From Ranitomeya imitator (Eukaryota), in NCBI RefSeq assembly GCF_032444005.1, contig NC_091282.1, positions 492,094,001 through 492,158,000 of the forward strand: a DNA stretch of 64,000 nucleotides. Reading direction: 5' to 3'. The notes beneath the pieces are model-generated. The model was not told the origin of the DNA, did not search any database, and saw nothing but the letters and a program-made list of their open reading frames with translations. Positions 1 through 64,000 of this stretch are shown here, piece after piece. Within the stretch, counting starts at the first letter, position 1. Each line of letters begins with the position of its first letter. The position numbers and the translations under genes were made by a program.

Positions 1-1312
1 GATGCTGCTGTGTGATTATCAAATTTCTACTGTGGATGAATCGATCATCAGTCAACTACCTGTGTTACTATCCTTACATTTTTCTACCAATAGTAGTCTA
101 TGAATCTGATGTTTGTGGCACCTAAATGTGGCTGAGCAGAAAACAGTTTGAACTGTTGCATGAAGTATCCGGGCTCTAGTCAAGGAAAAGTGATGCTACT
201 TTAGTGGTCTGTGGCAATATTTTTTTTAAATGTGGAAATTCCAAGTTGGGTCTCCATCTGATGGGTTGCCTGTAGTGGAAGGGATGTCAGAGCCAAATTA
301 TATTATTTCTACTCTATGGAAATTGATATCACTTTAGTGGTGTGTGGCAATAATTTTTTGAAATGTGGAGACTCCAAGTTTAGTCTACTTCATGTGTGCT
401 GCCTGTAGCTGTAGGGCTCCCAGACCGGCAGGCCTGCACTTACTTTCAGTCAGCTACCTGTGTTACTATACTTAATGTTTCTAACAATCGTAGTCTACGA
501 AGCTGATATTTGTGCCACCTGAGTGTGGTTGAGCAAAAAAGCAGTTTGAGCTGTTGCATGAGGTATCAGGGCCCCCAGCACAGCAGGCTTACACCAGTCC
601 CTCACCCACCTCGTCTTATTTTAGAGTTAAATTCAAATCTGTAAATGCTGGCCCAGACCCCGATACCTCATGCATGGCCCATGGTTGACTGCTGCTGTGC
701 CATTATCAAGTTTCTACTGTGGGTCAATTGATGCCACTTTTCCTGGTGGCTGCCCCTAATTTTTGGAAATGTTTGGACTCCAAGTTGGGTGTCCTTCATG
801 TGTGTTGTCTGATCTTGGCAGGTCTCTCAGAGCACGAGGCCTACACTTGTCACGTATCCACCTGTTACTGATTAATGTTTAAGCTAGAAATGCTGGTCCA
901 AGCGAAAGATGTGATGAACCATAGTTAATTTATGTTTTAAAGGGAGAGGAGCAATAACTTTTTCACACAGGGCCCTGTAGGTTTGGATTTTTTCCCCCTT
1001 AATAATAAAGAGCATCATTTATAAACTGCATTTTGTGTTTACTTGTGTTATCTTTGTCTAATATTTAAATTTGTTTGGTGATCTGAAACATTTAAGTGTG
1101 ACAGATATGCCAAAGAATAGGAAATCAGAAACAGGGCAAACACTTTTTCACACAACCGTATGTGGCATTGTTGTGTTCATAAAAGACCAATCTACCAAAA
1201 TCTAAAATTAATTAACTCAATCAGTAAACGCCTTATTGAAACAAAAGAATGTCAGAACTGTGTTTTTTCAGTCCCCATAACTCTTGGACAAAGGGCAATA
1301 AAAAACTATTAA

Positions 1313-1767
1313 CCCCTTTACCCCCAAGGGTGGTTTGCATGTTAATGACCGGCCAATTTTTACAATTCTGACCACTGTCCCTTTATGAGGTTATAACTCT
1401 GGAACGCTTCAACGGATCCTGGTGATTTTGACACTGTTTTCTCGTGACATATTGTACTTCATGTTAGTGGTAAAATTTCCTTGACATTACTTGAATTTAT
1501 TTGTGGAAAAAATTAAAATTTATAAAATTTTGCAATTTTTCAAATTTGAATTTTCATGCCCTTATTTTTTTTTTTGTTCTGTTTTTCAGTACATTGAAGA
1601 GGACATGGTAAAATGAATGGTAAAATGAATGGTACCATTCAAAACTACAACTCCAGCAAAAAGCAATCCCTTATATCAGCTGTATACAAATAGAAGTTAT
1701 TGCTCTTGAAAGAAGGGAAGAAAAAAAACAAAAGCGCAAGTTAGAAAAAAAACATTTTGGGAAAGGG
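1313..1767. mobile_element. Internally deleted piggyBac-type element
   Basis: TTAA-CCCCTTTACCCCCAAGGG...GAAAGGG-TTAA; its left end is nearly identical to 16476 onward. Confidence 0.75.
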
Positions 1768-4700
1768 TTAAAATAAAAAAAAACCTCCTGAATCGGTGCT
1801 GTTCCAGCAATATTGGTGCTCTTGTGACATCAGTCAATTAGTGGAGCAGCTGCAGCGTTTAATAAATACTTTGAGAATTAACTCTTATTACTTTTGTGCT
1901 TCATTAAAAGCATAAAGACAATAAAGCACAAAACTAAAGACAAAGCGGAACAGAGTTTTAAAGCTTGATATTAAAATGTGAACAAAAAAGGGGGACTCTC
2001 TTTCACATTATGCTGTCTCTTTAAGCCTAATAAATACAAACCCAGGAAGGAATACCAATGCATCTTATCTTGGTTCGCACATATTCTAAATTCTTATCAG
2101 AGACTGTACATTCTTTCCTGATGAATGGAAATGGCAAAGTATTGGTTAGCCATCTGTATAAATAGAACATATAGTCTGTTAGTTTTCAGTGTTACTGCAG
2201 GAAAACAAGTTCCCTTTATCCAGTTAATAAAATAGTGTATCCATATCAGGGACAGACACTGACAGCTTGGGGCCCTGTGCAAGAAATGCTTGTGCTCCTT
2301 TTTTATGGTGACCAAGCTACAGATATACACTTTTTCCCCTCTGTCAATTCTCATTATTACACATAACTTAATTTATGGACATCTATGGTTTGATTTCTTT
2401 GCCTGTGTTGATTAGATGGGTTGTTATCAACATCTAATTTCTTGTCATAAATTTCATGTCAATAGCACCTTTAGAAATACTGTATATTTACTTGGAAAAT
2501 TAGTGAAATGTTCAATACCTATTTCACCTAATGTTTATATATTACATAGTCTCCTTTCATTATGTATCATATTTTTGCAGACTATAAGATGCACTGGACC
2601 ATAAGACTCACCCTGTAAGGTTCTCGGTCTCTTTGTTATATCTGCTGTGATTTTCTGTTATTGTAACCTGGTTTTTCCGTCGGCCATTTTGCTTTGTCCT
2701 GCTGCAGCTACTTTGCCCTGAGTCAGTATGGAGTTTCTAGCTTCTATGTTTCCGCCCTGTTCTCTGCCTATTGCCTTTATAAGCAGCCTCAGCTGTTCAA
2801 TCAGTGCTTCTGAATCATGTCTGCAGTCAGCCTGTTATCTGCTCCTGGAAGCCTTGGAATCTCCATCTACTACTGAGGATCTCTGGGACACTTGTAGACA
2901 CTGGAACTCTGCAGCATGCTAATCTACATTTGCAAGGGAAGTAACAGAGAGAGACTTGGAACCAGTTTGTGCGTTATTTTGAACTTAATGTTTACTCTGA
3001 CCTGCCTTGTCACCTGCCTGTCTACCTGCAATTGTGTGAAGCCTTTTTCCCTGTGACATACTTGTATGCAGTAATACAAGCAAGTTATAACTGAACCTCT
3101 GTCTCCTGTGTCTTCCTCGTACCCAAGCAAAAAAAAAAGTTTTAATAAAATGGAGGGCCGTCCTGTAATCTGACTTTACAGTATCTTACCATGTGGGGCT
3201 GCAGCAGTGGTTCAGGGTAACAAGAGGTAGGGTTCCTGCTCAGAAAGCCGGTGGCGGCAGTGGTTGTCCTGGTCATGCAAGGTAACAGATCCCTTGGCTT
3301 CAGTAAAATGTCTGCCATGAGGCAGGAGTAGAATCTCCACCCTGCGCATTGATTTCCTGGCAGTGGTCCTCAGGAAAATGACACCTTAGCCGAGATCTCA
3401 ATCTGTGCATGCGCCACCAGAGGTGGCCATTTTCTGGCAGACCACCACCGGGAAATAAATGCACAGGGTGGGGACTCTGCCTCATGGCCGACATTTTATT
3501 AAAGCCCATGGATCCATAGCTTTGCAGCCAAGGGCCTGCAGCATTGCCCTACTTCTGCCTCTGCCGGCTTCCTGCAGCAGGGACCCTGCCTTCTGTGACC
3601 CTGATCCACCGCCGCTGCCCCATCACGGTAAGCTACATTTGGACAATAAGATGCTCCCAGATTTGGGGGGAAAAAGTGCCCTTCCTTGTTATGTATAGCA
3701 CTGGTCCTTATGCATTAAACTATCTTGTTACTTTTGTTATTTATAGTGCTTTCTTTCTTTATTTCATAGCGTTACCTCTTGTTAGATAATTAAATGATTG
3801 ATGATGTAACATGGTAAACATTCTTTTTTAGTTTATATCTAACAAGAGAGGACTATGTAAGAATGACAGACCGCTGAGAATAACAAAAATTATAATTTTT
3901 TATAATTTGTTATGTAAGGGACGGTGCTGTACATAAGATAATACTATGGAATAATGGACGGCGCTGTACATAACAATAGAGGACGCTATATAATAAGGGA
4001 CCAACCCATACGTAACTAAAGAGAATGCCACATAGTAAAGGCTAGTGTTATATATGATAAATGAAGAAAACTATGTAATTAAGGAAGGTGCTATATATAG
4101 GTGCTTCTCCCAAAATTAGAATATCATCAAAAAGTTAATTTATTTCAGTTCTCCAATACAAAAGTTAAACTCATATAGTATATAAAGTCATTACAAACAG
4201 AGTGATCTATTTCAAGTGTTTATTTCTGTTAATGTTGATGATTATGGCTTACAGCCAATAAAAACCTAAAAATCAATATCTCAGTAAATTAGCTGTCTCC
4301 TCCCACCAAGTCTGCTCCCTTTTGCGCACGCTCCGCTCTCCCTGAGCTAACTACTCCCCCTGCTGCTGAGTTCAAAGGTTGGTTCGGTTGCTTAAGCTTT
4401 CCCCCGGACAACAGAGGAGACAGCCCTGACAGTTCCAGACCCGGTGCAAGAATGGCACCGCCAGCCCGCTCCCTCTGCTTACAAAGTAACCATAGAAACA
4501 TCTGACTAAAAGATCTAAAAATACTGAAGCAGCAAACTTTGTGAAAACCAAAATATGTGTCAATCTGAAAACTTTTGGCCACCACTGTACAAGTTCAGAG
4601 AAGTCTGGCAAGAAGTGATTGTCATGAAAAATTACAGCCAAAAAGCAATACCTTTGACATGCAAACTGTAAAGTCTGCCTGAGGACACAGGCTCAAAAGG

Positions 4701-7615
4701 GCTGCCTTGGACAGACTTGGCACAAGCCACTCTATTTGGCAGACTCCAGAGAAATCCCAATACCCTCATAGATCGTAAGATTGGTATCTGAGTTATGTGT
4801 TATTCTGTAATGTCTATTGTCTGTACAAGTCCCCTCTAAAATGTAAAGTGCTGCAGAATATATTGGCGCTATAGAAATAACATTTATAATAATTATTATT
4901 TTAACCCCTGCACAGTGATCTGGGTTTACAATAGGACACAGTGTAGTGCTACCATGGAAGGGCTGCCATCCAGAGGTAGGAATTGTTGCCAAGCAGGGTC
5001 AGGGCTGAAATGTCATGTCAAAGAGAAAATTAGGATCTGTAAGAATGGTAAAAAGCAAACCAGGGTCAAAACAAGAATATACTAAATCAAACAGGAGCAG
5101 AAGATGCACACATATCCAAGGAAACACTAAGCTATATCTGGCAACTTCTAGCAGTAAGCTGGAAGCATTAGCAGGGGGTGGTGCTCTCCACTTGGCTTGG
5201 GCAGGGAGCTGATAATTTCAGCTGGAAACACACTCCCTACTGCCAGACTGGAAGGCACTACAGGTCCCAGCCATTCTAACCTTAGTGGCTGGACAGAGCC
5301 CGCAGTCCAGAGCTTCTGGTTCTGACATCTCTTCTATCACTAGTGCAGTCTACACAGTGAATAGGACGGAGCCTGACAACAGAAGCAGAAATCGCAGGAG
5401 CAAATTCTGGTGCCAATGTGACAGAAACAAGGCCAAGCGACTCAACAGTGCACAAAAACACAGGAACTGGGGTATAGAAAAATGTCAGCAGGTACCCTGG
5501 ATTGAAGAGTCAAATGTGACATATTTGGCTGTAACAGAAGGCAGTTTGTTCAATGAAGGGCTGGAGAGCAGTATAATAATGAGTGTTTGCAGGCAACAAT
5601 GAGCATGGTGGAGGCTCATGGCAAGTTTGGGGCTGCAAATGGAGTTGGGCTTTGGTCAAGATTAATGGTGTCCTCAATGCTGAAAAATGCAGACAGATAC
5701 TTACCCATAAGTAAATTAATAAAATATTGGTGGTAGTGGATCACCTGGTACCTTCAATGGGGCATGTGTCATCAGGCCTTGGGGGTGGCATCTATGCAGT
5801 GTAGCCTGCGTTCACTCTGAGGGGGTCCCCTCACAGCTACCAGGCGATCCACTACCACCAATATTTTATTGATTTAGTTTCCTATTGCCTTATATGAAGT
5901 ACCAGCTCATTTCCAGCATATCTTTACTACAGTTCAAGCTTACAAATTGAGAAAAACTCGGTCTTGGGTCGGACTGTTACGAAATCGCTTGGAAAAGATT
6001 TTCTTAGTTTTTTGTCATTTATCACTGTGGTGAACTTGTGTGCAAAGTAATAAACATACATAATTGGAAATAACCCCTACTATTGTGGCGGTATACTATA
6101 TGCTACTATCTTTACTACTATCCTATAAGGTTAAATGAAGAGACAGAAGTTCTTTCAAAACCTGTGTACAAGTGTACCTAAAAGAATTGATGCTTTGTTG
6201 TTGCCTTGAAGGTAAATTGTGGTCACACCAAATATTGATTTGATTTAGATTTCTCTTTTGCTCAGACTCCATTTTAATTAAAAGTTTTTCTTTTAGGGGA
6301 ATAGATAATTCTGTTGTTTCTGCTCCATCCAACATCTGTGGCCCTATTTGTATTGTTGACCCTGCAAAGTTTCCTCAAACAGAAAATAAACTCACTTCTT
6401 TGAACATTAGTACAAAAAGAGGGGGAGGAAAGTAGGAGGAAGCTGAACATTGAAGGGCGTCTCTTCCTCCACCCAGTCACTGGCAGTACAGTGTAGCTTT
6501 GCAGAGACTCTTGCACGTTACTCTTAGGAGGATACATCTCTGAAATCTTGCTTTTACATTGCAAAGCAATGGAGGCGGTGAGTCCTATTCCTAGGATGTG
6601 AAGTGAATGCACTGCTAAAGAAATCCCATTTGCACTCTGCTTAACTTGAAAGTGAGATCTCAGGGGACAGAGCACCTCTTCACAAGAAGCTATGAAGAAC
6701 ACTTGGCATCCTGTCAATAGGTAGGTCTCTATAACGTTCACTTTGTTGCAGCTGTAAATAATGGAAAGTGTTATTATTACTAGTTTCTCATTTAGAAATG
6801 TCTTTCTATCCAATGTGGCCTAGATTAACGGATCTTGAAAACAAGAAATAGCTGCGGCTCACAGGCACTTTGCCAAAATTGTTTGGAAAGCAATGCTCGG
6901 GATCACTTCCTAGAAGAGGCGTTCTCCTTATACATGTGAACATAATGGAATATGTTTTATCCGATCATCTTTGTAACCTAAGCATGCAAAACTACAAAGA
7001 TTATCGTGTAATGCATTACTTCCCAGTACAGTTTTCACAGAGGACAAAATATCACCCCTCCCTATTATACTCCCACAACTATCCCTATACATTAGATTGT
7101 TGCTGCTGCTTTCTTCTGGAGAAGCCCTCAGCAAGTTCCTAAGATCAGCATGGTGCTTCATGAACATTAGTCCAGCTTCACCTATGAGAATATTTAGCAT
7201 ATTTTGGAATATGTCTCTAATTGCACTATGCCTTCATGTACGAAAGATCCAGGGACAAAAAAACTGCTTACTTTCACCAGGATTAAGTCAGCAAGTGGTT
7301 AAAACAGAAATATTACAGGCAGCAGTGAGTAAATGGCTTTTACCTGTTCAATGTTGTGCTCATATCAAGGACACTTCATGATCGGAAATGTCACAACACT
7401 ATTGCCAAATGACTTTAATGGTAACTACGGTGGGATAGGAAGACGTTCCCAGTAGCACATGCCAATGCCGTACAGTAGTTGTGTGGCACATGCCAATGCC
7501 TTACAGCAGTTGTGAGTTTTGGGCCAGAAGTATTTCTTGACATGAATAAAGGAGAATGAAAATCACAATAATTTATTGAATCCATAATTGTTGTTTTCTG
7601 TCTTTGCGAACCCAG

Positions 7616-7713
7616 GATGAAGACTTATCTTTCTGTCTATTACCTGATACAATTCTGTGGCCATTCCTGGATTTTCACCAATTTGACAGCCAGGCTTCTT
7701 TTCTTTGGAAAAG
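7616..7713 (+). CDS. HACD4: HACD4 (very-long-chain 3-hydroxyacyl-CoA dehydratase 4), first visible coding exon
   Basis: Acceptor cccag|G and donor AAAG|gtatt. Translates (R)MKTYLSVYYLIQFCGHSWIFTNLTARLLFFGK, matching the human HACD4 motif YYLIQFCGHSWIFTNM as recalled. Ends in phase 1. Confidence 0.95.
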
Positions 7714-8170
7714 GTATTAATTCTCTACACGTGTTCCCTGAGCGTTGCATAACACATACTGTAACTCCTAACAAGGGGCTGGCAATAAAAAACGATGATT
7801 GCTCGATAATGTATCTAGGATTGCACGCAACATTCATATTTGGAAAAATACACAATGTATTCAAATTAGTCAAAAGTTGCGCTGTAGAAATTGAATCAAT
7901 CACATCAATAATGCATGAGTTAAACTATCTTATTGCCAGGTATATATATATTTTTTTAGCAGTATAGTATATGCTGTGATTTATCATGCATATACCTGGT
8001 ATAAAGAGGGTGAAACATAAGCATGGGTGTGCCATGTCCGACCATCACAGTCAATGGCCCAACAGTGCCTCAATATGTCCCATTTGTACTTTTACAAATG
8101 CACACGCTCAGCCAAAGCCAGACCCAGACCATAATGTCTTTTCTATTTTAGGAACAGACAGGTGGAATTA

Positions 8171-8365
8171 GGCCAAGTTTCACACCTTCAGTATTCGGTC
8201 AGTTTTTTACCTCAGTATTTGTAAGCCAAAACCAGGAGTGGGTGATAAATGCAGAAGTGGTGCATATGTTTCTATTATACTTTTCCTCTAATTGTTACAC
8301 TCCTGTTTTTAGCTACAAATACTGATGTAAAATACTGACCAAATACTGAAGGTGAGAACGGGACC
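8171..8365. mobile_element. PIF/Harbinger-type MITE
   Basis: TTA flanks and imperfect terminal inverted repeats; related to 47264-47770. Confidence 0.75.
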
Positions 8366-9353
8366 TTAATGTGCAAAACGTAGGACCCCTGTGCTTCCAT
8401 TTGTTTCAGTCAGTCTGTGTTGCACAGACATGTTGGTTGTATCCATTTTTTCACATTTTCACGGATACAGCACATACCCATTATAATGCTATTCACATGC
8501 CATGTTTTTTCACTGGCCGTGTTTCCTTGCAAAACACACAGAGACTTGTCTGTTTTTCCCAGGTATCATGATTGAAAAGGGCCAGTACAAGTCTATGGGT
8601 GCATGAAAAACACATTCAGCACATGGATGGCATCAGTGAACCATCAGTGTGTCATCCGTATTTAACACTGCAAAATATCGAAGACTTGTAATTTATTTAT
8701 TTATCCAGCTGTGAAAAACACTACTGGTAAAGATTGAGACACATACTGCACTCTCTCCAAAGAACTGATTAAACCATTTCATTCAAGTGTTTGAACACGG
8801 ACATGTGAATGACACCTTATACAAAGGATCGGGTTTGCACAATAATGCTGTTCCTAAAGCAGAAAAGGCAAATGAAATATCCTAACACAGATATGCAAAA
8901 GTAACTACAGATTTACAGTAGTAAATATGTCCCAAACATCAGAATATGATTTTACACTCAAACATTTCTAACCACACGTATCCTCACACCACAATACACA
9001 ATTACACATACCCACATATTTATACAATTCCAGGTTGGACTGCACCACCTCTAGCACACAAAACTCACAAAAGTCCACATACAATATCACCCTTATATAA
9101 GGCATGGTGTAAATGTATTTGTTTATTTTACTCAGTTACTTACCAAGAAACTAAAACATTTTTTAAATGAAATTAGCTAAATTAGAATAAATGCTTTGCT
9201 ATCTACAGCACTCGCATGAATAGAGCGGAGGTGCATCATTCTTGTGATTGGTGGGGGTCCCGGTGATTGAAAAGTTATTCCCTTTCTGATGGATAGAAAA
9301 TAACTTACAAATTTGGCACAATCCCTTTTATAGGTGTAACGTGAAGTGGGACA

Positions 9354-10108
9354 GTAGTTATGGGCGAGATACTTATATCATACACCCCGGCATGTTACAC
9401 GAAAGAGGAGGTCCTGGCTGGGTGTGTAGATTTGTGCTGTAGGGTTGTAGTTATGGGCGAGGTACTCATATCATACACCCCGGCATGTTACATGAAGAGG
9501 AGGTCCTGGCTGGGTGTGTAGATTTGTGCTGTAGGGCGGTAGTTATGGGCGAGGTACTCTGATCATACACCCCGGCATGTTACATGAAGAGGAGGTCCTG
9601 GCTGGGTGTGTAGATTTGTGCTGTAGGGCGGTAGTTATGGGCGAGGTAGTCATATCATACGCCCCGGCATGTTACATGAAGAGGAGGTCCTGGCTGGGTG
9701 TATAGATTTGTGCTGTAGGGCGGTAGTTATGGGCGAGGTACTCATATCATACGCCCCGGCATGTTACATGAAAGAGGAGGTCCTGGCTGGGTGTATAGAT
9801 TTGTGCTGTAGGGCGGTAGTTATGGGCGAGGTACTCATATCATACGCCCCGGCATGTTACATGAAGAGGAGGTCCTGGCTGGGTGTGTAGATTTGTGCGG
9901 TAGGGCGGTAGTTATGGGCGAGGTACTCATATCATACGTCCCGGCATGTTACATGAAAGAGGAGGTCCTGGCTGGGTGTGTAGATTTGTGCTGTAGGGCG
10001 GTAGTTATGGGCGAGGTACTCATATCATACGCCCCGGCATGTTACATGAAAGAGGAGGTCCTGGCTGGGTGTGTAGATTTGTGCTGTAGGGCGGTAGTTA
10101 TGGGCGAG
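9354..10108. repeat. Minisatellite, 92/93-bp unit, about 8 copies
   Basis: GTAGTTATGGGCGAG recurs at 9354, 9447, 9539, 9631, 9723, 9816, 9908, 10001 and 10094. Confidence 0.97.
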
Positions 10109-10509
10109 GATGCTGGTTTGCCAGGACCTGATGTTTTACAGCTCAATAAGGGAGACCATCAGTCAAAAATAAACTTTTTACTGAACAGGAACTTGGTAGG
10201 GAGTATACTGTATACAGAAGATAGTGGGTGCACAACCTTATGAATGTTTCCTTCACAACCCTGAGCGTTTTCCACAGTTTCAATTCCTTCCTCTTTACTT
10301 GTCCTCTGTATTCACTTTTCTCACTTGGCCATCCGTCTGCTAACAATACATCATAACTTTGCTTAGGTATATAGGTAAAAGGCCTACTAGTTGGAGGTCT
10401 GAGGGTGCAGGCCTTAGGGCCTAGAGCGTACATGCTACAGGTTTACAGATCATCACATTCCAGAGAATTCCAGCAAACTCACTTTTCCAGCATCGGGATG
10501 GTTTTAAAT

Positions 10510-10692
10510 ACCACATGCCTATGTTATTTATTACATTGCTTATATAGCGCGATTAATTCCACAGCGCTTTACAGACATTATCATCGCTGTCCCCACTGGA
10601 GCTCACAATCTAACTTCCCTATCAGTATGTCTTTGGGGTGTGGTGGAAATTGGAGTACCCAGAGGAAACCCACACAAATACGGGGAGAACAT
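10510..10692 (-). mobile_element. SINE remnant with an L2-like tail
   Basis: Reverse complement carries GGGTTTCCTCTGGGTACTCCAATTTCC and ends ...AGCGCTGTGGAATTAATCGCGCTATATAAG. Confidence 0.6.
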
Positions 10693-11502
10693 TGCGGATG
10701 TTAATAAAGTTTTATGATTTTTATAACACCAATTAGCTAAAGCTGTGGTCGCATAATGCATGTGCGGTGTGTGTTTATTGCGATTTTCCAAAAAGGCTAG
10801 AAAAACATGGCCTTTTTGCTGTGTGAACACAGTGTAAAAAAGGTAAACTTGCATTTTTATTGTGTTTTTGAGTGCATTCTTTACAGTGAAGTTTTAGTGT
10901 CGAGTTTTAAATATAACTGCTTTTGTTTTGAATAATTCTTGTTTAGTTTTGTTAAAACTTTAATCATGATAGTTATGTGCACAACACATGCTTTTTAACT
11001 GCACTTTCGCTACAGAATCGCAAAAAAAAGTACGGTATGTGCATTTTTATCTGCAGATTTTCAGCATTTCATTTGTCAGAAAATCTGCAAATAAAGCATA
11101 AATTTCATTACCACAAGAGAATGAAATGGTGCAGATTTCTAAGAAGCACCGCAAGTCAGTTTACTCTGCATAAAAAAACCACAGTGGGCATGTGATTTAC
11201 GTAAATCTCATCCACTTTCCTGGAACTGTAATATGCTTCATTATTTGGGCATGGAAATGTGCAGCCGAAAAAATGCATCATGTCAGTTTCCGCAGCGTAC
11301 AAAAACAGCACAGTGTGCATTAGATTTACACAAATCACATCAACTGTGCTGGAACTGTAATATTCTGCATTTTCTACCCATGAAAATACACAGCTGAAAA
11401 ACGCACCAAATACTCATTGTGGGAACAGCCGTAGAGTCATTCAGACACGCTGTTCATCTTTAGAGGTTTGTCGTCTTGCAGCTATAAACTTTGCTCTTCT
11501 TA

Positions 11503-11908
11503 GGGAGCTTTCACACTGCACTTTTCTGCATGTTCTTTGGTCCCATCGTGGCTTGCGTCCAACACCCCCTGCAAAACAGGAGTTGGACATATGCGCAGAT
11601 GGGGTCATAGACTCATAGACTATAATGCTGCCGGCAGAGCCAACATGCTCTCTGTCATTCATTGTTTTTGGCTGTATACGCCTACTGGAGGTGGACACTC
11701 ATAGTAGATTTCATCCATGTGTCCGCCTCCAGTGGATGTATACGCCCAAAAATAATGCATGATAGAGAGCACACGTTCGCTTTGCCGACCCTATTATAGG
11801 TCTATGGCCCCATTGGCGCATACGTCCGAATCTCATTTTGCAGAATGGGGGGTTCGGACGCAAGCCCCGACGAGACCCTTGTTCAGAAAAGCGCAATGTG
11901 AAAGCGCC
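11503..11908. mobile_element. PIF/Harbinger-type MITE ending about 35 bp before a HACD4 exon
   Basis: GGGAGCTTTCACA...TGTGAAAGCGCC with TTA/TGA flanks. Confidence 0.7.
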
Positions 11909-11942
11909 TGATCACTTCTATTCTAAAATCTACTGTGAACAG

Positions 11943-12070
11943 ATTCTTTTGCAGATACGTTCTATACAATTGGACTAGTAATGCAAGCCTGCCAGCTACT
12001 CTCCGTCCTGGAGCTCCTCCATATTCTAATGGATTTAGAGCAACAATCATTTCTGCCAAAATTTTCTCAG
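11943..12070 (+). CDS. HACD4: HACD4 coding exon
   Basis: aacag|AT...TCTCAG|gtagac, 128 nt. Translates DSFADTFYTIGLVMQACQLLSVLELLHILMDLEQQSFLPKFSQ; phases fit both neighbouring exons. Confidence 0.95.
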
Positions 12071-12627
12071 GTAGACATTTAACTGTTTAATACCTTTGTA
12101 TTTGTCTTGCTGATGGGCCATGTATCGGCAGAATTACTCCCCCCATACCACCTCTAAATTGCACAAATAGAGCACTCATAGCCCGCACCAGACGTACAAG
12201 AACATCAAAGTTCATATATCTTCAATTCTTCATTCACACTTTTTTTTTTTACACAATTGGTGAGCTCTCTATAGAAGCTGAAAAGCCAAGTGTTCAACAC
12301 CAATTAGTAAGTTGGAGCTCCCATGCCTCAATGAAGAATCTGTAACAGATTCCCTCCTCTACTACGTGCCGTTTTTCAACCATTCGTATCTCTGTGTGGT
12401 AGAGAGGTTCCCTAAACCACAAAGACCTGGGTGCAACTCTGTACCCGAGTGCTGAATGTTGCTAAAAAGGATAGGAAGTAGTTTTTCCAACACATTTTTC
12501 ACATGGCGGATATGACCCTTACAAGCTGTTTTCAATTTCATATTTTCTCGTGCAGTTGAGCCTTTTCCTAGCTCTGTGAACTCCGGCCTATGGCAATTGT
12601 GTATTCATGCTCTGCTCTCCTTCATAG

Positions 12628-12740
12628 GTAACCGAAAGACTAATCATCTTGTTTCTGGTAATCAGCAGTCAAGAAGAGGTGCAGAGTAAATGCATAGTGT
12701 GTTTTCTCTTCTTCCTCTGGAATCTGTGGGATGTTATCAG
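12628..12740 (+). CDS. HACD4: HACD4 coding exon
   Basis: ttcatag|GTA...ATCAG|gtaata, 113 nt. Translates VTERLIILFLVISSQEEVQSKCIVCFLFFLWNLWDVIR. Confidence 0.95.
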
Positions 12741-13332
12741 GTAATAAGATTTATCTCCTGATGATGGAACATATTTTCGTGCTGCAACAGATTTTCCTGC
12801 TAATCGTCCTCTAACCTCTACGTTGCACTATTTCTGGCTGTAAAGTGAGTTAATTGAGAATCCAAGTGAGCTCCTTTTGACGGGAAAGTTTATATCTCTA
12901 ATCTTCCTTCTTCGGAGCACTTCTCTGCTGCTTTAAGACCACAAAGGTCAACTCAACTTTCATGTGTTTTTATATATGTTATATGTAAGAGGTTGTTTTT
13001 TTTCAATTAAGCTGAAATCACACCTCCCCTTTTTTTCTCGTCCGCTAACACGGTTCATTTTTCATCAGCGTGCTGGATGTGATTTTGATCCATTTTGTGT
13101 CTGTGTGTCCGTTTTTATCTTCCATGCGTCATCAGTTTTCATCATATGCAAAAAAAAAATAACGAACATTTCCTGAACTTATTAATGAAAGTAAGAGGTA
13201 CAGTCATAGCATTCTTCAGCCTTGTTTTGTCCTCTTAGAAACCAATGAACAACTATCACTTTGTTAGGATACATTATCAATAACAGCCATAGAGGATGAT
13301 TCAAAGTTGGTAGCCAACATCATTCCATATTC

Positions 13333-13663
13333 CAGGTTCATATTGCGTTGGTGCAGTCCGTTCAACGCATGCGTTAAACGGACTGCACCAACGCTAGTGC
13401 CATTTAAAGATCGCGCTATGAGATCGCGATAGCGCAGATGCTCCACCTACGCTAGCGGTGACGGACCCAGAAATGCTGCAGACCGCATCCGAGGGTCCGT
13501 CACAGAATGACGGCACATCGCTAATGCATGCTGATTATGACATGCGTTAGCGATGAACTACATAATGGCAGTCAATGGGTGTGCCAACGCATCCGTTGCA
13601 TGGCGTTAGTGCCGCTGTGTAACGGATGCCGTCAGCACATTGCCATTGACGCAATGTGAACCC
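13333..13663. mobile_element. PIF/Harbinger-type MITE related to 16654-17033
   Basis: GGTTCATATTGCG...CGCAATGTGAACCC-TTA; the left end is degenerate. Confidence 0.7.
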
Positions 13664-14085
13664 TTATGCAGCCATTTTTACTTTTTATCCAGAACTAACA
13701 CATTTATACTAGATCTGGTGGATAAATGCTGGGAAGTGAGGGTCTTGCCACCACACATCATCAGAAAAGGGTCCTATGACCTGAAGCCAAGGGGATCAGA
13801 TTGTGCATGTACACGTTTTTCTCCATTGACCATAACAGTGCGAGACGTACTAACACATTGCCAGCTCTGTTGGGTTTCTCCTCCTACGTGCATCCACTGT
13901 TGTCCATCTTCTTTTGCAAAACATGGGTGATTGAACTCCAATTTCACCGCTGAGACATTTTTCCTTTGGTTGAAAAACCATCTAAGCTCATTAACACATG
14001 AATACCAAGTACAGCTATTCCTAGAACATCAATAAATAGATCTGACAACATTTTACATGACTGATTGTATTGATCTTCATTTCAG

Positions 14086-14192
14086 ATATCCATACCTGTT
14101 GTTATCGGCAGTAGGAATAGACTACCCAGCTCTAACATGGCTCTACCATACATTATGGATTCCATTTCATCCTTTATCACTGCTAGCTGAAG
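14086..14192 (+). CDS. HACD4: HACD4 coding exon containing the active-site segment
   Basis: ttcag|ATAT...GAAG|gtatgg, 107 nt. Translates YPYLLLSAVGIDYPALTWLYHTLWIPFHPLSLLAE. Confidence 0.95.
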
Positions 14193-14816
14193 GTATGGCA
14201 CACTAAGAAATCATATGCTGCAATTATTATACAAAATAGGTGAGTTTTCATAAAAACACATAGGTTTAGATTACTGTAAGTGCCTGGCATACACAAAGGA
14301 TGTTATCCTTAGAATATAGTTGCATGCCGTCACGTGCCCGATATTTATGAAGGCATTATGGTCACTTCTTAGCATATGGGCTGGGTAGGCTGTAGTGCGT
14401 ACTGCCAGGGCAGAGCCAGAGTGACTGGCATGGTCTACTCTTTTCCTCTGCTGTAACGTACTATAGCCAGGTCAAAGTTGACTTTTCCTGAGGCCTACAA
14501 GGTCTCTCCCTTCTTGCAGCTTTTCTAATGCACAGAGTTGTCAAGTACAGTATGTATTAAATGGGAGGTTGCTATTTTCCAGATAGAACTACCATGTGGC
14601 TATTGTTACTGCCATGGTTTTGTATAACAGTAGTAATGACAGCCATAAAAAGCACCCACCCATTATGGAAACCTGTCTTCCCAATTTGCCTAAACCAGGG
14701 GCATGGCGCTATAGTGTATGTCAATGCATTAGTAAACATGCTCCTGATTAAATTAGTAGCAGCATAATGCTGAAAACTGGCTTACAAAATAGCAGAACGC
14801 TGCCACTTCCAATTAA

Positions 14817-15144
14817 AGGGAACCTGTCACCTGAATTTGGCGGGACTGGTTTTGGGTCATATGGGCGGAGTTTTCGGGTGTTTGATTCACCCTTTCCTTA
14901 CCCGCTGGCTGCATGCTGGCCGCAATATTGGATTGAAGTTCATTCTCTGTCCTCCATAGTACACGCCTGCACAAGGCAAGATTGCTTTGCGCAGGCGTGT
15001 ACTATGGAGGACACAGAATGAACTTCAATCCAATATTGCAGCCAGCATGCAGCCAGCGGGTAAGGAAAGGGTGATTCAAACACCCGAAAACTCCGCCCAT
15101 ATGACCCAAAACCAGTCCCGCCAAATTCAGGTGACAGAGTCCCT
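14817..15144. mobile_element. T2-family (Kolobok-type) MITE, almost fully palindromic
   Basis: TTAA-AGGGAACCTGTCAC...GTGACAGAGTCCCT-TTAA, with near-perfect inverted arms of about 155 bp. Confidence 0.88.
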
Positions 15145-16388
15145 TTAAGCCATGGTCTCCCCTCTGCAGGACCATCTACTTGACTGGAACAATAACTACA
15201 AGCCCCTAACTTGCATTGACTATAGAGAAATCTATTACCAAGCTATATTTTATCTACATGCTTAGTTTTACGGCTGATCATTGTACTTTCTGACTGACAT
15301 GGGCTGTCCTCCTCAGTGAGCCCCTGAAACTTAGTACAATACCACCATTTCCAGCACTAGGTCTGTCATTCCTTCTCCCCTTTTCTATAAAATGCCTTTG
15401 TACTTGCCTTTTCGCACCATGCTTCCTTGTTGCTAGCCTTTTTTCCTTCAGTCCCACAACGAAGAACCGAGGTTCCTCTTCGTCAGTTGATTCCTCTACT
15501 GGCAAACTCCTGACCTAAACATTGGTAAGGTGATTGGGGCCAGCAGGACTCCCTCCCCCTACATGGCTTAGGGCACAGATGCGGAGCTAAATTTTTATTG
15601 CTCACAGGCAATTAAATAGTGGCTGGCAGGGCAACTTATTTAGAAGCAACCCAGCAGCAGTTTGGCTGCTAACACCACATCCCGTCTCAGGCAGTGGGGC
15701 CAGTGAGGTATGACCGGCATGAAACCTTCAAAGGATCTGCAGACCACTACTGTGGACATGTCTTATGGCAGATGCTGCCTAAGACTTGTGCGTGTGTGCA
15801 TGTATCTAAAATATATATAATTATATTTTTATAATGCCAACAAATTCTGCAGCACATTACAATTAAGCGGGACATGTACAAATAAAAGCAAAGTAACACA
15901 TAGTTCAACAGTTACAGGAGTAGTGAGGGCCATACTTCTTTCCAAACTAGCTCTAGGTCGGTGAGATTGGATGGAGGCGTCTGTGAACAGCAACCACAGA
16001 TTCTCAATGAGATTTAAATCTGGACTCTGACTGGGCCATTCAAGCACATGAATATACTTTGATGTAACCCATTACATTGTAGCTCTGGCAGTATGTTTAG
16101 GGTCTTTGGACTACTGGAAGAGGACCCTATCACGCCCCACTATCAAGTCCTTTTCAGCCTCTAACAGGTTTTCCTCCAGAATTACCCTAAATTTAGCTCC
16201 ATTCATTTTCCCATTGACTTTGACCAACTTCCCTGTCACTGCTGAAGAAAAGAATCCCCACATTAACGGTAGTGTTCTAAATTCTCTAAAAAGAAATATA
16301 GAGTGCTCTCAGTCTGAGAGACAAAATAGGAATCTTGTGGGTGTGATACCTTTTAATGGCTAACAAAATAAAGTGAATGATGTTACAA

Positions 16389-16427
16389 AGCAAGCTTTCG
16401 AGATGGCTTGCATCTCTTCATCAGGCT
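16389..16427 (-). ncRNA. Minimal type I hammerhead ribozyme motif (Penelope-like element remnant)
   Basis: Minus strand reads AGC-CTGATGA-A-GAGATG-CAAGC-CATCTC-GAA-AGCT-T-GCT: intact core, 6-bp helix II, palindromic helix III. Confidence 0.75.
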
Positions 16428-16475
16428 GGAAAGCTTGCTTTGTAACATTATTTAATTAATTTTGTTAGCCATTAA

Positions 16476-19400
16476 CCCCTTTACCCCCAAGGGTGGTTTG
16501 CACATTAATGACCAGGCCAATTTTAACAATTCTGACCACTGTCCCTTTATGAGGTTATAACTCTGGAACGCTTCAATGGATCCCGGTGATTCTGACATTG
16601 TTTTCTCGTGACATATTGTACTCCATGATACTGGTAACATTTCTTTGATATTAGGCAAGGTTCACATTGCGTTAGGGCAATCCGTTAAGCACATAGCGCT
16701 AGCGGATTGCGCTAACGGATTGCGCTAACGCAATGTTTATTTTGGGTCCGCGTTCGCCGTCCCCGCTAGCGCAGATCCCCGATCAGCGCTAGCGAGGGAT
16801 AAACCTCGGACGCACCTCGGACGCTGCAAGCAGTGTCCGAGGTCCGTCACAAAAGAATGGCACATCGCTAGCGCGTGCCGAAAATGGCATGCGCTAGCGA
16901 TGCGCTACAGGCACAAATCACATTGCTGTCAATGGGTGCGCTAACGGACCAGTTGCACGGCGTTAATTGCGAAATTTTTGCCGTGCAACGCAGTCCATTA
17001 GCTTTAACCCATTAACGCAATGTGAACCTAGCCTTACCTGCGTTTATTTGTGAAAAAAACAAAAATTTGGCGAAAAATTTGAAAACCACATTCAAGAAGT
17101 TTATTAACCCTTCAGGTGTTTCACAGGAATTTTTGGAATGTTTAAATAAAAATGAACATTTAACTTTTTTTCACAAAAAATTTACTTCAGCTCCAATTTG
17201 TTTTATTTCACCAAGGGGAACAGGAGAAAATGGACCCCAAAAGTTGTTGTACAATTTGTCCTGAGTATGCCGATACACCATATCGGAAGCGAAGGAGCGC
17301 CATTTTACTTTTCAATGCAAAATTGACAGGAATTGAGATGGGATGCCATGTTGCGTTTGGAGAGCCCCTGATGTGCCTAAACATTGAAACCCCCCACAAG
17401 TGACACCATATTGGAAACTAGACCCCCCCCAAGGAACTTATCTAGATGTGTTGTGAGAGCCTTGAACCCCCAAGTGTTTCACTACAGTTTAAAACGCAGA
17501 GCCGTGAAAATAAAAAATCTTTTTTTTCCACAAAAATTATTTTTTAGCCCCCAGTTTTGTATTTTCCCAAGGGTAACAGGAGAAATTGGACCCAAAAGTT
17601 GTTGTCCAATTTGTCCTGAGTACGCGGATACCCCATATGTGGGGGGAACCACCGTTTGAGTGCATGGCAGAGCTCGGAAGGGAAGGAGCACCATTTGGAA
17701 TGCAGACAGATGGATTGGTCTGCAGGCATCACATTGCGTTTGCAGAGCCCCTAATGTACCTAAACAGTAGAAACCTCCCACAAGTGACCTCATATTGGAA
17801 ACTAGACCCCCCAAGGAACTTATCTAGATGTGTTGTGAGAACTTTGAATCCCCAAGTGTTTCACTAGTTTATAATGCAGAGCCGTGAAAATAAAAAATCT
17901 TTTTTTTCAACAAAAATTATTTTTTAGCCCCCAGTTTTGTATTTTTCCAAGGGTAACAGGAGAAATTGGACCCCAAAAGTTGTTGTCCAATGTGTCCTGA
18001 GTACGCTGATACCCCATATGTTAAGGTAAACCCCTGTTTGGGCACACGGGAGAGCTCGGAAGGGAAGGAGCACTGTTTTACTTTTTCAACACAGAATTGG
18101 CTAGAATTGAGATCGGATGCCATGTCACGTTTGGAGAGCCCCTGATGTGCCTAAACAGTGGAAACCCCCCAATTATAACTGAAACCCTAATCCAAACACA
18201 CCCCTAACCCTAATCCCAATGGTAACCCCAACCACACCCCTAATCCTGACACACCCCTAACCCTAATCCCAACCCTACTCCCAACCGTAAATGTAATCCA
18301 AACCCTAACTGTAACTTTAGCCCCAACCCTAACTGTAGCCTTAACCCTAGCCCCAACCCTAGTCCTAATGGGAAAATGGAAATAAAAATTTTTTTTAAAT
18401 TTTTTTATTTTTCCCTAACTAAGGGGGTGATGAAGGGGGGTTTGATTTACTTTTATAGCGTTTTTTAAGCAGATTTTTATGATTGGCAGCAGTCACACTA
18501 AAAGACGGTTTTTATTGCAAAAAATATTGTTTGCGTTACCACATTTTGAGAGCTATAATTTTTCCATATTTTGGTCCACAGAGTCATGTTAGGTCTTGTT
18601 TTTTGCGGGACGAGTTGATGTTTTTATTGGTAACATTTTCGGGCACGTGACATTTTTTGATCGCTTTTTATTCCGATTTTTGTGAGGCAGAATGACCAAA
18701 AACCAGCTATTCAGGAATTTCTTTTGGGGGGCGTTTATACCGTTCTGCGTTTGGTAAAATTGATAAAGCAGTTTTATTTTTCGGGTCAGTACGATTACAG
18801 CGATACCGCATTTATATCATTTTTTATGTTTTGGCGCTTTTATACAATAAAAACTATTTTATAGAAAAAATAATTATTTTTGCATCGCTTTATTCTGAGG
18901 GCTGTAACTTGTTTATTTATAACCGTCATTTTGATCGCGTGTTATTCCACTTTTTGTTCGGCGGTATGATAAAGCATTTTTATTTTTACGGTGTTCACTG
19001 AAGGAGTTAACCAGTGGGACAGTTTTATAGGTCGGGTTGTTACAGATGCGGCGATACTAAATATGTGTATTTTATGTTTTTTTTTAATTTACATAAAGAA
19101 ATGTATTTATTGGAACAATATATTTTTTCTTTATTTAGGAATTAAAAATTTTTTTTTTTTTTACACGTTAATATATATATTTTTTTACTTTTTTACATTG
19201 TCCCAGGGTGGGACATCACTGTATAGTGTTAGATCACTGATCTGACACTTTGCAAAGCACTGTGTCAGATCAGCGATCTGACAGGCAGTGCAGGCTTGCC
19301 GGCGCCTGCTCTCAGCAGGAGCTTGCAAGCCACCTCTCTGCAGGACCCGGAAGGACCCCCGCAGCCATCTTGGATCCGGGGCCTGCAGGGAGGATGGAGG

Positions 19401-19725
19401 AGACGCTCGGAACAATGCGATCACATAGCGTTGTTCCGAGGGTCTCACGGAAGCACGCAGTGAGCCCCCTCCCTGCGTGATGCTTCCCTATGCCACCGGA
19501 ATGCTGCGAACATGTTTGATCGCAGTGTTCCGGAGGTTTTTGTGCTGGGAGCGGTCCGTGACTGCTCCTGGCACATAGTGCCGGATGTCAGCTGTAATAA
19601 TCAACTGACACCCGGCCTCACTCCCTCTGTCAGCGCGGCTGATCGCCTATGACGTACTATCCCGTCCCTGGGAATTAAGTCCCAGATCCCCTTGACGGGA
19701 TAGTACATCAGAAGGCAGAAAGGTG
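16476..19725. mobile_element. About 3.25-kb piggyBac-type non-autonomous element (family A) with a nested MITE and a telomere-like tract
   Basis: TTAA at 16472-16475 and 19726-19729; homologous in reverse orientation to 38230-41046. No transposase ORF seen. Confidence 0.85.
16654..17033. mobile_element. PIF/Harbinger-type MITE
   Basis: TTA duplication at 16651-16653 and 17034-17036; terminal repeats GGCAAGGTTCACATTGCGTTA / TAACGCAATGTGAACCTAGCC. Confidence 0.85.
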
Positions 19726-19729
19726 TTAA

Positions 19730-22160
19730 GGTTTCAGGGCTGTCGCTGGGCAACATTCAGTTACAGCTTCCTCAAAAGAAGTGGCAAGGCCACTCCAGAG
19801 CCTTGAAATGTTTATTATGGAGCCACTCCTTAGTTGCTTAATAGAAGACCCAGTCACGGCCCATCTTCAGTGCTCTTACTGAAGGAAGGAGGCTGTTGGC
19901 CAAAATCTCACTATACATGACACATCCATCCTCCCTTTAACCCCTTATTGCCATCGGACGTATAGTACGTCCGATGGCAGTACTCCCGCTTTGATGTGGG
20001 CTTCGGCGGTGAGCCCGCATCAAAGCCGGGACATGTAAGCTGTTTTGAACAGCTGACATGTGCTTGCAATAGGCGATCCCCCCTATTAACTAATTAAATG
20101 CCGCAGTCAAACTCTGACAGTGGCATTTATCAAGCGCTTCTGGACAGAAATGCGCGCACCGGTGACCCCCCGTCACGCGATCGGGGGTCATCGGTGAGTC
20201 GCCATGACAACCAGAGGTCTCCTTGAGATCTCTATGGTTGTTGATGGCGGAGTGCTGTGAGCGCCACCCTGTGGTTGGCACTCATAGCAATGCAGCAATT
20301 CAGCTACATAGAGGCAATCTGAGCATCGCTCCTATGTCGCAGAGCCGACCAGGCTATGCCAGCTTCTAGCCTTCCATGCAAGCATGCCAAAAGTAAAAAA
20401 AAAAAAAAAAAGTTTTTAAAAATATGAAAAAAAAATAAAAAAAAAGTTTAAATCACCCCCTTTTCGCCTCATTCAAAATAAAATGAAAAAAATGAAACCA
20501 GCACATATTTGTTATCGCTGTGTTCAGAATCGCCCAATCTATTAATAATAAAAAGGATTAACCTGATAACTAAACGGTGTAGCTAAAAAAAAAAAAAAAA
20601 AATCAAAATGCCAGAATTACTTTTTTTGGTTGCCGCGACATTGCATTAAAATGCAATAACGGGCGATCAAAAGAACGTATCTGCACCAAAATAGTATCAT
20701 TAAAAACGTTCGCTCTGCGCACAAAAATTAGGCCCTCACCCAACCCAAGATCACAAAAAATGGAGGCAGTACGGGCATCGGAAAATGGCGCAAATTTTTT
20801 TTTTAGGAAAGTTTGGAATTTTTTTCACCCTTTAGATAAAAAAGAACCTATACATGTTTGGTGTCTATGAACGCATAATGACCTGGAGAATCATAATGGC
20901 AGGTCAGTTTTAGCATTTAATGAACCTAGCAAAAAAAGCCAAACAAAAAACATGTAAGGGATTGCACGGTTTTTGCAATTTCACCCCACTTGGAATTATA
21001 TTCCTTTTTTCTAGTACAGGACATGGTAAAACCAATGGTGCCTTTCAAAAGTTCAACTAGTCCCACAAAAAATAAGCCCTCACATGGCTATACTGACGGA
21101 AAAAAAAAAAAAGTTATGGCTTTGCGAAGAAGGGGAGCGAAAAATAAAAACAAAACAAAAAAATGCTCCGGGGGTTAATAAGATGCAGTTGTCCTGTCTC
21201 CTTTGCAGAAAAACACCTCCAAAGTATGTTTCCCTCACCTTATGTAATGGTTGGGACGGTGTTCTTGGGGTTGTACTTCTTCTTCTTCCTCCAAACACGA
21301 CAAATGGTGTTGATACCAAAAAGGTCTATATTGGTCTCATCTCACCACATGACCTTCTCCTATGCCTCCTCTGGATCATCCAGATGGTCACTGGCAAACT
21401 TCAAATAGGCCTGGACATGTGCTGGCGTGAGCAGGGGGACCTTGGGTGCCCTGCAGGATTTTAATCCATGATGGTGTATTGTGTTACTAACTGTAATGTT
21501 TGAGACTGGTCCCAGCTCTCTTCAGTTCACTGACCAGGTCCTCCAGTGTAGTTCTGGGCTGATTTCTGACCTTTCTCAGAATCACCCTTACCCCATGAGG
21601 GAAGATTTTGCATGGCGCTCCAGACCTTGGAAAATTGACAGTCATCTTCTGTTCATTCCATTTTCTAATAATTGTGCCAACAGTTGTTGCCTTCTCACCA
21701 AGCTGCTTGCCTATTGTCCTGTAGCCCATCCCAGCCTTGTGCAAATCTACAATTTTGCCCCGGGTGTCCTCAGACAGCTCTTTGGTCTTGGCCAAGGTGG
21801 AAAGGTTGGAGTGTGATTGAGAATTTGGACATGTGTCTTTTATACAGATAACTAGTTCAAACAGGTGCAATTAATACAGGTAAATGAGTACAGAGTGAGA
21901 GAGCTATTTTAATAAAAACTAACAGGTCTGTGATGGCTAGAATTCTTGCTGGTTGGTATGTGATCAAATACTTATTTCAAGCAATAAAATGCAATTTAAT
22001 TATTTAAAAATCATACAATGTGATTTTCTGGTCTTTATTTTTAGATTCTGTCTCTCACAGTTAAAGTGTACCTACGATAAATATTACAGACCTCTCTATG
22101 CTTTGTAGGTGGGAAAACTTGCAAAATTAGCAGTGTATCAAATACTTATTTTTCCTTCTG
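19730..22160 (-). mobile_element. Tc1/mariner remnant
   Basis: ORF 21487-21870 encodes a Tc1 paired/HTH N-terminus ([32 protein letters not shown]...RSGAPCKI). The terminus ends ...CTG followed by TA at 22161-22162. Confidence 0.85.
19941..21174. mobile_element. piggyBac-type non-autonomous element (family B) inserted into a Tc1 remnant
   Basis: TTAA at 19937-19940 and 21175-21178, with Tc1-like sequence continuing on both sides. Confidence 0.85.
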
Positions 22161-23609
22161 TATAGTGAAGAGCAACAAGGTTTAAAACTTTTGACTTTCA
22201 GGCTCCATATCACATCCATTTCTGCTTTGAACTTGAGACTGCCATCATTTTATAGAAGATCATCTTGGATATCTCATACTTAAATTTGACTTGCAACTAT
22301 TTAGCATATAATCAGTTATGCAGATTCTTGTCATGTCACTGTATTTCTACTTTTTGCTCCTAAAGATCTAAATGTTATTTTTTTATTATTTTGCTAGTAT
22401 TTTGTAAATCTACCTTGGCTTTCAACACTGCCTGAATCCGTCTGGGCATGCTCTCGATCAGATTCAAACATGTGTCGACCGAAATTTGATCTAAGGTCTC
22501 TTCGACTCACTTGGGTATGTATACAATTTTTTCTTCAATTATACCCACAAGTGTTTGATTGGGTTGAGGTCTGGGGACTGTGGGGGCCAATCCAGCACCT
22601 CTACTTCATTGTCATTGAACCATTTCTTTGGCAATCTCGATTTATGCTTCGTATTGTTGGAACATTATATCATCCTTTTTATACCCATAGTACTTGAGAG
22701 TATGAAGTAACTCATCTTGTAGGATACTCACATATAGCTCAGCATTGAGACCACCATCAATCCTGGTCAAGTATCCAATGCCTTTGGCTGTGAATCAACC
22801 CCATATCATCAGGTTTCCTTCAACAAACTTGACATTTCCTTCAATTTCTCAATCCGTTAGCCCCCTTTTCCCTTGCTTTTTTCCGACTCTTTCGCACCTC
22901 TAAGAGCCTAGTCCATTGACTTTCGTGTTAAAATCACCAGTTTCAAATCTTTAAATTTTCACTTTTCGTACTTGTTTGCAAACTCGATCCAACGCTTCTT
23001 ATGACAATTTTTTTTTTCGGGCCAGCATTCCAGACTTGCATAATGTGCTTGCATCAATGTCTTTGATCTATTATAAAGCATATGGGCCACCTCCACTGCC
23101 ATGTTTGTCATGCCTGAACTGATAGACCTTGGGATGAGCAGACTTATTGACACTGATATTTTGCCCGGATGTCCACCTTTTGGCTTCTGAACGGACGGAT
23201 TTCAGTTCTAATTCTTCAAACTGTCATGGCACTCACATGATGCAGTTTTGCAATTTTCTTGGCCATAAGACCGCAATCAATGAGCTGGATGACGCCGTTT
23301 CTCTTTTCTTGGGAAATGGTCTTCATTCCTGTTCTTCAATTCAAACCAGTGACCTTTCACTTGGGAATCAACCTAGCAACACACTGAGCTATTAAGGAAT
23401 GTGAGGGCAGGTTGTATTTTGTAGTATTCAGGAAGAAAAATATTTTTCTACCCTAAGGACCAAACAGTAACAATGCACTGACATGACAAGAATCTGCATA
23501 ACTAATCATATGCTAAATAGTTGCAAGTCAAAATTATGTATGATATATCCAAGAAGATCTTCTATAAAATTATGGTAGTCTCACTATCAAAGCAGTAGTG
23601 GATGGTGAG

Positions 23610-24411
23610 TGTTGTGAATTCTGTGGCAGAGCTCCCTCCTGTGGTCACAAGTGGTACTTCGGCTGGTTCTCTCTGTGAGCTTCCGTTGGTGGAGGAAAGT
23701 GGTACTGCGGCTTCTGAGTTTCCTTCCTCAGGTGATGTGGTGAAGTCGTTAGGTGCTGCTCTATTTAACTCCACCTAGTGTTTTGATCCTGGCCTCCAGC
23801 CAATGTTCTAGTATTGGACCTGTTTCCTCCTGGATCGTTCCTGTGGCCTGCTGCTCTGCATAGCTAAGTTCCTCTTTGCTATTTGTTTGCTGTTTTTTTT
23901 CTGTCCAGCTTGTCAATTTGTTTTTTACTGCTTGCTGGAAGCTCTGGGACGCAGAGGGTGTACCTCCGTGCCGTTAGTTCGGTACGGAGGGTCTTTTTGC
24001 CCCCTTTGCGTGGTTTTTGTGTTGACCGCAAAGTTACCTTTCCTATCCTCGCTCTGTTCAGAAAGTTGGGCCTCGCTTTGCTAAATCTATTTCATCTCTA
24101 CGTTTGTCTTTTCATCTTAACTCACAGTCATTATATGTGGGGGCTGCCTTTTCCTTTGGGGTATTTCTCTGAGGCAAGGTAGGCTTATTTTCTATCTTCA
24201 GGCTAGCTAGTTTCTCAGGCCGTGCCGAGTTGCATAGGGAGCGTTAGGCGCAATCCACGGCTGCCTTTAGTGTGGTTGGAGAGGATTGGGGATTGCGGTC
24301 AACAGAGTTCCCACGTCTCAGAGCTCGTTCTTGTTTTTTGGGTTATTGCCAGGTCACTGTATGTGCGCTGACCTCTATGTCCATTGTGGTACTGAATTAC
24401 CTTTCATAACA
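23610..24411 (+). repeat. 5' LTR (802 bp)
   Basis: TGTTGTGAAT...CATAACA. Matches 30333-31144 apart from about 9 substitutions (counted by eye) and one 10-bp indel. TATA-like TATTTAA at 23762-23768. Confidence 0.97.
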
Positions 24412-24548
24412 GTACTGGAGGCCAAAAGTACTAATGATTCCCAATAGAGGGAAAAAAGAAGTTCTGAGACCATTTTTTTTTCTTTGCAATGTGTTTTGCC
24501 TTTTTTTTCCCCTAGACATTTGGGTGGTTCAGGACACAGGTGTAGCAA

Positions 24549-27500
24549 TGGACATTAAAGGTCTGTGTGGATCAGCTCACGGCAAGAGTACAAACTATTC
24601 AAGACTTTGTGGTTCAGAATTCTATGTTAGAACCGAGAATTCCTATTCCTGATTTGTTTTTTGGAGATAGAACTAAATTTCTGAGTTTCAAAAATAATTG
24701 TAAACTATTTCTGGCTTTGAAACCTCGCTCCTCTGGTGACCCAGTTCAACAAGTTAGGATCGTTATTTCTTTTTTGCGTGGCGACCCTCAGGACTGGGCA
24801 TTTTCTCTTGCGTCAGGAGATCCTGCATTAAGTAATATCGATGCATTTTTCCTGGCGCTCGGATTGCTGTACGATGAGCCTAATTCTGTGGATCAGGCAG
24901 AGAAGAATTTGCTGGCTCTGTGTCAGGGTCAGGATGAAATAGAGGTATATTGTCAGAAATTTAGAAAGTGGTCCGTACTCACTCAGTGGAATGAAGGTGC
25001 GCTCGCAGCCATTTTCAGAAAAGGTCTCTCTGAAGCCCTTAAGGATGTCATGGTGGGATTTCCTATGCCTGCTGGTCTGAATGAGTCTATGTCTTTGGCC
25101 ATTCAGATCGGTCGACGCTTGCGCGAGCGTAAATCTGTGCACCATTTGGCGGTATTACCTGAGCTTAAACCTGAGCCTATGCAGTGCGATAGGACTTTGA
25201 CCAGAGTTGAACGGCAAGAACACAGACGTCTGAATGGGCTGTGTTTCTACTGTGGTGATTCCACTCATGCTATCTCTGATTGTCCTAAGCGCACTAAGCG
25301 GTTCGCTAGGTCTGCCACCATTGGTACGGTACAGTCAAAATTTCTTCTGTCTGTTACCTTGATCTGCTCTTTGTCATCGTATTCTGTCATGGCATTTGTG
25401 GACTCAGGCGCTGCTCTGAATTTGATGGACTTGGAGTATGCTAGGCGTTGTGGGTTTTTCTTGGAGCCCTTGCAGTGTCCTATTCCATTGAGAGGAATTG
25501 ATGCTACGCCTTTGGCCAAGAATAAGCCTCAGTACTGGACCCAGCTGACCATGTGCATGGCTCCTGCACATCAGGAGGTTATTCGCTTTCTGGTGTTGCA
25601 TAATCTGCATGATGTGGTCGTGTTGGGGTTGCCATGGCTACAAGTCCATAATCCAGTATTAGATTGGAAATCCATGTCTGTGTCCAGCTGGGGTTGTCAG
25701 GGGGTACATGGTGATGTTCCATTTCTGTCTATCTCATCATCCACCCCTTCTGAGGTTCCTGAGTTCTTGTCTGATTACCGGGATTTATTTGATGAGCCCA
25801 AGTCCGATACCCTACCTCCGCATAGGGATTGTGATTGTGCTATCGATTTGATTCCTAGTAGTAAATTCCCAAAAGGTCGACTGTTTAATTTATCTGTGCC
25901 TGAGCACGCCGCTATGCGGAGTTATGTGAAGGAGTCTTTTGGGAAGGGGCATATTCGCCCGTCATCATCGCCATTAGGAGCAGGGTTCTTTTTTGTAGCC
26001 AAGAAGGATGGTTCACTGAGACCTTGTATAGATTACCGCCTTCTAAATAAGATCACGGTTAAATTTCAGTACCCCTTGCCATTGTTATCTGATTTGTTTG
26101 CTCGGATTAAGGGGGCTAGTTGGTTCACCAAGATAGATCTTCGTGGTGCGTATAATCTTGTGCGTATTAAGCGAGGCGATGAGTGGAAAACTGCATTTAA
26201 TACGCCCGAGGGCCATTTTGAGTGTCTAGTAATGCCATTCGGACTTGCCAATGCTCCATCAGTGTTTTAGTCCTTTATGCATGACATCTTCCGAGAGTAC
26301 CTGGATAAATTCCTGATTGTGTACTTAGATGACATTTTGATCTTCTCGGATGATTGGGAGTCTCATGTGAAGCAGGTCAAAACAGTGTTTCAGGTCCTGC
26401 GTGCTAATTCTTTGTTTGTGAAGGGATCAAAGTGTCTCTTTGGTGTTCAGAAGGTTTCATTTTTGGGGTTCATCTTTTCCCCTTTTACTATCGAGATGGA
26501 CCCTGTTAAGGTCCAAGCCATCCATAATTGGACTCAGCCGACATCTCTGAAAAGTCTGCAAAAGTTCCTGGGCTTTGCTAATTTTTATCGTCGCTTCATC
26601 TGCAATTTTTCTAGTATTGCAAAACCATTGACCGATTTGACCAAGAAAGGTGCTGATTTGGTCAATTGGTCTTCTGCTGCGGTGGAAGCTTTTCAAGAGT
26701 TGAAGCATCGTTTTTCTTCTGCCCCTGTGTTGTGTCAACCAGATGTTTCGCTTCCGTTCCAGGTCGAGGTTGATGCTTCTGAGATTGGAGCAGGGGCTGT
26801 TTTGTCGCAGAGAAGTTCTGATTGCTCGGTGATGAAACCATGCGCCTTCTTTTCCAGGAAGTTTTCCCCTGCTGAGCGAAATTATGATGTGGGCAATCAA
26901 GAGTTGCTGGCCATGAAGTGGGCATTCGAGGAGTGGCGTCATTGGCTTGAAGGAGCTAAGCATCGCGTGGTGGTCTTGACTGATCATAAGAACTTGACTT
27001 ATCTTGAGTCTGCTAAGCGGTTGAATCCTAGACAGGCTCGTTGGTCGCTGTTTTTTGCCCGTTTTGACTTTGTGATTTCGTACCTTCCGGGCTCTAAAAA
27101 TGTGAAGGCGGATGCTCTGTCTAGGAGTTTTGTGCCCGACTCTCCGGGTTTGTCTGAGCCGGCGGGTATCCTCAAAGAGGGAGTAATTGTGTCTGCCATC
27201 TCCCCTGATTTGCGGTGGGTGCTGCAAAAATTTCACGCTAATAAACCTGATCGTTGCCCAGCGGAGAAACTGTTTGTCCCTGATAGGTGGACGAATAAAG
27301 TTATCTCTGAGGTTCATTGTTCGGTGTTGGCTGGTCATCCTGGAATCTTTGGTACCAGAGAGTTAGTGGCTAGATCCTTTTGGTGGCCATCTCTGTCGCG
27401 GGATGTGCGTACTTTTGTGCAGTCCTGTGGGATTTGTGCTCGGGCTAAGCCCTGCTGTTATCGTGCCAGTGGGTTGCTTTTGCCCTTGCCGGTCCCAAAG

Positions 27501-30500
27501 AGGCCTTGGACACATATCTCTATGGATTTTATTTCAGATCTTCCCGTCTCTCAAAAGATGTCAGTCATTTGGGTGGTCTGTGATCGCTTCTCTAAGATGG
27601 TCCATTTGGTACCCTTGTCTAAATTGCCTTCCTCCTCTGATTTGGTGCCATTGTTTTTCCAGCATGTGGTTCGTTTACATGGCATTCCAGAGAATATCGT
27701 TTCTGACAGAGGTTCCCAGTTTGTGTCGAGGTTTTAGCGAGCCTTTTGTGGTAGGATGGGCATTGACTTGTCTTTTTCCTCGGCTTTCCATCCTCAGACT
27801 AATGGCCAGACCGAACGAACCAATCAGACCTTGGAAACATATCTGAGATGCTTTGTTTCTGCTGATCAGGATGACTGGGTGTCCTTTTTGCCTTTGGCTG
27901 AGTTCGCCCTTAACCCCTTCATGACCGGGGGATTTTTCATTTTTCCGTGTTCGTTTTTCGCTCCCCTCCTTCCCAGAGCCATAACTTTTTTATTTTTCCG
28001 TCAATTTGGCCATGTGAGGGCTTATTTTTTGCGGGACGAGTTGTACTTTTGAACGACATCATTGGTTTTAGCATGTCGTGTACTAGAAAACGGGAAAAAA
28101 ATTCCAAGTGCGGTGAAATTGCAAAAAGTGCAATCCCACATTGGTTTTTTGTTTGGCTTTTTTGCTAGGTTCACTAAATGCTAAAAATGCTAAAAATGAC
28201 CTGCCATTATGATTCTCCAGGTCAGTACGAGTTCATATTTAAGTAAATAGGGCAGCACACTGCAGCGCCAAAACATGCAAACTTGAAAACACAAAATTTG
28301 AACTGCATTACTGCACTGAAAATATGAAAAATGAGAGCTTTTAGCGCATAAAAATGGCCAATTTTATGTGTACCTCGTAGCCACGATAAGGCATCTCTCT
28401 TATACGAGGTAGGTCAAGCGTAGGGCCTCGTATAAGAGAGATGCCTTATCGTGGCTACGAGGTACACATAAAATTGGCCATTTTTATGCGCTAAAAGCTC
28501 TCATTTTTCATATTTTCAGTGCAGTAATGCAGTTCAAATTTTGTGTTTTCAAGTTTGCATGTTTTGGCGCTGCAGTGTGCTGCCCTATTTACTTAAATAT
28601 ATACGAGTTGGCGACTCTGGGTTCAGCACCTGTTCACACTGTGTCTATGTTTGGATGTGCAGATCAGGTTTTTTGAAAAGTACGAGTTCATAGACACCTA
28701 ACATGACTAGGTTATTTTTTATCTAAGTGGTGAAAAAAATTTCCAAACTTTGCTAAAAAAAAAAAAAAAATTGCGCCATTTTCCGATACTCGTAGCGTCT
28801 CCATTTTTCATGATCTGGGGTCGGTTGAGGGCTTATTTTTTGCGTGCCGAGATGACGTTTTTAATGATAGCATTTTGGTGCAGATACGTTCTTTTGATCG
28901 CCCGTTATTGCATTTTAATGCAATGTCGCGGCGACCAAAAAAACGTAATTCTGGCGTTTCGAATTTTTTTCCCGCTACGCTGTTTAGCGATCAGGTTAAT
29001 ACTTTTTTTTAATTGATAGATCGGGCGATTCTGAGCGCGGCGATACCAAATATGCGTAGATTTGATATTTTTTTTATTGATTTATTTTGATTGGGGCGAA
29101 AGGGGGGTGATTTAAACTTTTATGTTTTTTTATTTTTTTCACATTTTTTTAAACTTTTTTTCTTAACTTTTGCCATGCTTCAATAGCCTCCATGGGAGGC
29201 TAGAAGCTGGCACAGCACGATCGGCTCTGCTACATAGCAGCGATCTGATCGCTGCTATGTAGCAGAAATGGAGGTGTGCTGTGAGCGCCGACCACAGGGT
29301 GGCGCTCACAGCCACCGCTCATCAGTAACCATAGAGGTCTCTGGGACCTCTATGGCTACAATATACAAGCATCGCCGACCCCGATCATGTGACGGGGGTC
29401 GGCGATGACGTCATTTTCGGCCGGAAGCGGTAGTTAAATGCCGCAGTCTGCGTTTGACAGCGGCATTTAACTAGTTAATAGGTGCGGGCAGATCGCGATT
29501 CTGCCCGCACCTATTGCGGGCACATGTCAGCTGTTCAAAACAGCTGACATGTCCCGGCTTTGATGCGGGCTCACCGCGGAGCCCTGCATCAAAGCAGGGG
29601 AGCCGGCATCGGACGGTATAGTACGTCCGATGCCGGTAAGGGGTTAATAATCGGGCCAGCTCGGCTACCTTGGTTTCACCGTTTTTCTGCAACTCTGGGT
29701 TCCATCCTCGTTTCTCTTCAGGGCAGGTTGAGTCTTCGGACTGTCCTGGTGTGGATACTGTGGTGGACAGGTTGCAGCAGATTTGGACTCATGTAGTGGA
29801 CAATTTGACTTTGTCCCAGGAGAAGGCTCAACGTTTCGCTAATCGCAGACGCTGTGTGGGTCCCCGACTTCGGGTTGGGGACTTGGTTTGGTTATCTTCT
29901 CGTCATATTCCTATGAAGGTTTCCTCTCCTAAGTTTAAACCTCATTTTATTGGTCCGTATAGGATTTCTGAGGTTCTTAATCCTGTCTTTTCGTCTGACC
30001 CTTCCAGATTCTTTTTCCATACATAACGTATTCCATAGGTCATTGTTGCGGAGAAACGTGGCACCTATGGTTCCATCTGTTGATCCTCCTGCCCCGGTTT
30101 TGGTGGAGGGGGAGTTGGAGTATATTGCGGAGAAGATTTTGGATTCTCGTGTTTCAAGGCGGAAACTCCAGTATCTGGTTAAGTGGAAGGGTTATGCTCA
30201 GGAAGATAATTCCTGGGTCTTTGCCTCTGATGTCCATGCTCCCGATCTTGTTCGTGCCTTTCATATGGCTCATCCTGGTCGTCCTGGGAGCTCTGGTGAG
30301 GGTTCGGTGACCCCTCCTCAAGGGGGGGGTACTGTTGTGAATTCTGTGGCAGAGCTCCCTCCTGTGGTCACAAGTGGTACTTCGGCTGGTTCTCTCTGTG
30401 AGCTTCCGTTGGTGGAGGAAAGTGGTACTGCGGCTTCTGAGTTTCCTTCCTCAGGTGATGTGGTGAAGTCGTTAGGTGCTGCTCTATTTAACTCCACCTA

Positions 30501-30501
30501 G
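24549..30501 (+). pseudogene. Disrupted gag-pol polyprotein (Gag, CCHC, PR, RT, RNase H, IN, chromodomain)
   Basis: Motifs seen: [14 protein letters not shown] (25242-25283), FVDSGA, YLDD, EVDAS, the integrase HHCC and DDE region, GPYR, and chromodomain EYIAEKILDSR...YLVKWKGY. Lesions: a frameshift just after the ATG near 24549, in-frame TAG at 26268-26270 and 27735-27737, an insertion at 27914-29643, and a frameshift near 29990. Confidence 0.95.
27914..29643. mobile_element. TTAA-flanked piggyBac-type non-autonomous element inserted in the integrase
   Basis: TTAA at 27910-27913 and 29644-29647 with ends CCCCTT...AAGGGG. Removing it restores EFALNNRASSAT. Same family as 19941-21174, in the opposite orientation. 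Confidence 0.93.
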
Positions 30502-31144
30502 TGCTTTGATCCTGGCCTCCAGCCAATGTTCTAGTATTGGACCTGTTTCCTCCTGGATCGTTCCTGTGGCCTGCTGCTCTGCATAGCTAAGTTCCTCTTT
30601 GCTATTTGTTTGCTGTTTTTTTTCTGTCCAGCTTGTCAATTTGTTTTTTACTGTTTGCTGGAAGCTCTGGGACGCAGAGGGTGTACCTCCGTGCCGTTAG
30701 TTCGGTACGGAGGGTCTTTTTGCCCCCTTTGCGTGGTTTTTGTAGGGTTTTGTGTTGACTGCAAAGTTACCTTTCCTATCCTCGCTCTGTTCAGAAAGTT
30801 GGGCCTCACTTTGTTAAATCTATTTCATCTCTACGTTTGTCTTTTCATCTTAACTCACAGTCATTATATGTGGGGGCTGCCTTTTCCTTTGGGGTATTTC
30901 TCTGAGGCAAGGTAGGCTTATTTTCTATCTTCAGGCTAGCTAGTTTCTCAGGCCGTGCCGAGTTGCATAGGGAGCGTTAGGCGCAATCCACGGCTGCCTT
31001 TAGTGTGGTTGGAGAGGATTAGGGATTGCGGTCAACAGAGTTCTCACGTCTCAGAGCTCGTTCTTGTTTTTTGGATTATTGCCAGGTCACTGTATGTGCG
31101 CTGACCTCTATGTCCATTGTGGTACTGAATTACCTGTCATAACA
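30333..31144 (+). repeat. 3' LTR (812 bp)
   Basis: Starts just after the polypurine tract plus TAC and ends CATAACA; a direct repeat of the 5' LTR. Confidence 0.97.
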
Positions 31145-31844
31145 GGTGAGGCATGGAGCCTGAAAGTAAAAAGTTCAAAACATTGTTACACTTTTGCTCT
31201 TCACTGTATCTCTCCCATCCTGCTATATATGTGTGCATCCTGGGCCCCTTCCTGGTGTACATGTCTCCTATCCTGGTATATATATCCCTCGTTCTGCCTC
31301 TGTGTTAAAAAAAAAACCCCAAAAAAACAAAAGCTCCAACACGTTCTTCTCACCTTTGTTAGATCCCACAATGTGCAGCGTCCTCTTCTGCAAATGGCGC
31401 AGAGGCCGGTAGCTGACATCGGCATGCCTGCCATGGCGACGCATGATGTTACTGCCATACAACACCAACGCCTGGCATGCCAACATCAGCTGCCAGCCTC
31501 CGATTCGCCGTTGACATGTATTGCAGTGCAGGGAGCCTGAGGATCCCTTCACTGTAATACACTTCAGTGTGTCCTCGGTAGTCGCTGGCATCAGCGGGCC
31601 ACCTTCCAGTACAAGTCTGGTTGCGGTCTCACCCTCTAGAACCCCGATCTTTACACCCCTGGGTACTTGCTACTTTGTGTTGTATATCACATAAAATCCC
31701 AATAAAATACATTTAAGTTTACAGGTGTAACGTAAAACAATGTGGAAAAGTTCATGTGTTAGGAATACTTTTTCAAGGCACTGTAAGCACTAATGTTAGG
31801 AAACAAAAATAATTAAAGTATAAGCTCCTTTTTTCTACTTGCAG

Positions 31845-31976
31845 TTTACACAGTTTATGAATCACTTCCGTATTTTGAAGCCCTTGGCACATTTTGCTAC
31901 ACGATCTCACTGCCATTTGTGATTTCCATTCACTTTCCTTACATTTTGAAAATATATCTGGTCCTGTTACCTGCCG
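31845..31976 (+). CDS. HACD4: HACD4 coding exon
   Basis: ttgcag|TT...GCCG|gtaagg, 132 nt. Translates VYTVYESLPYFEALGTFCYTISLPFVISIHFPYILKIYLVLLPA. Confidence 0.95.
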
Positions 31977-32052
31977 GTAAGGCTTCAGAAAACTTATACA
32001 TGTTTGTATGTCTGTATCATTGCTTGAATGACATGAAGATGTTGTCACTTAG

Positions 32053-32135
32053 GTGTGTTGTACACGTGCAGCCATCTGTACTCTAAAAGAAAGTTGTATC
32101 TGAAGCAGCAAGAGTTAAAGCTAAAAGTGAAGTAA
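32053..32135 (+). CDS. HACD4: HACD4 last coding exon with stop codon
   Basis: cttag|GT, 83 nt, after a 76-nt intron. Translates GVLYTCSHLYSKRKLYLKQQELKLKVK-stop (TAA 32133-32135). The C-terminal KLKVK fits the KxKxx ER-retrieval pattern. Confidence 0.92.
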
Positions 32136-35100
32136 GGTGAGTAACAAACATCATAATGTATAGTGAAATAATTTTATTATTCTAAGAACGTTTCCGCCCA
32201 AAATGTAAAATTGGTTACATCTGAGTAAATTAGTCAAGTTGCAGCAGCAGCCAATGTTATCTTTGTTTTACATATAAAATACTGGCAAGTTTCTATTTAG
32301 TTACAGCCTTCATTTTTGCAATAGTAAAATGGGAAATGCAGACATTTTGGTAGTCACATTTGAACTCGCTTCATAGAAAGTCAAAACAAAAAAATTGCAT
32401 CAACCCATTGCTGGCAAGGCCATTTGTTGTATTTTCAGCCCATTCTATTAAGAACCACAACTTTTTTTTTTCTTTTCCAATTAAATGGAATCGGTCAGTG
32501 AGATCAACCCTTCTAAGTTGTCTATAAGGGCATGTAGGTCATAGGAAGCTGAATAAAATTATACCTTGATATTTGTGATCCGGCATCTTATGCCAGAAAA
32601 ATCCATGTCTTTCTTTTATGTAAATGAACTATTAAGATCTATGGGCTGGACACTGATCTCCCTGAGAATCTGCCACCAAACTTTAATTTACATGAAAGGG
32701 GAGTTACCAGTGTGAGACATGCAGATCAGATGTCAAACGGGTGTCACATTTCTTTGGAAGACCTGGATTTATATGGTTATGTCGGGTAATGAATCCCAGG
32801 TCTTCTTTAGAGATGGTGCGATTTGTGTCCCATATTAAATGGATTTCATTTCCTCTGGTGCTGAAGAGGTTAACGGCCCATTGTATGCTGGCCAGAAACA
32901 TGCAGCTCCATTTCAGCTGCTTCTGATCTGGTCGTAACCTCTTCCTAAAAAAACAACAACTCGTCAAGACCTTCTTATCCCTGGCAGTGAAAGATTCATC
33001 TTCCTCTGCTGTCTGCTAAAGCTAAGTGGTTGGAGTAGTGTTCTGTGGGTTGTTGTAGTACGTGTGTGTTTATCTCCTGGTTCCTGGTCCCATTTAGTTT
33101 ATTCCCCCCTGTCCTGATACTCCTTCCTATTGTTGGTTAGTGCTTTTGTATGATAGAGGTTTTCTATTATCCCTATTTTGTCTTTGTGTCTTGTTTATTT
33201 TACATTTGTGTCTCAAGGGGTGAGGGAGAGATCAGGTCAGGGTTTAACAGGCGCATATAGTAAGGTCGGAGACTCGGGCCTCTCTACCTTCAAGAGTACC
33301 CCTGAGACAGGGATAGTTAGGGTCCCAGTTCCATGGACGGTTTGAGCCCCCTCCCCTTCCTTACTGAAGACAGTCACAGCATGACATCACAAGAGCCAAA
33401 TGTCTGTCATAACATAAGATAAAACAATGAGCAAATGCAATGCAGTAAATTAATAAATAGTAACAGTACATGTAGATAACATAGGGTTGTTAGTTAACAC
33501 TGTTTTGATCAACAAGGTGACAATCATCAGACAAGAATCCAATAGAAAATTTATGGAAGGAAGTAAAGCTCAGAATTTAGGGAATGTTCTAGATTTGAAG
33601 AATGTTTGTGTAGAAAATGACACCTGAGCAATGCATGTGACGTGTTCAATACTTATTTCACCTGTTTGTTGATATGTTACCACAATATTCTAATAGCATT
33701 ATCAGTATAAATACATTGAGTCATATGAGATGCAGAAAACAAATGCAACTTAACATTAAGAGTTCATACCATCAACTATATGCGTTATTGACTATCGCAG
33801 ACTTCTTTTTATCCTGAATGCAGACTTGTTTTAACATGTTATGGATATATTTTTTCGCTGGTTTGACACAAACTTATTTTATCAAATTCCATGAGAACCC
33901 CATGGAATAGTGGTTTACAAAAGTATTCACTTTTTAACTATTGTTAGATAGAAAACATTCGGCACTATAAGGTGAATCCAAATGTAACTTAATTTCAAGC
34001 TTAACCCAACCAGTGATGAACAGATAATTAATCCAACCTTTTGGCTACATAGCCGCCTTTTTCAAGGATATCTGTGAGTACAAACGTGAACACACTGCAT
34101 AATATATAAAGCAATTAATATTCATAAAAACCATCACATGTCAAAGAAATAGCCATAATTATTAAGCTTCTTATCAAAGTGTAGAATTCCAGAGTCATAA
34201 AGATATCCTATTCATAAACTTCATGAGATAAAAATTTAAAAATATGTCACGGTCTAAAAAACAAAAGGAATATATACATATAGTTACATACAAAGAAATA
34301 TGGCATAGTGATATTGATCATAATGGTATCCTAAAATTCAATAAATGAGGTCATCTTCATATCATATGAAAGAGAAGAGGGAAAAAAAAAGAAACGACAA
34401 AAAGGGAAAGAAAATTCCTATTTTTTATTAATTTTGATTATTTGTTTCCTTCTTATATGTTATGGGGAGTGGGAGTGAATACTTACACAAGCCACTGTAG
34501 TCATTTTATCTGGATACATCGATTTTATTCTATGTGCAGGTGATATTCGTGTTTTTTTGCTTATTTATGTAGCATAACATTTTTGCCATTTAGTGGTTAT
34601 ATAAGTACCAGTGATTATTTTCTTTCTATATTTTACTCAGTGACTGCTTGCAGATGTCAGATATCACCAGGGCACAAAAATCCAGTTTCACTGTGTTTTA
34701 TCTCTATAGCGACACCCACAATAATTAGTATTACACTTAATATTTTTGCAATTGAAAAAAAAATCAATTTAAAAGTGACAATTAATATGAAGCACTTCCT
34801 TCTGTCAACTGTGCAAAAATGGTTCAAAAAGTGATCAATCCAAACAGTAAAAATCTAAGCATTTATAAGTAAAGGAAACATAATTACTAAACTTTTGCTG
34901 AGGAGATTTCTACTCAAATTTTAAAGCTTTGGTTAGAAATCCATTTTAATGTGGATGTCCATTTAAACAGAAAAAAATGGGCTACATTGTAAATAACAAA
35001 ATAAGCATTACTTAAAGCACGTGCGAGTTGCTATAGTAGACAAGTTGTAGATGGGAAATTGGCACACGGCCCGGTCAACAAAACCAAGGGGCTGCAGAAA

Positions 35101-36944
35101 GGCAGCGATGGAGCACTAGGGGCTTCAATACATAAGTAATGCTGAGTTTTGTATAGTTACAAACATTACTTCCCTGTGGTCCAGTTTTTTAATGGACAAC
35201 CTTTTTAGAAATATGTGGGTATCAGTGTATTCTACAGATATATGAAAAAAAAATCTATTTGTCTCTTCATTTGTTCTCCATTACATATATCCCCATGCAT
35301 AATTGAAAAAGGAAGAGAAAAAACCCATGTGAAAAAGTAACTCCTCCGTAAAATGTAGCAACAGCAATGACCAAAGACTTCCTAAAAAATTACTCTTTCT
35401 CTTCACTATTCAATGTTTAATCTTTTTTACAATAGAAGGCTGTTGCCAATGTGTGTTTCATGTGCCTTTTCTTAATAGGTTTATTTAAAAAAATGTTAAC
35501 AATAAGAAATTTAAAGGCGTTATCTGGGACTAATTTTATTGGCCTAAGAACTGTTGTACCCGGTGCCATTCTCTGCCGGATCAGAGCAGTCGAGGACCTC
35601 CCCTGCGGTTTCCAGTATTGAAACGTTGACAAAGTAGCTACTTTTCTTCTGCTCTGCCAATGGGGCATCATTTCTGCTGCAATACTGTAATACCCCGTCA
35701 ACAGAGCAGCCAACAAGAGGAAGAGGTGCTCTGTTGATGTGAAGCAGCAAAATCGCTGGCAGGAGCTGTTGTGACCTCTCAGAGCTAGCGCCAGGCAGAC
35801 CAGGCAGGTAGTTAGCAACTACCCATCTAAGTTCTTAGCTTCATGAGAAAAAAAAATTGTTCTGGATAATCCCCTTAAGGAACAATAATACACCATTGTG
35901 TACCACAGCATTTTGATTTAAAATAATCAAGTACTATAAAATATCATGTCGCGAAATCAGTGAAAGAGGAGTTGGCAATGATACACGAAGAATGTGTATT
36001 TTGTAATACAACAAAGATGTCCTATATTCTATTATGACTATTAATTCATTCATACAGTAAAACACAAGGCATGTTCCTACCTTACATTGAACAAGAAAAT
36101 GTGATGCTTTGAAAAACTGTGGCAAATTGGCAGATAGAAGGAGATATTCAAAGAGGTTGGATTCTTCTTGGCCCTTTCTCGAAGACATAAACTTCCGTAG
36201 CAAAATGGATAGTAGTTCTTGGTCGAGCAGTGTTACATCACACTAAGTATATGACGGGGCCCTTATTTCTGATGAAACCTAATGCTACTGCATCAAGAAC
36301 ATTAAAGCCAGTTGTTTCCAACTTTGGGGAAGATGCTTTCCTGTTCCCGCTTGATTTTGGAGAATGCATTAAGTTTTGCCAGTCCCATAGCACATATAGA
36401 GAGAGTTAGGCTACGTTCTAACGATGAGTTTTTGGCGCTGAGTATTTTGGAAAAAATGCAAGTAACTCATGTTACTTAATGGATGGAAAGTCTGCAACAC
36501 CAAAAGCTGATAGTGGGAATGTAGCTTTATACGCTATGCCTAAACATTGCAATATAGGGAGCAAATGCTACTTTAACCATGAATACAAAAAAAATACATA
36601 GGCGCACCAACAAATATTGTTTTATTTCAGATCTGGCCATTGAGGAAGGTGTACAGACATTGGAGAAGATTACAGATACAGAAATGTAAAGAAGATAATA
36701 TTGACCTGAATGGAGAATTTTTATTTCAGGAAGTGATACGAGCGCTGTAGTGAGAAGTCGCGGACATTATACATGATGGCTATTATGTCTGGGCGACTGT
36801 CATTTCAGCTATAAAGGACACTTCTTTCAGTCTAAAAACAATTTGGCATTTTACGTTCACATTTTCAGACCAAAATGCTTCAGTATCAGTATGACTCAAT
36901 GACAAAGTATATGCTGGCGAGATGATACATGACACAGCACACCA

Positions 36945-37018
36945 TCACCAGCCGTAGGCTCTGGTCCACACTGCTTTCCTCTTAAACTCTGGAAGACATC
37001 TCAAGTTAAAAAGGGAAG
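36945..37018 (-). CDS. FOCAD: Focadhesin last coding exon with stop codon
   Basis: Acceptor tttcag|CT. Translates ASLFNLRCLPEFKRKAVWTRAYGW-stop (TGA), matching the FOCAD C-terminus ...KAVWTRAYGW. Confidence 0.97.
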
Positions 37019-37879
37019 CTGAAAGAAAAAAAATAAGAGCTACTTTATCCTGAATCATAAAAGCAATACCTACATAGAATGCCATACCCAAGACCTGAAT
37101 TACTAGATTCACTGCAACACATTAGCATTCTACATACTGTCAGGTCCATAATACAAGGACCCATAGCATCTCCCCAACCCATCCTCATGACCTCTTGAGG
37201 CACCCTGTATGATGAAGGGTGTTTTACAATATTATTAGAAAAAGAAAAAAAAGCAGAGTTTTTCTTGGGTCTAGAATTTTATTTTAATAAATCTATGGTT
37301 GAGGCAAAGCTGTAAGTCTCTAAAGTAATGTTTTACTTTTCTCTACAACTCTTAATTAGTAGTTAGTCTTATGGTATGCGTACAGACAGGTGCCACAGAC
37401 ATTTTTTTCCTGAGAAGTCTTTTTTAGCGCTTTATTTATGAGTGCTTTTTTTGTTCATTTTTGACTAAAAAGGTTTTTTTAAGCTTTTTCCTGCACTGGT
37501 ATTTTCCGGACATTTATTGAACTCCATTCAATAATTAAGAAACTGCTAGCACTTTTGAACCTTCCCTTTGACTTCTGTTATAAAGTAAAGTGGAAACACC
37601 TAAGAATAGTCAGGTCACTTCTTTTCACCGATAATCTGGAGCCTAAATATATGCACAGCAAGTTATTTTTACATAGAGATGCATATGTTCATTCTTTTAA
37701 GAGTTTAGTTAGCCCTCACATCTTCACGTCTTACATGATGTATTTTTCAGATGGATTCTGCTTGAAAAAGACATTGTGTACAGATAATGGTATAACTGTA
37801 CCATAGGCTGCCTTTTTCATATCTCCTGAAGTTTCATAGACTTGAATCTAGCGTTCATATAATCCAACAGTAGCCATAC

Positions 37880-37955
37880 CTTCCAAAACATTCTTCGATG
37901 CCTCTGATAAGGCTCCTTCAGGACTTTCAAGGAGATTCATCATCCAGTCAATAAA
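37880..37955 (-). CDS. FOCAD: Focadhesin coding exon
   Basis: tacag|TTT...GAAG|gtatgg, 76 nt. Translates FIDWMMNLLESPEGALSEASKNVLE. Confidence 0.95.
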
Positions 37956-38229
37956 CTGTATAAGAGAAAAAAAAAATAATGATTACGTCTCAAAAAGGGG
38001 AGTCATCAATTAAGGTTGAGTAGCTAAGAAATAATCTAGTAACTGGTATTTTATTAAGTTAAGTCAGCCTATATTCCGGAACATTACTTACAGAAAACTA
38101 AACAGATGCTTAAAGGGAAGGTACCGCGTTTGTAGATCATTAATGAATCAATGTAATGTAGCATAACATGCTGCTATAACAAAGATTGGATTGCATTTGA
38201 AACATATTTTGTGTGTTATAGGAGTTTAA

Positions 38230-41046
38230 CCCCTTAATCCCATATGACGTACTATCCCGTCGAGGTGGGGTGGGCCCGTATGACCACCGACGGGATAGTA
38301 CGTCATATGCAATCGGCCACGCTCACGGGGGGAGCGCGTCCGATCGTGGCCGGGTGTCAGGTGACTATTGCAGCTGACATCCGTCACGGACCGCTCCCGG
38401 CACATTAACCCCTGGAACACTGCGATCAAACATGATCACAGCGTTCCAGCAATACAGGGAAGCATCGCGCAGGGCTCTCTGCGTGCTTCCCTGAGACCGT
38501 CGGTACAAGGCGATGTGCTCACCTTGTACCGAGCGTGTCCTCCCTGCAGGCCCCAGATCCAAAATGGCCGCGGGGCTACATCCGGGTCCTGCAGGGAGGT
38601 GGCTTGCCAGCGCCTGCTCAGAGCAAGCACTGGTAAGCCTGCAGCACTGCTTGTCAGCAGATCAGTGATCTGACCCTATAACATGATGCCCCCCTGGGGN
38701 NNNNNNNNNNNNNNNNNNNNNNNNNNNNNNNNNNNNNNNNNNNNNNNNNNNNNNNNNNNNNNNNNNNNNNNNNNNNNNNNNNNNNNNNNNNNNNNNNNNN
38801 NNNNNNNNNNNNNNNNNNNNNNNNNNNNNNNNNNNNNNNNAAAAAAAATATTGTTCCCATAAATACATTTATCTAAATAATAAAAAAAACAAACAATAAA
38901 AGTACACATATTTAGCATCGCCGCGTCAGTAACGACCCCACCTACAAAACTGTCCCGCTAGATAACCCCTTCAAAGAATGCAGTAAAAAAAAAAAGGCAA
39001 AAAACAACGCTATATTATCATACTGCCGAGTGGAATAGCACGCGATCAAAAAGACAGATATAAATAACCATGGTACCGCTGAAAACGTCATCTTGTCCCG
39101 CAAAAAACGAGCCGCAATACAGCATCAGCAGCGAAAAAATAAAAAAGTTATAGTCCTCAGAATAAAGCAATGCAAAAATAATTATTTTTTCTATAAAATA
39201 GTTTTTATAGTATAAAAGCGCCAAAACATGAAAAATGATATAAATGAGGTGTCGCTGTAAACGTACTGATCCGAAGAATAAAACTGCTTTATCAATTTTA
39301 CCAAACATGGAACGATATAAACGCCCCCCCAAAAGAATTTCATGAATAGCTGGTTTTTGGTCATTCTGCCTCACAAAAATTGGAATAAAAAGCGATCAAA
39401 AAATGTCACGTGCCCGAAAATGTTACCAATAAAAACGTCAACTTGTCTCACAAAAAACAAGTCCTCACATGACTCTGTGGACCAAAATATGGAAAAATTA
39501 TAGCTCTCAAAATGTGGAGACGCAAAAACTATTTTTTGCAATAAAAAGCATCTTTTAGTGTGTGACGGCTGCCAATCATAAAAATCCGCTAAAAAACCCG
39601 CTATAAAAGTAAATCAAACCCCCCTTCATCACCCCCTTAGTTAGGGAAAAATAATAAAATTTAAAAAATGTATTTATTTCCATTTTCCCATTAGGGTTAG
39701 AGCTAGGGTTAGGGGTAGGGTTAAGGCTAGGGTTAGGGTTCGGGCTAAGGTTAGGGTTGGGATTAGGATTTCAGTTAGAATTGGGGGTTTCCACTGTTTA
39801 GGCACATCAGGGGCTCTCCAAACGTGACATGGCGTCCGATCTCAATTCCAGGCAATTCTGCATTGAAAAAGTAAAACAGTGCTCCTTCCCTTCCGAGCTC
39901 TCCCGTGTGCCCAAACAGTGGTTTACCCCCACATATGGGGTATCAGCGTACTCAGGACAAATAGGTCAACAACTTTTGGCATCCAATTTCTTCCCTTACC
40001 TTTGGGAAAATAAAAAATTGGGGGCGTAAAGATCATTTTTGTGGGGAAAAAATATGATTTTTTATTTTTACAGCTCTGCATTATAAACTTCTGTGAAGCT
40101 CTTGGTGGGTCAAAGTGCTCACCACATATCTAGATAAGTTCCTTAGGGGGTCTACTTTCCAAAATGGTGTCACTTGTAGGGGGTTTCAATGTTTAGGCAC
40201 ATCAGGGGCTCTCCAAACGCAACATGGCGTCCCATCTCAATTCCAGTCAATTTTGCATTGAAAAGTCAAACAGCGCTCCTTCCCTTCCGAGCTCTCCCAT
40301 CCGCCCAAACAGTGGTTTACCCCCACATATGGGGTATCGGTGTACTCAGGACAAATTGTGCAACAACTTTTGGGGTCCAATTTCTCCTGTTACCCTTGGT
40401 AAAATAAAACAAATTGGAGCTGAAGTAAATTTTTTGTGAAAAAAAGTGAAATGTTCATTTTTATTTAAACATTCCAAAAATTCCTGTAACACCTGAAGGG
40501 TTAATAAACTTCTTGAATGTGGTTTTGAGCACCTTGAGGGGTGCAGTTTTTAGAATGGTGTCACACTTGGTTATTTTCTATCATATAGACCCCTCAAAAT
40601 GACTTCACATGAGATGTAGTCTCTAAAAAAAATGGTGTTGTAAAAATGATAAATTGCTGGTCAACTTTTAACCCTTATATCTCCCTAGCAAAAAAAAAAG
40701 TGGGGCTACAATATTGTGCTGATGTGAAGTAGACATGTGGGAAATGTTACTTAAGTACTTTGTGTGACATATCTCTGTGAATTAAGGGCATAAAAATTCA
40801 AAGTTGCAAAATTGTGAAATTTACAAAATTTTCACCAAATTTCCATTTTTTTCACAAATAAACTAAGGTAATATCAAAGATATTGTACCACTATCATGAA
40901 GTACAGTATGTCATGAGAAAACAATGTCAGAATCATCAGGATCCGTTGAAGTGTTCCAGAGTTATAACCTCATAAAGGGACGGTGGTCAGAATTGTAAAA
41001 ATTGGCCTGATCATTAACGTGCAAACCACCCTTGGGGCTTAAGGGG
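38230..41046. mobile_element. piggyBac-type non-autonomous element (family A, reverse orientation) in a FOCAD intron
   Basis: TTAA at 38226-38229 and 41047-41050; CCCCTT/AAGGGG ends. Spans the assembly gap. Confidence 0.85.
38700..38840. other. Assembly gap (141 N)
   Basis: Run of n characters inside a repetitive element. Confidence 1.
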
Positions 41047-44000
41047 TTAAAGAAGGCACTGGTGGCTGACATCTTGGTTTCACAGCAGTAGCAGGACACT
41101 GTCAGTGTCATAATAGGGCACCCCATGGTCATAGGAGATAACAGACAGACACCGACCCTATCTATTGTAATAGAACTGTCACTACTGTGAACCGTGCACG
41201 CCTCTGTGGGCTGCACAATTCACAGTAGTGGGAGTGATCTGCTGCCATATTCATGGAGCCCTCAGCTGTAGATTTGTCTCCTGTCATTAGGATCTGCTAA
41301 CAGAAGCATTACAGCTTCAGAACAGATCCTAGATTCACAGGAGTAAAATGCAGGAGAAAAGCCCGACACTGCAGGCAGAGTATCAGAGACTGCAAAGACA
41401 TCAAGGACTAACATTGTAGGATCAGCATTATCATTACTGGAGCTGTCTGTGACTCATCCCTCAAGAACATAAGAAGGAGCTGAGGGTCTGCAGTGAAGGG
41501 CCAGGCTTTGTGGAGGGAGGGGAGAGATACATTAGTATGGCTGAGAGAGACTGATGGGAGAGAAAGAGAGAAGGAGAGTATGTTGCTCTGTAAACAAGCT
41601 ATGCGTCCGATGCAAAAAATGGTCTGTGATGCTACTCTTCATTCTGCCCCAGGGATACTAGACCACCCAAAAGGGGAGGGAAATGGTGATGTCAGCAGTT
41701 ACTGCCCCAATTTTTCAGCTAACAGTAAAGCTGGCAAGTCTCACTGTAGCTGCGTGAGGTCTAAAACGGAAAATGCTCCCCCTAGTGGTAAATATATATA
41801 TTTGTAAGAAAATATATAATATTTTTCATATAGAAATGTTTGCAAACAGTGCAAACATTGCATTAACACATTTTAATTACTATTTCTGGTGGCACCTTCC
41901 CTTTAAAGGAGTTGTCTGAAATGGATAGGCCATAAATCTCAGATCAGTGGGGGATGGAGAACTTGCACCTACACTAATTAGCTATGAACAGAGGCAAACA
42001 TCACAGCATAGCTGTGGCTTTTGTCACTAACTGCAATTGATCTCATATTATTTCACCCCGTACACAGGTGACATTGCTACTATGGCTTTCCCTGTTGCGA
42101 CACTACTGACTTCAGAGGACATGAAGGAAAACAAATGCCGTAGAAATACTATGTAATTGGACTCATGCCACATGTTACAATTTTCATTGTGCATCCAAAC
42201 AACTGTGTAATAAAACATTCTAGGTATTCTACGTTTTAACAGAGTGCTTGAAGAGCGCACGGATTTATCTTCTTTTTTCTTTAGAGAGACACCCAGTGTA
42301 TGCATTGCGTTCTACTCAGTGTAGCAGGACCTGCAGCCAGGGGCATCACTACATATTTTACAGCAGGGCAATACTACGGGCCTGTTTCACACATCAGTTT
42401 TTAGCCAACAGGCACAAGCTAATTTTGGAAAAAAAAAAGGATTTGTTGCAAATTGTGAAAAACTGATGCGTCGGATGTGTTTTTCTGCTGGATCAGTTTT
42501 TTTCTTTAAACCCGGGGATAGAGTTTGGACTTCCTGTTCCAGGAGGGAGAGTGAGAGGGAGAGAGTATCCATCGCTGTGCGGTTTTTCGCCGGACAGAAA
42601 AAAACGTTCCTCTGTACGTTTTCTCCGGCCGCTGGAAAACTAATTTTTGACAGATCCGGCAAAAGACGGATGAAAAATGAGGAAAAAAAAAATTTGTATT
42701 TACCAAAATAGGGGAAGTTATGCACAAGGGTCAAAAATGACGCCACGCTAATTATATAGGTCAATAAGACTGTAACTGAAAACAGGAGATATATAATGAT
42801 GGCGGATACAGTGGGGAATCTAGGGATAATCATGGTTGGCTCACTTCCGTAAGTGGCAAAGTTGTGCATGCAGACACGAATGTGTCCTGGGAACAGTTGG
42901 ATAGCGTTGCAGCAGAAGCCGACACCAATGGCTATTTAGCGAATGCTGGCATGTATTGTGTCTGAGGTGGATTCAGATAAAACAGGTCGGCGCTGTCATA
43001 TAGGCTAGGGAGCCAACTGGAGTATATATATGAGAAGGAGATGAACAGATACAATTAGTGTATGTAGACATAAGAAAATGCAGGATTACTTATCTCTTAG
43101 GGTGTTAGTCTGCTCACATCCAATGGCGATCGCGCAGTTGTGGAAACAGGTCGAGCGGTACCCAGGAGCATATAAGAGACGCAGCTGTGGGAGCCAGCGT
43201 TGGTGGACTAGTGGGAGCCGCTGGTACACGTGTGTCAGAGCGCGGGGTAGTTAAGGCAGTGAGGGCTGCGCTTCCATAAAAGGCCCTGGTTGGTCATGTG
43301 GCTGGGAGTGGCGGCAGTGGGTTAGCGAATCCACAGGTGTGTCATAGGGCAGCGTGTTACTAGGTGGTCAGAGATGGTCATGTGACCGGGGGCGGCGCCC
43401 GCACAGTGGATAGAGCGATATGCTAAAAGAATGTGTGTAACTTATATGGCATGCAGTTATGTAGAGGCCGTCAGGTACAATACACATAATCAGATGTTAA
43501 TATCTTATGGAGAACATGCCCCAAAATGATAGGGGAGTATCATAATAGATAATATAAGGAGATATACATTTATGAAATGCAGTGATAGAAAGAGGAATAA
43601 TCATATGGAAACAATTGATAAATATGCAAATAAAGTAGGAGTCCAAACTAAAAATGGGGGGTTGATGTAAATGGAGGTAACAAAACAAGGGGGGGGGGGA
43701 TTAAAGGAGAAAATAGTAGTAAAAAAAAGTTGAAAAATGAAATAACATTAAGAAAAAAAAATGAAGAAAAATAAATAAAAATAGAGATAAAAAAAATAAA
43801 GATAGAAAATGAAAAAAAGAAAAAATGAAAAAATAAAAATAAAATTTTAAGTTAAAATGATGAGAACCCAGTGGGGGCTGTGAGTCTCCAGCGCTAATAC
43901 AACTCTACGAGAAAAAAATGGATCAGGCAGCAACTTTTGCCACATCCGTTTTTTTGCAAAATTAGCCGGTTTGTGCAAAAACCTGATGTGTAAAAGGGGC

Positions 44001-44090
44001 CTTACTATTTTTTGACAAATATTTTTACCCAGGACAAAATAGCTTGCAATACATAATATTTTTCATACTAGGAATAGGTCATAACAATCG

Positions 44091-45247
44091 TGTCACGGGT
44101 TTACCGTGAGAGAAAGGAGCCAGAAGACCACGCCGCCTGATTTCTCCTACAATGCTCTCCTGCACTGATTAGAAGCACTTCACCATCATATTAAACAGTG
44201 TAGATTTGTTTTTGCAAGGCAGGGGTTAGGCTGCTTTCACACATCATGCTTTTGGTTTCAGGCACAATCTGGCAAATTTGCTAAAAAACGAGAGAGAGAG
44301 AGAGAGATTTATCCATGCTAGAATCAAAACAAAGCTTCTGGGCATGCTCAGTGTGTTAAAAACGGATTCGGTCGCCGGAAATATTCTTTCACACATCAGT
44401 TCCATGCGTTTATTGCCGGAAACGTCCCTTCAGGCTTTTTCGCCGGACACAAAAAACGTTGCAGGAGACGTTTTTTGTATCCGGCAAAAAAGCCTGAAGG
44501 GATGGATCCAGCACAAAACGGATGAAACGCATGTCCTTCAGGCACAATCCGGCAGTAATACAACTCTATGGGGAAAAAACGGATCAGGCATCAGAAAAAA
44601 AACTGATCCAGATTGTGCCTGAAACTGCCGGATTGTGCCTGAAACCAAAAACCTGATGTGTGAAAGCAGCCTTAATCTGTTCAGTTGAGAGCTCCTGGGT
44701 GCTTGATTGGATGCTTGCTTGGCTAATGCTCTCAGCTGTTCAGATCTGGCCACTCTCCTCTCTTATTTAAACAGGCCTCAGATAATCAGGAAATGCCAGA
44801 GTTAGCTTTCATACTGCATGGTACAGGAGCTTGGAGGAGTTTGCTTGTTTGGGGATTCGTTTGGTGGATTTACCTTGTGACTGTTGCTTGACTTTGGTTG
44901 TGTGCGAATCTGTTTCTTCTCCTCCTTTGGTTTTGCCCTTCCTTCACTCCGCGGTGTCTCCCTCTGTTTGTGTGAGTGTATATTTTTGTATGATTGGTAT
45001 TTTCCTTTTCCCTGTTCATATTACCTTGTTAGTCTGGTTGGTGTATTACCATATACTACTACTCCCCACTTCCCTGAGGGAGGGGGAACAGACCAAGGGA
45101 GGATTCAGGAGTTCAGCAAGGTACGTTGTCCCGGCACCCTCACCATCAGAAGTACCCTGGGGAACAGGGATAGATAGGGCGCCCCCTAGCGCTAGAGACA
45201 GGGTAGGAGCCCCTGGCCCCAGAATACCCAACAACAGAGACGTGAAA
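44091..45247 (+). mobile_element. Probable solo LTR of a Gypsy element
   Basis: TGTCACG...CGTGAAA (a near-inverted end), TATTTAA box, and ATCG/AGCG flanks that could be an imperfect 4-bp TSD. Confidence 0.5.
44229..44671. mobile_element. PIF/Harbinger-type MITE nested in a probable solo LTR
   Basis: TTA-GGCTGCTTTCACACATC...GATGTGTGAAAGCAGCC-TTA. Confidence 0.85.
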
Positions 45248-46189
45248 AGCGTTCACGATTTATGCAATTTATCCTATTTCCTTCCAGTAGCAAGGCCTCC
45301 AGTGCAGTGGCCGCAAGGCTTTAGAATGCTATTAACCTTCAGATTAACCCCATATCTGCAGGTTAACAGTGTTTTGGAGCATGATAGGTTATCGTTAACC
45401 TCCACTCTATTTATTATCTCTTGGCTTGCCAGAATTTGGCGAGTACTGCCATATGATGGCAGTCACAGTAGTCTGACAGTTTGGACACCTCTGAGGTTCA
45501 TAGTTCTGCAGTAGAAGGGCAACTTAGTGAACGGTGAGGCGACCATCCATTTGTGCAGGCACAAAATTTGCTAGCCCGCTCCTGATGTCACATAAACAGT
45601 CAGCAACCGTTCAGGTGAACAAGATGTAAATCACCTGAATAGGTAATGTATCACTAAGTGCTTTCTTCTGCTGAGAGCACTTCACATTTCATTGGCATAC
45701 TGCGAACATTGTAGATTTCTCCAAATTCATGGTTCAAATGCATGTATCTTTCCATGGGCTACATGCCCATACGGTCGGGGGTGTGTGTGTGTGTGTGGAG
45801 GAGAGGTGGGGTTGAAAGTGCTGATAGTTTCCCTTTATTTGCATCAATTTGCTCATTCTTTCCAGTCTTCTGATGACTTATTATAATATGTACATTATTC
45901 CCTATGTTTTAAATACAGCCAAGTAGTGTATGCTTGTGCCTACTTACAGACTCTATGAGAAGGTCTTAAAAGAGTTACAAAGCAGTCTGCTAAGCAAAGT
46001 CAGGCGGTTCTAATCCACATCAAGAAGAGTTAGACTTCTCCCACCCTTCTGCTATATATTGGCGCCCGAAAGAGCAGAAGACAGAGGTATTGTTCCCTGC
46101 TTTTAGGGTGTCTGAAGGACACAAAGTGTTAAAGCTAGCTCAATACAAGCAATATATAGCAATTCAATAATACATGGGATGTACTGTAC

Positions 46190-46432
46190 CTTCTGAGCAT
46201 GTGCCTTCCAAGGTTCTTTGGCTAATAGGGACTGTAAGCTTGCTGGTAATGCAGTAAAACATTCATGTACAGTCAAAATGTCCATAGACTGCTTGCCCAA
46301 AGAACCAGGGGTAAATGGTGATTCCTGGTTCCATGCCAACCACCTGCCATGAATCCCAAGGATTAAGGGTGTAGCATGATCACCCCAGGTCACTACTGAC
46401 GCAGCAAAAACATACAGCAGGAAGTCCACTCC
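46190..46432 (-). CDS. FOCAD: Focadhesin coding exon
   Basis: tttag|GGA...CAGAAG|gtacag, 243 nt. Translates GVDFLLYVFAASVVTWGDHATPLILG...LLAKEPWKAHAQK. Confidence 0.95.
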
Positions 46433-46607
46433 CTAAATAAGAAGACATACTAATGTAATTATAAAAATCTGCCAAAAATACAATCCAAAAACATAAAGGA
46501 AATAAAACCTACAAAACCATCAGTTGATATTCACAAATTGTGGTCTATAGTTTGCATAAAAATAGGACATTTTTCCATTTACTGTACATGGCATACATTT
46601 TCTTTAC

Positions 46608-46705
46608 CTTACTCAGAAGAACATTTTGCAAAGGCGTGGACTTATAAGCTATGTTTCTTATGTAACTGATTAAATCCAGCAGCCAGTCCAATCGCTTTAA
46701 AATTC
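46608..46705 (-). CDS. FOCAD: Focadhesin coding exon
   Basis: ttacag|GA...AGTAAG|gtaaag, 98 nt. Translates GILKRLDWLLDLISYIRNIAYKSTPLQNVLLSK. Confidence 0.95.
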
Positions 46706-47263
46706 CTGTAAGAGTCAAGAAATAAACCACAAGATTGTGTGGCAAATATTCATAAATACATATCCTGTTACATTATAAAAAGATGCGATAGACTCCCTCC
46801 TCCACCAGTGAATTCACCAGTATCTGCATCCCAGAGATGCAGATACCAGTAAAGCGGGCCATGTGGCGTAATACGCCAGGCCACAGGCCACACTTTGCCC
46901 AGGGATGCGCCAATGGTGATTTGTAGGTAGAGGGGTAGGCACAGAGAGTGAGTGTGAGACAGATATAGCTCTACCTCTATAAAACAATAAAAGACGACAA
47001 TGGTGGCTGCTGGTCTTTTAAAGGGAGCAATAAATTAAATATAAGTAATATGTGTTTGGAAGGGGTTCTTACAGTCAGTTAATTTTTCATTTTTTTCTAT
47101 CTATGCCTAGAAAAGCCAATTAAGTTGTAAATAAACACTAACAACACTTCCTATCAATATTGCCATTTTCATTGGTTTATTACAAACTTGGTGGGGATCA
47201 CACTGCTTTATCTTTCGTTGGAAAGTGGTAAAAATGTTCTGGCTTCAAAGACCCTTAACCTAA

Positions 47264-47770
47264 GGCTGTGGTCACACTATCAGTATTTGGTCAGTTTTTT
47301 ACCTCGGTATCTGTAAGCCAAAACCAGGAGTGGCTGATAATACAGAAGTGGTGACGGGTTTCTATTAGGGTATGTGCACACGTCAGGATTTCTGGCAGAA
47401 ATTTTCCTGACAAAAAACGGACATTTCTGCCAGAAATCCGCATGCGGTTTTTTTTTTTTGCGTTTTTGATGCGTTTTTTCCAAGTGCATAGAATGGCGGG
47501 GAAAACGCAGAAAATCCGCAAAATTAATGAGCATGCTGCTTTTTTTTACCGCGATGTGTTTTTTTCCACGAAATCATGTGAACAAAAACTGCAGAATGCA
47601 TTCTAAATGATAGGATGCATTATGCATGCGTTTTTATAGCGTTTTTATAGCGAAAAAAACGCGAAAACACCTGAACGTGTGCACATACCCTTATACTTTG
47701 CTTCACTCCTGGTTTTGGCTACAAATACTGATGTAAAATATGACTAAATACTGAACATAAGAACATGGCC
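47264..47770. mobile_element. Harbinger-type MITE containing a second MITE (47368-47690)
   Basis: Outer element has TAA flanks. Inner element is TTA-GGGTATGTGCACACGT...ACGTGTGCACATACCC-TTA. Confidence 0.85.
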
Positions 47771-49480
47771 TAATACACCAGATGAAACATATGCTATATT
47801 TCTGCAAGACAGATTGCATTTAACCCCTTAGCATCCAATGACAGACACAGTCAGTCATTGGACGCCTCCTCCTGTTTCATCGCCAGAGCCCGCACCTTTT
47901 CCGGCGCATGATAGCTGATCTGATCAGCTGACATGTGCCCTTAACAGCCGCGGGTGGAATCGGGATTCACCCGCGGCTGTTAACATGTTAAATGCCGCTG
48001 TCAAACCCTGACAGCGGCATTTAACATGCACGCATGCGTCATTACCTCCTCCCATCGGCGCCCGTGTCACATGACCGTGGGTCTCTGAAGGGTTGGCATG
48101 ACAACCCGGAGCAGCAGGAGACCCCTGTGTCTGTCATAACCAAATAGCTATGAGTGCCGCCCAGCGGTTGGTGCTCATAGCAAGTGAGCAGCCCTGCTCT
48201 ATGTAACACAAGGGATCGTATGATCGCAGCTTCTAGTCTCCCATGGGGACTATTGAAACAAGTAAAAATTAAAAAAAAATATATATAAATGTTCAAATCA
48301 CCCCCCTTTTGCCCCATTCAAAAAAAATGTTAAAAAAATCAAATCTAAACATACAGCTCTGGCAAAAATTAAGAAACCACTGCACAGTTTTATAAAAATC
48401 AGCTTCTCTACATGTCTGACAGCCATTCCATTCCAGTGTCAGTTGAATTCCAACCAGAGTACATACACCTCATTATTCTTAATGTGCTTCTGATTAGGTG
48501 ATCACCTGAACCAAATCTTATTTAATGAAGGAAAGTATAAAAAAAACTGCTGTGGTGTTCACAATTCTCTTGCAATAAGACAAACTGGATGGCAAAACAA
48601 GTGCTAGTAATATCCCAAAAGTAATAGGAACGAAAAAATAACTTTTAACCATGCCAATGGAGTTGAAAAAGTCTTGAGAGGAAAAGAAGGGCTCAATTCT
48701 GGCTTCACTAGCAGAGGGATACAGTGAGCATCATGTTGCCTCCACCCTTAAAATTTCTAAGATGGCAGTCCATTACAACAAGGTCAACCAGCAGACATTG
48801 GGGACAACAAAGCTACAGACCGGCAGAAGGCGAAAACGACCCTCCACTGACTGCGATGACGTCACCTTATTCGAATGTCACTCACCAACCGCAGGATGAC
48901 ATCAAGTGACCTACAAAAGGACTGGCAAATAGCAGCTGGGGTGAAGTGCACAGCAAGAACAGTTCGTACAAGCTCCTAGAGGCAGGGCTCAAATCATGTA
49001 AAGCTAGAAAAAAGCCTTTCAGCAATGAGAAGCAAAGGAGAGCCAGGCTGAAGTTTGCCAAAGACCATAAGGATTGGACCATAGAGGACTGGAGTAAGGT
49101 AATCTTCTCTGATGAGTCTTATTTTCAGATTTGCCCAACACCTGGTCATCTAATGGTTAGACAAAAACCTGGAGAGGCGTAGAAGGCACAGTGTCTTGCA
49201 CCCACTGTGAAATTTGGTGGAGGATCGGTGATGATCTGGGGATGCTTCGGCAAGGCTGGAATTGGGCAGGTTAATATTTGCGAAGGACGCATGAATCAAG
49301 CCGCATACAAGGTTATCCTGGAAAAACAGTTGATTCCTTCTGCTCAGGCAATGTTCCCCAACTCTGGTTTTTCCAGCAGGACAATGCGCCATGCCACACA
49401 GTTAGGTCAATCAATGTGTGGATGAAGGACCACCACATCAAATCCCTGTCGTTGCCAGCCAAATCTACAGACCTGAATTA

Positions 49481-49900
49481 GGCTACTTTCACACTGGCGT
49501 TTTTTGCCAGACGTTGCAATGCGTCGTTTATGGCAAAAAACGCATCCTGCAAAGTTGTTTGCAGGATGCGCTTTTGCCCCATAGATTAACACTAGCGACG
49601 CATTGCGACGCTTTGCCACACATCGCAAACGTCGTGCGACGGTTGCGCCGTGTTGTGGTGGACCGCCGGGAGCAAAAAACGTTACATGTAACGTTTTTTG
49701 CTCCTGACAGACCGCTTTTTCCGACCGCGCATGCGCGGCCGGAACTCCGCCCCCACCTCCCCGCACCTCACAATGGGGCAGCGGATGCGCCGGAGAAATG
49801 CATCCGCTGCCCCCGTTGTGCAGTGCGTTAAACGCTAGCGTCGGAATCTCTGCCCGACGCATTGCGACGGGGAGATTTCGACGCTAGTGTGAAAGTAGCC
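49481..49900. mobile_element. PIF/Harbinger-type MITE inside Tc1
   Basis: TTA-GGCTACTTTCACACT...AGTGTGAAAGTAGCC-TTA. Confidence 0.88.
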
Positions 49901-49937
49901 TTAGTCACAAGCCATCAAACAAAGAAGAACTGCTTAA

Positions 49938-50881
49938 CCCCTTAATGACAGCCAATTCGCCTTTTAACTGACCTGAGATATAAGAGGATAGCCTCCCCAT
50001 ACAGGTGACAATCCAGCAGCTGTCGGCTGTACACTGTAGCTGACAACTTTCTGCATCAGCCACGATCAGTGTTTGCACCGTCCAAATCTGTTTAACCCCT
50101 TAGATGCTGCTGTCAATAGTGACTACATCATTATAAATGGTTAACAGAGTGTTTCCTATTTAACCATATTGGTGCCCTCAGATCTTGATTTTGTGGTCCT
50201 GATGTTTGCGGTGGCAATTCATGACCAAATAGCGGCCTTAGAGTCTGACGGCTGTAGTAATCTGTTCAGAAGTTAGAGGCATTTAGGTGGTAAAAATACA
50301 CATTTTCATTTCTGTCATGCCACTTTGCATTAATTCCTGTAAAGCACCTGAAGGGTTAATAAACTACAGCAGTTTTTGATATGTCAGGGGGTGCTGTTTT
50401 TTAAAATGGTATCACGTTTGGGGGTTTCCCAATATATGAGACCCCTAAAGTCACTTCAAACATGTTTAAGTCCCTAAAAAATAAATTTAGTAAATTTCCT
50501 TGAAAAAATGAAAAAAAACTGCTACATTTTTAAACCTAAAATGCTAAAAAAATAAAATAACATTTTACAAATTATGCTGATGTAAAGCAGACATGTAGGA
50601 AATGTTATTTATTAATATTTTTGTGGTATGACCATCTGTATTAAAGGGATAATCATTCAAATTTTGAAAATTGCTAATTTTTTTACATTTTTCTCAGATT
50701 TTTGATATTTTTTATAAATAAACACAAAACATATTGACCTAAATTTACCATTATCATAAAGTATAATGTGTCATGAAAAAACAGTCTCAAAATCACTGGG
50801 ATTTGTTGAAGCATTGCAGAGTTATTACCACATAAAGTGACACTGGTCAAATTTCAAAAATTTGGCTCCGTCACTAAGGGG
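49938..50881. mobile_element. piggyBac-type non-autonomous element inside the Tc1 transposase gene
   Basis: TTAA at 49934-49937 and 50882-50885; CCCCTT/AAGGGG ends. Confidence 0.9.
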
Positions 50882-51712
50882 TTAAATTTTTGTACCAGGA
50901 GTGGCATAAGGTCACCCAAAAGCAGTGTGAAAGACTGGTGGAAAGCATGTCAAGAGGCATGAAAGCTGTGATTAAAAATCATGGTTATTCCACAAAATAT
51001 TGATTTCTGACCTCTTCCCGAGTTAAAACATTAGTATTGTTGTTTCTAAATGATTATGAACTTGTTTTTTTTTTGCATTATTTGAGGTCTGCAAGCAATG
51101 ATATTTTTGTTATTTTGACCATTTCAAATTTTCAGGGCGTTTAAAAGATTGTATACACACCAAAATGGTATCAACAAAAACGTCAGATCGGTGTACAAAA
51201 AATAAGCCCTCACCTGACCCCAGATCCCGAAAATTGTAGATGCAGCGAGTCGATTTTTTTTTGTTTTTTTTTTTTTACAAACTTTGGAACCTAGACATGT
51301 TTGGTGTCTTTGAACTCGTAATGACCTGGAGAATCATAATGGCAGGTCAGTTTTACCATGTAGAGAACACTGTAAAAAAACAACAAAATCCAAGAAACAA
51401 TTGTGGAATTGCACTTTATTTGCAATTTCTCCACATTAGGAATTTTTTTCCCGTTTTCCAATACAAGATATGGTAAAAATCAATGGTGCCATTCAAAAGT
51501 ATTACTCGTCCCACCAAAAAACAAGCCCTCATATGGCCATATTGAAGGAAAAATAAAAAAGTTATGGCAGTGGGAAGGAGGGGAGCAAAAAATGGAAACG
51601 CAAAAACAGAAATACCCCTGCAGACAGTGAGAGGCAAGTGTTTACTTCAGTTTTTGTTTTTATGTATTTATTTCTCAGTTTAGTGTTTCTCCGATTCTAG
51701 TTCCTATAGTAC

Positions 51713-51890
51713 CTGTATTCTGGTGACTTAGGACTCTTGTTTGATAGAAAGTCTGTAACAGCATCCAGATGATTGCCACATTATCGCTGCACTCCACAGC
51801 CACTTCAATCACTTGCCACAAGTATGACAGTGGTAGCCGCCCTTGAGAAATCAGGTACACTCGAACAAACGTTGATTTTGCGATATTGTC
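51713..51890 (-). CDS. FOCAD: Focadhesin coding exon
   Basis: ctgcag|GAC...ACAG|gtacta, 178 nt. Translates DNIAKSTFVRVYLISQGRLPL...LSHQNT. Confidence 0.95.
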
Positions 51891-52008
51891 CTGCAGCGAA
51901 GATATGGAATTAAAGTAAATCTTAATAGGAAAGTTGATAACATATAAACGTTACTGTCACAATGAACATCATATAAAAGAACAGCTATTTTCGGTTTTAG
52001 GATTTTAC

Positions 52009-52098
52009 CTTGGAAATGCAGCAAATTCTTTCCACTTCACTGTCGGCCAACTCTGAGATGCACTTTGAGACTTCAATATAAATCCCCATATTTGTCTT
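52009..52098 (-). CDS. FOCAD: Focadhesin coding exon (not shown in the ORF track)
   Basis: atgcag|AAG...TCCAAG|gtaaaa, 90 nt. Translates KTNMGIYIEVSKCISELADSEVERICCISK. Confidence 0.92.
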
Positions 52099-53002
52099 CT
52101 GCATCAAGTGCATATATGTAAAAACATAAAAAGAAACGGACAGTCTCAAACTAAAGAATACACGTTCCTTTTAAAACGGTCATAAATAAATGCCACGGCT
52201 TCTGTAAGTAATTGTTTGCCATTTCCTAAGCTCATTAGCCGGCACGCTGACAAGTTGCACAGAGCCCAATCCCATCCCTTCATTGGGTAAGCACGGGCAT
52301 CAAAGGTGTTCATGGCACATTGCTAATCATCTATTCAATACAGATGCACAAATGTAGTTAATTTAAGGTAGAAAATTGTATTAACAGTGGGCAAAGTGTA
52401 GATACAGTTAAAGTGTATCTTTAGTTTCAAGTGACTTCTTAACTAGCCGTTGTGTAAGTATCTCTCTCCTGCAATGTTCATCACACATTTATCTCTAATT
52501 ATCCATTGTCTCTGAGCTGGTGGGTGGAGAGTGGCTGCTATGAAGTTTCCCACACATACCACACACAGACATGAACGATTCCTGCTAATATTTCTGTGTC
52601 GCAGATATTTAGAAGCAACACTATGGAAAAGATTATACAACAGTACTGTGCAACATAGCTGTGAATCCAGCTCTGGGATGAGTTACATCACAGCTGGAGC
52701 TGCAGAGCAATTTGACTGCATCTGCTTGCTTTCCCACTGTGATACTCATTCCTCGTCCCCCCAACTCTCCTTATACTTTAAGCTGGTAGTTCATTTTGTC
52801 TTGAGAAAAATGGATTTTAGTTGTTTTTTTCCCCAGTAAATGAAGAGTTCAGGAGGCAGGGAGTAGGAGGAGACGTGGCTCATAAGTGGAGAAAGAAGCA
52901 GATTTCTCTGATAAGATATATTGCAGAGTTTCTTATAGTCACGTGTATTACTGATTGAAAGAACAGCGATCATTTAGGTATCACATTATTTTAATAGGTT
53001 AC

Positions 53003-53263
53003 CTGAATCTCAGCTGGTAATAGCAGGTATAGTCTTTCTATGGTTTTACACAGAAAGCTCCAGCAATGCTGTGGGGGATTGGAAAGCTTCATAGCCTGAG
53101 TCAAACCCAGCAAAATATTATTTGAGATCTCCACATCCGATGTCTTACTCTGAGACTCAAACTGTGAAACCACAAACACATCAGCGAAAGTCTGCAGCTT
53201 ATCCTCAGATACATGCTTCATCCATAGACACAAAGAGGTGGCCAGGTATGACCGGGTTGTGAC
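53003..53263 (-). CDS. FOCAD: Focadhesin coding exon
   Basis: ttgcag|GTC...ATTCAG|gtaacc, 261 nt. Translates VTTRSYLATSLCLWMKHVSED...LGLTQAMKLSNP...LLPAEIQ. Confidence 0.95.
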
Positions 53264-53479
53264 CTGCAATGCAAATAATTACCTAAATGCTGGAGAAAAG
53301 GAAGGATGTGGATGACAACAGAACACAATGAAGCCTTAGAAAAACATACATATTTCAAACCGGGCCAAATTTGTTAGGGAAGTGTTCGATAATTCACCTT
53401 CCTGGACCCTTGAGAGTGTGATGGAAGGGCACTTATAACTGTGGCATGTTATCTGTCAAGTTCTTTAGTCATTTTACTT

Positions 53480-53660
53480 ATTTGTATAGTGCCATAAGTT
53501 TCCACAGCACTTTACAGACATCAACACTGTCCCTGTTGGGGCTCATAATCTACGCCAACACGGGAAGAACATACAAACTCCTTACAGATGTTGCCCAAGG
53601 TGAGATTTAAGCCCAGGATCCCAGCGCTGGAAAGGAACAGTGCTAACCACTGAGCCATGA
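53480..53660 (-). mobile_element. SINE remnant (tRNA-like head, L2-like tail)
   Basis: Reverse complement starts GGCTCAGTGGTTAGCACTGTT; related to 10510-10692. Confidence 0.6.
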
Positions 53661-54134
53661 GCATTAAATAGGTGTCAGCAGAATGTATTCTCATCTCTCT
53701 CCCATACATATGTACACTAAAAGGGAATAAACCGCAGACAGACACCCTAGCTTATCCTCAATGAGAACAAAGGGTTGGGGCATTTGAGGTCACAGTGCCT
53801 GATCCTGTCCACTCACGTCGTCATCTGTAGAGGGAGGACGGAAGGTCCCATACACAGTGGAATGCGATAAGTAAGGCCTCTTTCACACTTCCGTCTCCTG
53901 TCGAGCATCTTAATAATAGTGAAAAACGTGCGCAACGCATCCAGTGTTTTGACGGATGCGTTGTTTGTGTTGTTGCCTGAATTTCAATGGAGAAGAGGCT
54001 TGCAGAAGTAGGTGTTTTACATGCTACGTCTATGTTTCCACATAGTATCCATTTGTAAGGATCATGGAGAAATGCAGTTGGCCGAGTGACAAACTCTTAC
54101 ATTCTTGTAGTAAAGCCACTGAACCTTTACTTAC

Positions 54135-54250
54135 ATTAAGGCTGTAAACTAAGGGCGGCACCACCCACATTCCGAGCAGCACAGCTGCATTTGGAGACGT
54201 CTGGGCCTGCGTCACTGCTATCTGGACACAGAGCTTTTGGATTTCTTCAC
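54135..54250 (-). CDS. FOCAD: Focadhesin coding exon
   Basis: attag|GT...AAT|gtaagt, 116 nt. Translates GEEIQKLCVQIAVTQAQTSPNAAVLLGMWVVPPLVYSLN. Confidence 0.95.
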
Positions 54251-54659
54251 CTAATTTAAAGGGAAAAAAACATAGAAGACCAAAATCTATCATTATACTT
54301 GACGAGTCACAATAAAGGGATTATTCAACTTTTAACTTTTTTTTTTAAATAAAAATAATATAAACAGTGCCCACTTCTTTCCCCTGGCGGTTCAGAACTG
54401 ACACTACCTCGCACCTACAGGTTTTTGTTTTGAAGTGGTCAGCATGTGACCACTCGGGTGTATTATTGGCATCAACGTTCAGCAATGGGAGCCATGATGC
54501 CAGTAGTTTGGCACCTGACTGATGAAGACACCAATACTAAAATACTCAGTCCACTAGGAGGGGGCCAGGATCTCTAGAAACAAAAAACAAAGCACCCATA
54601 CCTGGAAGTAAAGGTAAAATGACAATTTAGCTGATTAGTAACAAGCTGAAATGACTTGC

Positions 54660-54788
54660 CAAAGTTGAGTCGCATTAAAGGAGCTAGGATGGATGCCCAA
54701 TTAACAGGAGGGTACTGGTGGGTGTCCGCAGCTGCTACAATGGACGACACACACACCCTAACCAAGGCTGGAGGGATTGCTTCAGGGC
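54660..54788 (-). CDS. FOCAD: Focadhesin coding exon with a GC donor
   Basis: tgtag|GC...TTTG|gcaagt, 129 nt. Translates GPEAIPPALVRVCVSSIVAAADTHQYPPVNWASILAPLMRLNF. Confidence 0.93.
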
Positions 54789-57700
54789 CTACAATAAAAG
54801 AAAAAGAATGCTAAATGGTTGTGTGTCATAGCATCATGTCAAAACGTTACTATATCGCTTAGGTAACAGGTACATTACATTGAAAAAGTATTCATACCCT
54901 GTGAACGTTTCCATATTTTTTAATATTACATCCACAAACAAATGTATTTTATTGGCATTTGATGTGATATATCAACACTAAGTAGCAAGTATTGGTGAAG
55001 TGTAAATGAAATGATACATGGTTTCTAAATATTGTAAAAACATAAATATGAAAAATTGTGACATTTATTTGTATTCAGCCCCCTGTAGTTGGAGACACCT
55101 AAAGAAAGTCCTAAGTGACCAATTGACTCCAGAAGTCACATACTGTATTATGTGAAATATAAGACGAGAGAGAAAGAGAGAGTCCAGAATTGAAAAACAC
55201 ACGAACGGGGCATGCTCAATGTGAAAAAAACGGAATCGGTAGCCGGATCCAGGCAATACACCACACGTTTCAGCCGTTAATCGCTGAAACAGTCGCTGGG
55301 CATTTTTTCGCCGGACAGAAAAGACGCTCATATGGCCTTTTTTTTTCCGTCCGCAGCAAAATAAATTTTGGATGGATCCGGCAAAAAACGGATGAAACGT
55401 GAGGCCATCAGGCACAATCCGGCGCTAATACAACTCTATGAGAAAAAAATGGATCCGGCGGAAAAAAAACGGATCCATTTTTTTCAAAACTTGCTGGATT
55501 GTGCCTGACGGTAAATACCTGATGTGTGAAAGTAGCCTTAGGGCTTTCAGAAAATGTCGGCAGAGTTCCCGCACTTCCCATCGTTTTCACTGTGGTGAAC
55601 TTCGGGAAAATGTCTGCCGGAGACACTGCATGTGCAGACTGAGATCTCAGAAGATCGGACACCCCAATTATGGGTTAGTAATTGGAGTGTCTTATGAACA
55701 CCTCTCAAAAAGGTAGCACGGTATGTAAGGTCACAGGGGATATACAGTATTTACTGTGAAGTTAAAATATAACTTTTATTGTCGCTTATAATAAAATATA
55801 TTCACATAGTGCAGATGAGTGAATGAGCGAAACGCGTCGGGCTCACTGACGGGGGACAGCCACCAGCATACCGGATGAGACTGTTCCAATCTATTCTGTT
55901 AATCATTAATACCGCATGTTTACACAGTAACCTTGGGCATTAATCAGCATATACCCCATCCAGCCTGACTGCCGATATGAGTAAATAGGGCATATTCGCA
56001 ACTGACACCTAGCGGGACACAAATATATCTAATGTACTGAGGAACCTGTAGGATGTCTGTCTGAGTGTAGGGTATATTAGGCTCACTAGCTGAAAAAAAG
56101 CCCACAGTCTAATTATGTCTCATTATCTCTCAGGCTACAAATGACTTTACAAGGATATCAAAGATACTTGAGACAGATTATCCTCAAAAGCTAGAATGGT
56201 AACGAATCGTGGTTTGCAGCCTCTTTAGTACAATATAGGTACTCTACGATAGAGGATTGGTATCTTATTTCACATGACCTGTGTTAAAACCGCAAATGGA
56301 TATTGATTTATAAGATCCCTTACATATATTAACCTAGAAAACGTTATTGGGCACATGGTCTGGTATGATCAGGATTTGATATATGGCATGGTTTGCTGCA
56401 GTTAGCTTTGTTTGGCTTACTCATCACGAGTTACAAGCCATAAATTAGAACCTGAGTTAAAGTGGCATATTGCATTATATACCAACTGTCAAGAAGGAGA
56501 TTTGGTGTAATTGAGTATCATTGTGTGTAATTAAGTCCGTTTGTCCCGCACTCTGCACTTTTTGAATGTATTTTATTATAAGCAACAATAAAAGTTATAT
56601 TTTAACTTCACAGTAAACACTGTATATCCTATAACTTTATGGACACCTCTCCTTTTTGGGCTGACATTACACACCTGACATTAACCCCCAAAAATATTAC
56701 CCCAATTGCCACCGCACCAGGGCAATGGGGAAGAGTCAGGCAAAGTGCCAGAATTGGCGCATCTAATGTGATGCACCACTTTCTGGGGTGGCTGCTGGCT
56801 GGTATTTTTAGAATGGGAAGGGCCCAATAACCAGAGTCCTTCCCAGCCTCATAACATCAACCACCTGCTGTCTGCTTTACATTGGCTGGATATCAAAAAT
56901 GCAGAGGACCCTATGTTTGTTAAATTATTTATTTCATTTCCAGCAGTGATCTGGAAGACAGCGATGTGTACAGGCATCTTCCCCATGCTGTTCCCATTCC
57001 ATTTGAGCACTTTTTCCATCCATTTCAGGCCTTCTGTTAGTGTCTCCAGGGCAAATGCTCAAGTTTCCTATCGACTTCCATTATACTTGTTACTCGAGTC
57101 GAACCTGTCCAAATGTCCAACCTGCTCGAGCATTTTAATGTTCGCTCATCACTAGTTTTAATTAATCTAGCATGCTCTAGTAAAAAATAACAACACAAAC
57201 CTCACTTTGTTGCTATAAAAGTCAATGGAGTCAATCAGCTGCAGAATGGATCTGTTAGCGCTGTGTTACGCACAGAAACCATGAGCTAACGTGAACGGAT
57301 CCCAATATGTTCCCTATTTCCATCATAACAGAGAAGGCGGCATAGTGTTTTCATAGTGTAATAGACTTTAAACATCAAAAATTCACTAATTTCAGTAGTC
57401 AAATGCAAACTGATATGGACAAATATCTCTTTGATACCAGCGGCACATATCAGGCCTTTGGCAAATGGAGGTAGATAAACTACCAAATAAAATAATTGAA
57501 AATTAATTTGCTGCTACTATGTTTTATAAGACACTATTGTAAACTCACAAGCTGGGACTGATATCTTGGGAAATCTTAAAGAATGAGAGAGAACTAACTC
57601 TCAGTCCATTGTGGTTAGACACTGGAAACTAAAATGATATCGACTTCCTTTGTTGCAAAATTAAATACTAAAGGGGAAATCCAGAAAAAAAAAAGATCTT

Positions 57701-58237
57701 CTGATACGTCAGGAACGGGTATCTCAGAGCCTAACAGCTGCAGGACAATATAGAACTGCTCATAGATTATTTGTCACTGTACAACACTTTGATACATAAG
57801 ATTTATGGCCATTAAAATGATTAAAGGGGGGTCATTAAAAAGGTTGTTCAGGATAAGAAAAAAATGGCTGCTTTCTTTTAGTGGTTTTCCTTGTTCTTAT
57901 TGGAATCTGCACATTGTAGACTCAGCCTGAAAGTAACAAAACCACAAAAAAAAAACACATGGAAACAAGAAGTAAAGAAACTTGTGAGAAACAAAACAGA
58001 TTATATTTAAAGTTTAGATTCCTCGAAGTAGTGAGATGCAGAAGGAGGAACGAAGGAGTTTACCACGCTGAGAATGTGTAGTTGGAAATTTGGGCCAAGT
58101 TCCTCCTGAGGGTGCCATTTCCACTGGTGATCACAAGAAGGTAGACGAAAAATGGGGAAAGATTCCGGCACAACCATCCAGGAGTAAAACGGATTCTTTA
58201 TTCAAACGTAGTTAAAACATTAAAAGGCGAGGTCTCG

Positions 58238-58279
58238 CAACTGACGCGTTTCAGGTGTATACACCCTTAGTCATAATCA
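58238..58279 (-). ncRNA. Minimal type I hammerhead motif with an A3-U8 variant core
   Basis: Minus strand reads TGATT-ATGACTA-A-GGGTG-TATA-CACCT-GAA-ACGCGT-C-AGTTG. Confidence 0.6.
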
Positions 58280-58749
58280 TTCAACATCAATCCAAATGAG
58301 GGTTGAGGTGGACCACAGATTAAAGACAAAACAGCCAAAAATCACTCAGCACCCATGAAAACGCCTTCAAGGCTGTTGGAAAGCTATTCCTATGACTATA
58401 TGATGAAGTTGTCAAGGGGTACTTTGAGGAATTTAAGGTTTAACGTGTATTTTTTTTGTTTTGAACATTTTTTTTACGCCTTTTTTCGCTCGTGGTTTCG
58501 CTGCCTTCAGTCTTAATCTACAATAGGCACATTGAAATAAGAACCAAGAAAACCATTGCATGAACAAGGGAGTCCAAACTTTTGACTGGCACTTGCATGT
58601 ACTCTAACAGTTCAATTATTTCCGCTGGTAACAGAATGCAGAGGATATACTAGTATTCTCAGTGTAAAAGATTGATCTAAAAATCTGTTAGTTTAACAAC
58701 CAGAAAAGTACTTTCCCGCTTTGGTAAGCTTATAGGCTTATGTAGCACC

Positions 58750-59016
58750 ACCCTACATCTCCTCCCTGGTATCAGTCTACCACCCTACCCGTGCCCTCCG
58801 CTCCGCTAATGACCTCAGGTTAGCATCCTCAATAATCAGAACCTCCCACTCCAGTCTCCAAGACTTTACACGTGCTGCGCCGATTCTTTGGAATTCACTA
58901 CCTAGGTTAATACGATTAATCCCCAATCCCCACAGTTTTAAGCGTACCCTAAAAACTCATTTGTTCAGACTGGCCTACCGCCTCAATGCATTAACCTAAC
59001 GATCCCTGTGTGGCCT

Positions 59017-59049
<33 letters not shown>

Positions 59050-59398
59050 TTCCTCGCATCATGTTCTCATACACTTTATGCAGTATTAGCCCTCTGTGTC
59101 TGTACTGCTACATACTTAGGCAGTTAACTGGTTCATGCAGCTTTACATGAACACCTGAGCCTTACACTATAGCTGGTCCGAATAACTAAAGCAATTGTTA
59201 CCATCCACCTCTCGTGTCTCCCCTTTTCCTCATAGTTTGTAAGCTTGCGAGCAGGGCCCTCACTCCTCCTGGTATCTGTATTGAACTATATTTCTGTTAT
59301 GCTGTAATGTCTATTGTCTGTACAAGTCCCCTCTATAATTTGTAAAGCGCTGCGGAATATGTTGGCGCTATATAAATAAAAATTATTATTATTATTAT
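58750..59398 (+). mobile_element. 5'-truncated L2-clade LINE 3' end
   Basis: Resembles the RT C-terminal-coding end of L2 elements and ends TGTAAAGCGCTGCGGAATATGTTGGCGCTATATAAATAAA followed by (ATT)n. A shorter copy of the same tail lies near 4800-4900. The left boundary is approximate. Confidence 0.75.
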
Positions 59399-59426
59399 AT
59401 TTATATAAAGATTAATATTACGGTAC

Positions 59427-59507
59427 CTTTCTTTCCAGCCGAAATAAGGAAATCCACAAGAGCACGTATTAAACTTCTCTCAGGCAGATAGCTGAAATCT
59501 GGAGGAA
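59427..59507 (-). CDS. FOCAD: Focadhesin coding exon, the most 5' one seen in this window
   Basis: cttcag|TT...AAAG|gtaccg, 81 nt. Translates VPPDFSYLPERSLIRALVDFLISAGKK, similar to human VPTDYSYLPES...GGKKG as recalled. Confidence 0.92.
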
Positions 59508-60099
59508 CTGAAGTCAGAAATGTGATTAATTAGTGAGTTTTCATGATCTGATGCATTAGTGCAATTAGTTGAGGAGCTGGAAGGAGGAAGAAGGCTTGTT
59601 GTGCCGAAACGTACGTAGGGACGGGACTCCGAGGTGCCGCAGTGCTTGACTGCTAAATATCGGATTACCATTTACTCTTCACATCTGCCCACCTTGTTCA
59701 TTGACACACTATATAATGCTTTTCTGGTGACTTCACTTGTACTGTATATTACTGCTTACCTCTTTGTTTGACTGTCACTTTCCAATTGTGGGTTATATGT
59801 ATTTACATCTAACTATATTTATCATGCATGTCTACTTACTTTGCTTGCAAGCACTGGTGGCGCCATCTCATGGCTAAATATGATGTTCTATATGTATCAC
59901 ATTGTTTTTCATTGAATTATTATTAATAAAAAAAGTATTTTTATTCACTATTTCTGTGCACCTTTTCTCTATATGATTTCATCATCATAATACAGTAATG
60001 ACTATAATTACTAATATGCTACTGTGACATCATCATAATCAACCAATATGGATGATAATTTTTTTCTTTATTGATACATGTTAAAAATTCCTATTATGT

Positions 60100-63000
60100 T
60101 CAGACACTATGGTGACATTACCATAATACAGCAGTGCCTAGAAATGGTCAGACACTACGGTGACATCACCATAATCCAGCAGTGCCTAGAAATGGTCACA
60201 CACTACAGTGACATCACCATAATCCAGCAGTGCCTAGAAATGGTCAGACACTACAGTGACATCACCATAATCCAGCAGTGCCTAGAAATGGTCAGACACT
60301 ACGGTGACATCACCATAATCCAGCAGTGCCTAGAAAGGGTCAGACACTACGGTGACATCACCATAATCCAGCAGTGCCTAGAAATGGTCACACACTACAG
60401 TGACATCACCATAATCCAGCAATGCCTAGAAATGGTCACACACTACAGTGACATCACCATAATCCAGCAATGCCTAGAAATGGTCACACACTACAGTGAC
60501 ATCACCATAATCCAGCAGTGCCTAGAAATGGTCACACACTACAATGACATCACCATAATCCAGCAGTGCCTAGAAATAGTCACACACTACAGTGACATCA
60601 CCATAATCCAGCAGTGCCTAGAAATGGTCACACACTACGGTGACATCACCATAATCCAGCAATGCCTAGAAATGGTAACACACTACAGTGACATCACCAT
60701 AATCCAGCAGTGCCTAGAAATGGTCACACACTACAGTGACATCACCATAATCCAGCAGTGCCTAGAAATGGTCACACACTACGGTGACATCACCATAATA
60801 CAGCAGTGCCTAGAAATGGTAACACACTACAGTGACATCACCATAATCCAGCAGTGCCTAGAAATGGTCACACACTACAGTGACATCACCATAATCCAGC
60901 AATGCCTAGAAATGGTCACACACTACAGTGACATCACCATAATCCAGCAATGCCTAGAAATGGTCACACACTACAGTGACATCACCATAATCCAGCAGTG
61001 CCTAGAAATGGTCACACACTACAGTGACATCACCATAATCCAGCAATGCCTAGAAATGGTCAGACACTACGGTGACATCACCATAATCCAGCAGTGCCTA
61101 GAAATGGTCACACACTACAGTGACATCACCATAATCCAGCAGTGCCTAGAAATGGTCAGACACTACGGTGACATCACCATAATCCAGCAGTGCCTAGAAA
61201 TGGTCACACACTACAGTGACATCACCATAATCCAGCAGTGCCTAGAAATGGTCACACACTACGGTGACATCACCATAATCCAGCAGTGCCTAGAAATGGT
61301 CAGACACTACGGTGACATCACCATAATCCAGCAGTGCCTAGAAATGGTCACACACTACAGTGACATCACCATAATCCAGCAATGCCTAGAAATGGTCACA
61401 CACTACAGTGACATCACCATAATCCAGCAATGCCTAGAAATGGTCACACACACTACAGTGACATCACTATAATCCAGCAGTGCCTAGAAATGGTCACACA
61501 CTACAGTGACATCACCATAATCCAGAGGTGCCTAGAAATGGTCAGACACTACAGTGACATCACCATAATCCAGCAAGGCCTAGAAATGGTCATACACTAG
61601 TGACATCACCATAATCCAGCAATGCCTAGAAATGGTCACACATTACAGTGACATCACCATAATCCAGCAGTGCCTAGAAATGGTCACACACTACAGTGAC
61701 ATCACCATAATCCAGCAGTGCCTAGAAATGGTCAGACACTACGGTGACATCACCATAATCCAGCAGTGCCTAGAAATGGTCACACACTACAGTGACATCA
61801 CCATAATCCAGCAATGCCTAGAAATGGTCACACACTACAGTGACATCACCATAATCCAGCAGTGCCTAGAAATGGTCACACACTACAGTGACATCACCAT
61901 AATCCAGCAATGCCTAGAAATGGTCACACACTACAGTGACATCACCATAATCCAGCAATGCCTAGAAATGGTCACACACTACAGTGACATCACCATAATC
62001 CAGCAGTGCCTAGAAATGGTCACACACTACGGTGACATCACCATAATCCAGCAATGCCTAGAAATGATCACACACTACGGTGACATCACCATAATCCAGC
62101 AATGCCTAGAAATGGTCAGACACTACGGTGACATCACCATAATCCAGCAATGCCTAGAAATGGTAACACACTACAGTGACATCACCATAATCCAGCAGTG
62201 CCTAGAAATGGTCACACACTACAGTGACATCACCATAATCCAGCAGTGCCTAGAAATGGTCACACACTACAGTGACATCACCATAATACAGCAGTGCCTA
62301 GAAATGGTAACACACTACAGTGACATCACCATAATCCAGCAGTGCCTAGAAATGGTCACACACTACAGTGACATCACCATAATCCAGCAGTGCCTAGAAA
62401 TGGTCACACACTACAGTGACATCACCATAATCCAGCAATGCCTAGAAATGGTCACACACTACAGTGACATCACCATAATCCAGCAATGCCTAGAAATGGT
62501 CACACACTACAGTGACATCACCATAATCCAGCAGTGCCTAGAAATGGTCACACACTACAGTGACATCACCATAATCCAGCAATGCCTAGAAATGGTCAGA
62601 CACTACGGTGACATCACCATAATCCAGCAGTTCCTAGAAATGGTCAGACACTACGGTGACATCACCATAATCCAGCAGTGCCTAGAAATGGTCAGACACT
62701 ACGGTGACATCACCATAATCCAGCAGTGCCTAGAAATGGTCACACACTACAGTGACATCACCATAATCCAGCAGTGCCTAGAAATGGTCACACACTACAG
62801 TGACATCACCATAATCCAGCAGTGCCTAGAAATGGTCAGACACTACGGTGACATCACCATAATCCAGCAGTGCCTAGAAATGGTCACACACTACAGTGAC
62901 ATCACCATAATCCAGCAATGCCTAGAAATGATCACACACTACGGTGACATCACCATAATCCAGCAATGCCTAGAAATGGTCAGACACTACGGTGACATCA

Positions 63001-64000
63001 CCCTTAATCCAGCAATGCCTAGAAATGGTCACACACTACAGTGACATCACCATAATCCAGCAGTGCCTAGAAATGGTCACACACTACAGTGACATCACCA
63101 TAATCCAGCAATGCCTAGAAATGGTCACACACTACAGTGACATCACCATAATCCAGCAATGCCTAGAAATGGTCACACACTACAGTGACATCACCATAAT
63201 CCAGCAATGCCTAGAAATGGTCACACATTACAGTGACATCACCATAATCCAGCAGTGCCTAGAAATGGTCACACACTACAGTGACATCACCATAATCCAG
63301 CAGTGCCTAGAAATGGTCACACACTACAGTGACATCACCATAATCCAGCAATGCCTAGAAATGGTCACACACTACAGTGACATCACCATAATCCAGCAAT
63401 GCCTAGAAATGGTCACACACTACAGTGACATCACCATAATCCAGCAGTGCCTAGAAATGGTCACACACTACAGTGACATCACCATAATCCAGCAATGCCT
63501 AGAAATGGTCACACACTACAGTGACATCACCATAATCCAGCAATGCCTAGAAATGGTCAGACACTACGGTGACATCACCATAATACAGCAATGCCTAGAA
63601 ATGGTAACACACTACAGTGACATCACCATAATCCAGCAGTGCCTAGAAATGGTCACACACTACAGTGACATCACCATAATACAGCAGTGCCTAGAAATGG
63701 TAACACACTACAGTGACATCACCATAATCCAGCAGTGCCTAGAAATGGACAGACACTACGGTGACATCACCATAATACAGCAGTGCCTAGAAATGGTCAC
63801 ACACTACAGTGACATCACCATAATCCAGCAGTGCCTAGAAATGGTCACACTCTACGGTGACATCACCATAATCCAGCAGTGCCTAGAAATGGTCACACAC
63901 TACAGTGACATCACCATAATCCAGCAATGCCTAGAAATGGTCACACACTACAGTGACATCACCATAATCCAGCAATGCCTAGAAATGGTCACACACTACA
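60100..64000. repeat. 48-bp tandem array of about 80 units, running off the window end and presumably intronic in FOCAD
   Basis: Unit ATGGTCACACACTACAGTGACATCACCATAATCCAGCAGTGCCTAGAA, with a few recurrent variant positions. Confidence 0.99.

Follow-up and report, generated by a model that had tools for sequence, protein, structure and literature searches.

Vertebrates have four 3-hydroxyacyl-CoA dehydratases, of which HACD4 is the least understood, and its role has been called unclear (PMC11730842). In yeast Phs1, the founder of the family, Y149 and E156 are essential and lie seven residues apart (PMC5008698; PMC13464631). They correspond to Y142/E149 in TM5 of the Caenorhabditis elegans enzyme (CeHACD) and to Y176/E183 of human HACD2 (HsHACD2), and in the proposed chemistry the tyrosine removes the C2 proton while the glutamate helps the 3-OH to leave (PMC13464631). 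The first-pass annotation of a 64,000-nucleotide stretch of the Ranitomeya imitator genome, hereafter the window, described an HACD4 gene in which this tyrosine appeared to be replaced by histidine, and offered as explanations a maintained protein with altered or lost chemistry, a private allele, or an assembly error. The locus thus raises the question of whether the histidine is real, how old it is, and whether a HACD4 that carries it is still an enzyme.

The HACD4 gene and its active-site histidine

The gene model was built by searching all three forward frames for conserved segments and then fixing the splice sites. It consisted of six coding exons with AG/GT borders throughout (Table 1), encoded 219 aa ending in K-L-K-V-K-stop, and was 100% identical over these 219 aa to the NCBI protein P0057, HACD4 of R. 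imitator, named very-long-chain (3R)-3-hydroxyacyl-CoA dehydratase 4. The PTPLA profile (PF04387), precomputed for P0057 itself, was matched collinearly by exons 2, 3 and 4. Among the 120 matches listed, all those with an informative name were HACD4, and the next paralogue was HACD3, at 37–42% identity. The six coding exon sizes of R. imitator recurred in Eleutherodactylus coqui, Leptodactylus, Nanorana, Rhinoderma and Mixophyes, and Engystomops matched them apart from a last coding exon of 77 nt. A C-terminal di-lysine-type signal (KxKxx / KKxx) predicts residence in the ER. When the protein was searched against the 64-kb window by tblastn, each exon was found once, with no second copy of exon 4, including any mutually exclusive alternative.

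Table 1. Features of HACD4 in Ranitomeya imitator, in window coordinates.
Feature	Position	Strand	Remarks
Upstream exon, 229-aa isoform	6692..6720	+	M-K-N-T-W-H-P-V-N and 2 nt of an Arg codon; splices to 7616
Coding exon 1	7617..7713	+	97 nt; ATG start; TM1 including the Q-F-C-G-H-S-W-I-F motif; located by tblastn
Coding exon 2	11943..12070	+	128 nt; AG/GT; PTPLA profile positions 1-26 (E 0.089); junction 12070|12628 in RNA contigs
Coding exon 3	12628..12740	+	113 nt; PTPLA positions 27-63 (E 1.2e-6); both junctions in RNA contigs X10, X16 and X8
Coding exon 4	14086..14192	+	107 nt; AG/GT; end of TM4 and start of TM5 with the active-site segment; PTPLA positions 65-100 (E 1.6e-4)
His141 codon	14168..14170	+	CAT; catalytic-Tyr position (Phs1 Y149 / CeHACD Y142 / HsHACD2 Y176); His151 in the 229-aa isoform
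Glu148 codon	14189..14191	+	GAA; retained catalytic Glu (Phs1 E156 / CeHACD E149 / HsHACD2 E183)
Coding exon 5	31845..31976	+	132 nt; highly conserved S-L-P-Y-F-E loop and TM5/6 hairpin
Coding exon 6 and stop	32053..32135	+	83 nt; K-L-K-V-K tail (KxKxx) at 32118-32132

The upstream exon encodes the first nine residues of P0057 in frame, followed by a GT donor. The resulting N-terminal extension was confined to annotations of Ranitomeya, and in other frogs the annotated protein begins at M-K-T-Y-L. In P0081 (164 aa), from an older annotation of R. imitator, the protein runs past L-L-A-E into V-P-Q-R-R-T-E-V-P-L-R-Q-L-I. This ending corresponds to an open frame some 1.2 kb beyond exon 4 (15391-15510) and represents either an alternative 3' exon or a mis-annotation.

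Translation of 14156-14191 (+) gave W-I-P-F-H-P-L-S-L-L-A-E. The first-pass annotation had the sequence of this segment and both dyad codons right, but began the segment at 14162, which is the Pro codon, W-I lying 6 nt upstream. Its assignment of the gene to HACD4 and its description of an otherwise intact gene, with six exons and a KxKxx tail, agreed with our model. Spliced RNA contigs from two independent R. imitator studies (X10 and X16) used the junctions 12070|12628 and 12740|14086 exactly and had no differing letter over 14082-14192, with C, and not T, at 14168. The His codon is thus part of correctly spliced transcripts and no assembly artefact. About 10 further R. imitator runs contained 14% of the sampled words of a 2.5-kb stretch, which equals its exon share. 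The window gene is the single-copy, expressed HACD4 orthologue of R. imitator.

That the histidine might be private to this one genome, whether as an allele, as a somatic or assembly error or as an RNA/DNA artefact, is scarcely conceivable. Beside the RNA contigs of two other studies, identical across exon 4, histidine was present in the genomes of R. variabilis, Phyllobates and Anomaloglossus and in at least six further hyloid species, at least 10 other hyloid species in all; the sole caveat was that Logan contigs omit rare variants, so that a low-frequency Tyr allele at 14168 could escape notice.

The adjoining residue, Phe140 (14165-14167), was present in both RNA contigs and was unique to R. 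imitator; Val occupied this position in R. variabilis and all other hyloids, and Val, Ile, Ala, Thr or Met across other frogs. The R. variabilis protein P0176, with His next to Val140, may explain one differing letter in a contig from a related organism.

The correspondence of His141 to the catalytic tyrosine was established by phmmer, in which the full R. imitator protein matched the C. elegans HACD hpo-8 (PDB 22of_B) with an E value of 5e-8. The alignment placed the frog H-P-L-S-L-L-A-E on Y-P-M-G-V-S-G-E, with His141 on Y142 and Glu148 on the glutamate seven residues beyond, as had been proposed from the window alone; residues of Phs1 were mapped via hpo-8 and the equivalence stated in PMC13464631. 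A search of solved structures with the 35-aa exon 4 peptide alone returned only noise, whereas the full-length protein matched the HACD entry. The AF2 model of R. imitator HACD4 (pLDDT 81.5, pTM 0.76) placed His141 and Glu148 in one long helix. Foldseek comparison of this model with Swiss-Prot models gave TM scores of 0.77–0.90 (PHS1, hpo-8, PAS2 and HACD1-4), and no significant match was obtained against a PDB copy predating the HACD entry.

Mammalian HACD4 (PTPLAD2; human Q5VWC8, mouse A2AKM2) is the orthologue, with 55–57% identity and TM scores of 0.87–0.90, and likewise has about 220–232 aa, a lysine-rich tail, the catalytic Glu and the S-L-P-Y-F-E loop, but it keeps the tyrosine (I-Y-P-L-C-V-L-A-E compared to F-H-P-L-S-L-L-A-E in the frog). 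HACD1/2 and hpo-8 (PDB 22of; PMC13464631) have in common with the frog protein the six-TM fold (TM 0.83–0.89, with hpo-8 at 0.83), the PTPLA domain and an aligned TM5 Glu, yet are only 17–24% identical and have the catalytic Tyr where the frog has His. Phs1 shows a similar fold (TM 0.77) at 18% identity, again with the Tyr that frog HACD4 lacks. Two further differences from hpo-8 were seen in one pairwise alignment, with low confidence: the frog protein has Tyr for the Arg of the upstream L-R-Y motif, and the TECR-binding U-loop (M170, N172, N175) has a 2-residue gap and no Asn. They hint, weakly, that HACD4 may depart from HACD1/2 beyond the tyrosine. In the model, then, R. imitator HACD4 is canonical in its predicted fold and its glutamate, but not in its tyrosine.

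Distribution and history of residue 141

HACD4 sequences were collected by a search seeded with exon 2, followed by the closest full match and cluster listings, and 154 sequences covered the site. Mammals, most fishes and most amphibians had the Tyr/Glu pair. Tyr141 was found in the myobatrachoids Pseudophryne and Mixophyes, all ranoids, pelobatoids, pipoids, discoglossoids, Ascaphus, salamanders and the caecilian Rhinatrema, and the only exception among the sampled non-hyloid amphibians was the caecilian Microcaecilia (Ile). His141 was carried by R. imitator, R. variabilis, Phyllobates, Anomaloglossus, Bufo bufo, B. gargarizans, Hyla, Dendropsophus, Rhinoderma and hyloid Logan transcripts, and is thus retained in Dendrobatoidea, Bufonidae, Hylidae and Rhinodermatidae, at least five families. 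Two hyloid genera differed in having Gln141, E. coqui (two assemblies) and Engystomops, and one species, Leptodactylus fuscus, had Tyr141. Glu148 was invariant in all 25 of the hyloid sequences with His or Gln. The alignment across amphibians suggested in the first-pass annotation consequently shows histidine throughout most hyloid lineages, with Gln and Tyr as exceptions.

At the nucleotide level, codon 141 was TAT or TAC in the outgroups, CAC in Rhinoderma and the hyloid transcripts, CAT in R. imitator, CAG in both Gln species and TAC in Leptodactylus; only proteins were used for Bufo gargarizans, Hyla sarda and Anomaloglossus isoform 2. Histidine is one transition away from the tyrosine codon, as first noted from the window. 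His141 is a real, expressed and ancient replacement of the catalytic tyrosine across most hyloids.

Changes in single species were also seen at the Tyr position, namely Ile in Microcaecilia (P0083/P0084), Ser in the shark Scyliorhinus torazame (P0125) and Phe in Polypterus (P0146), and Gln occupied the Glu position in the megophryid Leptobrachium (P0068). Each of these may be real or an annotation error.

In a gene tree built without column 141, hyloids formed a starred clade (99/96) with Myobatrachoidea as its sister group and with the inner families unresolved, and the order of events within hyloids, including the reading of the Leptodactylus Tyr as reversal rather than retention, rests on the published species tree (Portik 2023). 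In the dates of Portik et al. (2023) tabulated in PMC13621697, Hylidae split from the branch leading to Terrarana at 62.5 Ma, and Terrarana split from Dendrobatoidea, Leptodactylidae and Bufonidae at 62.0 Ma. Fitch parsimony on family topologies consistent with this tree, with Rhinoderma placed basal or with Hylidae, required a minimum of four changes, all of them in hyloids: Tyr to His on the stem, followed by His to Gln in Eleutherodactylus and, separately, in Engystomops, and by His to Tyr in Leptodactylus. Three changes would suffice only if Leptodactylidae were basal among hyloids, an arrangement not seen in the tabulated dates. The replacement of Tyr by His is accordingly placed by parsimony on the hyloid (Nobleobatrachia) stem, at least ~62 Myr ago, the codon passing from TAC to CAC and now being CAT in R. 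imitator.

On this reconstruction, position 141 then behaved as a permissive polar site, becoming Gln twice independently and Tyr again in Leptodactylus. Of the four changes later than the stem change, three fell in crown hyloids, whose share of the amphibian tree length is 16.7% (binomial P = 0.016), a rate of ~4.5 changes per unit tree length compared to 0.3 elsewhere, or ~15 times faster, in a post hoc test in which the clade was picked after the change had been seen and the counts are small. The pattern looks like that of a site freed from strict constraint after the first replacement, and only residue 141 itself looks relaxed. Tyr, His and Gln are all polar hydrogen-bonding residues, so that the site is not free to accept just any residue.

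Selection on HACD4 and its possible function

Selection was estimated from the coding sequences of six genomic loci and three transcripts. Pairwise dN/dS among hyloids was 0.10–0.17 at dS of 0.25–0.7, and maximum likelihood omega (GY+F3X4) was 0.20 for six hyloids, 0.23 for three Tyr-bearing neobatrachians and 0.20 overall. Column 141 was among the 30 columns with at least three states inside hyloids, while 59 of the 219 columns, including Pro142 next to His141, were invariant across 34 amphibians. The rest of HACD4, including Glu148 and Pro142, is under the same purifying selection as in the Tyr-bearing frogs; the relaxed function that the first-pass annotation had considered was not seen gene-wide. 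The catalytic tyrosine has been replaced and purifying selection continues (omega 0.20), as would be expected of a pseudoenzyme. Our search of the literature found no paper discussing HACD4 as such.

The loss of a catalytic residue and the variability of the site within hyloids could also be expected of a decaying gene, in the form of a unitary pseudogene young enough to look intact. This is highly improbable, given that all genomic HACD4 copies examined had intact frames, that exon structure matched in all hyloid genomes examined, that transcripts were spliced, that omega was 0.20 on a tree whose dS reached 0.7, and that more than a quarter of the columns have not changed across amphibians.

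A second replacement in the dyad was found in sauropsids. In turtles, tuatara, alligator and birds, 26 of 26 HACD4 clusters had Tyr/Lys, in the form Y-P-L-S-x-x-A-K (including P0002, P0006, P0082, P0085-P0087, P0090, P0096, P0110 and P0115); no squamate HACD4 was present among the matches listed. These proteins belong to the same orthologue group and show a parallel, ancient and clade-wide loss of one dyad residue in a conserved protein, but in the opposite half of the dyad from hyloids, Glu being replaced by Lys and Tyr kept. The sauropsid loss of Glu is older and wider than the hyloid loss of Tyr. Across 47 vertebrate HACD4 sequences, neither dyad residue was among the invariant or nearly invariant columns, which lay instead in the N-terminal Q-F-C-G-x-x-W-I, the S-Q-E-E-V-Q loop and the L-P-x-x-E loop (L166, P167 and E170 in P0057 numbering being invariant).

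HACD4 is reported to have been the least active paralogue in work by Sawai et al. of 2017, and the first-pass annotation stated the same of cell-based elongation assays. In line with this, elongation assays are reported to have detected no activity of HACD4 (as cited in PMC11049749). In HsHACD2, Y176A lost 80% of activity in one cycle, keeping ~20%, and E183A was nearly dead (PMC13464631). Loss of the tyrosine alone is thus no proof of inactivity; of the two residues the tyrosine is the less critical, and a His could take its place.

The job for which HACD4 is retained is probably independent of the textbook tyrosine chemistry. On balance we favor, with some reserve, the explanation that hyloid HACD4 is a catalytically weak or inactive protein working via its pocket or its partners, because Gln cannot act as a base and because the more critical Glu is missing from the sauropsid orthologue, the universal Glu to Lys change pointing in the same direction for the whole paralogue. 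HACD4 would sit in the ER membrane with its HACD fold and predicted acyl-CoA pocket intact and, with weak, altered or no dehydratase chemistry, would act by binding substrate or elongase partners. Its selected function would not depend on a Tyr general base, and position 141 would need at most a hydrogen-bonding side chain. Against this explanation, no hyloid has lost Glu148 or Pro142 and at least five families have kept His, and a selected active site would look alike. The restriction of residue 141 in hyloids to polar hydrogen-bonding side chains and the partial activity of HsHACD2 Y176A count against it as well.

Such a selected active site is what the main alternative proposes, namely that hyloid HACD4 is an active dehydratase with a His/Glu dyad, in which His141 as general base would remove the C2 proton and Glu148 would assist loss of the 3-OH, its pH optimum or range of substrates being possibly shifted. 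Among soluble dehydratases, FabZ and FabA pair His with an acidic residue (His/Glu and His/Asp dyads) and use the His as general base in the dehydration of 3-hydroxyacyl thioesters, although the resemblance is one of mechanism only, to an unrelated soluble hot-dog fold without homology. The invariance of Glu148 and Pro142 and the intact TM5 helix in hyloids, the retention of His from Dendrobatoidea to Rhinodermatidae, the strong purifying selection, and the partial activity of HsHACD2 Y176A, by which Tyr is replaceable in principle (PMC13464631), would all suit an enzyme of this kind. Yet Gln, which is no base, replaced His twice and Tyr came back once, with no decay of the gene in those lineages; the site changes ~15 times faster per tree length in hyloids than elsewhere, by the post hoc estimate above; sauropsid HACD4 lost its Glu and is still conserved; and even the Tyr-bearing mammalian HACD4 is reported to be without detectable elongation activity (as cited in PMC11049749). 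A His/Glu enzyme therefore seems to us unlikely, though deserving of serious consideration. Of the explanations first offered for the histidine, maintenance with altered or lost chemistry stands, and the private allele and assembly error fall.

The explanation by a weak or inactive protein may be extended, tentatively and as something rather short of an even chance, to HACD4 in most tetrapods, which would then be no conventional dehydratase and would have a conserved role that is non-catalytic or uses a different chemistry, e.g., binding acyl-CoA intermediates or elongase partners. As part of this tentative extension, the dyad would have been rewritten independently several times: Tyr to His or Gln in hyloids, Glu to Lys in sauropsids, and single changes in a caecilian, a shark, a bichir and a megophryid. 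One dyad residue or the other has been replaced for tens to hundreds of Myr in two large vertebrate clades, with purifying selection throughout. If the extension is true, the His/Glu pair of hyloids and the Tyr/Lys pair of sauropsids are natural experiments defining the function of HACD4. A reconstituted elongation assay in which the natural His, Gln, Tyr and Lys variants can be compared exists (PMC13464631). Caution is warranted before the name very-long-chain (3R)-3-hydroxyacyl-CoA dehydratase is taken to mean an active enzyme in each HACD4.

Other features of the window

Within intron 3, a segment of about 330 nt (13330-13665) had a summed contig word depth of 16,000–40,000, compared to 12.8 in its flanks, in a DNA run of a related species, and was also covered in RNA runs; it is a very high-copy interspersed repeat. 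Intron 4 measures 17.6 kb and holds a long retroelement at 23599-30912, in which near-identical ORF segments (23599-24081 and 30321-30912) look like LTRs, with pol-like ORFs between them. The ending of the ORF at 29917-30498 resembles by eye what we take to be a chromodomain motif. A run of 141 N at 38700-38840 marks an assembly gap or masked sequence. The window closes with a tandem array (62974-63999) of 48-nt (16-codon) units, which reads as one open frame of 342 codons encoding repeated I-T-I-I-Q-Q-C-L-E-M-V-T-H-Y-S-D.
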